A DNA stretch of 64,000 bases from Escherichia coli. GTDB lineage: Bacteria; Pseudomonadota; Gammaproteobacteria; Enterobacterales; Enterobacteriaceae. Below the pieces are notes generated by a model that was not told the origin of the DNA, did not search any database, and saw only the letters and a program-made list of their open reading frames with translations. Location: the NCBI RefSeq assembly GCF_030013595.1, contig NZ_CP122768.1; one strand, written 5' to 3'. Position numbers and translations under genes: made by a program. Shown piece after piece: positions 1 to 64,000 of this stretch. Each line of letters begins with the position of its first letter. Position 1 is the stretch's first letter.

Positions 1-1694
1 ACAAAGTTCCCGCCGATCAACTGCGTAAAGGCGATATCGTACTGGTGGAAGCTGGCGATATTATCCCCTGCGATGGTGAAGTCATTGAAGGGGGCGCATC
101 GGTCGATGAAAGCGCCATTACCGGGGAATCGGCACCGGTGATCCGTGAATCCGGCGGCGATTTTGCCTCCGTCACTGGCGGCACGCGTATTCTTTCTGAC
201 TGGCTGGTGATTGAGTGCAGCGTTAACCCCGGCGAGACATTTCTGGATCGGATGATCGCGATGGTGGAAGGCGCGCAGCGACGCAAAACGCCGAACGAGA
301 TTGCCCTGACCATCCTGCTGATTGCCCTGACTATCGTCTTTTTACTGGCAACCGCCACGCTGTGGCCGTTTTCCGCGTGGGGCGGTAATGCAGTCAGCGT
401 AACGGTACTGGTGGCGCTGCTGGTCTGTCTGATCCCAACGACCATTGGCGGTCTGTTGTCAGCGATCGGCGTCGCCGGGATGAGTCGGATGCTGGGCGCG
501 AATGTGATTGCCACCAGCGGACGTGCAGTTGAAGCGGCGGGTGACGTTGACGTCCTGCTGCTGGATAAAACCGGCACAATCACGCTAGGTAACCGTCAGG
601 CATCGGAGTTTATCCCTGCACAGGGCGTAGAGGAAAAAACGCTGGCCGACGCCGCACAACTGGCTTCGCTGGCTGATGAAACGCCGGAAGGTCGCAGTAT
701 TGTGATCCTCGCCAAGCAGCGTTTTAACCTGCGCGAGCGCGATGTGCAGTCGCTCCACGCAACCTTTGTACCGTTTACTGCGCAAAGCCGGATGAGCGGG
801 ATCAACATCGACAACCGCATGATCCGTAAAGGTTCTGTCGATGCCATTCGCCGCCATGTTGAGGCTAATGGTGGTCACTTCCCTGCCGATGTCGATCAAA
901 AAGTCGATCAGGTTGCGCGTCAGGGGGCCACGCCGCTGGTGGTGGTGGAAGGTTCCCGTGTGCTGGGCGTTATTGCGCTGAAAGATATCGTCAAAGGCGG
1001 TATTAAAGAGCGCTTCGCCCAGCTGCGCAAAATGGGCATTAAAACGGTGATGATTACCGGCGATAACCGTCTGACTGCCGCCGCCATTGCTGCGGAAGCG
1101 GGCGTCGATGATTTTCTCGCCGAAGCAACACCGGAGGCCAAGCTGGCATTGATTCGTCAGTATCAGGCAGAAGGCCGTTTAGTGGCGATGACCGGCGACG
1201 GCACCAACGATGCTCCGGCGCTGGCGCAGGCAGATGTCGCGGTGGCGATGAACTCCGGTACTCAGGCGGCGAAAGAAGCGGGCAATATGGTGGATCTCGA
1301 CTCTAACCCGACCAAGTTGATCGAGGTGGTGCATATTGGCAAACAGATGCTGATGACCCGTGGCTCGCTCACTACCTTCAGCATTGCCAACGATGTAGCG
1401 AAATACTTCGCCATTATTCCGGCGGCGTTCGCGGCAACATATCCGCAGTTAAATGCGCTGAACATCATGCGCCTGCATTCGCCCGACTCCGCAATCCTCA
1501 GTGCGGTCATTTTCAACGCCTTGATTATCGTCTTTTTGATTCCCCTGGCGTTAAAAGGCGTGAGTTATAAACCGCTTACCGCTTCTGCCATGTTGCGCCG
1601 TAACTTATGGATTTACGGTCTGGGTGGGCTGCTGGTGCCATTTATTGGTATCAAAGTCATTGATTTACTGCTGACCGTTTGCGGTCTGGTGTGA
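1..1694 (+). CDS. kdpB: K+-transporting P-type ATPase subunit B, 5'-truncated by window edge (C-terminal ~560 aa)
   Basis: ORF in frame from window start to stop at 1692-1694; P-type ATPase motifs DKTGTIT and [12 protein letters not shown] in translation; followed by kdpC-kdpD-kdpE. Confidence 0.95.
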
Positions 1695-1702
1695 GGTTTA
1701 CC

Positions 1703-2275
1703 ATGCGTGGATTACGTCCGGCATTATCGACATTTATCTTTCTGTTATTGATTACTGGCGGCGTTTACCCCCTGCTAACCACCGCGCTGGGGCAATGGTG
1801 GTTTCCCTGGCAGGCCAACGGTTCGTTGATTCGTGAAGGTGATACGGTGCGCGGTTCGGCATTAATTGGGCAGAATTTTACCGGCAACGGCTATTTTCAT
1901 GGTCGCCCGTCGGCAACGGCAGAAATGCCCTATAATCCACAGGCTTCTGGCGGGAGCAATTTGGCGGTCAGTAACCCTGAGCTGGATAAACTAATAGCCG
2001 CACGCGTTGCTGCATTACGGGCCGCTAACCCGGATGCCAGCGCGAGCGTTCCGGTTGAACTGGTGACGGCATCGGCAAGCGGGCTGGACAATAACATCAC
2101 CCCGCAAGCGGCAGCCTGGCAGATCCCACGCGTGGCGAAAGCGCGTAATCTCAGCGTTGAACAGCTCACGCAACTGATCGCAAAATACAGCCAACAACCG
2201 CTGGTGAAATATATCGGCCAGCCGGTCGTCAACATTGTCGAACTCAATCTGGCGCTGGATAAGCTTGATGAATAA
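1703..2275 (+). CDS. kdpC: K+-transporting ATPase subunit C (190 aa)
   Basis: ORF track 1679..2275; start placed at internal ATG 1703 ([15 protein letters not shown]...) by match to KdpC N-terminus; overlaps kdpB stop. Confidence 0.9.
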
Positions 2276-4952
2276 CGAACCCTTACGTCCCGACCCCGAT
2301 CGTCTGCTGGAACAAACTGCCGCGCCGCATCGGGGGAAGCTGAAAGTTTTCTTCGGTGCCTGCGCAGGCGTCGGGAAGACCTGGGCGATGCTGGCAGAAG
2401 CCCAGCGACTGCGGGCGCAAGGGCTGGATATTGTGGTTGGCGTGGTAGAAACCCACGGGCGGAAAGATACCGCCGCAATGCTGGAAGGGCTGGCTGTTCT
2501 GCCGTTAAAACGCCAGGCGTACCGTGGGCGGCACATCAGCGAGTTTGATCTCGATGCCGCCCTCGCCCGCCGTCCGGCACTGATCTTAATGGACGAACTG
2601 GCGCACAGTAATGCGCCAGGTTCTCGTCATCCTAAACGCTGGCAGGACATCGAAGAGCTGCTGGAAGCTGGCATTGATGTTTTCACAACCGTCAACGTTC
2701 AGCATCTGGAAAGTCTGAATGATGTGGTCAGCGGCGTCACCGGAATTCAGGTACGGGAAACCGTGCCCGATCCTTTTTTCGATGCCGCCGACGACGTGGT
2801 GCTGGTGGACTTGCCCCCGGACGATCTGCGTCAACGGCTGAAAGAAGGTAAAGTCTATATTGCCGGGCAGGCGGAACGCGCCATTGAACATTTTTTTCGC
2901 AAAGGCAATCTGATCGCCCTGCGCGAACTGGCACTGCGCCGTACTGCCGATCGCGTAGATGAGCAAATGCGCGCCTGGCGGGGGCATCCTGGCGAAGAGA
3001 AAGTCTGGCACACGCGCGACGCGATCCTTTTATGCATCGGGCATAACACCGGCAGCGAAAAACTGGTCCGCGCGGCGGCGCGGCTGGCGTCACGGCTGGG
3101 TAGCGTCTGGCACGCGGTGTATGTTGAAACCCCTGCCCTGCATCGCTTACCAGAGAAAAAACGTCGGGCAATTCTCAGCGCCTTACGTCTGGCGCAGGAG
3201 CTGGGCGCAGAGACGGCAACACTTTCTGATCCAGCGGAAGAGAAAGCGATAGTGCGTTATGCCCGTGAACATAATCTCGGCAAGATTATTCTCGGTCGCC
3301 CAGCCTCGCGCCGCCGGTGGCGTCGGGAAACGTTTGCTGACCGACTGGCGCGCATCGCCCCCGATCTCGATCAGGTGCTGGTCGCGCTTGATGAACCACC
3401 CGCCCGCACGATAAACAACGCGCCGGATAGCCGCTCTTTTAAAGACAAGTGGCGGGTACAGATTCAGGGATGCGTGGTTGCCGCCGCGTTATGCGCCGTT
3501 ATCACCTTAATTGCCATGCAGTGGCTGATGGCGTTTGATGCCGCCAACCTGGTGATGCTGTACCTACTTGGCGTGGTGGTGGTGGCGCTATTTTATGGAC
3601 GCTGGCCTTCGGTGGTTGCTACCGTCATTAATGTGGTGAGTTTCGATCTCTTTTTTATCGCCCCACGCGGCACGCTCGCCGTCTCTGATGTGCAATATCT
3701 GCTGACCTTCGCGGTGATGTTAACCGTCGGGCTGGTGATCGGGAACCTTACTGCTGGCGTTCGTTATCAGGCGCGGGTAGCCCGTTACCGCGAGCAACGC
3801 ACACGGCACTTATATGAAATGTCGAAAGCTCTGGCGGTGGGCCGCAGTCCGCAGGACATCGCCGCCACCAGCGAACAATTTATTGCCTCCACGTTTCATG
3901 CCCGCAGTCAGGTGTTGTTGCCCGATGACAACGGTAAATTGCAGCCGTTAACACATCCGCAAGGAATGACGCCGTGGGACGATGCCATCGCGCAGTGGAG
4001 TTTTGATAAAGGCCTGCCTGCGGGCGCGGGCACCGACACGTTACCCGGTGTACCGTACCAGATTTTGCCGCTAAAAAGCGGCGAGAAAACCTACGGGCTG
4101 GTGGTGGTGGAACCGGGGAATCTGCGCCAGTTGATGATCCCGGAACAGCAACGCCTGCTGGAGACGTTTACGCTGTTAGTCGCCAATGCCCTTGAGCGGC
4201 TGACACTGACCGCCAGCGAAGAACAGGCGCGGATGGCAAGCGAACGAGAACAGATCCGCAACGCCCTGCTGGCGGCGCTTTCGCATGATTTACGCACGCC
4301 GCTTACGGTGCTGTTCGGTCAGGCAGAAATCTTAACGCTCGATCTGGCGAGCGAAGGATCGCCCCACGCCCGCCAGGCCAGCGAGATTCGTCAGCATGTG
4401 CTGAACACGACCCGACTGGTGAATAATCTACTGGATATGGCGCGAATTCAGTCCGGCGGCTTTAATTTGAAGAAAGAGTGGTTAACGCTGGAAGAAGTGG
4501 TCGGCAGCGCGCTGCAAATGCTGGAACCGGGTTTATCGTCGCCCATCAATCTTTCTCTGCCAGAACCGCTGACCTTAATCCACGTTGACGGGCCACTCTT
4601 TGAACGGGTGCTGATTAATCTGCTGGAGAACGCGGTGAAATACGCGGGGGCGCAGGCCGAAATTGGTATCGATGCCCACGTTGAGGGCGAGAAGCTACAA
4701 CTGGATGTCTGGGATAACGGCCCCGGTCTTCCGCCAGGCCAGGAGCAGACGATATTTGATAAGTTTGCTCGCGGGAATAAAGAGTCGGCGATACCGGGTG
4801 TCGGGCTTGGGCTGGCAATTTGTCGGGCGATTGTGGATGTACACGGCGGCACCATTACCGCGTTCAACCGACCGGAAGGTGGTGCCTGTTTTCGTGTTAC
4901 ACTTCCCCAGCAAACTGCCCCTGAACTTGAAGAATTTCATGAGGATATGTGA
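2268..4952 (+). CDS. kdpD: Sensor histidine kinase KdpD (894 aa)
   Basis: Start at ATG 2268 ([12 protein letters not shown]...) overlapping kdpC stop; Walker-A-like GACAGVGKT, four TM helices, H-box LSHDLRTPL, ATPase G-box [11 protein letters not shown]. Confidence 0.95.
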
Positions 4953-5626
4953 CAAACGTTCTGATTGTTGAAGATGAACAGGCTATTCGTCGCTTTCTGC
5001 GCACGGCGCTGGAGGGCGACGGTATGCGCGTCTTTGAGGCCGAAACGCTGCAACGCGGCTTGCTGGAAGCGGCAACCCGTAAGCCAGATTTGATTATTCT
5101 CGATCTCGGCCTGCCCGATGGTGATGGGATTGAGTTTATCCGCGACCTGCGCCAGTGGAGCGCGGTGCCGGTGATTGTGCTTTCCGCACGTAGCGAAGAG
5201 AGCGACAAAATCGCCGCGCTGGATGCCGGAGCGGATGATTATCTGAGTAAGCCGTTTGGCATTGGCGAATTGCAGGCCCGTCTGCGCGTCGCATTACGCC
5301 GCCACTCTGCCACCACCACGCCCGATCCGCTGGTGAAATTTTCCAATGTTACCGTCGATTTAGCGGCTCGAGTGATCCATCGCGGTGAGGAAGAGGTGCA
5401 TCTCACCCCGATTGAGTTCCGCCTGCTGGCGGTGTTGCTTAATAATGCGGGAAAAGTGCTCACCCAGCGCCAGCTCCTTAACCAGGTGTGGGGGCCAAAC
5501 GCGGTCGAACACAGTCATTATTTGCGTATTTATATGGGGCATCTGCGACAAAAACTGGAACAGGATCCCGCCCGCCCACGCCATTTCATTACTGAAACCG
5601 GTATTGGGTATCGGTTTATGCTTTGA
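4949..5626 (+). CDS. kdpE: OmpR-family response regulator KdpE (225 aa), GTG start
   Basis: ORF 4949..5626 overlapping kdpD stop (ATGTGA); receiver domain with IILDLGLPDGDG; winged-helix C-terminus. Confidence 0.95.
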   Translation: MTNVLIVEDEQAIRRFLRTALEGDGMRVFEAETLQRGLLEAATRKPDLIILDLGLPDGDGIEFIRDLRQWSAVPVIVLSARSEESDKIAALDAGADDYLSKPFGIGELQARLRVALRRHSATTTPDPLVKFSNVTVDLAARVIHRGEEEVHLTPIEFRLLAVLLNNAGKVLTQRQLLNQVWGPNAVEHSHYLRIYMGHLRQKLEQDPARPRHFITETGIGYRFML

Positions 5627-5670
5627 ATTGTTATTCAATAAATTCGCTTTAATAGTGATTAATTTATTAT

Positions 5671-5706
5671 TAAACCTGCTCCAAATATTATTATTTGGCA
5701 GGTTTA
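5671..5706 (+). terminator. Hairpin downstream of kdpE (candidate terminator)
   Basis: Inverted repeat TAAACCTGC...GCAGGTTTA followed by ATTTCTT. Confidence 0.45.
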
Positions 5707-5900
5707 ATTTCTTAACGCAAATATAAAACACGAAATTACAACATTTAAGTAACAAAACAGCATCTAATATGGCAATATTCATAATTAATGATTTATTATC
5801 TGGGGTATGATCGTTTTTTGTTGATCTTCTTCACAGATTATAGCCATTTCATGGATAGAATAACTCTACCTTCAACTGACACAGCAAGAGGTAAAGGTAA

Positions 5901-6005
5901 ATGGAAAATAATAACCGCTTAATGCCTCATATAAGGCGGACAACCCATATCATGAAGTTTGCCCATCGTAATAGTTTTGACTTTCATTTCTTTAATGCCC
6001 GCTAG
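5901..6005 (+). CDS. speFL: speF leader arrest peptide SpeFL (34 codons)
   Basis: ATG at 5901 preceded by AAGAGG/AAAGG; hand translation MENNNRLMPHIRRTTHIMKFAHRNSFDFHFFNAR then TAG at 6003-6005; about 300 nt upstream of speF; too short for the ORF track. Confidence 0.8.
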   Translation: MENNNRLMPHIRRTTHIMKFAHRNSFDFHFFNAR

Positions 6006-6315
6006 TCTTCTGACTAAAGGGCACCCCAACGTACAGGTCTCCCTGACTTTAAGCATTACAGGTTAATACCTGTATCCCTCGGTGCTCATATACTGCTAAC
6101 CCTTTTAAACTCTAAATAATTCGAGTCGCAGCACTTGCAACTTGAGGTATGACGAGTATAGCCAGTTACCGGGCTGGTCTGGGTTATTGCATCTACAAAA
6201 AGCAAACTACTGATTTATTTATCAGCGGTGGGGTTTTGCTTTTTTTCCGGCGTGATCGATTTCTCCTTTGAGAAATTGAGGACCTGCTATTACCTGAAAT
6301 AAAGAGATGAACAAA

Positions 6316-8514
6316 ATGTCAGAATTAAAAATTGCCGTTAGTCGTTCTTGCCCGGATTGTTTTTCAACTCATCGCACATGCGTGAATATTGACGAAAGTA
6401 ATTATATTGACGTTGCCGCCATTATTTTATCGGTCAATGATGTGGAACGTGGAAAACTCGATGAAATAGACGCTACTGGCTATGGCATTCCTGTTTTTAT
6501 TGCAACGGAAAATGAAGAACGTGTACCCGCAGAATATCTGCCACGTATTTCTGGTGTCTTCGAACATTGCGAATCACGTAAAGAGTTTTATGGACGTCAG
6601 TTAGAAACCGCTGCAAGCCATTATGAAACGCAACTGCGCCCGCCCTTCTTCCGCGCACTGGTCGATTATGTTAATCAGGGCAATAGTGCTTTTGACTGCC
6701 CTGGTCATCAGGGGGGTGAGTTTTTCCGTCGCCATCCGGCAGGCAATCAGTTCGTGGAATACTTTGGTGAGGCGCTGTTCCGTGCTGACTTGTGCAACGC
6801 CGACGTAGCGATGGGCGATCTGCTGATTCACGAAGGCGCGCCATGCATTGCACAGCAACATGCGGCTAAAGTCTTTAATGCCGATAAAACCTATTTCGTT
6901 TTAAACGGTACTTCATCTTCTAATAAAGTGGTCTTAAACGCATTGCTGACGCCGGGCGATCTGGTGTTGTTTGACCGCAATAACCATAAATCTAACCACC
7001 ACGGTGCGTTGCTACAGGCTGGCGCGACACCGGTTTATCTGGAAACCGCACGTAACCCGTATGGTTTTATCGGTGGTATTGACGCTCACTGTTTTGAAGA
7101 AAGTTACCTGCGTGAGCTGATTATAGAAGTTGCACCGCAGCGGGCAAAAGAGGCTCGTCCTTTCCGCCTCGCCGTTATTCAGCTAGGCACTTACGACGGT
7201 ACGATTTATAACGCCCGTCAGGTGGTGGATAAAATTGGTCATCTGTGTGACTACATCCTCTTTGACTCCGCATGGGTCGGCTATGAGCAGTTTATCCCGA
7301 TGATGGCGGACTGTTCACCACTGTTGCTGGATCTTAATGAGAACGATCCGGGTATTCTGGTTACGCAATCCGTACATAAACAGCAGGCTGGTTTTTCTCA
7401 AACTTCACAAATCCATAAAAAAGACAACCACATCAAAGGGCAACAGCGTTATGTACCGCACAAACGCATGAACAACGCCTTTATGATGCACGCCTCCACC
7501 AGCCCGTTCTATCCGCTGTTTGCCGCACTGGATATCAACGCCAAAATGCATGAAGGTGTCAGCGGTCGTAATATGTGGATGGATTGTGTGGTAAATGGCA
7601 TTAATGCCCGCAAACTGATCCTCGATAACTGTCAGCATATTCGTCCGTTCGTACCTGAACTGGTGGATGGTAAACCCTGGCAGTCGTATGAAACAGCGCA
7701 AATTGCGGTTGATCTGCGCTTCTTCCAGTTTGTACCAGGGGAACACTGGCATTCTTTTGAAGGCTATGCAGAGAATCAATACTTTGTTGATCCGTGCAAA
7801 CTGTTGCTGACAACCCCAGGTATTGATGCACGTAACGGCGAATATGAAGCGTTCGGTGTACCCGCGACGATTCTTGCTAATTTCCTGCGCGAAAATGGCG
7901 TAGTGCCGGAAAAATGCGATCTTAACTCCATCCTCTTCCTGCTGACTCCAGCAGAAGATATGGCCAAACTTCAGCAACTTGTTGCCCTGCTGGTACGCTT
8001 CGAAAAACTGCTGGAATCTGATGCGCCGCTGGCGGAAGTGCTACCTTCCATCTACAAACAGCATGAAGAGCGCTACGCCGGTTATACGCTTCGTCAGTTG
8101 TGCCAGGAAATGCATGATTTGTATGCCCGCCACAACGTGAAACAACTGCAAAAAGAGATGTTCCGTAAGGAACACTTCCCACGCGTCAGCATGAATCCGC
8201 AAGAAGCTAACTACGCCTATTTACGCGGTGAAGTGGAGCTGGTTCGTCTGCCGGATGCAGAAGGCCGTATCGCTGCCGAAGGTGCGCTTCCTTATCCTCC
8301 GGGTGTGCTGTGTGTTGTTCCGGGTGAAATCTGGGGTGGTGCTGTTTTGCGTTACTTCAGCGCTCTGGAAGAAGGGATCAACCTGCTGCCAGGTTTTGCA
8401 CCGGAGCTGCAGGGTGTCTATATCGAAGAACATGATGGTCGTAAGCAAGTTTGGTGCTATGTCATCAAGCCTCGTGATGCGCAAAGCACCCTGTTGAAAG
8501 GGGAAAAATTATGA
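6316..8514 (+). CDS. speF: Inducible ornithine decarboxylase SpeF (PLP-dependent)
   Basis: ORF track 6307..8514; start placed at ATG 6316 (MSELKIAV...) with AAGAG 10 nt upstream; ATG 6307 is the alternative; full-length match to SpeF. Confidence 0.92.
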   Translation: MSELKIAVSRSCPDCFSTHRTCVNIDESNYIDVAAIILSVNDVERGKLDEIDATGYGIPVFIATENEERVPAEYLPRISGVFEHCESRKEFYGRQLETAASHYETQLRPPFFRALVDYVNQGNSAFDCPGHQGGEFFRRHPAGNQFVEYFGEALFRADLCNADVAMGDLLIHEGAPCIAQQHAAKVFNADKTYFVLNGTSSSNKVVLNALLTPGDLVLFDRNNHKSNHHGALLQAGATPVYLETARNPYGFIGGIDAHCFEESYLRELIIEVAPQRAKEARPFRLAVIQLGTYDGTIYNARQVVDKIGHLCDYILFDSAWVGYEQFIPMMADCSPLLLDLNENDPGILVTQSVHKQQAGFSQTSQIHKKDNHIKGQQRYVPHKRMNNAFMMHASTSPFYPLFAALDINAKMHEGVSGRNMWMDCVVNGINARKLILDNCQHIRPFVPELVDGKPWQSYETAQIAVDLRFFQFVPGEHWHSFEGYAENQYFVDPCKLLLTTPGIDARNGEYEAFGVPATILANFLRENGVVPEKCDLNSILFLLTPAEDMAKLQQLVALLVRFEKLLESDAPLAEVLPSIYKQHEERYAGYTLRQLCQEMHDLYARHNVKQLQKEMFRKEHFPRVSMNPQEANYAYLRGEVELVRLPDAEGRIAAEGALPYPPGVLCVVPGEIWGGAVLRYFSALEEGINLLPGFAPELQGVYIEEHDGRKQVWCYVIKPRDAQSTLLKGEKL

Positions 8515-9830
8515 GTCAGGCTAAATCGAACAAAATGGGCGTCGTTCAGTTAACCATACTGACGATGGTCAACATGATGGGCTCCGGTATCATCATGCTG
8601 CCGACAAAGCTTGCCGAAGTTGGGACAATTTCAATTATCTCCTGGCTGGTGACAGCCGTAGGCTCAATGGCACTGGCATGGGCATTCGCAAAATGCGGTA
8701 TGTTCAGCCGTAAATCAGGCGGTATGGGCGGTTATGCGGAGTATGCTTTCGGTAAATCCGGGAACTTTATGGCGAACTATACCTACGGCGTCTCACTGCT
8801 AATTGCTAACGTCGCGATTGCTATTTCGGCGGTTGGTTACGGCACCGAACTGCTCGGCGCGAGTTTGTCGCCAGTGCAGATTGGTCTTGCGACCATCGGG
8901 GTGCTGTGGATTTGTACCGTGGCTAACTTTGGTGGTGCGCGCATTACCGGGCAAATCAGTAGCATTACCGTGTGGGGGGTCATTATTCCGGTGGTAGGCC
9001 TGTGCGTTATCGGCTGGTTCTGGTTTAGCCCGACGCTTTACGTTGATTCCTGGAATCCGCATCATGCACCGTTCTTCAGTGCGGTAGGTTCTTCCATCGC
9101 TATGACGCTGTGGGCTTTTCTTGGTCTGGAGTCTGCGTGTGCGAATACTGATGTAGTGGAAAACCCGGAACGTAATGTGCCAATCGCGGTACTCGGCGGT
9201 ACGTTAGGTGCGGCGGTGATTTATATCGTCTCCACCAACGTGATTGCAGGGATTGTGCCTAATATGGAGCTGGCAAATTCAACGGCACCATTTGGCCTGG
9301 CCTTCGCACAGATGTTCACGCCAGAAGTGGGTAAAGTCATTATGGCGCTGATGGTGATGTCCTGCTGCGGTTCGCTGCTTGGCTGGCAGTTCACCATTGC
9401 CCAGGTGTTTAAATCTTCATCTGATGAAGGCTACTTCCCTAAAATTTTCTCCCGTGTAACCAAAGTGGATGCACCGGTGCAGGGAATGTTGACCATTGTG
9501 ATTATCCAGAGCGGGTTGGCGCTGATGACGATTAGCCCGTCGCTAAACAGTCAGTTCAACGTGCTGGTTAACCTGGCCGTGGTGACCAATATCATTCCGT
9601 ATATTCTGTCAATGGCGGCATTAGTCATTATTCAGAAGGTCGCTAATGTGCCCCCCTCAAAAGCGAAAGTTGCAAACTTTGTTGCTTTTGTTGGCGCGAT
9701 GTACAGCTTTTATGCGCTGTACTCATCCGGGGAAGAAGCCATGCTATACGGTTCCATCGTGACCTTCCTCGGTTGGACACTGTATGGTCTGGTCTCACCA
9801 CGCTTTGAACTGAAAAATAAACACGGTTAA
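8511..9830 (+). CDS. potE: Putrescine-ornithine antiporter PotE (439 aa)
   Basis: ORF overlaps speF stop (ATGA); polytopic APC-family transporter; speF-potE operon order. Confidence 0.95.
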   Translation: MSQAKSNKMGVVQLTILTMVNMMGSGIIMLPTKLAEVGTISIISWLVTAVGSMALAWAFAKCGMFSRKSGGMGGYAEYAFGKSGNFMANYTYGVSLLIANVAIAISAVGYGTELLGASLSPVQIGLATIGVLWICTVANFGGARITGQISSITVWGVIIPVVGLCVIGWFWFSPTLYVDSWNPHHAPFFSAVGSSIAMTLWAFLGLESACANTDVVENPERNVPIAVLGGTLGAAVIYIVSTNVIAGIVPNMELANSTAPFGLAFAQMFTPEVGKVIMALMVMSCCGSLLGWQFTIAQVFKSSSDEGYFPKIFSRVTKVDAPVQGMLTIVIIQSGLALMTISPSLNSQFNVLVNLAVVTNIIPYILSMAALVIIQKVANVPPSKAKVANFVAFVGAMYSFYALYSSGEEAMLYGSIVTFLGWTLYGLVSPRFELKNKHG

Positions 9831-9841
9831 TTAAGCAAAGC

Positions 9842-9875
9842 AAAAAAGGGCGATCTTCCGACCGCCCTTTTTCTT
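9842..9875. terminator. Bidirectional rho-independent terminator between potE and pgm
   Basis: AAAAAGGGCG-loop-CGCCCTTTTT hairpin with A-run and T-run on either side, between convergent genes. Confidence 0.7.
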
Positions 9876-9886
9876 ATTTAATGTGT

Positions 9887-11527
9887 TTACGCGTTTTTCA
9901 GAACTTCGCTAACAATCTCAACCGCTTCTTTCTCGATCTGCTTGCGATGCTCTTCACCGAGGAAGCTTTCGCAATAAATCTTGTACGCGTCTTCCGTGCC
10001 TGACGGACGCGCGGCGAACCAGCCGTTGTCAGTCATCACTTTCAGACCGCCAATAGAAGCACCGTTGCCCGGAGCAGCAGTCAGGCGTGCGGTGATCGGG
10101 TCACCTGCCAGGGTGCTGGCGCTCACCATTTCCGGAGACAGCTTAGACAGCGCCGCTTTTTGTGCGGAAGTCGCAGCTGCCTGCAAACGGTTGTAGCTCG
10201 GCGCACCAAAGCGTTTTGCCAGTTCGTTGTAGTGTTCCTGCGGGTTCTTACCGGTGACCGCGGTGATTTCTGCCGCCAGCAGACACATAATGATACCGTC
10301 TTTATCGGTTGACCACGGCGTGCCGTCGAAACGCAGGAAGGAAGCCCCTGCGCTCTCTTCGCCGCCAAAGCCGAAGCTGCCGTCGAACAGACCATCAACA
10401 AACCATTTGAAACCTACCGGGACTTCTACCAGCTTACGGCCCAAGTCATTGACCACACGGTCGATCATCGCAGATGAAACCAGCGTTTTACCGACAGCAA
10501 CATCTTTGCCCCACTGCGGACGATGCTGGAACAGGTAGTTGATCGCCACCGCCAGGTAGTGGTTCGGATTCATCAAACCTGCCGGAGTGACGATACCGTG
10601 ACGGTCATAATCCGGGTCGTTAGCAAACGCCAGATCGAACTTATCACGCAGTGCCAGCAGACCCGCCATCGCACACTCGGAGGAGCAGTCCATACGGATC
10701 GCACCGTCTTTATCGAGGTGCATAAAGCGGAAGGTTTGATCGACCTGATCGTTAACGATGGTCAGGTTGAGGTTGTAATACTCGCCAATGCGCTTCCAGT
10801 ATTCGATACCGGAACCACCCAGCGGATCAACGCCCAGCGTCAGGCCCGCTTTCTGAATCGCCGCCATATCAACGATATCGGCCAGCCCTTCCACAAACGG
10901 CTGCACCAGATCCTGCTCTTTCACATGACCGGATGCCATCGCTTCGTCGAGGGAGATACGCTTCACGCCTTTCAGGCCATCAGCCAGCAGTGCGTTGGCT
11001 CTGTCTTCCACCACTTTAGTGACGTTGGTATCAGCCGGGCCACCATTTGGCGGATTGTACTTGATACCACCATCTTCCGGCGGGTTATGGGACGGTGTAA
11101 TCACGATACCGTCTGCCAGCGGGCCACCTTTTTTATTGTGAACCAGGATGGCATTGGAAACGGCAGGCGTCGGAGTGAAGCCATTGTTTTCCTGCACAAT
11201 AACATCTACGCCGTTCGCTGCCAGCACTTCCAGTACGGAAATGAACGCAGGCTCGGACAGGGCGTGAGTATCTTTACCCACATAGCAAGGGCCAGTGATG
11301 CCGTTTTTCGCACGTTCTTCAGCAATTGCCTGAGCGATCGCCAGAATGTGCGGCTCGTTAAAGCTGTGGCGCGCTGCACTGCCACGGTGACCGGAAGTAC
11401 CGAATTTCACCGCGTGCTCCGCATTCCCTGCTTCTGGTTTCAGTACATAATATTGCGCCGTCAGTTGGGCGACGTTAATCAAATCACTCTGTTGTGCAGG
11501 TTGGCCTGCACGATTGTGGATTGCCAT
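9887..11527 (-). CDS. pgm: Phosphoglucomutase (546 aa)
   Basis: ORF track 9887..11578; start at internal Met (MAIHNRAGQ...); active-site motif TPSHNP. Confidence 0.95.
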
Positions 11528-11552
11528 TGCTTTGTCCTTTGTCTGCAACGTT

Positions 11553-12098
11553 TTAGATAGTTCCGCAAACCTTCTCAATCAATTCCGCCGGGAATTGCAT
11601 CGACTGCATGATGTGTTCGATCATGCTGCATTTACGGCCGGTGTTGGTGTTGGTGATCACCCAATACGGCGTGCCAGGCACATGTTTCGGCTTGGTCTGA
11701 TTACCATTTTTCAGCAGCGTTTGTTCATCTGCCGCAAAGTAAACGCGTGTACGACCGTGCAACGATTCCGTTGCTTCGGCAAACGCCTGGGCGTCAAGAG
11801 AATATAGTGTAGACAACAGCAGCATAAAGCGATTGACCGCTCGCTTTTGCTCTGCGTATTCATCCGAAAGCAGAAGTTCACGCATTGCGCGAACCTTGTC
11901 TTTAATCGTTTTGACCGGCTTCGCTTCGACGATAGCAGGTGACGCAACGCGAACCTCTTTCGTCACCGGAGCAGCAGGCTGTGATGCGGCGGAAAATTTC
12001 AACATACGCCGTAAAATGTCGGATGCGCTCTCGCCGATATGCTTAGTGTGGCTGGCAATATAGCTGTAGAGTTCATCATCAACTTCAATCGTTTTCAT
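11553..12098 (-). CDS. seqA: Replication initiation negative regulator SeqA (181 aa)
   Basis: ORF track 11553..12233; start at internal Met ([13 protein letters not shown]...); upstream of pgm on the same strand. Confidence 0.95.
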
Positions 12099-12282
12099 CT
12101 TAATCCAGTGCAGTGTCTTAGCTGAATACAAGTCGCCAGGAGTATATGAATAAATCCCGGCAGCGGATAGCGTCAAGCCTGGCTTGCAGAAAAACTCGGA
12201 ATAAACCTTATTTGTTGCAGCCCTGTGGCACAATGGTCAACATAATACCCTAACCCGACAACGCGAAAAAAAGAACTTTGCC

Positions 12283-13047
12283 ATGAAATTGAATATCCGC
12301 GCGCAAACTGCACAAAACCAGCACAATAATTCTCCCATCGTTCTTGTCCATGGTCTGTTTGGTAGCCTCGACAACCTTGGCGTACTGGCTCGCGATCTGG
12401 TAAACGATCACAATATCATCCTGGTTGATATGCGTAACCACGGTCTTTCACCGAGAGATCCGGTGATGAATTACCCGGCGATGGCGCAGGATCTTGTTGA
12501 TACCCTGGATGCACTGCAGATCGACAAAGCAACATTTATCGGTCACTCCATGGGCGGTAAAGCGGTAATGGCACTTACTGCACTGGCCCCCGATCGCATC
12601 GATAAACTGGTGGCGATCGATATCGCACCGGTCGACTATCACGTACGCCGGCATGATGAGATTTTCGCGGCCATCAACGCAGTCAGTGAATCGGACGCAC
12701 AAACTCGCCAGCAAGCAGCAGCAATAATGCGCCAGCATCTTAATGAAGAAGGGGTGATTCAGTTTCTGCTGAAATCTTTTGTTGACGGGGAGTGGCGCTT
12801 TAACGTGCCGGTATTGTGGGATCAGTATCCGCATATTGTGGGTTGGGAGAAAATCCCGGCCTGGGATCACCCTGCCCTGTTTATCCCAGGCGGCAACTCT
12901 CCGTATGTTAGCGAGCAGTACCGTGATGATTTACTGGCACAATTTCCACAGGCACGGGCGCATGTGATTGCAGGCGCGGGTCACTGGGTCCATGCTGAAA
13001 AACCGGATGCGGTATTACGCGCTATCCGTCGCTATCTCAATGATTAA
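12283..13047 (+). CDS. ybfF: Alpha/beta-hydrolase fold esterase YbfF (254 aa)
   Basis: ORF 12283..13047; nucleophile elbow GHSMGG. Confidence 0.9.
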   Translation: MKLNIRAQTAQNQHNNSPIVLVHGLFGSLDNLGVLARDLVNDHNIILVDMRNHGLSPRDPVMNYPAMAQDLVDTLDALQIDKATFIGHSMGGKAVMALTALAPDRIDKLVAIDIAPVDYHVRRHDEIFAAINAVSESDAQTRQQAAAIMRQHLNEEGVIQFLLKSFVDGEWRFNVPVLWDQYPHIVGWEKIPAWDHPALFIPGGNSPYVSEQYRDDLLAQFPQARAHVIAGAGHWVHAEKPDAVLRAIRRYLND

Positions 13048-13186
13048 CGCAACTGATTAAAAACCCAGCGTCCGCGTCGCTTTCCGCGCGTGGGCGTTGG
13101 CGTGACTCATCGCGCTGATGTATTATGGCGCGCTATCCATCCGGGCAGAGGCCTGGCTGATTGTTTCCCCCGAAGTCACCAAGATC

Positions 13187-13480
13187 ATGGCCAAAGAACA
13201 AACGGACCGTACGACATTAGATCTGTTCGCGCACGAGCGTCGACCGGGACGACCGAAAACTAATCCGCTTTCGCGCGATGAACAGCTGCGTATTAATAAA
13301 CGCAACCAGCTAAAACGCGACAAAGTACGTGGCCTTAAGCGTGTCGAACTGAAGCTGAACGCGGAAGCTGTCGAGGCGCTGAACGAGCTGGCGGAATCGC
13401 GCAATATGAGCCGTAGCGAACTGATCGAAGAGATGTTAATGCAGCAACTGGCGGCGCTGCGTAGTCAGGGCATCGTTTAA
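13187..13480 (+). CDS. ybfE: Small protein YbfE (97 aa)
   Basis: ORF track 13118..13480; start at internal Met ([14 protein letters not shown]...). Confidence 0.8.
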
Positions 13481-13619
13481 ATTTCCACTTTCATGTAGCA
13501 CAGTGTGCAGTCCTGCTCGTTTGCTGATTCCGCAAGACTGCCTGTTCTGCTATGATTGCCTTTATCCGTGGGCAATTTTCCACCCCCATTTCAATAAGTT
13601 TCAAGAGGTTATTTCACTC

Positions 13620-14150
13620 ATGGCTATCACTGGCATCTTTTTCGGCAGCGACACCGGTAATACCGAAAATATCGCAAAAATGATTCAAAAACAGCTTGGT
13701 AAAGACGTTGCCGATGTCCATGACATTGCAAAAAGCAGCAAAGAAGATCTGGAAGCTTATGACATTCTGCTGCTGGGCATCCCAACCTGGTATTACGGCG
13801 AAGCGCAGTGTGACTGGGATGACTTCTTCCCGACTCTCGAAGAGATTGATTTCAACGGCAAACTGGTTGCGCTGTTTGGTTGTGGTGACCAGGAAGATTA
13901 CGCCGAATATTTCTGCGACGCATTGGGCACCATCCGCGACATCATTGAACCGCGCGGTGCAACCATCGTTGGTCACTGGCCAACTGCGGGCTACCATTTC
14001 GAAGCGTCAAAAGGTCTGGCTGATGACGACCACTTTGTCGGTCTGGCTATCGACGAAGACCGTCAGCCGGAACTGACCGCTGAACGTGTAGAAAAATGGG
14101 TTAAACAGATTTCTGAAGAGTTGCATCTCGACGAAATTCTCAATGCCTGA
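13620..14150 (+). CDS. fldA: Flavodoxin 1 (176 aa)
   Basis: ORF track 13503..14150; start at internal Met ([16 protein letters not shown]...); flavodoxin FMN-binding signature. Confidence 0.95.
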
Positions 14151-14158
14151 TGTGATGC

Positions 14159-14186
14159 GGCGTAGACTCATGTCTACGCCGTATTA
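14159..14186 (+). terminator. Hairpin downstream of fldA (weak or partial terminator)
   Basis: GGCGTAGAC-TCAT-GTCTACGCC stem-loop directly after fldA stop; weak T tract. Confidence 0.45.
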
Positions 14187-14355
14187 ATAGATAATGCCAA
14201 TCAAAATAATTGCTACAAATTTGTAACTTTTGCTGTTGTACCTGTACAATGTCCCGGTGTTCAAGTGGCCTTGCCGTTGTAAATGTAAGCTGTGCCACGT
14301 TTTTATTAACAATATTTGCCAGGGACTTGTGGTTTTCATTTAGGCGTGGCAATTC

Positions 14356-14374
14356 TATAATGATACGCATTATC
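14356..14374. promoter_or_regulatory. Fur-box-like operator (TATAATGATACGCATTATC) in the fur upstream region
   Basis: 16 of 19 match to Fur box consensus GATAATGATAATCATTATC; overlaps the uof start codon and a TATAAT hexamer. Confidence 0.55.
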
Positions 14375-14446
14375 TCAAGAGCAAATTCTGTCACTTCTCC
14401 TAATGAAGTGAACCGCTTAGTAACAGGACAGATTCCGCATGACTGA
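14360..14446 (+). CDS. uof: Upstream ORF of fur (28 codons), translationally coupled to fur
   Basis: ATG at 14360; MIRIISRANSVTSPNEVNRLVTGQIPHD; stop at 14444-14446 overlaps fur ATG at 14439. Confidence 0.65.
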   Translation: MIRIISRANSVTSPNEVNRLVTGQIPHD

Positions 14447-14885
14447 TAACAATACCGCCCTAAAGAAAGCTGGCCTGAAAGTAACGCTTCCTCGTTTAAA
14501 AATCCTGGAAGTTCTTCAGGAGCCGGACAACCATCACGTCAGTGCGGAAGATTTATACAAACGTCTGATCGATATGGGTGAAGAAATTGGTCTGGCTACG
14601 GTATATCGCGTACTGAACCAGTTTGACGATGCTGGTATCGTCACCCGCCACAATTTTGAAGGCGGTAAATCCGTATTTGAACTGACACAGCAACATCACC
14701 ACGATCACCTGATCTGCCTCGACTGCGGCAAGGTTATCGAATTTAGTGATGATTCCATCGAAGCGCGTCAGCGTGAAATTGCCGCAAAACATGGCATTCG
14801 CCTGACTAACCACAGTCTCTATCTTTACGGTCACTGTGCCGAAGGCGATTGCCGCGAAGATGAGCACGCGCACGAAGGCAAATAA
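14439..14885 (+). CDS. fur: Ferric uptake regulator Fur (148 aa)
   Basis: ORF 14439..14885; MTDNNTALKKAGLKVTLPRLKILEVL...; C-terminal HHHDHLICLDCG metal-binding region. Confidence 0.97.
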   Translation: MTDNNTALKKAGLKVTLPRLKILEVLQEPDNHHVSAEDLYKRLIDMGEEIGLATVYRVLNQFDDAGIVTRHNFEGGKSVFELTQQHHHDHLICLDCGKVIEFSDDSIEARQREIAAKHGIRLTNHSLYLYGHCAEGDCREDEHAHEGK

Positions 14886-14900
14886 GCCAGCCGGAACGAG

Positions 14901-14930
14901 AAAAGCCAACCTGCGGGTTGGCTTTTTTAT
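14901..14930. terminator. Rho-independent terminator after fur (convergent with chiQ)
   Basis: AGCCAACC-TGCG-GGTTGGCT hairpin followed by TTTTTT. Confidence 0.75.
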
Positions 14931-14968
14931 ACACGGGAAATAAGAAAAGCGAGAGTTACAGCTCTCAC

Positions 14969-15295
14969 TTATTTGTTATTACTGCGAATTTCCTGCCAGA
15001 CCTTATCACAATCGGCTTTTACCGCCTGGTCATTACCGATTTGCGTTGCGCGCAGACACTGCTGATAATCCAGTACGCGTACACTTTCCTGGTCGGCAAA
15101 CTGCTGATGTTGTTTCTCTTTCTTTAGCACGTTTAACACGCTCTGGCAGGCTTCAATTTTTTCCGGCGAACCTTGCGCGGTGTTGATACAGGCGCTGTAA
15201 GCCTCTTTCAGACGGCTGTCTTCCTGCGGTGCGGTTGATTGCGCACAAGCTACCAGCCCCGTTGCCATCATGGCGATGAGAATCAGTTTTTTCAT
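14969..15295 (-). CDS. chiQ: Lipoprotein ChiQ (108 aa)
   Basis: ORF 14969..15295; signal peptide with lipobox LVAC; immediately downstream of chiP on the same strand. Confidence 0.9.
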   Translation of the reverse strand: MKKLILIAMMATGLVACAQSTAPQEDSRLKEAYSACINTAQGSPEKIEACQSVLNVLKKEKQHQQFADQESVRVLDYQQCLRATQIGNDQAVKADCDKVWQEIRSNNK

Positions 15296-16200
15296 AGCAA
15301 ATTCCTCAAACGTGCGGCAGGCACAAAACCTGCCGCGTCGGGCATCAGAAGATGGTGAATGGTGCGATTACCATGAATTTCACGTCGCGCTCATCCTGGA
15401 AAATGTTGCCGTAACCACCGCCCCAGCTTGGGATGTCGGAGTGGTTGTCATATTCGGTGAAATGCAGTTTGAACATCGTGCCCTTGGCGCGACCGTCCTG
15501 AATGGTGTACACCGCATCCAGGCTATATGCAGACTCTTCAATAGTCCGGTTCTTGTCGTAGTACGCATCCGGATTGCTCTGCCAGGTAGCGGGTTTAGCA
15601 TCCCATGCGTAAACGTAGGAAGCGCCGATGGCGAAGCCTGGAAGATTCCAGTTTTTCAGGTCATACATCGCACCGAAGAAGACCGCTTTTTCGCCGTTGG
15701 CGTTGAAGTCAGAACGGTTATCCCACCAGATATCCAGGCGACCGTTCGAGGAAGCGTAGGTTGGAGTCATACGTTGCAGGAAGTATCCCTGCTGACCGTC
15801 GGCTTTAACCCAGGTGCCTTCCAGACGCAAATCCACTACATCAGCCGCCCGGTAACCAAAGGTCAACGCTTGCAGCCAGGCGGTGCCGTCATAAAGATCG
15901 TTGACGCTGCGATCGTCAACTTTATCGCGCGTACCATAGAACTGGTAGCTGGTGGTTAACGGGCTACCGGCGATATCAAATTTGTAGCTGGCTTTGGCAA
16001 AATATTGATCGATATCCCCTTCTGCCTGACCAAATGCCGCTTCCAGTACAAAGTTATTTTTGAAGTCGTACTTCGCACCGATGGAGTGCAGATAATCAAC
16101 TTTGGTGGTTTTATCGTTCTGATAAAACTCATCCATTTCCAGATGCCACGGTGCTTTGTATTCGTTGGTCCACATGTAGGAGAAACTCAAGGCACCAGCA

Positions 16201-16209
16201 TCGCCGTAA
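16201..16209. repeat. Target-site duplication, left copy (TCGCCGTAA)
   Basis: Identical 9-mer directly abuts both ends of the IS. Confidence 0.9.
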
Positions 16210-17266
16210 GGCTTTGTTGAATAAATCGAACTTTTGCTGAGTTGAAGGATCAGATCACGCATCCTCCCGACAACACAGACCATTCCGTGGCAAAGCAAAA
16301 GTTCAGAATCACCAACTGGTCCACCTACAACAAAGCTCTCATCAACCGTGGCTCCCTCACTTTCTGGCTGGATGATGAAGCGATTCAGGCCTGGTATGAG
16401 TCGGCAACGCCTTCATCACGAGGAAGGCCCCAGCGCTATTCTGATCTCGCCATCACCACCGTTCTGGTGATTAAACGCGTATTCCGGCTGACCCTGCGGG
16501 CTGCGCAGGGCTTTATTGATTCCATTTTTTCTCTGATGAACGTTCCGCTACGCTGCCCGGATTACAGCTGTGTCAGCAGGCGGGCAAAGTCGGTTAATGT
16601 CAGTTTCAAAACGCCCACCCGGGGTGAAATCGCACACCTGGTAATTGATTCCACCGGGCTGAAGGTCTTCGGTGAAGGCGAGTGGAAAGTCAAAAAGCAT
16701 GGCCAGGAACGCCGCCGTATCTGGCGTAAGCTGCATCTCGCCGTTGACAGTAAAACACATGAAATCATCTGCGCTGACCTGTCGCTGAACAACGTTACGG
16801 ACTCAGAGGCCTTCCCCGGGTTAATCCGGCAAACCCACCGGAAAATCAGGTCAGCCGCCGCCGATGGCGCTTACGATACCCGGCTATGTCACGATGAACT
16901 GCGGCGTAAGAAAATCAGCGCGCTTATCCCTCCCCGAAAAGGTGCGGGTTACTGGCCCGGTGAATATGCAGACCGTAACCGTGCAGTGGCTAATCAGCGA
17001 ATGACCGGGAGTAATGCGCGGTGGAAATGGACAACAGATTACAACCGTCGCTCGATAGCGGAAACGGCGATGTACCGGGTAAAACAGCTGTTCGGGGGTT
17101 CACTGACGCTGCGTGACTACGATGGTCAGGTTGCGGAGGCTATGGCCCTGGTACGAGCGCTGAACAAAATGACGAAAGCAGGTATGCCTGAAAGCGTGCG
17201 TATTGCCTGAAAACACAACCCGCTACGGGGGAGACTTACCCAAAATCTGATTTATTCAACAAAGCC
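16210..17266 (+). mobile_element. IS903-type insertion sequence (IS5 family), 1057 bp, complete
   Basis: Perfect 18-bp terminal inverted repeats GGCTTTGTTGAATAAATC (16210-16227 and 17249-17266, reverse complement); single transposase ORF; 9-bp flanking direct repeat; length and end sequence match my recollection of IS903. Confidence 0.9.
16287..17210 (+). CDS. IS903-type DDE transposase (about 307 aa from GTG 16287; ORF track gives 322 aa from ATG 16242)
   Basis: Translation ...[36 protein letters not shown]...AADGAYDT... matches the IS903/Tn903 transposase as I recall it; ORF lies wholly within the IRs. Confidence 0.85.
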
Positions 17267-17275
17267 TCGCCGTAA
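17267..17275. repeat. Target-site duplication, right copy (TCGCCGTAA)
   Basis: Identical to 16201-16209. Confidence 0.9.
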
Positions 17276-18171
17276 TCAAAATTCGCTCCGGCTTCCGCAC
17301 CCTGATAAGTACCTGGCATAAAGCTCCAGTGCGGCGCTAACAGCGTCTGACCGGTTGGCTGAATATAACCTGCCCTCGCCCAAACCGGACCGTATTTAAA
17401 TTTGGCCGCAGCTTTATACAGGCTTATACCGCTTTTGTCGCCGGACCAGTCTTCGTCATAGGCTTTATTACTTTTTGAAAACGCGATTTCGTTCGGGTGA
17501 GAGCTGTCGCCGTTTTCCGCCATTTCAATCGCCGTAAACGCGGCAATATCAAGGCCGAACATATCAGCAGCATAACCGGACTGAAAATCGAGGTTGGCGT
17601 TCCAGGTGGAGTGAGAAAGGTTGGTTTTGTATTTGTCGCCGTCGGTAACATCTTTACGGTCGCGTTCACGCTGCCAGTAATAGATACCGCCGGTTAAGGT
17701 TGAATCGTCGATGAATCCTTCGGCGCGAGCCTCCGGCATTGCCATAAAGCCCGACATTGCTGTAACACCGGCGATAGCCAGCGCCAGCGTACTACGTTTG
17801 CCACTAAACGTACGCATGGGTTAATCCTCTTTGACGTATAAATTGCTGCACCAAAGGTGAACAGCGAAAAAAATAAAAATTAAAAAAGTAGCGTTGAGAA
17901 AAGTCTCGCTGACTACAGGAACAGACTATTTTTCGCGACGCGAATTATCAATCTCTTTCTGTAACCAGAATGTAAGAACATGAGCAACCGCACATATTTT
18001 GATGATTTTTGTTACAAGGCTTAAGTTTGCGGTTGAAAGGCTTGCAGAAGAATAAAAACGTGAAATTCCAGCAAGATGAAAGCGTTTACATTTTATTTAA
18101 TTATGATTTGTGATTTTAAATTTATTTTATGAATAAATTGCGAAGCGGAATTAATTCGCGAAGAAAAGCAG

Positions 18172-18199
18172 AAAAAAACGCCGCAGAGCGCGGCATTTT
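18172..18199 (-). terminator. Rho-independent terminator of glnS
   Basis: GCCGC-AGAGC-GCGGC hairpin with A-run on plus strand (T-run on minus strand). Confidence 0.6.
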
Positions 18200-18218
18200 G
18201 AATTGTTTGCATGTTTCA

Positions 18219-18257
18219 TGCCGGATGCGGCGTAAACGCCTCACCCGGCCTGGTAGA
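18219..18257. repeat. REP (repetitive extragenic palindrome) element
   Basis: TGCCGGATGCGGCGTAAACGCCTCACCCGGCCTGGTAG matches the E. coli REP consensus family. Confidence 0.75.
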
Positions 18258-18265
18258 ACTTAAAA

Positions 18266-19930
18266 TTACTCGCCTACTTTCGCCCAGGTATCACGCAGCC
18301 CAACGGTGCGGTTAAATACCGGTTTTTCCGCCGTAGAATGGCGGCTGTCGAGGCAGAAATAACCTTCACGCTCAAACTGGAATGCTTTACCCGCTACCGC
18401 GTCTTTCAGAGACGGTTCAGCAAAGCCCTGTTTGATCACCAGCGATTCCGGGTTAATCACCGACAGGAAATCATCCGCAGCACCTGGGTTCGGCACGCTG
18501 AACAGACGATCGTACAGGCGGATTTCAACCGGCAGCGCATGTGCCGAGCTCACCCAGTGAATAACGCCTTTCACTTTACGACCATCTGCCGGATCTTTGC
18601 TTAAGGTGTCGGCGTCATAAGTACAGAAGATGGTGGTGATATTGCCTTCGGCATCTTTCTCCACGCGTTCTGCCTTAATGACGTAAGCATTACGCAGACG
18701 CACTTCTTTACCCAGCACCAGACGCTTGTACTGCTTGTTAGCTTCTTCGCGGAAATCGGCGCGATCGATCCAAATCTCACCGCTAAACGGCACCTGACGG
18801 CTCCCCATTTCCGGTTTGTTCGGATGGTTCGGCATGGTAACCATTTCACCTTCGCCCTGATAGTTTTCGATAACCAGTTTCACCGGATCGATAACCGCCA
18901 TTGCGCGCGGGGCGTTTTCGTTGAGATCTTCACGGATGCAGGATTCCAGCGACGCCATTTCAATGGTGTTGTCCTGCTTGGTCACGCCGATGCGTTTGCA
19001 GAACTCACGAATAGAAGCCGCAGTGTAACCACGACGACGCAGACCGGAAATGGTCGGCATACGCGGGTCATCCCAGCCTTCAACGTGCTTGTCGGTCACC
19101 AGCAGGTTCAGCTTACGCTTGGACATCACAGTGTATTCCAGATTCAGGCGCGAGAATTCGTACTGGCGCGGGTGAACAGGAATGGTGATGTTGTCCAGCA
19201 CCCAGTCGTACAGGCGACGGTTGTCCTGGAACTCAAGCGTACACAGAGAGTGCGTAATACCTTCCAGCGCATCGCTGATGCAATGGGTGAAGTCGTACAT
19301 CGGGTAGATGCACCACTTGTTGCCAGTCTGGTGGTGTTCAGCAAATTTAATGCGGTACAGCACCGGATCGCGCATTACGATAAATGGCGACGCCATGTCG
19401 ATTTTCGCACGCAGGCAGGCTTTACCTTCTTCAAAACCGCCGGTACGCATTTTCTCGAACAGCGCCAGGTTCTCTTCAACGCTGCGGTCGCGGTACGGGC
19501 TGTTTTTACCCGGCTGCGTCAGGGTGCCGCGGTATTCGCGGATCTGTTCCGGTGTCAGTTCATCAACGTACGCCAGGCCTTTATTGATCAGTTCGATCGC
19601 ATAGGCGTGGAGCTGATCAAAATAATCGGAGGAGTAACGGACGTTACCAGACCAGTGAAAACCTAACCACTCAACGTCGTTTTTGATCGACTCAACATAC
19701 TCGATATCTTCTTTTACCGGGTTAGTGTCGTCGAAACGCAGGTTGCACTGGCCTTTATAGTCCTGGGCGATCCCGAAGTTCAGGCAGATAGATTTCGCAT
19801 GGCCAATATGCAGATAGCCATTCGGCTCCGGCGGGAAACGGGTGTGTACTGTGGTGTGCTTACCACTGGCCAGATCTTCATCGATGATCTGACGAATAAA
19901 GTTAGTCGGGCGGGCTTCTGCCTCACTCAT
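18266..19930 (-). CDS. glnS: Glutaminyl-tRNA synthetase (554 aa)
   Basis: ORF 18266..19930; class I aaRS HIGH motif (HIGHAKS) and KMSKS-type VMSKR. Confidence 0.97.
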
Positions 19931-20049
19931 CGTGGATTCCTCAAAGCGTAAACAACGTATAACGGCGTATGATCTTATAAGCGGGACAGGCTGACAACTG
20001 TTAGTTAGTGAAAATCGAAAATCTCACTGAGATTATGGGGATGATTGAT

Positions 20050-20083
20050 GAAAAAAAAGCGGCAGAGAAGATCTCCACCGCTT
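20050..20083 (-). terminator. Candidate terminator hairpin downstream of nagE
   Basis: AAGCGG...CCGCTT stem with A-run on plus strand (T-run on minus strand). Confidence 0.5.
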
Positions 20084-20093
20084 GTCATTGTTG

Positions 20094-20121
20094 GATGCGA
20101 CGCTCAAGCGTCGCATCAGGC
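20094..20121. repeat. REP-like palindrome
   Basis: GATGCGACGCTCAAGCGTCGCATCAGGC, typical REP-type imperfect palindrome. Confidence 0.65.
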
Positions 20122-20131
20122 ATAAAGCAGA

Positions 20132-22078
20132 TTACTTTTTGATTTCATACAGCGGTGTTTGACCCGCCATGACATGGCCCTGAGCTTTAATGATCAAGCC
20201 GCTGAAATCGTCGATATTGCTGCAAACCACCGGGCTAATCATCGAACGGGCGTTAGCGTTCAGGTAATCCAGATCCATTTCCAGAATCGGTTGCCCTGCG
20301 CTTACTTGCGCGCCCTCTTCCACCAGACGTTTAAAACCTTTACCTTCCAGCGCTACGGTGTCGATACCCATATGGACGACGATCTCCGCGCCTTTTTCGG
20401 TTTCCAGGCAGAACGCGTGGTTGGTATTGAAGATTTTCACGATTGTCCCTGCGGCTGGTGATACGACGATTTTATCTGTCGGTTTCACCGCCACACCGTC
20501 ACCCACCGCTTTGCTGGCGAATGCTTCGTCAGGAACCTGATCCAGTGCCACAACATCACCGGTAATCGGCGATACCAGCTCCGCGATAGACACCGCGTTT
20601 GGTACAGCCTGCGGTTTTGCTACAGGCGCGGCAGTTGCAGGCGCAGTTTCAGCTGACGCAGCGGCTACCGGACCACGGGCAACAACTTTCTTCATTGCAT
20701 CGCCAATGGATTCCGCTTTCGCGCCAACAATCACCTGAATAGTCTGTTTGTTCAGTTTCACTACCCCAGAAGCACCCAGCCGTTTACACATCGCATCGTT
20801 GACGCGAGCCGAGTCAACCACGGTCAGGCGCAGACGAGTAATACAGGCGTCAATTGCTTTCAGGTTGTCAGTGCCGCCAACCGCAGCAATATAGTTGGTC
20901 GCCAGTTGATTGAGGCCTTCTTCAGTGTTGCTGTTGGCTTCTTCAGTAACGATCTCATCTTCTTTATCTTCACGACCCGGCGTTTTCAGGTTGAACATGC
21001 GGATAACCAAACTGAACACCACGAAGTAGATAGCGAAGAAGACAACACCCATCACCAGCAGCATCCAGACGTTCTGGCTGGCGGCCGGCAGGTTATACAT
21101 CAACGCGTAGTCGATAGCCCCCGCAGAGAAGGAGAAGCCCGCGTGGATACCCAGCAGCGTTGCCACAAACAGGCTGATACCGGTCAGCAGTGCGTGCAGG
21201 AGGTACAGCAGCGGCGCAAGGAACATGAACAGGAATTCCAACGGCTCAGTCACACCGGTCAGGAACGCAGTAACAGCAACAGAAAGCAGCATACCGCCAA
21301 CCATCGGACGACGCTCTTTCGGTGCTGCAAAGTACATCGCCAGCGCCGCACCCGGCAGACCGAACATCATGATCGGGAAGAAGCCGGACATGAACATCCC
21401 CGCGGTGCCGTCACCAGCGTAGAAACGGTTGATGTCGCCGTGGAAAACCGTACCCGCCGCGTTGGTGAATTCACCAATCTGGAACCAGGCGATGGTGTTC
21501 AGCACCTGATGCAGACCGGTTGGGATCAGCAGACGGTTGATGAAACCAAAGATACCGGAACCCAGCGCGCCCGCAGAAACGATCCACTCGCCGCCTGCAT
21601 GGATAGCGTGCTGTACCGGCGGCCAGACGTAACCAAAAATGGCCGCCAGCACCAGGCAGAAGAAGCCGGTGGCAATCGGCACAAAGCGTTTGCCGCCGAA
21701 GAAGCTCAGGAAGTCAGGCAGTTTAATATCGGACCAACGGTTATAGGCTGCGCCACCAACCAGACCGGTAATGATACCCGCCAGTACACCCATGTTAATT
21801 TCTGGGTTGATGGTCACCATCGCTTTGGTTAACACAAAGTAACCTACCGCACCCGCCAGCGCCGCCGCACCTGCGCTGTCTTTCGACCAGCTGGATGCCA
21901 CACCGATGGCGAAGATTAATGCGAGGTTATCAAAAATCGCACCGCCCGCCTGGGCAATAAACGCAACGTTAAGTAAATCTGGCTGACCGAATCGCAGCAA
22001 CAGCGCCGCCACCGGCAGCACCGCGATAGGGAGCTGTAACGCCCTACCGAGTCGCTGGAAAAAACCTAAAATATTCAT
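20132..22078 (-). CDS. nagE: PTS N-acetylglucosamine-specific EIICBA (648 aa)
   Basis: ORF 20132..22078; glucose-family EIIC membrane domain, EIIB cysteine motif (…IDACITRLR…), C-terminal EIIA domain. Confidence 0.95.
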   Translation of the reverse strand: MNILGFFQRLGRALQLPIAVLPVAALLLRFGQPDLLNVAFIAQAGGAIFDNLALIFAIGVASSWSKDSAGAAALAGAVGYFVLTKAMVTINPEINMGVLAGIITGLVGGAAYNRWSDIKLPDFLSFFGGKRFVPIATGFFCLVLAAIFGYVWPPVQHAIHAGGEWIVSAGALGSGIFGFINRLLIPTGLHQVLNTIAWFQIGEFTNAAGTVFHGDINRFYAGDGTAGMFMSGFFPIMMFGLPGAALAMYFAAPKERRPMVGGMLLSVAVTAFLTGVTEPLEFLFMFLAPLLYLLHALLTGISLFVATLLGIHAGFSFSAGAIDYALMYNLPAASQNVWMLLVMGVVFFAIYFVVFSLVIRMFNLKTPGREDKEDEIVTEEANSNTEEGLNQLATNYIAAVGGTDNLKAIDACITRLRLTVVDSARVNDAMCKRLGASGVVKLNKQTIQVIVGAKAESIGDAMKKVVARGPVAAASAETAPATAAPVAKPQAVPNAVSIAELVSPITGDVVALDQVPDEAFASKAVGDGVAVKPTDKIVVSPAAGTIVKIFNTNHAFCLETEKGAEIVVHMGIDTVALEGKGFKRLVEEGAQVSAGQPILEMDLDYLNANARSMISPVVCSNIDDFSGLIIKAQGHVMAGQTPLYEIKK

Positions 22079-22202
22079 CTTATTCCCCCTACGAGAACCC
22101 TATTTGGCTCGTTTAAAGCCGTATTTTTATTTTGCTGCAAATTGTACTGCCGATGTTCTGTAATCAGATTGTTAGATCATCTGCTACAGAGTGTGTGAAA
22201 AT

Positions 22203-22224
22203 TTAATTCGTATCGCAAATTAAA
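22203..22224. promoter_or_regulatory. Candidate NagC operator in the nagE-nagB divergent region
   Basis: Quasi-palindrome TTAATTCGTATCGCAAATTAAA; a second AT-rich candidate lies about 90 bp away (around 22291-22316), fitting the two-operator looping arrangement known for this region. Confidence 0.5.
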
Positions 22225-22232
22225 CGCGTGTC

Positions 22233-22254
22233 TTTTGTGAGTTTTGTCACCAAA
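22233..22254. promoter_or_regulatory. CRP binding site (TGTGA-N6-TCACC)
   Basis: TTTTGTGAGTTTTGTCACCAAA between the divergent nagE and nagB starts. Confidence 0.7.
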
Positions 22255-22410
22255 TATCGTTATCATCACTCCCTTTTACTGGCTAAACCAGAAAACTTAT
22301 TTTATCATTCAAAAAATCAGGTCGGATTGACGCCTGTCTGCGCAAATCCAGGTTACGCTTAAAGATGCCTAATCCGCCAACGGCTTACATTTTACTTATT
22401 GAGGTGAATA

Positions 22411-24419
<2,009 letters not shown>

Positions 24420-24427
24420 GAGAAAGT

Positions 24428-25648
24428 ATGACACCAGGCGGACAAGCTCAGATAGGTAATGTTGATCTCGTAAAACAGCTTAACAGCGCGGCGGTTTATC
24501 GCCTGATTGACCAGTATGGGCCAATCTCGCGGATTCAGATTGCCGAGCAAAGCCAGCTTGCCCCCGCCAGCGTAACCAAAATTACGCGTCAGCTTATCGA
24601 ACGCGGGCTGATTAAAGAAGTTGATCAGCAGGCCTCCACCGGGGGCCGCCGCGCTATCTCTATCGTCACCGAAACCCGCAATTTCCACGCAATCGGCGTA
24701 CGGCTTGGTCGTCACGACGCCACCATCACCCTGTTTGATCTCAGCAGCAAAGTGCTGGCAGAAGAACATTACCCGTTGCCGGAACGTACCCAGCAGACGC
24801 TGGAACATGCCCTGCTGAATGCCATTGCTCAGTTTATTGATAGCTACCAGCGCAAGCTGCGCGAGCTGATCGCCATTTCCGTGATCCTGCCGGGGCTTGT
24901 TGACCCGGACAGCGGCAAAATTCATTACATGCCGCATATTCAGGTGGAAAACTGGGGGCTTGTAGAAGCACTGGAAGAGCGTTTTAAAGTGACCTGTTTT
25001 GTCGGCCACGATATCCGCAGTCTGGCGCTGGCGGAGCACTACTTCGGTGCAAGTCAGGATTGCGAAGACTCCATTTTAGTGCGTGTCCATCGCGGAACCG
25101 GGGCCGGGATTATCTCTAACGGGCGCATTTTTATTGGCCGCAACGGCAACGTCGGTGAAATTGGCCATATCCAGGTCGAACCTCTGGGTGAACGCTGCCA
25201 CTGTGGCAACTTTGGCTGCCTGGAAACTATCGCCGCCAACGCTGCCATTGAACAACGGGTGTTGAATCTGTTAAAGCAGGGCTACCAGAGCCGTGTGCCA
25301 CTGGACGACTGCACCATCAAAACTATCTGCAAAGCCGCGAACAAAGGCGATAGCCTGGCGTCGGAAGTGATTGAGTATGTCGGTCGTCATCTGGGCAAAA
25401 CCATCGCCATTGCTATCAACTTATTTAATCCGCAAAAAATTGTTATTGCCGGTGAGATCACCGAAGCCGATAAAGTGCTGCTCCCTGCTATTGAAAGCTG
25501 CATTAATACCCAGGCGCTGAAGGCGTTTCGTACTAATCTGCCGGTGGTACGTTCTGAGCTGGATCACCGCTCGGCAATCGGCGCTTTTGCGCTGGTAAAA
25601 CGCGCCATGCTCAACGGTATTTTGCTCCAGCATTTGCTGGAAAATTAA
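24428..25648 (+). CDS. nagC: ROK-family transcriptional regulator NagC (406 aa)
   Basis: ORF 24428..25648; N-terminal HTH and ROK zinc motif CHCGNFGCLE. Confidence 0.95.
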   Translation: MTPGGQAQIGNVDLVKQLNSAAVYRLIDQYGPISRIQIAEQSQLAPASVTKITRQLIERGLIKEVDQQASTGGRRAISIVTETRNFHAIGVRLGRHDATITLFDLSSKVLAEEHYPLPERTQQTLEHALLNAIAQFIDSYQRKLRELIAISVILPGLVDPDSGKIHYMPHIQVENWGLVEALEERFKVTCFVGHDIRSLALAEHYFGASQDCEDSILVRVHRGTGAGIISNGRIFIGRNGNVGEIGHIQVEPLGERCHCGNFGCLETIAANAAIEQRVLNLLKQGYQSRVPLDDCTIKTICKAANKGDSLASEVIEYVGRHLGKTIAIAINLFNPQKIVIAGEITEADKVLLPAIESCINTQALKAFRTNLPVVRSELDHRSAIGAFALVKRAMLNGILLQHLLEN

Positions 25649-25695
25649 TGTGCTTTTATAGTGGCGCTTATTGTTGTCAATATTCTGGGTAGTCC

Positions 25696-26448
25696 ATGAC
25701 CATTAAAAATGTAATTTGCGATATCGACGGCGTGCTGATGCACGATAACGTCGCCGTACCGGGTGCAGCGGAATTTTTGCACGGGATTATGGATAAAGGC
25801 CTGCCGCTGGTGTTGCTGACCAACTATCCTTCGCAGACCGGGCAAGATCTGGCGAACCGCTTTGCCACTGCCGGTGTCGATGTACCTGACAGCGTGTTTT
25901 ATACCTCTGCGATGGCGACCGCCGATTTCCTGCGTCGCCAGGAAGGCAAGAAAGCATATGTGGTGGGCGAAGGCGCACTGATTCATGAACTGTACAAAGC
26001 CGGTTTCACTATTACCGATGTGAACCCTGATTTTGTGATTGTTGGCGAAACGCGTTCCTACAACTGGGACATGATGCATAAAGCAGCCTATTTCGTCGCT
26101 AACGGTGCACGCTTTATCGCCACCAACCCGGACACCCACGGGCGCGGTTTTTATCCGGCCTGTGGCGCGCTATGCGCGGGGATCGAAAAAATCTCCGGAC
26201 GTAAACCGTTCTATGTTGGTAAGCCGAGTCCGTGGATCATCCGCGCAGCATTAAACAAAATGCAGGCGCATTCGGAAGAAACGGTGATTGTCGGCGATAA
26301 CCTGCGTACCGATATTCTGGCGGGCTTCCAGGCCGGTCTGGAGACGATTCTGGTACTCTCCGGTGTTTCGTCGCTCGACGATATCGACAGTATGCCATTC
26401 CGCCCCAGCTGGATTTACCCATCGGTCGCCGAAATCGACGTTATCTGA
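25696..26448 (+). CDS. nagD: HAD-family ribonucleotide monophosphatase NagD (250 aa)
   Basis: ORF 25696..26448; HAD motif I DIDGVL. Confidence 0.93.
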   Translation: MTIKNVICDIDGVLMHDNVAVPGAAEFLHGIMDKGLPLVLLTNYPSQTGQDLANRFATAGVDVPDSVFYTSAMATADFLRRQEGKKAYVVGEGALIHELYKAGFTITDVNPDFVIVGETRSYNWDMMHKAAYFVANGARFIATNPDTHGRGFYPACGALCAGIEKISGRKPFYVGKPSPWIIRAALNKMQAHSEETVIVGDNLRTDILAGFQAGLETILVLSGVSSLDDIDSMPFRPSWIYPSVAEIDVI

Positions 26449-26704
26449 ATAGCAACCACGCCTCAGGGCGTGGTTTCTTATTTTTACCCATCATTAAAAT
26501 TCACCCATTCAATAAAACCCGCCAAAAATTATCGATTCATCAATAAATACACCTCCACACCCTACCCTTTTTCATTAATCAGCAATCACCATTACGTTTT
26601 TTATTTTCACCCTGCCAAATCGCTTGCGCACAGTGCTGCTTTGCGGCATTTTTTTAAACAAGCAAACACAACAAGCAACAAATACCAGGTTAACGGAGAA
26701 GGTT

Positions 26705-28369
26705 ATGTGTTCAATTTTTGGCGTATTCGATATCAAAACAGACGCAGTTGAGCTGCGTAAGAAAGCACTCGAGCTGTCACGCCTGATGCGTCATCGTGGC
26801 CCGGACTGGTCCGGTATTTATGCCAGCGATAACGCCATTCTCGCCCACGAACGTCTGTCCATTGTTGACGTTAACGCGGGGGCGCAACCTCTCTACAACC
26901 AACAAAAAACCCACGTGCTGGCAGTAAACGGTGAAATCTACAACCACCAGGCATTGCGCGCTGAATATGGCGATCGTTACCAGTTCCAGACCGGGTCTGA
27001 CTGTGAAGTGATCCTCGCGCTGTATCAAGAAAAAGGGCCGGAATTTCTCGACGACTTGCAGGGCATGTTTGCTTTTGCCCTGTACGACAGCGAAAAAGAT
27101 GCATACCTGATTGGCCGCGACCATCTGGGGATCATCCCACTGTATATGGGCTATGACGAACATGGTCAGCTGTATGTGGCCTCAGAAATGAAAGCCCTGG
27201 TGCCGGTATGCCGCACGATTAAAGAGTTCCCGGCGGGGAGCTATTTGTGGAGCCAGGACGGCGAAATCCGTTCTTATTATCATCGCAACTGGTTCGACTA
27301 CGATGCGGTGAAAGATAACGTAACCGACAAAAACGAGCTGCGTCAGGCACTGGAAGATTCCGTTAAAAGCCATCTGATGTCTGACGTTCCTTACGGTGTG
27401 CTGCTTTCCGGTGGTCTGGATTCCTCAATTATTTCCGCGATCACCAAGAAATACGCCGCCCGTCGCGTGGAAGATCAGGAACGTTCTGAAGCCTGGTGGC
27501 CGCAATTACACTCCTTTGCTGTAGGTCTGCCGGGTTCACCGGATCTGAAAGCAGCCCAGGAAGTGGCAAACCATCTGGGCACGGTGCATCACGAAATTCA
27601 CTTCACTGTACAGGAAGGTCTGGATGCCATCCGCGACGTGATTTACCACATCGAAACTTATGATGTGACCACTATTCGCGCTTCAACACCGATGTATTTA
27701 ATGTCGCGTAAGATCAAGGCGATGGGCATTAAAATGGTGCTGTCCGGTGAAGGTTCTGATGAAGTGTTTGGCGGTTATCTTTACTTCCACAAAGCACCGA
27801 ATGCCAAAGAACTGCATGAAGAGACGGTGCGTAAACTGCTGGCCCTGCATATGTATGACTGCGCGCGTGCCAACAAAGCGATGTCAGCCTGGGGCGTGGA
27901 AGCACGCGTTCCGTTCCTCGACAAAAAATTCCTTGATGTAGCGATGCGTATTAACCCACAGGATAAAATGTGCGGTAACGGCAAAATGGAAAAACACATC
28001 CTGCGTGAATGTTTTGAAGCGTATCTGCCCGCAAGTGTGGCCTGGCGGCAGAAAGAGCAGTTCTCCGATGGCGTCGGTTACAGTTGGATCGACACCCTGA
28101 AAGAAGTAGCGGCACAGCAGGTTTCTGATCAACAGCTGGAAACTGCCCGCTTCCGCTTCCCGTACAACACGCCGACGTCCAAAGAAGCGTATCTGTACCG
28201 GGAGATCTTTGAAGAACTGTTCCCGCTTCCGAGCGCCGCTGAGTGCGTGCCGGGCGGCCCTTCCGTCGCGTGTTCTTCCGCTAAAGCGATCGAGTGGGAT
28301 GAGGCGTTCAAGAAAATGGACGATCCGTCTGGTCGTGCGGTTGGCGTTCACCAGTCGGCGTATAAATAA
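26705..28369 (+). CDS. asnB: Asparagine synthetase B, glutamine-hydrolysing (554 aa)
   Basis: ORF track 26624..28369; start at MCSIFGV (N-terminal nucleophile Cys2); PP-loop SGGLDSS. Confidence 0.95.
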   Translation: MCSIFGVFDIKTDAVELRKKALELSRLMRHRGPDWSGIYASDNAILAHERLSIVDVNAGAQPLYNQQKTHVLAVNGEIYNHQALRAEYGDRYQFQTGSDCEVILALYQEKGPEFLDDLQGMFAFALYDSEKDAYLIGRDHLGIIPLYMGYDEHGQLYVASEMKALVPVCRTIKEFPAGSYLWSQDGEIRSYYHRNWFDYDAVKDNVTDKNELRQALEDSVKSHLMSDVPYGVLLSGGLDSSIISAITKKYAARRVEDQERSEAWWPQLHSFAVGLPGSPDLKAAQEVANHLGTVHHEIHFTVQEGLDAIRDVIYHIETYDVTTIRASTPMYLMSRKIKAMGIKMVLSGEGSDEVFGGYLYFHKAPNAKELHEETVRKLLALHMYDCARANKAMSAWGVEARVPFLDKKFLDVAMRINPQDKMCGNGKMEKHILRECFEAYLPASVAWRQKEQFSDGVGYSWIDTLKEVAAQQVSDQQLETARFRFPYNTPTSKEAYLYREIFEELFPLPSAAECVPGGPSVACSSAKAIEWDEAFKKMDDPSGRAVGVHQSAYK

Positions 28370-28380
28370 GACGTATAATA

Positions 28381-28408
28381 TTGCCCCGGAGAAATCCGGG
28401 GCAATTTC
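28381..28408 (+). terminator. Terminator hairpin after asnB
   Basis: TTGCCCCGGA-GAAA-TCCGGGGCAA hairpin followed by TTT. Confidence 0.6.
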
Positions 28409-28680
28409 AGTTACTGGGGCGCTTGTTGATTCTGATATGCAGTAAGGAAATGTTCCGGGTTTGCCACATCACTGTTTGACAACTCATCACTGTAGGCCAG
28501 TATTTCATTGATTAATTTCCCACCACTATTGTTGAATTCCGAATTTCATCCTGTATGACAAAAGAATGGCTGTAGGGTGGGGAAAAAACACAAAGTAAAC
28601 AATAATTGACGAATATAGCGCCACGCTGTTCGCAACCTAACCAAACAGTCACTTTCGAGCAATTTTCCTTGAAAAAGAGG

Positions 28681-28709
28681 TTGACGCTGCAAGGCTCTAT
28701 ACGCATAAT
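28681..28709 (+). promoter_or_regulatory. Candidate sigma70 promoter of the tRNA operon
   Basis: TTGACG, 17-nt spacer, CATAAT, then GC-rich discriminator GCGCCCCGC (stringent-type); AT-rich upstream tract. Confidence 0.6.
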
Positions 28710-28749
28710 GCGCCCCGCAACGCCGATAAGGTATCGCGAAAAAAAAGAT

Positions 28750-28826
28750 GGCTACGTAGCTCAGTTGGTTAGAGCACATCACTCATAATGATGGGGTCAC
28801 AGGTTCGAATCCCGTCGTAGCCACCA
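28750..28826 (+). tRNA. metT: tRNA-Met (elongator, anticodon CAU)
   Basis: 77-nt cloverleaf GGCTACGTAGCTCAGTTGG...CTCATAA...GGTTCGAATCC...GCCACCA with encoded CCA. Confidence 0.95.
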
Positions 28827-28835
28827 TCTTTTTTT

Positions 28836-28920
28836 GCGGGAGTGGCGAAATTGGTAGACGCACCAGATTTAGGTTCTGGCGCCGCAAGGTGTGCGAGTTC
28901 AAGTCTCGCCTCCCGCACCA
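28836..28920 (+). tRNA. leuW: tRNA-Leu (anticodon UAG)
   Basis: 85-nt long-variable-arm tRNA GCGGGAGTGGCGAAATTGGTAGACG...TTTAGG...CGCACCA. Confidence 0.93.
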
Positions 28921-28943
28921 TTCACCAGAAAGCGTTGTACGGA

Positions 28944-29018
28944 TGGGGTATCGCCAAGCGGTAAGGCACCGGTTTTTGATACCGGCATTCCCTGGTTCGA
29001 ATCCAGGTACCCCAGCCA
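28944..29018 (+). tRNA. glnU: tRNA-Gln (anticodon UUG)
   Basis: 75-nt TGGGGTATCGCCAAGCGGTAAGGCACCGGTTTTTGATACCGG...CCAGCCA. Confidence 0.93.
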
Positions 29019-29052
29019 TCTTCTTCGAGTAAGCGGTTCACCGCCCGGTTAT

Positions 29053-29127
29053 TGGGGTATCGCCAAGCGGTAAGGCACCGGTTTTTGATACCGGCATTCC
29101 CTGGTTCGAATCCAGGTACCCCAGCCA
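29053..29127 (+). tRNA. glnW: tRNA-Gln (anticodon UUG)
   Basis: Identical copy of the preceding Gln tRNA. Confidence 0.93.
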
Positions 29128-29142
29128 TCGAAGAAACAATCT

Positions 29143-29219
29143 GGCTACGTAGCTCAGTTGGTTAGAGCACATCACTCATAATGATGGGGTCACAGGTTCG
29201 AATCCCGTCGTAGCCACCA
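29143..29219 (+). tRNA. metU: tRNA-Met (elongator, anticodon CAU)
   Basis: Second copy of the metT sequence. Confidence 0.93.
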
Positions 29220-29267
29220 AATTCTGAATGTGTCGAATAAGTTCGGCAAATTCACAAACCAATTTGT

Positions 29268-29342
29268 TGGGGTATCGCCAAGCGGTAAGGCACCGGATTC
29301 TGATTCCGGCATTCCGAGGTTCGAATCCTCGTACCCCAGCCA
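29268..29342 (+). tRNA. glnV: tRNA-Gln (anticodon CUG)
   Basis: 75-nt Gln tRNA with anticodon loop GGATTCTGATTCC. Confidence 0.93.
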
Positions 29343-29379
29343 ATTTATTCAAGACGCTTACCTTGTAAGTGCACCCAGT

Positions 29380-29454
29380 TGGGGTATCGCCAAGCGGTAA
29401 GGCACCGGATTCTAATTCCGGCATTCCGAGGTTCGAATCCTCGTACCCCAGCCA
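29380..29454 (+). tRNA. glnX: tRNA-Gln with anticodon CUA: amber (UAG) suppressor allele, supE44-type
   Basis: Same sequence as the preceding Gln(CUG) gene except anticodon loop GGATTCTAATTCC; anticodon CTA at 29412-29414. Confidence 0.9.
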
Positions 29455-29461
29455 CATTAAA

Positions 29462-29490
29462 AAAGCTCGCTTCGGCGAGCTTTTTGCTTT
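29462..29490 (+). terminator. Rho-independent terminator of the tRNA operon
   Basis: AGCTCGC-TTCG-GCGAGCT hairpin followed by TTTTT. Confidence 0.8.
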
Positions 29491-29496
29491 TCTGCG

Positions 29497-29607
29497 TTCA
29501 TTCAATGTCGAATGCGATGTTGACACGTCTTATCCTTCAATGTCGGATGCGACGCTGCCGCGTCTTATCCGACCTACGGTTGGCACGCATCCGGCAATGT
29601 TGTAAGG
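29497..29607. repeat. Cluster of REP-like palindromes (BIME-like)
   Basis: Repeated units of the AATGTCGGATGCGACGCTGCCGCGTCTTATCCGACCTAC type, one near-complete and two degenerate. Confidence 0.65.
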
Positions 29608-30783
29608 CTACAACCCTAACGCATATTTCAGCGCCTGACGTTTCAACACGCCAGCACGCTCCGCCGCCATCAAACCAAGATTACGCACAAAACGCAGCGG
29701 CGGCAGATTATTACTGAATCCGGCATAAAACAGATCCATACCGCTCTGCATAATGAAGTTATCCGCCATGCGCCGCATCTGGTAACGCTTGAGGACAGGA
29801 TAACTGGCCCACGCTTCGCCGTAGCTGCGGGCATTCACCAGAACATCAATCAGGGCATCGACATCACGATAACCAAGATTCACCCCCTGCCCCGCCAGCG
29901 GATGGATGGTATGCGCGGCATCGCCCACCAGCGCAAGCCCCGGCTGCACATACTGCAACGCATGGCGACGCGTCAGCGGAAACGCACCAGCGGCAAGCGG
30001 TGTCACGTAACCCAGACGCGACGGGAAATGCTTCGCGATTTCCGCCTGGAGCTGTGCCATATTCATATTCTGCAACTGGCGAATGCGCGCCGGAGAGTCA
30101 TACCACACCAGCGATGCCCAGTTATCAAACAACGGCAGAAACGCACGCGGTCCGTCCGGGGTAAATTGCTGCCAGGTGCTGTCGCCGGGATCGTTCTCAC
30201 ACTGTACGCTAATCAACATACACGACTGTGCATACTGCCAGGCATGAACGCCAATTCCCGCCATCTGCCGCACCTGCGAATTTGCGCCGTCGGCACCAAT
30301 CACCAGCTTCGCGCGGATCGTTTCACCGCCCTTCAGTTCCAGCTCCTGAAGATCATTATGGCGATGCAGCGCAATCAGCGAGCCTGGCACACGTAACGTT
30401 ACTTTCGGATGCGCTTCCAGCGCCTGCCACAGCGCCTGTTGCAGGACAGTGTTTTCCACCATGTAGCCAAGCAACGGTAGCTTAAGTTCAGCGGCGTCAA
30501 ACACCACATGCGCCGTTTCCCACTCCCACGTTTCCAGTCTGCGGTAAGGATGGCAACGCATAGCCTGTACTGCATCCCAGACCCCTAACCCTTTAAGCAA
30601 TGATACCGAAGCCGCACTAATCGCCGAGATCCGCACGTCCGGCTGGCTGTCAGCGACAAACGGTGCAGGTTGGGCATGTTCGATAACCATTACCGAAAAT
30701 CCGTGCTGAGCCAGTCCCAGCGCCAGTGCGCCGCCGACCATTCCTCCGCCGACAATGGCAATTTCCGTTGGTTGATTTGTCAT
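29608..30783 (-). CDS. ubiF: Ubiquinone biosynthesis flavin monooxygenase UbiF (391 aa)
   Basis: ORF track 29608..30789; N-terminal FAD-binding GGGMVGG. Confidence 0.93.
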   Translation of the reverse strand: MTNQPTEIAIVGGGMVGGALALGLAQHGFSVMVIEHAQPAPFVADSQPDVRISAISAASVSLLKGLGVWDAVQAMRCHPYRRLETWEWETAHVVFDAAELKLPLLGYMVENTVLQQALWQALEAHPKVTLRVPGSLIALHRHNDLQELELKGGETIRAKLVIGADGANSQVRQMAGIGVHAWQYAQSCMLISVQCENDPGDSTWQQFTPDGPRAFLPLFDNWASLVWYDSPARIRQLQNMNMAQLQAEIAKHFPSRLGYVTPLAAGAFPLTRRHALQYVQPGLALVGDAAHTIHPLAGQGVNLGYRDVDALIDVLVNARSYGEAWASYPVLKRYQMRRMADNFIMQSGMDLFYAGFSNNLPPLRFVRNLGLMAAERAGVLKRQALKYALGL

Positions 30784-30928
30784 GGTCAATCATCCTGTTA
30801 GCAATATGCTTTAAGTTTACAGGATTTTTACCCCCAAGGGCTGATAACGCTCATACTGGTCACAACGGCAGCAAAGCATTACACTATGCGCCCTGCATTC
30901 CTAGCTACTATTTCGCAAGAGCAAGTCG

Positions 30929-32353
30929 ATGACCAAAAAACTCCATATTAAAACCTGGGGCTGTCAGATGAACGAGTACGATTCATCGAAGATGGCCGAT
31001 CTGCTGGATGCCACCCACGGCTATCAACTGACCGACGTGGCGGAAGAAGCGGATGTGCTGCTGCTGAACACCTGCTCAATCCGCGAGAAGGCTCAGGAAA
31101 AAGTCTTCCATCAGTTGGGTCGCTGGAAACTGTTAAAAGAGAAGAATCCAGACCTGATTATCGGCGTCGGCGGCTGCGTGGCATCGCAAGAAGGCGAGCA
31201 CATTCGCCAGCGCGCCCACTATGTCGATATTATTTTTGGGCCGCAAACGCTGCACCGTCTGCCGGAGATGATCAACTCCGTGCGCGGCGACCGCAGCCCG
31301 GTTGTAGATATCAGCTTCCCGGAAATCGAGAAGTTTGACCGTCTGCCGGAACCGCGTGCCGAAGGGCCGACCGCGTTTGTCTCCATCATGGAAGGCTGCA
31401 ATAAATATTGCACCTACTGCGTAGTGCCTTACACCCGTGGTGAAGAGGTAAGCCGTCCGTCCGACGATATTCTGTTTGAGATCGCCCAGCTTGCGGCTCA
31501 GGGCGTGCGTGAAGTTAACCTGCTCGGTCAGAACGTGAACGCTTGGCGTGGTGAAAACTACGACGGCACCACCGGATCGTTTGCCGATCTGCTGCGTCTG
31601 GTTGCTGCGATCGACGGGATCGATCGTATTCGCTTTACCACCAGCCATCCGATCGAATTCACCGACGATATTATCGAAGTGTACCGCGACACGCCGGAGC
31701 TGGTGAGCTTCCTGCATCTGCCGGTACAGAGCGGTTCCGATCGCATTCTGAACCTGATGGGACGTACCCATACAGCGCTGGAGTACAAAGCGATCATCCG
31801 TAAACTGCGTGCGGCGCGTCCGGATATTCAGATCAGTTCTGACTTCATCGTTGGCTTCCCTGGCGAAACCACCGAAGACTTCGAGAAAACGATGAAGCTG
31901 ATTGCCGACGTCAATTTCGACATGAGCTACAGCTTTATCTTCTCTGCACGTCCGGGTACGCCAGCCGCCGATATGGTTGATGATGTTCCGGAAGAAGAGA
32001 AGAAGCAGCGTCTGTATATTCTGCAAGAACGCATTAATCAGCAAGCGATGGCATGGAGCCGCCGAATGCTCGGCACCACCCAGCGTATTCTGGTAGAAGG
32101 TACATCGCGTAAGAGCATCATGGAGCTTTCCGGTCGCACTGAAAATAACCGCGTGGTTAACTTCGAAGGTACACCGGATATGATCGGTAAATTCGTCGAT
32201 GTAGAAATTACCGACGTCTACCCGAACTCTCTGCGCGGTAAAGTGGTGCGAACTGAAGATGAAATGGGTCTGCGCGTGGCAGAAACACCGGAATCGGTGA
32301 TTGCCCGTACCCGCAAAGAAAACGACCTTGGCGTGGGTTATTATCAGCCGTAA
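30929..32353 (+). CDS. miaB: tRNA-i6A37 methylthiotransferase MiaB (474 aa)
   Basis: ORF 30929..32353; radical-SAM CxxxCxxC motif (CNKYCTYC). Confidence 0.95.
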
Positions 32354-32357
32354 TTCT

Positions 32358-32390
32358 CAGGCCCGCCGTTCCGGTGGGCCTTGTTTTTTC
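32358..32390 (+). terminator. Candidate terminator after miaB
   Basis: GGCCCGCCG-TTCC-GGTGGGCC hairpin followed by TTGTTTTTTCT. Confidence 0.6.
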
Positions 32391-32505
32391 TCTCTTTATC
32401 CCCATCTTTATCGCAATGCTTGCGCCTTTTTCCTGTGGCGTGAATAATTTCCTTATAGGCCGGTGAATGTTCAGCTTCCGGCGGCATACAGATAAGAGGA
32501 ACGGT

Positions 32506-33546
32506 TTGAACATAGACACTCGCGAAATCACCCTGGAGCCAGCAGACAATGCGCGTCTGTTGAGCCTGTGCGGCCCGTTTGATGACAACATCAAACAACT
32601 CGAACGCCGTCTCGGCATCGAGATCAATCGCCGCGATAACCACTTTAAACTGACCGGCCGTCCGATTTGCGTCACCGCTGCGGCAGACATTCTGCGTAGC
32701 CTGTATGTCGATACAGCCCCGATGCGCGGTCAGATTCAGGATATCGAACCGGAACAGATCCACCTTGCGATTAAAGAAGCGCGGGTACTGGAGCAAAGCG
32801 CGGAGAGCGTGCCGGAGTACGGCAAAGCGGTCAATATCAAAACCAAACGCGGCGTAATCAAGCCGCGCACGCCAAACCAGGCGCAGTACATTGCCAATAT
32901 TCTCGACCATGACATCACCTTCGGCGTTGGCCCGGCGGGTACGGGTAAAACCTACCTGGCAGTGGCTGCGGCAGTTGATGCCCTGGAGCGTCAGGAAATT
33001 CGCCGTATTCTGCTGACTCGTCCGGCGGTAGAAGCCGGTGAGAAACTGGGCTTCCTGCCTGGCGATTTAAGCCAGAAAGTAGACCCGTATTTGCGCCCGC
33101 TGTACGACGCGCTGTTTGAAATGCTGGGCTTTGAGAAAGTCGAGAAACTGATTGAGCGCAACGTTATTGAAGTCGCGCCGCTGGCCTATATGCGTGGCCG
33201 TACGCTGAACGACGCGTTTATCATTCTCGATGAAAGCCAGAACACCACCATCGAACAGATGAAGATGTTCCTGACCCGTATCGGTTTTAACTCAAAAGCG
33301 GTTATCACCGGCGACGTCACACAGATCGACCTGCCGCGTAATACCAAGTCAGGCTTACGTCATGCCATCGAAGTGCTGGCTGACGTCGAAGAGATCAGCT
33401 TTAACTTCTTCCACAGCGAAGACGTGGTTCGTCACCCTGTGGTGGCGCGTATCGTTAACGCTTATGAAGCCTGGGAAGAAGCAGAACAAAAACGTAAAGC
33501 GGCGCTGGCAGCAGAACGCAAGCGCGAAGAACAGGAACAAAAATGA
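32506..33546 (+). CDS. ybeZ: PhoH-like ATPase YbeZ (346 aa), TTG start
   Basis: ORF track 32467..33546; start placed at TTG 32506 with AAGAGGA 5 nt upstream; Walker A GPAGTGKT. Confidence 0.88.
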
Positions 33547-34010
33547 GTCAGGTGATCCTCGATTTACAACTGGCATGTGAAGATAATTCCGGGTTACCGG
33601 AAGAGAGCCAGTTTCAAACATGGCTGAATGCGGTGATCCCGCAGTTTCAGGAAGAGTCGGAAGTGACTATTCGCGTGGTCGATACCGCCGAAAGCCACAG
33701 TCTGAATCTGACCTATCGCGGTAAGGATAAGCCGACCAACGTGCTCTCCTTCCCGTTTGAAGTGCCGCCTGGCATGGAAATGTCGCTACTGGGCGATCTG
33801 GTTATCTGCCGTCAGGTGGTTGAGAAGGAAGCTCAGGAGCAAGGCAAACCACTGGAGGCGCACTGGGCGCATATGGTGGTGCACGGCAGTCTGCATTTGT
33901 TAGGTTACGATCACATCGAAGATGACGAAGCAGAAGAAATGGAAGCCCTCGAAACAGAGATTATGCTTGCTCTGGGCTATGAGGATCCGTACATTGCCGA
34001 GAAAGAATAA
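33543..34010 (+). CDS. ybeY: Endoribonuclease YbeY (155 aa)
   Basis: ORF overlapping ybeZ stop; metal-binding motif [11 protein letters not shown]. Confidence 0.95.
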
Positions 34011-34099
34011 TTTGCCAGGCATTTGACTGGCAGATGTCCCCGCCGTTGGTGATTAACGACGGCGTTTTGATTAACTAACATGAGAACCCATACGACGCC

Positions 34100-34978
34100 A
34101 TGAGCGACGACAATTCACATAGTAGTGACACGATAAGCAACAAGAAGGGATTTTTCTCCCTGTTACTCAGCCAACTTTTCCACGGTGAACCGAAAAACCG
34201 TGACGAACTGCTGGCGCTGATCCGTGATTCCGGGCAGAACGACCTTATCGACGAAGATACGCGCGATATGCTCGAAGGGGTGATGGACATCGCAGACCAA
34301 CGCGTCCGCGACATCATGATCCCCCGCTCCCAGATGATTACCCTGAAACGCAACCAGACGCTGGACGAATGCCTTGATGTCATCATCGAGTCCGCCCACT
34401 CACGTTTCCCGGTGATTAGCGAAGACAAAGATCACATTGAAGGGATTCTGATGGCGAAAGACTTGCTGCCGTTTATGCGCAGCGATGCTGAAGCCTTCAG
34501 CATGGACAAAGTGTTACGTCAGGCAGTTGTCGTTCCTGAAAGTAAGCGCGTAGACCGGATGCTGAAAGAGTTTCGCTCTCAGCGTTACCACATGGCGATC
34601 GTCATTGACGAATTCGGTGGGGTTTCCGGTCTGGTGACCATTGAAGACATCCTGGAACTGATTGTTGGTGAGATTGAAGACGAGTATGACGAAGAAGATG
34701 ATATCGACTTTCGTCAGCTGAGTCGCCATACCTGGACCGTGCGCGCACTGGCTTCCATTGAAGACTTCAACGAAGCGTTCGGCACCCACTTTAGCGATGA
34801 AGAGGTCGACACCATCGGTGGTCTGGTGATGCAGGCATTTGGGCATCTTCCGGCGCGTGGCGAAACCATCGACATCGACGGTTACCAGTTCAAAGTGGCG
34901 ATGGCCGACAGTCGGCGTATTATTCAGGTTCATGTCAAAATTCCGGATGACTCACCCCAGCCAAAGCTGGATGAATAA
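34100..34978 (+). CDS. corC: Mg2+/Co2+ efflux-associated CBS-domain protein CorC (YbeX), 292 aa
   Basis: ORF 34100..34978; CBS pair plus CorC/HlyC C-terminal domain. Confidence 0.93.
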
Positions 34979-35002
34979 AACCGAAACTGGATAGATAACT
35001 AC

Positions 35003-36541
35003 ATGGCTTTTGCCTCATTAATTGAACGCCAGCGCATTCGCCTGCTGCTGGCGTTATTATTCGGTGCCTGCGGAACGCTGGCCTTCTCTCCTTACGACGT
35101 CTGGCCTGCGGCGATTATTTCGCTGATGGGGCTTCAGGCGCTGACCTTTAACCGCCGTCCACTCCAGTCTGCCGCTATTGGCTTTTGCTGGGGATTTGGC
35201 CTCTTTGGCAGCGGTATTAACTGGGTCTATGTCAGCATCGCGACCTTTGGCGGAATGCCTGGCCCGGTTAACATCTTCCTGGTGGTACTGCTGGCGGCGT
35301 ATTTGTCGCTGTATACCGGATTATTTGCTGGCGTGCTGTCGCGTCTGTGGCCGAAAACCACCTGGCTGCGCGTGGCGATTGCCGCCCCTGCTCTCTGGCA
35401 AGTGACCGAGTTTCTGCGCGGTTGGGTGCTGACTGGTTTCCCGTGGTTACAGTTCGGCTATAGCCAGATTGATGGCCCGTTAAAAGGGCTGGCACCGATA
35501 ATGGGCGTGGAAGCCATTAACTTCCTGCTAATGATGGTTAGCGGCCTGCTGGCACTGGCGTTGGTCAAACGCAACTGGCGTCCGATGGTGGTGGCCGTCG
35601 TGCTGTTCGCCCTTCCCTTCCCGCTGCGTTACATCCAGTGGTTTACCCCGCAACCGGAGAAAACCATTCAGGTTTCGATGGTTCAGGGCGATATTCCGCA
35701 ATCGCTGAAGTGGGACGAAAGCCAGCTTCTTAATACGCTGAAAATTTATTACAACGCAACGGCACCGCTGATGGGCAAATCATCGTTGATTATCTGGCCG
35801 GAGTCGGCGATAACCGATCTGGAAATTAATCAGCAACCGTTCCTCAAAGCACTGGACGGTGAGTTGCGTGATAAAGGTAGCTCGCTGGTCACCGGGATTG
35901 TCGACGCGCGTCTCAATAAGCAGAACCGCTACGATACCTACAACACCATCATCACGCTGGGTAAAGGTGCGCCGTACAGCTACGAATCAGCCGATCGCTA
36001 TAACAAAAACCATCTGGTGCCGTTTGGCGAGTTTGTCCCGCTGGAGTCGATTCTGCGTCCGTTAGCACCGTTCTTTGATCTGCCGATGTCGTCGTTCAGC
36101 CGTGGGCCATATATCCAGCCGCCGCTGTCGGTGAATGGTATTGAGCTTACTGCGGCCATTTGCTATGAGATCATTCTCGGCGAGCAAGTGCGCGATAACT
36201 TCCGCCCGGATACCGACTACCTGCTGACTATCTCCAACGATGCGTGGTTTGGTAAATCTATTGGTCCATGGCAACACTTCCAGATGGCGCGAATGCGTGC
36301 GCTGGAGCTGGCGCGCCCACTGTTGCGCAGCACCAACAACGGCATTACGGCGGTGATTGGCCCGCAGGGTGAGATTCAGGCGATGATCCCGCAGTTCACC
36401 CGCGAGGTGTTAACCACTAACGTGACGCCGACTACCGGACTTACACCGTACGCACGTACCGGCAACTGGCCGCTGTGGGTGCTGACGGCACTGTTTGGTT
36501 TTGCTGCTGTGCTGATGAGCCTGCGTCAACGACGTAAATAA
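35003..36541 (+). CDS. lnt: Apolipoprotein N-acyltransferase Lnt (512 aa)
   Basis: ORF 35003..36541; N-terminal polytopic domain plus C-N hydrolase domain. Confidence 0.95.
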
Positions 36542-36584
36542 TCCCTTCTTATCGTGCCGGAATACATCCCGTATTTCGGCACGC

Positions 36585-36620
36585 TCACCGGATGCGGCAT
36601 CAGTGCGTTATCCGGATAAC
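36585..36620. repeat. REP-like palindrome downstream of lnt (preceded by a hairpin at 36553-36583)
   Basis: CCGGATGCGGCATCAGTGCGTTATCCGG; upstream hairpin GTGCCGGAATAC...GTATTTCGGCAC. Confidence 0.6.
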
Positions 36621-36640
36621 AAAATTCCCCTTTCCAACTT

Positions 36641-36656
36641 TGGCACATCTATTGCT
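36641..36656 (+). promoter_or_regulatory. Candidate sigma54 (-24/-12) promoter element upstream of gltI
   Basis: TGGCACatctaTTGCT fits TGGCAC-N5-TTGCW with correct GG-to-GC spacing. Confidence 0.5.
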
Positions 36657-36937
36657 TTGTTATACAAGGCAAAGCTTGAACCAGCATCAGTACAACCCGG
36701 TTGCACCACAGCAATCCACGGGTAGCACCAAAAGAGTGCATTTTAAGAATTTTGCTTCGGAATGGTGCGGCGCATCTCGCAAAAACAAACAATAAAACAG
36801 CAATATCTTTACATTTAGCCAAACTAAATGTTACCTAACAGGCACAACACTGCACAATAAAGTTGCAGACGATAACAACACAAACACTCACAACGGGTAT
36901 CCATGCGTTCTTAACGCAGAAGATAAAGGAGTTGGAT

Positions 36938-37846
36938 ATGCAATTACGTAAACCTGCCACAGCAATCCTCGCCCTAGCGCTTTCCGCAGGACTGGCACAG
37001 GCAGATGACGCCGCCCCGGCAGCGGGCAGTACGCTGGACAAAATCGCCAAAAACGGTGTGATTGTCGTCGGTCACCGTGAATCTTCAGTACCTTTCTCTT
37101 ATTACGACAATCAGCAAAAAGTGGTGGGTTACTCGCAGGATTACTCCAACGCCATTGTTGAAGCAGTGAAAAAGAAACTCAACAAACCGGACTTGCAGGT
37201 AAAACTGATTCCGATTACCTCACAAAACCGTATTCCACTGCTGCAAAACGGCACTTTCGATTTTGAATGTGGTTCTACCACCAACAACGTCGAACGCCAA
37301 AAACAGGCGGCTTTCTCTGACACTATTTTCGTGGTCGGTACGCGCCTGTTGACCAAAAAGGGTGGCGATATCAAAGATTTCGCCGATCTGAAAGGCAAAG
37401 CCGTAGTCGTCACTTCCGGCACTACCTCTGAAGTTTTGCTCAACAAACTGAATGAAGAGCAAAAAATGAATATGCGAATTATCAGCGCCAAAGATCACGG
37501 TGACTCTTTCCGTACCCTGGAAAGCGGTCGTGCCGTTGCCTTTATGATGGATGATGCTCTGCTGGCTGGTGAACGTGCGAAAGCGAGGAAACCAGACAAC
37601 TGGGAAATCGTCGGCAAGCCGCAGTCTCAGGAAGCCTACGGTTGCATGTTGCGTAAAGACGATCCGCAGTTCAAAAAGCTGATGGATGACACCATCGCGC
37701 AGGTGCAGACCTCCGGTGAAGCGGAAAAATGGTTTGATAAATGGTTCAAAAACCCAATTCCGCCGAAAAACCTGAACATGAATTTCGAACTGTCAGACGA
37801 AATGAAAGCACTGTTCAAAGAACCGAATGACAAGGCACTGAACTAA
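36938..37846 (+). CDS. gltI: Glutamate/aspartate periplasmic binding protein GltI (302 aa)
   Basis: ORF track 36863..37846; start at internal Met (MQLRKPATAILALALSAGLAQA signal peptide). Confidence 0.93.
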   Translation: MQLRKPATAILALALSAGLAQADDAAPAAGSTLDKIAKNGVIVVGHRESSVPFSYYDNQQKVVGYSQDYSNAIVEAVKKKLNKPDLQVKLIPITSQNRIPLLQNGTFDFECGSTTNNVERQKQAAFSDTIFVVGTRLLTKKGGDIKDFADLKGKAVVVTSGTTSEVLLNKLNEEQKMNMRIISAKDHGDSFRTLESGRAVAFMMDDALLAGERAKARKPDNWEIVGKPQSQEAYGCMLRKDDPQFKKLMDDTIAQVQTSGEAEKWFDKWFKNPIPPKNLNMNFELSDEMKALFKEPNDKALN

Positions 37847-37849
37847 TTA

Positions 37850-38002
37850 CAAGAACCAGGGGCGGAAATTCCAGCCCTCTCGATTGTTACGTAGCACGGA
37901 CAGACTATACGCCTGATGGTCGTTCCCCATCGGGCCTGAAAACCGCAATACGCTGGGTAACAATCTTCGAGGGTAGCAGTTAACGCTGCTACCCTCTTTT
38001 TT
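37850..38002 (+). ncRNA. sroC: sRNA SroC (gltI 3'UTR / gltI-gltJ intergenic), approximate 5' end
   Basis: 169-bp intergenic region ending in a strong intrinsic terminator (GAGGGTAGCAG-TTAACG-CTGCTACCCTC + TTTTTT at 37969-38002); location matches where SroC lies in K-12. Confidence 0.6.
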
Positions 38003-38015
38003 CTGGAGTAGATTT

Positions 38016-38756
38016 ATGTCTATAGACTGGAACTGGGGTATTTTTTTACAACAAGCCCCGTTCGGCAACACCACCTATCTTGGTTGGATCTGGAGTGGTT
38101 TTCAGGTGACGATCGCTTTGTCGATCTGCGCCTGGATTATCGCTTTCCTCGTCGGTTCATTTTTCGGCATTTTACGTACCGTTCCAAACCGTTTTCTCTC
38201 CGGTCTGGGTACGTTGTATGTCGAACTGTTCCGCAACGTGCCGTTGATTGTGCAATTCTTTACCTGGTATCTGGTGATCCCGGAGCTGTTGCCGGAGAAA
38301 ATCGGCATGTGGTTTAAGGCCGAGCTGGATCCCAATATTCAGTTTTTCCTTTCATCCATGCTTTGCCTGGGGCTGTTTACCGCCGCCCGTGTTTGCGAAC
38401 AGGTACGCGCCGCGATTCAGTCGTTGCCGCGTGGGCAAAAGAATGCCGCGCTGGCAATGGGGCTGACGCTACCGCAGGCTTATCGCTACGTACTGCTGCC
38501 TAATGCTTATCGCGTTATCGTCCCGCCGATGACTTCCGAGATGATGAACCTGGTGAAAAACTCCGCCATCGCCTCGACTATCGGTCTGGTGGATATGGCA
38601 GCGCAGGCCGGTAAATTGCTTGATTACTCAGCCCACGCCTGGGAGTCGTTTACCGCCATCACGCTGGCGTATGTATTGATTAACGCTTTTATCATGCTGG
38701 TGATGACGCTGGTTGAACGTAAAGTTCGCCTGCCTGGCAACATGGGGGGCAAATAA
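38016..38756 (+). CDS. gltJ: Glutamate/aspartate ABC transporter permease GltJ (246 aa)
   Basis: ORF 38016..38756; polar amino acid ABC permease. Confidence 0.93.
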
Positions 38757-39430
38757 TGTACGAGTTTGACTGGAGTTCCATTGTCCCTTCCCTGCCATAT
38801 CTGCTCGACGGGCTGGTGATCACGCTGAAAATCACCGTCACAGCAGTCGTGATTGGTATTTTGTGGGGCACCATGCTGGCGGTGATGCGCTTATCCAGCT
38901 TCGCGCCTGTTGCGTGGTTTGCCAAAGCCTACGTTAACGTGTTCCGCTCGATTCCTTTAGTTATGGTTTTGCTGTGGTTTTACCTGATTGTGCCGGGTTT
39001 TCTGCAAAACGTGCTGGGATTATCGCCAAAAAATGATATCCGTTTAATTTCGGCAATGGTGGCGTTTTCGATGTTTGAAGCGGCCTACTATTCAGAGATT
39101 ATCCGTGCCGGTATTCAAAGTATTTCCCGTGGTCAGTCGAGCGCCGCGCTGGCGTTGGGGATGACTCACTGGCAGTCGATGAAACTGATTATTCTGCCGC
39201 AGGCTTTCCGCGCGATGGTGCCGCTGCTGCTCACTCAGGGCATCGTACTGTTCCAGGATACCTCACTGGTGTATGTGTTATCTCTGGCCGATTTCTTCCG
39301 TACCGCTTCAACCATTGGTGAGCGTGATGGTACGCAGGTCGAGATGATCCTGTTTGCCGGATTTGTTTATTTCGTTATTAGCCTTAGCGCGTCGTTGTTG
39401 GTCAGCTACTTGAAAAGAAGGACAGCTTAA
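38756..39430 (+). CDS. gltK: Glutamate/aspartate ABC transporter permease GltK (224 aa)
   Basis: ORF overlapping gltJ stop; permease with EAA loop. Confidence 0.93.
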
Positions 39431-40155
39431 TGATTACCCTGAAAAATGTTTCAAAATGGTATGGTCACTTTCAGGTGCTGACCGACTGCTCAACCGAAGT
39501 GAAAAAAGGCGAAGTGGTGGTGGTTTGCGGCCCGTCTGGTTCCGGCAAATCAACGCTGATTAAAACCGTCAACGGCCTCGAACCGGTGCAGCAAGGTGAA
39601 ATTACCGTCGATGGCATCGTGGTTAACGATAAGAAAACCGATCTGGCAAAGCTGCGTTCCCGCGTCGGGATGGTATTCCAGCATTTCGAGCTGTTCCCTC
39701 ATCTGTCGATTATCGAAAACCTGACCCTGGCGCAGGTGAAAGTGCTTAAACGCGATAAAGCGCCGGCTCGTGAAAAAGCATTGAAATTGCTGGAGCGCGT
39801 GGGACTTTCCGCACATGCCAATAAATTTCCGGCGCAGCTTTCCGGCGGTCAGCAACAGCGTGTGGCGATCGCTCGCGCATTGTGTATGGATCCTATTGCC
39901 ATGCTGTTCGACGAACCGACATCGGCGCTGGATCCGGAGATGATCAACGAAGTGCTGGACGTAATGGTCGAACTGGCGAACGAAGGAATGACCATGATGG
40001 TGGTGACCCACGAAATGGGCTTTGCCCGTAAAGTGGCGAATCGGGTGATCTTTATGGACGAGGGTAAAATTGTCGAAGACTCGCCGAAAGACGCTTTCTT
40101 CGATGATCCGAAATCGGACCGCGCAAAAGACTTCCTCGCGAAAATCCTGCATTAA
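39430..40155 (+). CDS. gltL: Glutamate/aspartate ABC transporter ATPase GltL (241 aa)
   Basis: Walker [10 protein letters not shown], signature LSGGQQQR, Walker [12 protein letters not shown]. Confidence 0.95.
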
Positions 40156-40272
40156 TCACTCTGGCGCGCATACCCAAGTGCGCGCCATCTCACGCTTTAT
40201 CGTTTCGCCCCTCGTATCTGTTACATCCTGGCGTTACCCTTGTCGCAAAGAAGCACACAACAAGGAGCAACA

Positions 40273-41208
40273 ATGGCACTGCCAATTCTGTTAGATTGCG
40301 ACCCTGGTCATGATGACGCTATCGCAATAGTTCTCGCCCTCGCCTCACCAGAGCTTGATGTCAAAGCAATTACGTCTTCCGCCGGAAACCAGACACCAGA
40401 GAAAACCTTACGCAATGTTCTGCGTATGCTGACCTTGCTTAATCGCACCGATATTCCGGTGGCAGGCGGCGCGGTAAAACCGTTAATGCGTGAGTTGATT
40501 ATCGCGGACAATGTGCACGGCGAAAGCGGTCTCGACGGCCCGGCATTACCGGAACCGACGTTCGCACCGCAAAACTGTACGGCGGTGGAGCTGATGGCGA
40601 AAACGCTGCGCGAAAGTGCGGAACCTGTCACGATTGTGTCTACCGGACCGCAAACTAACGTTGCCTTGCTGCTCAATAGCCATCCGGAACTGCATAGCAA
40701 AATTGCTCGTATCGTGATTATGGGCGGCGCAATGGGGCTTGGTAACTGGACGCCTGCGGCTGAATTTAATATTTACGTTGACCCGGAAGCGGCAGAAATT
40801 GTCTTCCAGTCAGGGATCCCGGTGGTGATGGCCGGTCTGGATGTTACTCACAAAGCACAAATTCACGTTGAGGACACCGAGCGTTTCCGCGCGATTGGCA
40901 ACCCTGTTTCAACCATTGTTGCCGAACTGCTGGATTTCTTCCTCGAATATCATAAAGACGAAAAATGGGGCTTTGTCGGCGCACCGCTGCATGACCCATG
41001 CACCATCGCCTGGCTGTTAAAACCGGAGTTGTTTACCACTGTTGAGCGCTGGGTTGGCGTGGAAACACAAGGGAAATATACCCAGGGTATGACGGTTGTT
41101 GATTATTATTATCTGACCGGCAATAAACCGAATGCCTCTGTAATGGTCGATGTTGATCGTCAGGGCTTTGTTGATTTACTGGCTGATCGTCTGAAATTTT
41201 ACGCTTAA
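40273..41208 (+). CDS. rihA: Pyrimidine-specific ribonucleoside hydrolase RihA (311 aa)
   Basis: ORF track 40240..41208; start at internal Met ([18 protein letters not shown], nucleoside hydrolase DxDxxxDD motif). Confidence 0.93.
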
Positions 41209-41214
41209 TCACTC

Positions 41215-41239
41215 GCCGGATGACATCACGCCATCCGGC
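41215..41239. terminator. Hairpin between convergent rihA and ybeL
   Basis: GCCGGATG-loop-CATCCGGC; no strong T tract. Confidence 0.4.
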
Positions 41240-41252
41240 ACCACTCATTTCA

Positions 41253-41735
41253 TTAAGGCTCGAACGGGCGTCTCTGGAACTGGTCATGACCGCATTTCGG
41301 GCATAGCGTCAGCACTTCCGGTGTGTAGATCGGGAGATGGAAATGACATTTCTCGCAGACCAGATTCCCCAGCCCTACCACTTCTCCGCTGTGATAAACC
41401 CCGTGATGATTGAGGTCCTGGAAAACTTCGCGCCATTCAAGCTGTGTTTTATCGGTGATGTCTGCCAGTTCCTGCCACAAGCTTTCTTTAATCACCCGCA
41501 TAAAGACGCTGTCAGACTCTTCTTTCAGGCTCTCTTCATAGCTCATGGCGAACTCTTCCAGGTCACGTCTGACAGCTCGCGTCAGCTCATCGACTTCGGT
41601 TCGCGTTAACTCCCCTGTTTTTATTACGCGCTCGCGCGCCTGTTCCACCAGTGCGTCGATATCACGTTCGCCATTGCGCAGGCGTTCGCTCAGTGACGCG
41701 ACCAGTTCACGGTAATATTGAGCAACCTTGTTCAT
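41253..41735 (-). CDS. ybeL: Zinc-ribbon protein YbeL (DUF1451), 160 aa
   Basis: ORF 41253..41735; C-terminal CxxC...CxxC (CEKCHFH...CPKCGH). Confidence 0.88.
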   Translation of the reverse strand: MNKVAQYYRELVASLSERLRNGERDIDALVEQARERVIKTGELTRTEVDELTRAVRRDLEEFAMSYEESLKEESDSVFMRVIKESLWQELADITDKTQLEWREVFQDLNHHGVYHSGEVVGLGNLVCEKCHFHLPIYTPEVLTLCPKCGHDQFQRRPFEP

Positions 41736-41969
41736 CGTTTCATCTCCCGGGTCGTTAACTGACTATAATAATAGACGTTCTTTGTTCCTTGCTTTGCTAA
41801 TACGCCCACAAACTCTGTAAATTAATGTATGAATAATCCGGGCATCATTTCAACGTCGAATGCGCGAAAGGCTGTTTTGACGCGGACGTTTGGGCTATGC
41901 TATGCGGATCTGAAAAACCACCTCAACGCTACATTTGTAGCCGTATTGAAAACAGGACCACTGGCTGCC

Positions 41970-44552
41970 ATGCAAGAGCAATACCGCCCGGAAGAGATAG
42001 AATCCAAAGTACAGCTTCATTGGGATGAGAAGCGCACATTTGAAGTAACCGAAGACGAGAGCAAAGAGAAGTATTACTGCCTGTCTATGCTTCCCTATCC
42101 TTCTGGTCGACTACACATGGGCCACGTACGTAACTACACCATCGGTGACGTGATCGCCCGCTACCAGCGTATGCTGGGCAAAAACGTCCTGCAGCCGATC
42201 GGCTGGGACGCGTTTGGTCTGCCTGCGGAAGGCGCGGCGGTGAAAAACAACACCGCACCGGCACCGTGGACGTACGACAACATCGCGTACATGAAAAACC
42301 AGCTCAAAATGCTGGGCTTTGGTTATGACTGGAGCCGCGAGCTGGCAACCTGTACGCCGGAATACTACCGTTGGGAACAGAAATTCTTCACCGAGCTGTA
42401 TAAAAAAGGCCTGGTATATAAGAAGACTTCTGCGGTCAACTGGTGCCCGAACGACCAGACCGTACTGGCGAACGAACAAGTTATCGACGGCTGCTGCTGG
42501 CGCTGCGATACCAAAGTTGAGCGTAAAGAGATCCCGCAGTGGTTTATCAAAATCACTGCTTACGCTGACGAGCTGCTCAACGATCTGGATAAACTGGATC
42601 ACTGGCCAGACACCGTTAAAACAATGCAGCGTAACTGGATCGGTCGTTCCGAAGGCGTGGAAATCACCTTCAACGTTAACGACTATGACAACACGCTGAC
42701 CGTTTACACTACCCGCCCGGACACCTTTATGGGTTGTACCTACCTGGCGGTAGCGGCGGGTCATCCGCTGGCGCAGAAAGCGGCGGAAAATAATCCTGAA
42801 CTGGCGGCCTTTATTGACGAATGCCGTAACACCAAAGTTGCCGAAGCTGAAATGGCAACGATGGAGAAAAAAGGCGTCGATACTGGCTTTAAAGCGGTTC
42901 ACCCATTAACGGGCGAAGAAATTCCCGTTTGGGCAGCAAACTTCGTATTGATGGAGTACGGCACGGGCGCAGTTATGGCGGTTCCGGGTCACGACCAGCG
43001 CGACTACGAGTTTGCCTCTAAATACGGCCTGAACATCAAACCGGTTATCCTGGCAGATGACGGCTCTGAGCCAGATCTTTCTCAGCAAGCCCTGACTGAA
43101 AAAGGCGTTCTGTTCAACTCTGGCGAGTTCAACGGTCTTGACCATGAAGCGGCCTTCAACGCTCTCGCCGATAAACTGACTGCGATGGGCGTTGGCGAGC
43201 GTAAAGTGAACTACCGCCTGCGCGACTGGGGTGTTTCCCGTCAACGTTACTGGGGCGCGCCGATTCCGATGGTGACGCTGGAAGACGGTACCGTAATGCC
43301 GACCCCGGACGACCAGCTGCCGGTGATCCTGCCGGAAGATGTGGTGATGGACGGCATTACCAGCCCGATTAAAGCAGATCCGGAGTGGGCAAAAACTACC
43401 GTTAACGGTATGCCAGCGCTGCGTGAAACCGACACTTTCGACACCTTTATGGAGTCCTCCTGGTACTATGCGCGCTACACTTGCCCGGAGTACAAAGAAG
43501 GTATGCTGGATTCCGAAGCGGCTAACTACTGGCTGCCGGTGGATATCTACATTGGTGGTATCGAACACGCCATTATGCACCTGCTCTACTTCCGCTTCTT
43601 CCACAAACTGATGCGTGATGCAGGCATGGTGAACTCTGACGAACCAGCGAAACAGTTGCTGTGTCAGGGTATGGTGCTGGCAGATGCCTTCTACTATGTT
43701 GGCGAAAACGGCGAACGTAACTGGGTTTCCCCGGTTGATGCTATCGTTGAACGTGACGAGAAAGGCCGTATCGTGAAAGCGAAAGACGCGGCAGGTCATG
43801 AACTGGTTTATACCGGCATGAGCAAAATGTCCAAGTCGAAGAACAACGGTATCGACCCGCAGGTGATGGTTGAACGTTACGGCGCGGACACCGTTCGTCT
43901 GTTTATGATGTTTGCTTCTCCGGCTGATATGACTCTCGAATGGCAGGAATCCGGCGTGGAAGGGGCTAACCGCTTCCTGAAACGTGTCTGGAAACTGGTT
44001 TACGAGCACACAGCGAAAGGTGATGTTGCGGCACTGAACGTTGATGCGCTGACTGAAGATCAGAAAGCGCTGCGTCGCGATGTGCATAAAACGATCGCTA
44101 AAGTGACCGATGATATCGGCCGTCGTCAGACCTTCAACACCGCAATTGCGGCGATTATGGAGCTGATGAACAAACTGGCGAAAGCACCGACCGATGGCGA
44201 GCAGGACCGCGCCCTGATGCAGGAAGCGCTGCTGGCGGTAGTCCGTATGCTTAACCCGTTCACCCCGCACATCTGCTTCACGCTGTGGCAGGAACTGAAA
44301 GGCGAAGGCGATATCGACAACGCACCGTGGCCGGTTGCTGACGAAAAAGCGATGGTGGAAGACTCCACGCTGGTCGTGGTGCAGGTTAACGGTAAAGTCC
44401 GTGCAAAAATCACCGTTCCGGTGGACGCAACGGAAGAACAGGTTCGCGAACGTGCTGGCCAGGAACATCTGGTAGCAAAATATCTTGATGGCGTTACCGT
44501 GCGTAAAGTGATTTACGTACCCGGTAAACTCCTCAATCTGGTCGTTGGCTAA
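41970..44552 (+). CDS. leuS: Leucyl-tRNA synthetase (860 aa)
   Basis: ORF track 41829..44552; start at [15 protein letters not shown]; HIGH motif (HMGHVRNY) and KMSKS (MSKMSKSK). Confidence 0.96.
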
Positions 44553-44566
44553 GCGCGGGAGGAAGC

Positions 44567-45148
44567 GTGCGATATCTGGCAACATTGTTGTTATCTCTGG
44601 CGGTGTTAATCACCGCCGGGTGTGGCTGGCATCTGCGTGATACCACGCAGGTTCCTTCCACTATGAAGGTCATGATCCTGGACTCAGGCGATCCGAACGG
44701 GCCATTAAGCCGTGCGGTGCGTAACCAGTTACGTCTGAATGGTGTCGAGTTGCTTAATAAAGAAACCACGCGTAAGGACGTTCCATCCCTGCGTTTGGGT
44801 AAAGTGAGCATCGCGAAAGATACCGCATCGGTATTCCGTAACGGTCAAACAGCAGAGTATCAGATGATCATGACGGTCAATGCGACCGTGTTGATCCCCG
44901 GCCGTGACATCTACCCGATTAGCGCCAAAGTCTTCCGTTCGTTCTTCGATAACCCGCAAATGGCGTTAGCGAAAGATAACGAACAAGACATGATCGTAAA
45001 AGAGATGTACGACCGTGCTGCCGAACAGCTGATTCGTAAGCTGCCAAGCATCCGTGCTGCGGATATTCGTTCCGACGAAGAACAGACGTCGACCACAACG
45101 GATACTCCGGCAACGCCTGCACGCGTCTCTACCACGCTGGGTAACTGA
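44567..45148 (+). CDS. lptE: LPS assembly lipoprotein LptE (193 aa), GTG start
   Basis: ORF 44567..45148; lipobox ITAGC. Confidence 0.93.
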
Positions 45149-46179
45149 TGATTCGGTTGTACCCGGAACAACTCCGCGCGCAGCTCAATGAAGGGCTGCG
45201 CGCGGCGTATCTTTTACTTGGTAACGATCCTCTGTTATTGCAGGAAAGCCAGGACGCTATTCGTCAGGTAGCTGCGGTACAAGGATTCGAAGAACACCAC
45301 ACTTTTTCCATTGATCCCAACACTGACTGGAATGCGATCTTTTCGTTATGCCAGGCCATGAGTCTGTTTGCCAGTCGACAAACGCTATTGCTGTTGTTAC
45401 CAGAAAACGGACCGAATGCGGCGATCAATGAACAACTTCTCACACTCACCGGACTTCTGCATGACGACCTGCTGTTGATCGTCCGCGGTAATAAATTAAG
45501 CAAAGCGCAAGAAAATGCCGCCTGGTTTACTGCTCTTGCGAATCGCAGCGTGCAGGTGACCTGTCAGACACCGGAGCAGGCTCAGCTTCCCCGCTGGGTT
45601 GCTGCGCGCGCAAAACAGCTCAACTTAGAACTGGATGACGCGGCGAATCAGGTGCTCTGCTACTGTTATGAAGGTAACCTGCTGGCGCTGGCTCAGGCAC
45701 TGGAGCGTTTATCGCTACTCTGGCCAGACGGCAAACTGACATTACCTCGCGTTGAACAGGCGGTGAATGATGCCGCGCATTTCACCCCTTTTCATTGGGT
45801 TGATGCTTTGTTGATGGGAAAAAGTAAGCGCGCGTTGCATATTCTTCAGCAACTGCGTCTGGAAGGCAGCGAACCGGTTATTTTGTTGCGCACATTACAA
45901 CGTGAACTGTTGTTACTGGTTAACCTGAAACGCCAGTCTGCCCATACGCCACTGCGTGCGTTGTTTGATAAGCATCGGGTATGGCAGAACCGCCGGGGCA
46001 TGCTGGGCGAGGCGTTAAATCGCTTAAGCCAGCCGCAGTTACGTCAGGCCGTGCAACTCCTGACACGAACGGAACTCACCCTCAAACAAGATTACGGTCA
46101 GTCAGTGTGGGCAGAGCTGGAAGGGTTATCTCTTCTGTTGTGCCATAAACCCCTGGCGGACGTATTTATCGACGGTTGA
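45148..46179 (+). CDS. holA: DNA polymerase III delta subunit HolA (343 aa)
   Basis: ORF overlapping lptE stop; [30 protein letters not shown]. Confidence 0.95.
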
Positions 46180-46180
46180 T

Positions 46181-46822
46181 ATGAAATCTTTACAGGCTCT
46201 GTTTGGCGGCACCTTTGATCCGGTGCACTATGGTCATCTTAAACCCGTGGAAACGCTGGCGAATTTGATTGGTCTGACGCGGGTCACAATCATCCCTAAT
46301 AATGTTCCTCCGCATCGTCCCCAGCCGGAAGCGAACAGCGTGCAGCGTAAACACATGCTTGAACTGGCGATTGCCGACAAGCCATTATTTACTCTTGATG
46401 AACGCGAGCTAAAGCGCAATGCCCCCTCTTACACTGCGCAAACACTGAAAGAGTGGCGGCAGGAACAAGGGCCGGACGTGCCGCTGGCGTTTATTATAGG
46501 TCAGGATTCACTGCTGACCTTTCCGACCTGGTACGAATACGAAACGATACTCGACAATGCACATTTGATCGTCTGTCGGCGTCCAGGTTACCCACTTGAA
46601 ATGGCGCAACCGCAATACCAGCAATGGCTGGAAGATCATTTGACACATAACCCGGAAGATCTTCACCTTCAGCCTGCCGGTAAAATTTATCTGGCTGAAA
46701 CGCCGTGGTTTAACATCTCGGCGACCATCATCCGCGAACGTTTGCAAAACGGTGAATCGTGTGAGGATTTATTGCCGGAACCGGTACTGACTTACATTAA
46801 CCAACAAGGCTTGTATCGCTGA
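46181..46822 (+). CDS. nadD: Nicotinate-nucleotide adenylyltransferase NadD (213 aa)
   Basis: Nucleotidyltransferase motif [11 protein letters not shown]. Confidence 0.95.
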
Positions 46823-46845
46823 TACCTGTCGTTACGGAGGGCATG

Positions 46846-47457
46846 ATGCGACTGTGGTTAATTCGTCATGGTGAAACGCAAGCGAATATCGATGGTCTTT
46901 ACAGCGGTCATGCGCCCACACCTCTGACCGCGCGCGGTATTGAGCAAGCGCAAAATCTGCATACGCTGCTACATGGTGTTTCCTTTGACCTGGTTTTATG
47001 CAGTGAACTGGAACGGGCACAGCATACCGCGCGACGGGTTCTCAGTGACCGCCAGCTCCCCGTGCAAATCATCCCTGAACTCAACGAAATGTTTTTTGGC
47101 GACTGGGAGATGCGACATCATCGCGACCTCATGCAAGAAGATGCCGAAAACTATAGCGCGTGGTGCAATGACTGGCAGCATGCTATCCCCACGAACGGTG
47201 AAGGATTTCAGGCATTTTCACAACGTGTGGAACGCTTTATCGCAAGGCTTAGTGAATTTCAGCACTATCAGAATATTTTAGTCGTCAGCCATCAGGGTGT
47301 ACTGAGTCTGTTAATCGCCCGTTTAATTGGTATGCCTGCCGAAGCTATGTGGCATTTTCGCGTTGACCAGGGGTGTTGGAGCGCCATTGATATCAACCAA
47401 AAATTCGCGACGCTACGCGTCCTCAATAGCCGTGCCATCGGGGTCGAGAATGCATGA
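46846..47457 (+). CDS. cobC: Histidine-phosphatase family protein CobC/PhpB (203 aa)
   Basis: ORF track 46843..47457; phosphoglycerate-mutase-like RHG motif (LIRHGET). Confidence 0.9.
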   Translation: MRLWLIRHGETQANIDGLYSGHAPTPLTARGIEQAQNLHTLLHGVSFDLVLCSELERAQHTARRVLSDRQLPVQIIPELNEMFFGDWEMRHHRDLMQEDAENYSAWCNDWQHAIPTNGEGFQAFSQRVERFIARLSEFQHYQNILVVSHQGVLSLLIARLIGMPAEAMWHFRVDQGCWSAIDINQKFATLRVLNSRAIGVENA

Positions 47458-47698
47458 CTTTGCTGTTTTTTTACGGGTAAGCCACAACGACCATTGACAG
47501 CCCCGGGCAGGCTGATATTCTCCGCAGCCAGACTTTTTTCGCCAGACACGACTTTGTAGAAATTGTTTTACAAAAATGGCGATGCAATCTGCGGCGCGGG
47601 GTGGGATGATAGCCCACTTTCGAAAGCCGATTCGGCGACAATTGTCCCGAAATCGCCTCTGGTTCAGGTATACTGACAGACCATTTTTATCTATTTGA

Positions 47699-48034
<336 letters not shown>

Positions 48035-48037
48035 TGC

Positions 48038-48505
48038 GTGAAGCTGCAACTTGTCGCCGTGGGAACGAAAATGCCGGACTGGGTACAAACCGGTTTTACC
48101 GAGTACCTGCGTCGTTTTCCGAAAGATATGCCCTTCGAGCTGATTGAAATTCCGGCCGGAAAACGCGGCAAGAATGCGGACATCAAGCGCATACTCGACA
48201 AAGAGGGTGAGCAGATGTTGGCGGCCGCAGGCAAAAACCGCATTGTCACCCTCGATATTCCAGGCAAGCCCTGGGATACGCCGCAGTTAGCCGCTGAGCT
48301 GGAACGCTGGAAACTGGATGGTCGCGACGTCAGTCTGCTGATTGGCGGGCCTGAAGGGTTGTCGCCTGCCTGTAAAGCGGCGGCGGAGCAGAGCTGGTCG
48401 CTGTCGGCGCTTACCCTTCCCCATCCGCTGGTTCGCGTGCTGGTCGCAGAGAGTCTGTACCGGGCGTGGAGCATCACCACCAACCATCCTTATCACCGTG
48501 AGTGA
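48038..48505 (+). CDS. rlmH: 23S rRNA m3-pseudouridine1915 methyltransferase RlmH (155 aa), GTG start
   Basis: ORF 48038..48505; SPOUT-family fold. Confidence 0.93.
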
Positions 48506-48535
48506 TAAGGGAGCTTTGAGTAGAAAACGCAGCGG

Positions 48536-50437
48536 ATGAAACTACAGAACTCTTTTCGCGACTATACGGCAGAGTCCGCGCTGTTTGTGCGCCGGGCGCT
48601 GGTCGCCTTTTTGGGGATTTTGCTGCTGACCGGCGTGCTTATCGCCAACCTGTATAATCTGCAAATTGTTCGCTTTACCGACTACCAGACCCGCTCTAAT
48701 GAAAACCGCATTAAGCTGGTGCCTATCGCGCCCAGCCGCGGCATTATCTACGACCGTAACGGTATCCCTCTGGCACTCAACCGCACTATCTACCAGATAG
48801 AGATGATGCCGGAGAAAGTCGATAACGTGCAGCAAACGCTGGACGCTTTGCGCAGCGTGGTTGATCTGACCGATGACGATATTGCTGCATTCCGAAAAGA
48901 GCGAGCACGTTCACACCGTTTCACCTCCATTCCGGTGAAAACTAACCTGACCGAAGTACAAGTGGCGCGCTTTGCCGTCAATCAGTACCGTTTTCCGGGT
49001 GTCGAAGTTAAAGGCTATAAGCGTCGTTACTATCCTTACGGTTCGGCGTTGACCCACGTCATCGGCTATGTGTCGAAAATCAACGATAAAGACGTCGAAC
49101 GCCTGAATAATGACGGCAAACTGGCCAACTATGCGGCAACGCATGATATAGGTAAGTTGGGCATTGAGCGTTACTATGAAGACGTGCTGCACGGTCAGAC
49201 AGGTTATGAAGAGGTTGAAGTTAACAACCGTGGGCGTGTTATCCGCCAGTTAAAAGAAGTCCCACCGCAAGCCGGACACGATATTTACCTGACGCTGGAT
49301 CTCAAACTCCAGCAATATATTGAAACGCTGCTGGCGGGTAGCCGCGCAGCGGTGGTAGTCACCGATCCGCGTACAGGTGGGGTGCTGGCGCTGGTTTCCA
49401 CGCCTAGTTATGACCCAAACCTATTTGTTGACGGTATCTCCAGCAAAGATTATTCCGCCTTGCTGAACGACCCGAATACACCGCTGGTGAACCGCGCCAC
49501 ACAGGGGGTTTATCCTCCCGCGTCTACAGTTAAACCCTATGTGGCGGTTTCGGCATTGAGCGCCGGAGTGATCACGCGCAATACGACGCTGTTTGACCCA
49601 GGCTGGTGGCAACTGCCAGGTTCGGAAAAACGTTATCGTGACTGGAAAAAATGGGGCCACGGGCGTCTGAATGTCACAAGATCGCTGGAAGAATCTGCGG
49701 ATACCTTCTTCTATCAGGTGGCCTACGATATGGGAATCGATCGCCTCTCCGAATGGATGGGTAAATTCGGTTATGGTCATTACACCGGTATCGACCTGGC
49801 GGAAGAACGTTCCGGCAACATGCCTACCCGCGAATGGAAACAGAAACGCTTTAAAAAACCGTGGTATCAGGGTGACACCATTCCGGTTGGTATCGGTCAG
49901 GGTTACTGGACAGCGACCCCAATCCAGATGAGTAAGGCACTGATGATCCTGATTAATGACGGTATCGTGAAGGTTCCGCATTTGCTGATGAGCACCGCCG
50001 AAGACGGCAAACAGGTGCCATGGGTACAACCGCATGAACCGCCCGTCGGCGATATTCATTCCGGTTACTGGGAGCTGGCAAAAGACGGTATGTACGGTGT
50101 TGCTAACCGCCCTAACGGTACGGCGCATAAATACTTTGCCAGCGCACCGTACAAAATTGCGGCGAAATCTGGTACAGCTCAGGTCTTCGGTCTGAAAGCG
50201 AACGAAACCTATAATGCGCACAAAATTGCCGAGCGTTTACGTGACCACAAACTGATGACCGCCTTTGCGCCATACAACAATCCGCAAGTCGCTGTCGCCA
50301 TGATTCTGGAGAACGGCGGTGCGGGTCCGGCGGTTGGTACGCTGATGCGCCAGATCCTCGACCACATTATGCTGGGTGATAACAACACCGATCTGCCTGC
50401 GGAAAATCCAGCGGTTGCCGCAGCGGAGGACCATTAA
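48536..50437 (+). CDS. mrdA: Penicillin-binding protein 2 (633 aa)
   Basis: Transpeptidase motifs STVK, SGT (KSGTA). Confidence 0.96.
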
Positions 50438-50439
50438 TC

Positions 50440-51552
50440 ATGACGGATAATCCGAATAAAAAAACATTCTGGGATAAAGTCCATCTCGATCCCACAATGC
50501 TGCTGATCTTACTGGCATTGCTGGTTTACAGCGCCCTGGTTATCTGGAGCGCCAGCGGTCAGGATATTGGCATGATGGAGCGTAAAATCGGCCAAATCGC
50601 GATGGGTCTGGTCATCATGGTGGTGATGGCGCAAATTCCTCCACGCGTTTATGAAGGCTGGGCCCCCTATCTCTATATCATCTGTATTATTTTGCTGGTG
50701 GCGGTAGATGCTTTTGGTGCCATCTCTAAAGGCGCTCAACGCTGGCTGGACCTCGGTATCGTTCGCTTTCAGCCGTCGGAAATTGCCAAAATAGCCGTAC
50801 CACTGATGGTAGCGCGCTTTATCAACCGCGACGTTTGCCCGCCATCGTTGAAGAACACTGGCATCGCGCTGGTGCTGATATTTATGCCCACGCTGCTGGT
50901 GGCTGCACAGCCTGACCTGGGAACATCAATCCTCGTTGCGCTTTCCGGTCTGTTTGTACTGTTCCTCTCTGGCCTTAGCTGGCGTCTGATTGGCGTCGCA
51001 GTAGTGCTGGTAGCGGCGTTCATTCCGATTCTGTGGTTCTTCCTGATGCATGATTACCAGCGCCAGCGCGTAATGATGCTCCTGGACCCGGAATCAGACC
51101 CACTCGGCGCGGGCTATCACATTATTCAGTCTAAAATTGCTATTGGCTCCGGCGGATTACGCGGCAAAGGCTGGCTGCACGGCACTCAGTCACAACTTGA
51201 ATTTCTCCCCGAACGCCATACCGACTTTATCTTCGCGGTACTGGCGGAAGAGCTGGGATTAGTGGGCATTTTGATTCTGCTCGCTCTCTACATTCTGCTG
51301 ATCATGCGCGGGCTGTGGATAGCCGCCAGAGCGCAAACCACCTTTGGTCGCGTCATGGCTGGCGGCTTAATGCTGATATTATTCGTTTATGTCTTCGTAA
51401 ATATTGGTATGGTAAGCGGTATTCTGCCGGTTGTAGGGGTTCCGCTCCCACTGGTCAGTTATGGAGGATCAGCGCTAATTGTGCTGATGGCTGGGTTCGG
51501 GATTGTAATGTCAATCCACACCCACAGGAAAATGTTGTCGAAAAGCGTGTAA
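50440..51552 (+). CDS. mrdB: Peptidoglycan glycosyltransferase RodA (370 aa)
   Basis: SEDS-family polytopic membrane protein immediately after mrdA. Confidence 0.96.
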
Positions 51553-51562
51553 GAGGTGCGCA

Positions 51563-52651
51563 ATGCGTAAGCAGTGGCTCGGGATCTGCATCGCGGCAGG
51601 AATGCTCGCGGCATGTACAAGCGATGATGGTCAGCAACAGACGGTAAGTGTACCGCAGCCTGCGGTATGTAACGGCCCCATAGTTGAAATTAGCGGGGCG
51701 GACCCGCGTTTCGAACCACTGAACGCGACGGCAAATCAGGATTACCAGCGCGACGGTAAAAGCTACAAAATCGTGCAGGATCCGTCTCGATTTAGCCAGG
51801 CGGGACTGGCGGCAATCTATGATGCCGAACCCGGCAGTAACCTGACGGCCTCTGGCGAAGCTTTCGATCCGACACAGTTGACGGCGGCCCATCCAACGCT
51901 TCCGATCCCCAGCTACGCCAGAATCACTAACCTGGCTAACGGGCGAATGATCGTGGTGCGCATTAATGATCGCGGTCCTTACGGCAACGACCGCGTTATT
52001 TCGCTTTCTCGCGCGGCAGCTGACCGTCTTAACACGTCAAACAACACCAAAGTTCGTATCGATCCGATTATTGTCGCCCAGGATGGTTCGCTTTCTGGTC
52101 CTGGTATGGCTTGTACCACAGTTGCCAAACAGACTTACGCCCTGCCTGCACCTCCCGATTTAAGCGGTGGCGCGGGAACAAGTTCAGTGTCTGGCCCGCA
52201 GGGTGACATTCTTCCGGTCAGTAATTCGACGCTAAAAAGCGAAGATCCGACCGGCGCGCCGGTAATCAGCAGCGGTTTCCTCGGTGCACCAACGACGTTA
52301 GCGCCTGGTGTGCTGGAAGGCAGCGAACCAACACCTGCGCCACAGCCCGTTGTTACAGCCCCCTCGACAACGCCTGCAACCTCGCCTGCAATGGTGACAC
52401 CGCAAGCCGCCTCACAAAGCGCCAGCGGCAACTTTATGGTGCAAGTCGGGGCCGTTAGCGATCAGGCTCGTGCGCAACAGTACCAACAGCAACTGGGACA
52501 GAAGTTCGGCGTCCCCGGTCGCGTAACTCAAAATGGCGCAGTCTGGCGGATCCAGCTTGGCCCATTCGCCAGCAAAGCCGAAGCCAGTACCTTGCAGCAA
52601 CGTTTGCAAACCGAAGCCCAATTACAGTCATTTATTACCACCGCGCAGTAG
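51563..52651 (+). CDS. rlpA: Septal lytic transglycosylase / rare lipoprotein RlpA (362 aa)
   Basis: Lipobox LAAC; DPBB domain; C-terminal SPOR domain. Confidence 0.93.
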   Translation: MRKQWLGICIAAGMLAACTSDDGQQQTVSVPQPAVCNGPIVEISGADPRFEPLNATANQDYQRDGKSYKIVQDPSRFSQAGLAAIYDAEPGSNLTASGEAFDPTQLTAAHPTLPIPSYARITNLANGRMIVVRINDRGPYGNDRVISLSRAAADRLNTSNNTKVRIDPIIVAQDGSLSGPGMACTTVAKQTYALPAPPDLSGGAGTSSVSGPQGDILPVSNSTLKSEDPTGAPVISSGFLGAPTTLAPGVLEGSEPTPAPQPVVTAPSTTPATSPAMVTPQAASQSASGNFMVQVGAVSDQARAQQYQQQLGQKFGVPGRVTQNGAVWRIQLGPFASKAEASTLQQRLQTEAQLQSFITTAQ

Positions 52652-52790
52652 CGTAAAGCAGGCATCTGATGTGTCAATTTCTGTAAATGACGTTAACAAA
52701 GTCACGCGGAAAGTCAGATGCCTGCCGGTAGTGCATTTGCTATAGTAGGGCACTTTTTTTAATTCCATCACGGATGTCGTAGTTCAGACC

Positions 52791-54002
52791 ATGAATACCA
52801 TTTTTTCCGCTCGTATCATGAAGCGCCTGGCGCTCACCACGGCTCTTTGCACAGCCTTTATCTCTGCTGCACATGCCGATGACCTGAATATCAAAACTAT
52901 GATCCCGGGTGTACCGCAGATCGATGCGGAGTCCTACATCCTGATTGACTATAACTCCGGCAAAGTGCTCGCCGAACAGAACGCAGATGTCCGCCGCGAT
53001 CCTGCCAGCCTGACCAAAATGATGACCAGTTACGTTATCGGCCAGGCAATGAAAGCCGGTAAATTTAAAGAAACTGATTTAGTCACCATCGGTAACGACG
53101 CATGGGCTACCGGTAACCCGGTGTTTAAAGGCTCTTCGCTGATGTTCCTCAAACCGGGCATGCAGGTTCCGGTTTCTCAGCTGATCCGCGGTATTAACCT
53201 GCAATCGGGTAACGATGCTTGCGTCGCCATGGCCGATTTTGCCGCTGGTAGCCAGGACGCTTTTGTTGGCTTGATGAACAGCTACGTTAACGCACTGGGC
53301 CTGAAAAATACCCACTTCCAGACGGTACATGGTCTGGATGCTGATGGTCAGTACAGCTCCGCGCGAGATATGGCGCTGATCGGCCAGGCGTTGATCCGTG
53401 ACGTACCGAATGAATACTCGATCTATAAAGAAAAAGAATTTACGTTTAACGGTATTCGCCAGCTGAACCGTAACGGTCTGTTATGGGATAACAGCCTGAA
53501 TGTCGACGGCATCAAAACCGGACACACTGACAAAGCAGGTTACAACCTTGTTGCTTCTGCGACTGAAGGCCAGATGCGCTTGATCTCTGCGGTGATGGGC
53601 GGACGTACTTTTAAAGGCCGTGAAGCCGAAAGTAAAAAACTGCTGACCTGGGGCTTCCGTTTCTTCGAAACCGTTAACCCACTGAAAGTAGGTAAAGAGT
53701 TCGCCTCTGAACCGGTTTGGTTTGGTGATTCTGATCGCGCTTCGTTAGGTGTTGATAAAGACGTGTATCTGACCATTCCGCGTGGCCGCATGAAAGATCT
53801 GAAAGCCAGCTATGTGCTGAACAGCAGTGAATTGCATGCGCCGCTGCAAAAGAATCAGGTCGTCGGTACTATCAACTTCCAGCTTGATGGCAAAACGATC
53901 GAACAACGCCCGCTGGTTGTGCTGCAAGAAATCCCGGAAGGCAACTTCTTCGGCAAAATCATTGATTACATTAAATTAATGTTCCATCACTGGTTTGGTT
54001 AA
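52791..54002 (+). CDS. dacA: D-alanyl-D-alanine carboxypeptidase PBP5 (403 aa)
   Basis: Signal peptide; SxxK (SLTK), SGN, KTG motifs. Confidence 0.96.
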
Positions 54003-54054
54003 AAATCGAACACTTGAAAGTGTAATTTCCGTCCCCATATACTAAGCATCAGTA

Positions 54055-54088
54055 AAAAACTCCCGCCTTCTGGCGGGAGTTGCTATTT
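54055..54088 (+). terminator. Rho-independent terminator after dacA
   Basis: AACTCCCGCC-TTCT-GGCGGGAGTT hairpin followed by a T-rich tract. Confidence 0.7.
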
Positions 54089-54111
54089 AATTACGTTACG
54101 CCGGAGCTGAC

Positions 54112-54375
54112 ATGAAAACCAAACTTAACGAACTGCTTGAATTCCCTACTCCTTTTACTTACAAAGTTATGGGGCAGGCGTTACCTGAGCTGGTTGATCA
54201 GGTGGTTGAAGTGGTACAGCGCCATGCGCCAGGTGACTACACCCCAACGGTAAAACCAAGCAGCAAAGGCAACTACCACTCGGTATCTATCACTATCAAC
54301 GCTACTCATATCGAGCAGGTTGAAACACTGTATGAAGAACTGGGCAAAATCGATATTGTCCGCATGGTTCTGTAA
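54112..54375 (+). CDS. ybeD: UPF0250 protein YbeD (87 aa)
   Basis: ORF 54112..54375 in the conserved dacA-ybeD-lipB arrangement. Confidence 0.9.
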
Positions 54376-54475
54376 CTCGCTTCTCCGTTACCCGGCTCCT
54401 GGTCGGGTAACTCCCCTCTCCTCGCTGTGATATACTTTTCCCCCACTTTTACTCATTCTCCACGGAGATGCCGTT

Positions 54476-55117
54476 TTGTATCAGGATAAAATTCTTGTCC
54501 GCCAGCTCGGTCTTCAGCCTTACGAGCCAATTTCCCAGGCTATGCATGAATTCACCGATACCCGCGATGATAGTACCCTTGATGAAATCTGGCTGGTCGA
54601 GCACTATCCGGTATTCACCCAAGGGCAGGCAGGAAAAGCGGAGCACATTTTAATGCCGGGTGATATTCCGGTGATTCAGAGCGATCGCGGTGGGCAGGTG
54701 ACTTATCACGGGCCGGGGCAACAGGTGATGTATGTGTTGCTTAACCTGAAACGCCGTAAACTCGGTGTGCGTGAACTGGTGACCTTGCTTGAGCAAACAG
54801 TGGTGAATACCCTGGCTGAACTGGGTATAGAAGCGCATCCTCGGGCTGACGCGCCTGGTGTCTATGTCGGGGAAAAGAAAATTTGCTCACTGGGTTTACG
54901 TATTCGACGCGGTTGTTCATTCCACGGTCTGGCATTAAACGTCAATATGGATCTTTCACCATTTTTACGTATTAATCCTTGTGGGTATGCCGGAATGGAA
55001 ATGGCTAAAATATCACAATGGAAACCCGAAGCGACGACTAATAATATTGCACCACGTTTACTGGAAAATATTTTAGCGCTACTAAACAATCCTGACTTCG
55101 AATATATTACCGCTTAA
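54476..55117 (+). CDS. lipB: Octanoyltransferase LipB (213 aa), TTG start
   Basis: ORF 54476..55117 beginning TTG with ACGGAG upstream; active-site Cys in KKICSLGLR. Confidence 0.93.
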
Positions 55118-55376
55118 TTCCATACATCAATGGCCCAATTTACACTGGGTCATTACTCATAATACCTGCTAATGCTTTACATCTCCTTCGCGTTTGTATA
55201 TTTTCTTTATCACTTGCAGAAATGCGATGCTACGCCTTGCTCCGTAACTCACCCCATTGATTAACTTATTGAAATAGTTGATTATGGTGAGCAAAAGCGT
55301 TCCGTTCCAATTAGACATAAGATTATTGTAATTTTTTTAAATATTATTTTTCCATGAATAAAATTGGAGTAAGTGC

Positions 55377-56330
55377 GTGGATAGTAATAATCAAATTGAA
55401 ACCTGTTTAAGCAGAAAGTCGTCAGAAGGTAAACCACAAATATTTACAACCTTACGAAATATTGATCTTAACCTTCTGACTATTTTTGAAGCTGTATATG
55501 TACATAAAGGGATCGTTAATGCAGCGAAAGTGCTTAATCTGACACCCTCGGCAATCAGTCAGTCTATTCAGAAACTGCGCGTTATATTCCCTGACCCATT
55601 GTTTATTCGCAAAGGCCAGGGTGTCACTCCTACCGCATTTGCGATGCATCTACATGAGTATATCAGTCAGGGCCTTGAGTCCATTCTTGGCGCGCTGGAT
55701 ATCGAAGGAAGCTATGATAAGCAACGAACGATAACTATTGCGACCACCCCCTCGGTCGGAGCCCTGGTCCTTCCTGTCATCTATCGGGCGATTAAATCTC
55801 ACTATCCGCAGCTTTTACTGCGCAACCCGCCCATCAGCGACGCGGAAAACCAACTCAGTCAGTTTCAAACCGATCTCATCATCGATAACATGTTTTGCAC
55901 CAATCGTACGGTGCAACATCATGTTCTGTTCACCGACAATATGGTGTTAATTTGCCGTGAGGGAAATCCACTACTCTCTTTAGAAGATGACAGGGAGACT
56001 ATCGACAACGCTGCGCATATACTCCTGTTACCGGAAGGGCAAAATTTCAGCGGTCTGCGGCAGAGAGTTCAAGAGATGTTTCCGGACCGGCAAATCAGTT
56101 TCACCAGCTACAACATTTTGACAATCGCTGCACTGGTTGCCAACAGTGACATGTTAGCGATTATTCCCAGCCGTTTTTATAACCTGTTTAGCCGTTGCTG
56201 GCCGCTGGAAAAACTGCCTTTTCCGTCCTTAAATGAGGAGCAAATAGATTTCTCTATCCACTACAACAAATTCAGCCTGCGTGATCCCATCCTGCACGGG
56301 GTAATAGATGTTATCCGTAATGCATTTTGA
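55377..56330 (+). CDS. ybeF: LysR-family transcriptional regulator YbeF (317 aa), GTG start
   Basis: N-terminal LysR HTH (LNLLTIFEAVYVHKGIVNAAKVLNLTPSAISQSIQKLR). Confidence 0.88.
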   Translation: MDSNNQIETCLSRKSSEGKPQIFTTLRNIDLNLLTIFEAVYVHKGIVNAAKVLNLTPSAISQSIQKLRVIFPDPLFIRKGQGVTPTAFAMHLHEYISQGLESILGALDIEGSYDKQRTITIATTPSVGALVLPVIYRAIKSHYPQLLLRNPPISDAENQLSQFQTDLIIDNMFCTNRTVQHHVLFTDNMVLICREGNPLLSLEDDRETIDNAAHILLLPEGQNFSGLRQRVQEMFPDRQISFTSYNILTIAALVANSDMLAIIPSRFYNLFSRCWPLEKLPFPSLNEEQIDFSIHYNKFSLRDPILHGVIDVIRNAF

Positions 56331-56538
56331 AAAAGTATTGTTACAGCCAGATCACAGCGAAGAACGAAAAAATGGCACAATCCAACAACAATTTTACATT
56401 TTCGCGACCGCTTTGGCTGCTTTCAGGTCCGTTTCAATGATATACTGCCAGTCGTTAATTCAAAAATAGTTGATAATTACAACAATCTATTGAATTGAAA
56501 CGCTTTCCTTCGTAATTCGCAACTGGAACACGCACGCT

Positions 56539-57504
56539 ATGAGTAAACCCATTGTGATGGAACGCGGTGTTAAATACCGCGATGCCGATAAGATGGCCCT
56601 TATCCCGGTTAAAAACGTGGCAACAGAGCGCGAAGCCCTGCTGCGCAAGCCGGAATGGATGAAAATCAAGCTTCCAGCGGACTCTACACGTATCCAGGGC
56701 ATCAAAGCCGCAATGCGCAAAAATGGCCTGCATTCTGTCTGCGAGGAAGCCTCCTGCCCTAACCTGGCGGAATGCTTCAACCACGGCACAGCAACGTTTA
56801 TGATCCTCGGCGCTATTTGTACCCGCCGTTGTCCGTTCTGTGACGTTGCCCACGGTCGCCCGGTAGCTCCGGATGCCAATGAACCAGTGAAACTGGCGCA
56901 GACCATTGCCGATATGGCGCTGCGTTATGTGGTTATCACCTCCGTTGACCGTGATGACCTGCGCGATGGCGGTGCCCAACACTTTGCGGATTGCATTACT
57001 GCCATTCGGGAAAAAAGCCCGCAAATCAAAATTGAAACTCTGGTGCCGGATTTCCGCGGTCGTATGGATCGTGCTCTGGATATTCTGACCGCCACACCAC
57101 CAGATGTATTCAACCATAACCTGGAAAACGTACCGCGTATTTACCGTCAGGTACGGCCTGGTGCAGATTACAACTGGTCGCTGAAGCTGCTGGAACGCTT
57201 TAAAGAAGCGCATCCGGAAATCCCGACCAAGTCTGGTCTGATGGTGGGTCTGGGTGAAACCAATGAAGAAATTATTGAGGTAATGCGCGACCTGCGCCGT
57301 CATGGTGTGACGATGCTAACGCTGGGGCAATATTTGCAGCCAAGCCGCCATCACCTGCCGGTTCAACGTTACGTTAGCCCGGATGAGTTCGACGAAATGA
57401 AAGCCGAAGCGCTGGCGATGGGCTTTACCCATGCTGCATGCGGTCCGTTTGTCCGCTCGTCTTACCACGCCGATTTGCAGGCGAAAGGGATGGAAGTTAA
57501 GTAA
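56539..57504 (+). CDS. lipA: Lipoyl synthase LipA (321 aa)
   Basis: Radical-SAM CxxxCxxC (CTRRCPFC) plus N-terminal auxiliary cluster cysteines. Confidence 0.96.
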
Positions 57505-57533
57505 TCCTGTAATAATTACTTACATCTATCTGA

Positions 57534-57567
57534 TAAAAAACCCGCTTTTTGAAGCGGGTTTTTTTGT
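57534..57567. terminator. Bidirectional terminator between lipA and tatE
   Basis: AAAAACCCGCTT-TTTGA-AGCGGGTTTTTTT hairpin flanked by A-run and T-run. Confidence 0.8.
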
Positions 57568-57605
57568 ATCGAACAAGATATTGAGGGAGCGTCCTGCTCG
57601 CCACG

Positions 57606-57809
57606 TCACTCTTTATGAGAGAGCTTTTCAGCCTGAAGATCAACGTCTGCGCCTTTTTTCGCCGCAGCATCGTCATCATTCATCGCCTTCTTGAACCCTT
57701 TAATGGCCGCTCCAAGGTCTCCGCCCAGCGTACGTAACTTCTTAGTCCCAAACAGCAGAACGACCAGCGCCGCAACTACCAGCAGTTTGGTAATACTAAT
57801 CTCACCCAT
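57606..57809 (-). CDS. tatE: Twin-arginine translocase subunit TatE (67 aa)
   Basis: TatA/E family N-terminal TM helix plus amphipathic helix. Confidence 0.93.
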
Positions 57810-57937
57810 AGATACCTTCTTGACATATAACCGGCAACAGAACGCGCCTTAAAAACCAGAGAATATTAACGGTCATTCGACGCGCGCACACAATAGCAAT
57901 CTGTAACAAGGTGAATCAAGCGCCGAGTAAAAAAACA

Positions 57938-58732
57938 TCATAATAATTGCGGCGGCGCAAAGCGACGGTTGTTTAAAACGGGAAGTTGCGCGCGCACCTG
58001 ACGCACACGTTCGGGCGTCACTTCCGCCATAATGAGTGCAGGCATTTCTGACGCTGCCGCAATGGTGACGCCAAAGGGATCTATAATCCGGCTTTGCCCG
58101 ATATTTTTGTTCCCGCACTCCCCCGCCGCCACCATATAACAGGTGGTATCCAGCGCACGAGCGGCAAGCAACGTTGACCAGTGATGCTCTTTGAGCGGCC
58201 CACGAACCCAGGCGGCAGGAAGTACCAGGATTTCAGCTCCCTGTAATGCCTGTGCCAGCGCCAGCTCTGGAAAGCGTAAGTCATAACAGGTCATCAGACC
58301 GACCTTCATCCCTTCCACCTCCAGTAACGGAGCTATTTCATTACCAGCATCAACATGGCGTGATTCCTGAATGGCAAATGCATCATAGAGATGCAGTTTG
58401 GCATAACGGGCGACGATGTTTCCTGCCTGTAGCGCCACCAGCATATTCCATGCGCGCCCCGGCGTTGAAGGAACATGAATCGTCAGAATTGTCGTCATCA
58501 TGTTACGTTTACTTTCTCGCCGTAAACGTCCGAGGAATTCGCCTTCCAGCAGCTGTGCTGATTTAACCGATAGATCTGCATCATGATCATCGCGCGCCAG
58601 CAATGCTTCCGGCAGGACAAACAGCGATACGTCGTTTTCCGCCGCCTGCGCCATCAACGAGGCACAAATCTCAGCGTTCTTTTCCCACACAGATGTAACA
58701 GCAAACTGTCCTGCGGCAACCAGCATTGCCAC
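57938..58732 (-). CDS. ybeM: C-N hydrolase (nitrilase-superfamily) protein, uninterrupted 264-aa ORF
   Basis: ORF 57938..58732; catalytic triad candidates E42 (LPE), K112 (YAKLHL), C149 (MTCYD). Confidence 0.8.
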
Positions 58733-58821
58733 CTCCTCCTGTCAGAGTCGTAAAATTCGCCAACGGCGATTATTCGGCGTTACACTTATCACTCATACAA
58801 ATCAAATAGCAGGATTTTGCA

Positions 58822-59205
58822 GTGTTACAACTTCTTTTAGCAGTTTTTATTGGCGGTGGTACGGGAAGCGTGGCGAGATGGCTGTTAAGTATGCGATTTA
58901 ACCCGCTGCATCAAGCGATTCCGTTGGGGACGCTGGCTGCAAACCTGATTGGGGCATTCATCATAGGAATGGGATTCGCCTGGTTTAGCAGGATGACGAA
59001 CATTGATCCAGTGTGGAAAGTATTAATCACCACCGGATTTTGTGGCGGTCTAACAACCTTCTCAACATTTTCGGCAGAAGTGGTGTTTTTGTTACAAGAG
59101 GGCCGCTTTGGCTGGGCGTTACTGAACGTTTTCGTCAACCTTTTGGGGTCTTTTGCCATGACCGCACTGGCTTTCTGGCTGTTTTCCGCCTCAACCGCAC
59201 ACTAA
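58822..59205 (+). CDS. crcB: Fluoride channel CrcB/FluC (127 aa)
   Basis: Four-TM small membrane protein with GGxTTFSTF motif. Confidence 0.93.
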
Positions 59206-59211
59206 AGACCA

Positions 59212-59240
59212 AAAAAAACCCGCTGATTAAGCGGGTTTTG
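59212..59240. terminator. Bidirectional terminator between crcB and cspE
   Basis: AAAACCCGCT-GATTA-AGCGGGTTTT hairpin. Confidence 0.75.
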
Positions 59241-59258
59241 AATTCTTGCTGACGTATC

Positions 59259-59468
59259 TTACAGAGCGATTACGTTTGCAGCAGAAGGGCCTTTGGCACC
59301 GTTAGTGATTTCGAACTCTACGCGCTGACCTTCAGCAAGAGTTTTAAAACCATTAGTCTGGATTGCAGAGAAGTGTACGAACACGTCTTTGCTGCCGTCT
59401 TCCGGAGTAATGAAACCGAATCCTTTGGACTCATTAAACCACTTAACGTTACCTTTAATCTTAGACAT
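59259..59468 (-). CDS. cspE: Cold-shock-like protein CspE (69 aa)
   Basis: ORF track 59259..59552; start at [20 protein letters not shown] (RNP1 motif). Confidence 0.95.
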
Positions 59469-59642
59469 CAAAATTACCTTTACATGAAAAATAGACACAA
59501 ATGCTGTGTCGGTTACCAGTACACCAATTGTGGTACGCTTTGTCCAGTGCAACTTTACTAAAAAGTGATAAAAGTCGCGTTATTTTTGATGTTAATTATT
59601 TTACTCATTGATTTTAAAGAGTTTACTAAAATTTCATTTGTC

Positions 59643-60203
59643 TCAAAACTGAAAGCTCATCCAGGCAAAGTACACATTGCCATTGTTATAGGTACCCGGA
59701 ATGTAGGTCATCTGAAAAGTCACTGGACCATAACCCACAGAGGCCAATGGCAGTAGAACCGGGAGAGGGATGTAATTCCAGTTATCGCGTGCCGTTACGC
59801 CAGCGGTGAATCCCAGACCTAAATGAAAATTTTCATCCGCCAGCGGTCGCCAGGTACTTTCCCATCCGTATCCGGCAATCGGTTCCCATTTGTTCCACGA
59901 GTCCTTAAATGCCATGGCATACAGGCCATGCCAGTTTCCTTTTTCATCCCAACGCGACAGGCCAAAACCGCCACCCCACGGTCGCTCGTTATAGCGATCG
60001 GTTTTTTCTTTGTCGTAAGCGAAACGAGCATGCCAGGTGATGGCAGGAATATATAAATCATAATGTTCTGGCTGTTGCCAGGTTTGTGTAATATTTTCTC
60101 CAAACGTTGTCATCCACTCATCTGCGTTAGCAAAAACTTTACCAACGCTGATTAACTGAATAAAAACAAAGGAAAAGATAGCGACATATTTACTCACGTT
60201 CAT
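59643..60203 (-). CDS. pagP: Lipid A palmitoyltransferase PagP (186 aa)
   Basis: ORF track 59643..60227; start at [16 protein letters not shown]; outer-membrane beta-barrel. Confidence 0.93.
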
Positions 60204-60685
60204 TTGTGACCATAAAACATTTATCAAAAATCTACTACTAGCATAGCAAAGCTACAATTAACATAACCTTAATAGCCCCAACATAAAGAACAATCTGAAT
60301 AGCTGCTCTATTTATTTCCGCTTGTTTAAGTTAAATATTTCCGCGCATCGATTAAAGATGATGTATCGTTTTCTGCGATGGGAATAGTCATAAAAAAACC
60401 AAGTCTTTTTTGATGACAAAATACAACCAAGAAAAAATTACTTTATTTTTTAATAGGATACAAAAAACCTCTTAACGAAGAATATATTATATATCGTCAA
60501 CCTATGCTCATGTTAGATTATTTTTTGAGCGCACAGCCGCAGCTAACACCATTGCAATTAACAAATTTGCATCAATCCACCATCAATTTACACACATTAT
60601 TATGTGATAATTGCCAACCGCTAAATATGCGTTTTGTTATCTATGTATAAAAACAGCAAATTCAATGTCTTAATGGCAGTTTTTC

Positions 60686-60699
60686 TTGATTTTAATCAG
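60686..60699. promoter_or_regulatory. Candidate FNR site (TTGAT-TTTA-ATCAG) upstream of dcuC
   Basis: 9 of 10 match to TTGAT-N4-ATCAA, about 90 bp upstream of the dcuC ATG. Confidence 0.45.
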
Positions 60700-60788
60700 C
60701 ATTCATCGCCAATTTATTGGGCATATTTTTTCCTTAAGCTTTAGGAATTTTTTATTATTTACTTTGGGGCCTGGAGACAGGAAAAATT

Positions 60789-62174
60789 ATGCAGACATTC
60801 ATTGAACTCCTTATTGGGGTTGTGGTTATTGTGGGTGTAGCTCGCTACATCATTAAAGGGTATTCCGCCACTGGCGTGTTATTTGTCGGTGGCCTGTTAT
60901 TGCTGATTATCAGTGCCATTATGGGGCACAAAGTGTTACCGTCCAGCCAGGCTTCAACAGGCTACAGCGCCACGGATATCGTTGAATACGTTAAAATATT
61001 GCTAATGAGCCGCGGCGGCGACCTCGGCATGATGATTATGATGCTGTGTGGCTTTGCCGCTTACATGACCCATATCGGCGCTAATGATATGGTGGTCAAG
61101 CTGGCGTCAAAACCATTGCAGTATATTAACTCCCCTTACTTGCTGATGATTGCCGCCTATTTTGTCGCCTGTCTGATGTCTCTGGCCGTCTCTTCCGCGA
61201 CCGGTCTGGGTGTTTTGCTGATGGCAACCCTGTTTCCGGTGATGGTAAACGTTGGTATCAGCCGTGGTGCAGCTGCTGCTATTTGTGCCTCCCCGGCGGC
61301 GATTATTCTCGCACCGACTTCAGGGGATGTGGTGCTGGCGGCGCAGGCTTCCGAAATGTCGCTGATTGACTTCGCCTTCAAAACAACGCTGCCTATCTCA
61401 ATTGCTGCAATTATCGGCATGGCAATCGCCCACTTCTTCTGGCAACGTTATCTGGATAAAAAAGAACACATCTCTCATGAAATGTTAGATGTCAGTGAAA
61501 TCACCACCACTGCCCCTGCGTTTTATGCCATTTTGCCGTTCACGCCGATCATCGGAGTGCTGATTTTTGACGGCAAATGGGGTCCGCAATTACACATCAT
61601 CACTATTCTGGTGATTTGTATGCTGATTGCCTCCATTCTGGAGTTCATCCGCAGCTTTAATACCCAGAAAGTTTTCTCTGGTCTGGAAGTGGCTTATCGC
61701 GGGATGGCAGATGCATTTGCAAACGTGGTGATGCTGCTGGTTGCCGCTGGGGTATTCGCTCAGGGGCTTAGCACCATCGGCTTTATTCAAAGTCTGATTT
61801 CTATCGCTACCTCGTTTGGTTCGGCGAGCATCATCCTGATGCTGGTATTGGTGATCCTGACAATGCTGGCGGCAGTCACGACCGGTTCAGGCAATGCGCC
61901 GTTTTATGCGTTTGTTGAGATGATCCCGAAACTGGCGCACTCTTCCGGCATTAACCCGGCGTATTTGACTATCCCAATGCTGCAGGCGTCAAACCTCGGC
62001 CGTACCCTGTCACCCGTTTCTGGCGTAGTCGTTGCGGTTGCCGGGATGGCGAAAATCTCACCATTTGAAGTCGTAAAACGCACCTCGGTGCCGGTGCTTG
62101 TTGGGCTGGTGATTGTTATCGTTGCTACAGAGCTGATGGTGCCAGGAACGGCAGCCGCGGTCACAGGCAAGTAA
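60789..62174 (+). CDS. dcuC: Anaerobic C4-dicarboxylate transporter DcuC (461 aa)
   Basis: ORF 60789..62174; polytopic membrane protein. Confidence 0.93.
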   Translation: MQTFIELLIGVVVIVGVARYIIKGYSATGVLFVGGLLLLIISAIMGHKVLPSSQASTGYSATDIVEYVKILLMSRGGDLGMMIMMLCGFAAYMTHIGANDMVVKLASKPLQYINSPYLLMIAAYFVACLMSLAVSSATGLGVLLMATLFPVMVNVGISRGAAAAICASPAAIILAPTSGDVVLAAQASEMSLIDFAFKTTLPISIAAIIGMAIAHFFWQRYLDKKEHISHEMLDVSEITTTAPAFYAILPFTPIIGVLIFDGKWGPQLHIITILVICMLIASILEFIRSFNTQKVFSGLEVAYRGMADAFANVVMLLVAAGVFAQGLSTIGFIQSLISIATSFGSASIILMLVLVILTMLAAVTTGSGNAPFYAFVEMIPKLAHSSGINPAYLTIPMLQASNLGRTLSPVSGVVVAVAGMAKISPFEVVKRTSVPVLVGLVIVIVATELMVPGTAAAVTGK

Positions 62175-62214
62175 ATAGTCATGCCGGAGGCAAGTTTCCT
62201 CCGGCTTTATCATG

Positions 62215-62895
62215 TCACCCACTGTGGTATATGCGTTGCGGTCTGCCAACTTTGCCGTGAACAATTTCAGCAATAATCAGATGGCGGCTGGCGCAATATT
62301 CAAGATAACGTCTGGCAGTGGTGCGGCTGATAGTCAGTGCCTGCGCCACCGTTTCTGCCGTATGTTGCACACCAGGCTCTTTAAACAGTTTTCGCACTGC
62401 GTTTAGCGTCAAGGGGTCAATGCCGGTCGGCAGTTCGTCTTTGGGTTCACCGCGAGCATAGGCATTAAACATCTCATCAATTTGCTTCTGGCTGGCGCTA
62501 TCAATACTTTCCAGCATATGTTTACGCTGGCGGAAACGGGTTAGCGTTTGCCCCAGCCGTTCATAGGCAATTGGCTTAATGAGATAATCAAATACACCAC
62601 AACGTACGGCTTCAGACACCGTTTCCATATCACTGGCTGCAGTGGTAAACACCACGTCGCCGGGATAATGCGCCTGCACCAGTTCATGCAGTAAATTAAT
62701 CCCTCTACCGTCAGGAAGATAGTTATCAAGCAAGATTAGCCCCGGCTTAAAACGCTCGATCATCATTCGGGCCTGCGCCAGGTTTCCCGCCAGTAATATC
62801 TGACTGAATCCGGGAATGTGACGAATATATTCCGCATGCATCTCTGCCAGCGGCGTTTCGTCCTCAACGATCAATAGGGTTAATGGAGCTGTCAT
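62215..62895 (-). CDS. dpiA: Response regulator DpiA (CitB), 226 aa
   Basis: Receiver domain (LLIVEDE...ILLDNYLPDG) plus C-terminal HTH. Confidence 0.93.
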   Translation of the reverse strand: MTAPLTLLIVEDETPLAEMHAEYIRHIPGFSQILLAGNLAQARMMIERFKPGLILLDNYLPDGRGINLLHELVQAHYPGDVVFTTAASDMETVSEAVRCGVFDYLIKPIAYERLGQTLTRFRQRKHMLESIDSASQKQIDEMFNAYARGEPKDELPTGIDPLTLNAVRKLFKEPGVQHTAETVAQALTISRTTARRYLEYCASRHLIIAEIVHGKVGRPQRIYHSG

Positions 62896-64000
62896 TAGGT
62901 TTCACTTTCGGAATATAGATTGAAAATAAGGTACCGCAGGGATCATTATCTTCGAGAGTGATAACACCACCGCAGCGCGTTACGTAACTGGCAATCAAGT
63001 ACAACCCAATGCCATGTTCGCCGGGCTCGTCAGCACGCGTACTGACACCCTGCTCAAATATTTTGTCTCGTAGAGACTCTGGAACGCCGCAGCCCTGATC
63101 GGCGACTTCAATCACCACATCATCGCCTTCATCGCTGAGGAATAATTCAACGATCTTGTTTCCTTCATCGCTACGCAGGCTGGCTTCGAAGGCGTTATCA
63201 AGTAAATTGCCAACAATGGCTGCAAACTCGGTGCTGTCCAGTCCTGGCGGCAGTTGCGAAAGCTGACTTCCGGGGACGATGACCATTTTTAGCCCCAGTT
63301 CGCGGGCGCGCTGCACTTTACCAAAAAGCAGCCCCGCCACCTGGCGATCGGCAAACGCCTCGCGCAGGCTATCAATAAGCTGTTGCTGGGCCTGAGACTC
63401 CCCCTGCACCATCGCCAACACGCGATCATACTCTTTCATCTGCAACAGACCATTGAGCGTCGACATCCAATTGAGATGCTCGTGTCGCAATGTGCGCAGG
63501 CTCTCGACGTATTGTTTAATTTGCGTCAGTTGCGCATTGAGGGTGGATATTTCGTCTTTACTACGAAAGCTGATAATGGCCCCCAGCAAATCATCACCTG
63601 AACGAATAGCTTCCCGGTTGGCAATAACGCTCAGACCGTTAAAGTTCGCCACCACATCCTGACGTTTTTCATCAATCTGTTCGGTAAAGAAATCGGCGGG
63701 CCTGACCACTTCAGCAATGGGTTTACCCAACCATTGCCGTCCGGGGGAACTCAGACCCAGCATCTTTCTTGCGTTACGATTGATGGCGGTAATGTAACCA
63801 TGAGGATCCACCGCAATGAGCCCTTCATAAACCGAACTAAACAGCGCCTCTTGCTGACGGACCACGCGTGCGATTTGCTTTGGCTCCATGCCCATCATCT
63901 GCCGACGGATATGCGCGGCCAGGAACCACGATAGCAACATCAGAATCCCTAACAGCACGACAAACACGCCAGCCATCGGTAATAAAAACTCAGCCCGCCA
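62864..64000 (-). CDS. dpiB: Sensor histidine kinase DpiB (CitA), 5' end beyond the window
   Basis: Reading frame enters from the window edge; PAS region, H-box, HATPase_c motifs (DNAFEAS; GHGIGLYL); overlaps dpiA start. Confidence 0.9.
   Translation of the reverse strand, partial: WRAEFLLPMAGVFVVLLGILMLLSWFLAAHIRRQMMGMEPKQIARVVRQQEALFSSVYEGLIAVDPHGYITAINRNARKMLGLSSPGRQWLGKPIAEVVRPADFFTEQIDEKRQDVVANFNGLSVIANREAIRSGDDLLGAIISFRSKDEISTLNAQLTQIKQYVESLRTLRHEHLNWMSTLNGLLQMKEYDRVLAMVQGESQAQQQLIDSLREAFADRQVAGLLFGKVQRARELGLKMVIVPGSQLSQLPPGLDSTEFAAIVGNLLDNAFEASLRSDEGNKIVELFLSDEGDDVVIEVADQGCGVPESLRDKIFEQGVSTRADEPGEHGIGLYLIASYVTRCGGVITLEDNDPCGTLFSIYIPKVKPNDSSINPIDR

Follow-up and report, generated by a model that had tools for sequence, protein, structure and literature searches.

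Class II FNR promoters, among them those of narG, dmsA and nirB and the model promoter FF-41.5, carry FNR at position -41.5. In this geometry the 14-bp site extends from -48 to -35 and is followed, after 22 nt, by the -10 hexamer at -12 to -7. The FNR-dependent anaerobic induction of dcuC belongs to the textbook physiology of E. coli; DcuC is a C4-dicarboxylate carrier that is thought to export succinate in glucose fermentation. The closest described system is dcuC of E. coli K-12 in the study of Myers et al. (2013, PLoS Genet 9:e1003565; PMC3688515), who cite Zientz et al. 1999 for the FNR dependence of the gene. Among the predicted FNR sites in their Table S6 is CTGATTAAAATCAA, at 655,281 (U00096.2) and labelled dcuC/pagP; it has a PatSer score of 12.38, lies at an FNR ChIP-seq peak and does not overlap Fis, H-NS or IHF enrichment (PMC3688515). 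The PWM score of the site was barely over threshold (ln p -10.96 versus a cutoff of -10.75). The peak, located by ChIP-seq and ChIP-chip at about 655,298-655,340, was called by four algorithms, three for ChIP-seq and one for ChIP-chip (Table S5), and was seen in the wild type and in an hns stpA double mutant (Table S7). In the same study dcuC is listed as 'Activated' by FNR in RNA-seq, with differential expression in only one of three fnr transcriptome data sets (Table S8), and its aerobic/anaerobic ratio of 0.05 (Table S12) amounts to about 20-fold higher expression under anaerobic conditions. The main text and table count dcuC among the directly FNR-activated operons (category 1) and remark 'TSS not in peak region'. 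In the spacer between pagP and dcuC, sigma70 ChIP-seq gave two anaerobic peaks, at 655,235 and 655,742 (U00096.2; Table S1; PMC3688515).

The DNA analysed here, referred to as the window, is a stretch of 64,000 nucleotides from E. coli. With a probability of about 0.9, the region between pagP and dcuC in the window is read as the E. coli pagP/dcuC divergent control region, composed of two independent promoter modules, with an FNR-activated class II promoter on the dcuC side.

The pagP CDS (59643-60203, minus strand) encodes a lipid A palmitoyltransferase of 186 aa, and the dcuC CDS (60789-62174, plus strand) encodes an anaerobic C4-dicarboxylate transporter of 461 aa. Both were taken from the list of open reading frames (ORFs) and from RefSeq annotation, in the case of pagP that of K-12 and of strain VCSW7. 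The products share 98.4% (PagP) and 99.6% (DcuC) amino acid identity with their K-12 counterparts. The divergent pair of genes was correctly named in the preliminary description of the locus. In RefSeq, both K-12 and a strain with 99.7% identity have the pagP start codon at the ATG that corresponds to 60203; position 60228, formerly used as the left edge, is where the longest possible pagP ORF begins, with a TTG. Because pagP starts at 60203, the spacer comprises 60204-60788 and is 585 bp long; the 560 bp given earlier was wrong by 25 bp. In K-12 the spacer measures 588 bp and contains no annotated feature. Among Escherichia species the identity of PagP is just 62-87%, while that of DcuC is 98-99% and that of cspE DNA 99-100%. 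In two other Escherichia species (L004 and L005) pagP seems to be partly deleted or degraded, with 39-60% DNA identity and partial tblastn matches only. Farther from the spacer, at 57938-58732 on the minus strand, an uninterrupted ORF of 264 aa is the ybeM homologue (deaminated glutathione amidase), which is annotated as an intact CDS in VCSW7 too and as a pseudogene in K-12.

As previously described, the spacer is very AT-rich and contains homopolymer runs. Its G+C content is 30.9%, compared with 51.4% for the whole window, a composition of the AT-rich H-NS type, and twelve homopolymer runs of 5-7 nt were counted. A 701-bp query across the spacer had matches in 5413 of the 5426 complete E. 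coli genomes, and in every case pagP and dcuC were the annotated neighbours. The soil isolate VCSW7 came closest (99.7% identity); over the whole 701-bp region, identity is just 90-99% in most complete E. coli genomes. In the clinical isolate E. coli 23AR1101 (L085), an element of the IS5 family (ISKpn26-like) seems to fill nearly the whole spacer, an insertion that would take away both promoters. IS5 insertions in this spacer arose repeatedly under laboratory selection with kanamycin (PMC6307192).

The FNR binding site, TTGATTTTAATCAG, is located on the plus strand at 60686-60699, with its centre at 60692.5. Nine of the ten positions of TTGAT-N4-ATCAA are matched, the mismatch being a G in place of the final A. 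The distance to the dcuC ATG (60789) is 90 nt from the 3' end of the site and 96.5 nt from its centre. The preliminary description had reported an FNR-like 14-mer with the same position, the same 9/10 score and a distance of about 90 bp, and its coordinates are exact. Taken by itself, a 9/10 match to the FNR consensus is weak evidence and is not significant. Four FNR-type matches of at least 9/10 were observed in the window versus 2.4 expected, and at least one match at 9/10 was present in 8.2% of 5000 dinucleotide-preserving shuffles of the spacer. The match being insufficient alone, the reality of the FNR site rests on conservation and on the published ChIP-seq data. In K-12 (NC_000913.3) the same 14-mer is found at 656,058-656,071, where it is unique in the fetched locus and likewise 90 nt away from the dcuC ATG; CTGATTAAAATCAA is its reverse complement. 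The 150 bp around the site are 99% identical to K-12. The anaerobic induction of dcuC expected from the 14-mer agrees with the literature, in which the identical sequence lies under an FNR ChIP-seq peak and dcuC is activated by FNR and induced about 20-fold anaerobically (PMC3688515). The FNR reading of the 14-mer is thus correct but already known, and was published to the exact site.

Conservation was assessed for 80 dcuC loci and the 3 kb upstream of each, with one genome per species of the Enterobacteriaceae. The genera in this set include Escherichia, Salmonella, Citrobacter, Enterobacter, Klebsiella, Raoultella, Lelliottia, Leclercia, Buttiauxella, Kosakonia and Trabulsiella. A site of the form TTGAT-N4-(A/G)TCA(G/T) is present upstream of the dcuC ATG in all 80 loci, typically at a distance of 93-106 nt, and also in K-12 and VCSW7. 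In about 33 of the 80 loci pagP is absent from the 3 kb upstream and the FNR site is still present, which indicates that the site belongs to dcuC and travels with dcuC, not with pagP. In an alignment of 20 genera the region upstream of dcuC could not be aligned except for two blocks, TTTaTTGATTTnnaTCAG and TTtATTcGGCAcATT. When 81 unique sequences are anchored on the site, their information content is highest at GGCAnATT and at both half-sites for FNR. CAnATT follows the FNR site after 22 nt in every one of 83 sequences (the strict pattern fits 73; ten have CA(A/G)ATT at the same offset, assigned by eye). The left half-site is of the FNR type, TTGA, in 82 of the 83; in Salmonella arizonae it reads GTGAT and is more CRP-like (GTGATTTTAATCAG). 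Within E. coli, the 60-bp core (60676-60735) was found at 98% identity or above in 5376 of the 5426 complete genomes. The dcuC promoter core is missing from about 50 of these 5426 genomes.

The predicted -10 hexamer of dcuC, CATATT (60722-60727, plus strand), corresponds to the family consensus CAnATT within the conserved block TTtATTcGGCAcATT. The -35 element is poor or absent, with candidates that match TTGACA at 0-2 of 6 positions, and a generic sigma70 promoter scan returned no promoter-like site in 60100-60900. Both results are expected if the promoter is activator-dependent. The invariant 22-nt gap to CAnATT would place the FNR centre at -41.5, where class II activators bind. The geometry between the site and the -10 hexamer leads to a predicted dcuC transcription start at 60734 (+/-2 nt) on the plus strand, which corresponds to about 656,023 in NC_000913.3. 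The sigma70 peak at 655,235 is located about 52 bp from the centre of the FNR site, towards dcuC, and about 11 bp downstream of the predicted start. From the predicted start, the geometry and the conservation, we infer that the dcuC promoter is of class II with FNR at -41.5. The comparative prediction of a start near 60734 is a modest addition to published knowledge, and the only one made here; the phrase 'dcuC promoter' was not found in the literature searched. The predicted 5' UTR is about 55 nt long and unstructured, folding less stably than 198 of 200 shuffles (z = +1.4). A riboswitch or attenuator in the dcuC leader was ruled out, the leader being less structured than the shuffled controls. 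The Shine-Dalgarno sequence of dcuC is AGGAA (60779-60783, plus strand); AGGGG occupies this place in other genera. Farther upstream, the block ATTAACAAATTTGCATCAATC (60557-60577) is nearly invariant across Escherichia in an alignment of eight Escherichia spacers and is not conserved outside this genus; the direct repeat CATCAAT-N4-CATCAAT comes after it. A CRP reading was considered for TGTGATAATTGCCAAC (60606-60621) and rejected; the second half-site is weak, and the sequence is not conserved in other Escherichia.

On the other side of the spacer, the likely -10 hexamer of pagP is TATGCT (60240-60245, minus strand), which is invariant across Escherichia species in the alignments. Twelve nt upstream of TATGCT lies a PhoP-box-like direct repeat, TATTAAggttaTGTTAA (60258-60274, minus strand), which was detected by a pattern search with 3 mismatches. 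The repeat resembles (T/G)GTTTA-N5-(T/G)GTTTA, at or overlapping the -35 position, and its position is conserved across genera. The order tGTTAAG-N4-cATTcA, 11-12 nt, then TAnnnT is kept in Escherichia, Salmonella, Citrobacter, Klebsiella and Enterobacter. With 3 mismatches the pattern is permissive (183 matches in the window versus 130 expected), and it is therefore the cross-genus conservation that carries weight for the PhoP box. E. coli crcA (pagP) is a PhoP target, as Minagawa et al. are said to have reported in 2003. The PhoP boxes of Salmonella pagP have been footprinted (PMC3335776). A 15-bit ArcA site without ChIP support was predicted for dcuC/crcA (PMC3798270); this prediction and the direct repeat at 60258-60274 may be the same sequence. 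The sigma70 peak 655,742 (U00096.2) maps onto the pagP -10 region of the window. Its signal was 37 aerobically and 366 anaerobically, a difference of about 10-fold (Tables S1 and S2), and with an aerobic/anaerobic ratio of 0.29 for crcA (Table S12) the mRNA is 3.4-fold higher anaerobically (PMC3688515).

Deletion of hns derepresses E. coli pagP 18-fold, and three SlyA sites were proposed in the pagP promoter (PMC4147861). Induction of pagP in E. coli is dependent on RcsB (PMC6106083). The pagP-dcuC spacer was flagged 'HNS' in genomic SELEX (PMC3946193). The preliminary description had regarded the spacer as typical of divergent promoter regions bound by nucleoid proteins. This holds for the pagP side, in view of the hns derepression and the SELEX flag, but not for the FNR site, which is without enrichment for Fis, H-NS or IHF. 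The H-NS nucleation motif TCGWTWAATT was uninformative, with 191 matches in the window versus 186 expected. A genomic SELEX peak of RpoN and NtrC at 655,760 was assigned to the dcuC/pagP spacer (PMC8743547). The spacer was searched for a sigma54 promoter, and none of its sequence made a credible GG-N10-GC site. The best candidate, TGGTAAAGTTTTTGCT (60129-60144, minus strand), has the correct GG/GC spacing and 2 mismatches, and may explain the peak at 655,760. It lies inside the pagP CDS and is, being intragenic, probably non-productive. Elsewhere in the window, between lnt (35003-36541) and gltI (about 36863-37846), a perfect sigma54 consensus, TGGCACATCTATTGCT, was observed at 36641-36656 on the plus strand; it is presumably the known NtrC/sigma54-dependent gltIJKL promoter. 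The lnt-gltI spacer is uninterrupted here and has an IS5 inside in K-12.

The middle of the spacer (60290-60556) is fast-evolving and AT-rich, with frequent indels and no conserved element found, and is likely H-NS/SlyA territory. The bin 60339-60488 is 90% identical to K-12, versus 98-99% in the flanking bins, and 44-53% identical to other Escherichia species, versus a background of about 88%. Two pairs of hexamers in this part were proposed as promoters on the basis of SELEX (PMC3946193). One, ATGACA-17-AATTAC (60413-60441, plus strand), is the proposed constitutive promoter in the dcuC direction in K-12. Its -10 hexamer reads AATTAT in K-12 and AATTAC here, with the final T lost, and no conservation of the pair was found in the Escherichia alignment. 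The other, TTAAGA-17-TAAAAA (60447-60475, minus strand), is a putative promoter in the pagP direction, about 237 nt upstream of the pagP ATG. Nine ORFs of at least 15 aa were found in the spacer; all lack a Shine-Dalgarno-like motif, and not one remains intact throughout the Escherichia species, in accordance with the earlier statement that the spacer holds no ORF with a ribosome binding site. The ORF of 48 aa is frameshifted in ST131. That a TTG ORF of 36 aa (60634-60744) is intact within E. coli is due only to its overlap with the conserved promoter core. A scan of 59000-61500 against Rfam (E up to 1) gave no match in the spacer, and a terminator scan found no terminator-like structure there. 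The properties of a small-RNA gene, namely promoter, terminator, conservation and transcript, were not found in combination in the spacer. The only real Rfam match in 59000-61500 is the leader of cspE (59211-59569 for cspE and leader, minus strand), which matches RF01766 (cspA thermoregulator) with 123 bits versus a gathering score of 78, as is to be expected for a paralogue of cspA. The sole hint of a further transcript comes from Shigella flexneri 301, where a small RNA in the pagP direction, Ssr31, had been predicted in the pagP-dcuC spacer; it was positive in RT-PCR only (PMC4782007). This RT-PCR result is equally compatible with a pagP leader.

Several other explanations of the 14-mer were weighed. 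It could be a chance match in AT-rich DNA without any regulatory role, as might be thought from the four matches against 2.4 expected, the 8.2% of shuffles and the PWM score barely over threshold. A chance sequence would, however, have to occur in 80 of 80 loci of the Enterobacteriaceae while its flanks cannot be aligned, to keep an invariant spacing to the -10 hexamer and to coincide with an FNR ChIP peak from four callers (PMC3688515). This reading has effectively been refuted already, and the likelihood left to it is negligible. A second reading holds that the 14-mer is used by CRP or by another protein of the CRP/FNR family, which would bring dcuC under catabolite rather than oxygen control. 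Sites for CRP and FNR differ mainly at one position per half-site (GTGA versus TTGA), and Salmonella arizonae carries GTGATTTTAATCAG. The TTGA left half in 82 of 83 sequences stands against this, and dcuC is reportedly not repressed by glucose, a result of Zientz et al. from 1999 that also counts against CRP. Both FNR occupancy and fnr-dependent expression have been published (PMC3688515), and control by CRP is regarded as extremely improbable.

It is also conceivable that the FNR site acts on pagP besides dcuC, or instead of it. Such an action would explain the anaerobic rise of pagP and sigma70, that is, the crcA ratio and the increase of the sigma70 peak 655,742 (PMC3688515). The site is, however, about 490 bp away from the pagP ATG and is equally conserved where pagP is not the upstream neighbour. 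Moreover, the passages of Table S8 covered here list dcuC and contain no occurrence of pagP or crcA (PMC3688515), and an ArcA-type site was predicted at the pagP end (PMC3798270). An effect of the FNR site on pagP is considered very unlikely. Finally, the spacer might encode an unannotated product, such as a small protein, a small RNA like Ssr31, or an extended pagP leader that starts at a distal promoter. The positive RT-PCR for the predicted Ssr31 (PMC4782007) and the SELEX binding of RNA polymerase, together with the predicted hexamers in the middle of the spacer (PMC3946193), point in this direction. Against it stand the absence of an Rfam match and of a terminator-like structure in the spacer, and the lack of any ORF with a Shine-Dalgarno sequence or conservation, the 48-aa ORF being frameshifted in ST131. 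The spacer middle is also the part that evolves fastest, with 44-53% identity between Escherichia species and many indels, and RT-PCR does not show whether an RNA is discrete or is part of a pagP leader or a read-through transcript. An additional product of the spacer is judged unlikely. Little likelihood is likewise given to the combined case of either a discrete pagP-sense transcript or long leader from about 60440 (which would be Ssr31) or an anaerobic action of FNR on pagP at a distance. If true, a pagP-sense transcript from the spacer could mean that lipid A palmitoylation is under a further, so far unrecognised level of control.

With the region read as two independent promoter modules, the following mechanism is proposed. 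FNR with its [4Fe-4S] cluster dimerises only without oxygen and binds TTGATTTTAATCAG. The site would take the place of the absent -35 element, 22 nt upstream of the weak -10 hexamer CATATT. Bound FNR would recruit RNA polymerase with sigma70, which gives the anaerobic induction of DcuC, the succinate-efflux/C4-dicarboxylate carrier. On the opposite side, the PhoP box (60258-60274) and the -10 hexamer (60240-60245) would drive pagP. The pagP promoter is silenced by H-NS, and this silencing would be relieved by SlyA and RcsB. Approximately 270 bp of weakly constrained AT-rich DNA keep the two modules apart.

The result has little significance beyond confirmation. A small comparative addition is the FNR site together with CAnATT at invariant spacing over 83 sequences from some 20 named enterobacterial genera. 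The predicted start could help in annotating the promoter of dcuC in RegulonDB or EcoCyc-style resources, or in designing an anaerobic reporter.

In comparison with known systems, the dcuC promoter resembles class II FNR promoters in its site of the TTGAT-N4-ATCAA type, the missing -35 element and the anaerobic, FNR-dependent activation, as well as in the 22-nt gap to a -10 hexamer that keeps the A at position 2 and the T at position 6. Unlike in the class II examples, the -41.5 position in dcuC derives from a predicted start. The dcuC site (9/10, final A replaced by G) is weaker than the sites of nirB or narK. The pagP side is similar to 'architecture IV' of Salmonella pagP (Zwir et al. 2012, PMC3335776), with a PhoP direct repeat overlapping the -35, a conserved -10 and AT-rich upstream DNA, although the E. 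coli half-sites TATTAA and TGTTAA differ from the footprinted Salmonella box CTGTTTATAGTTTGTTAAG. In its control by H-NS, SlyA and RcsB it is the described E. coli pagP promoter (PMC4147861, PMC6106083). The dcuC FNR site of K-12 (Myers et al. 2013) shares with the one described here the same 14-mer, the 90-nt distance and the flanking genes. Nothing of substance differs between the two: the spacer is 585 bp long here versus 588 bp in K-12, and residue 2 of DcuC is Gln here versus Leu.
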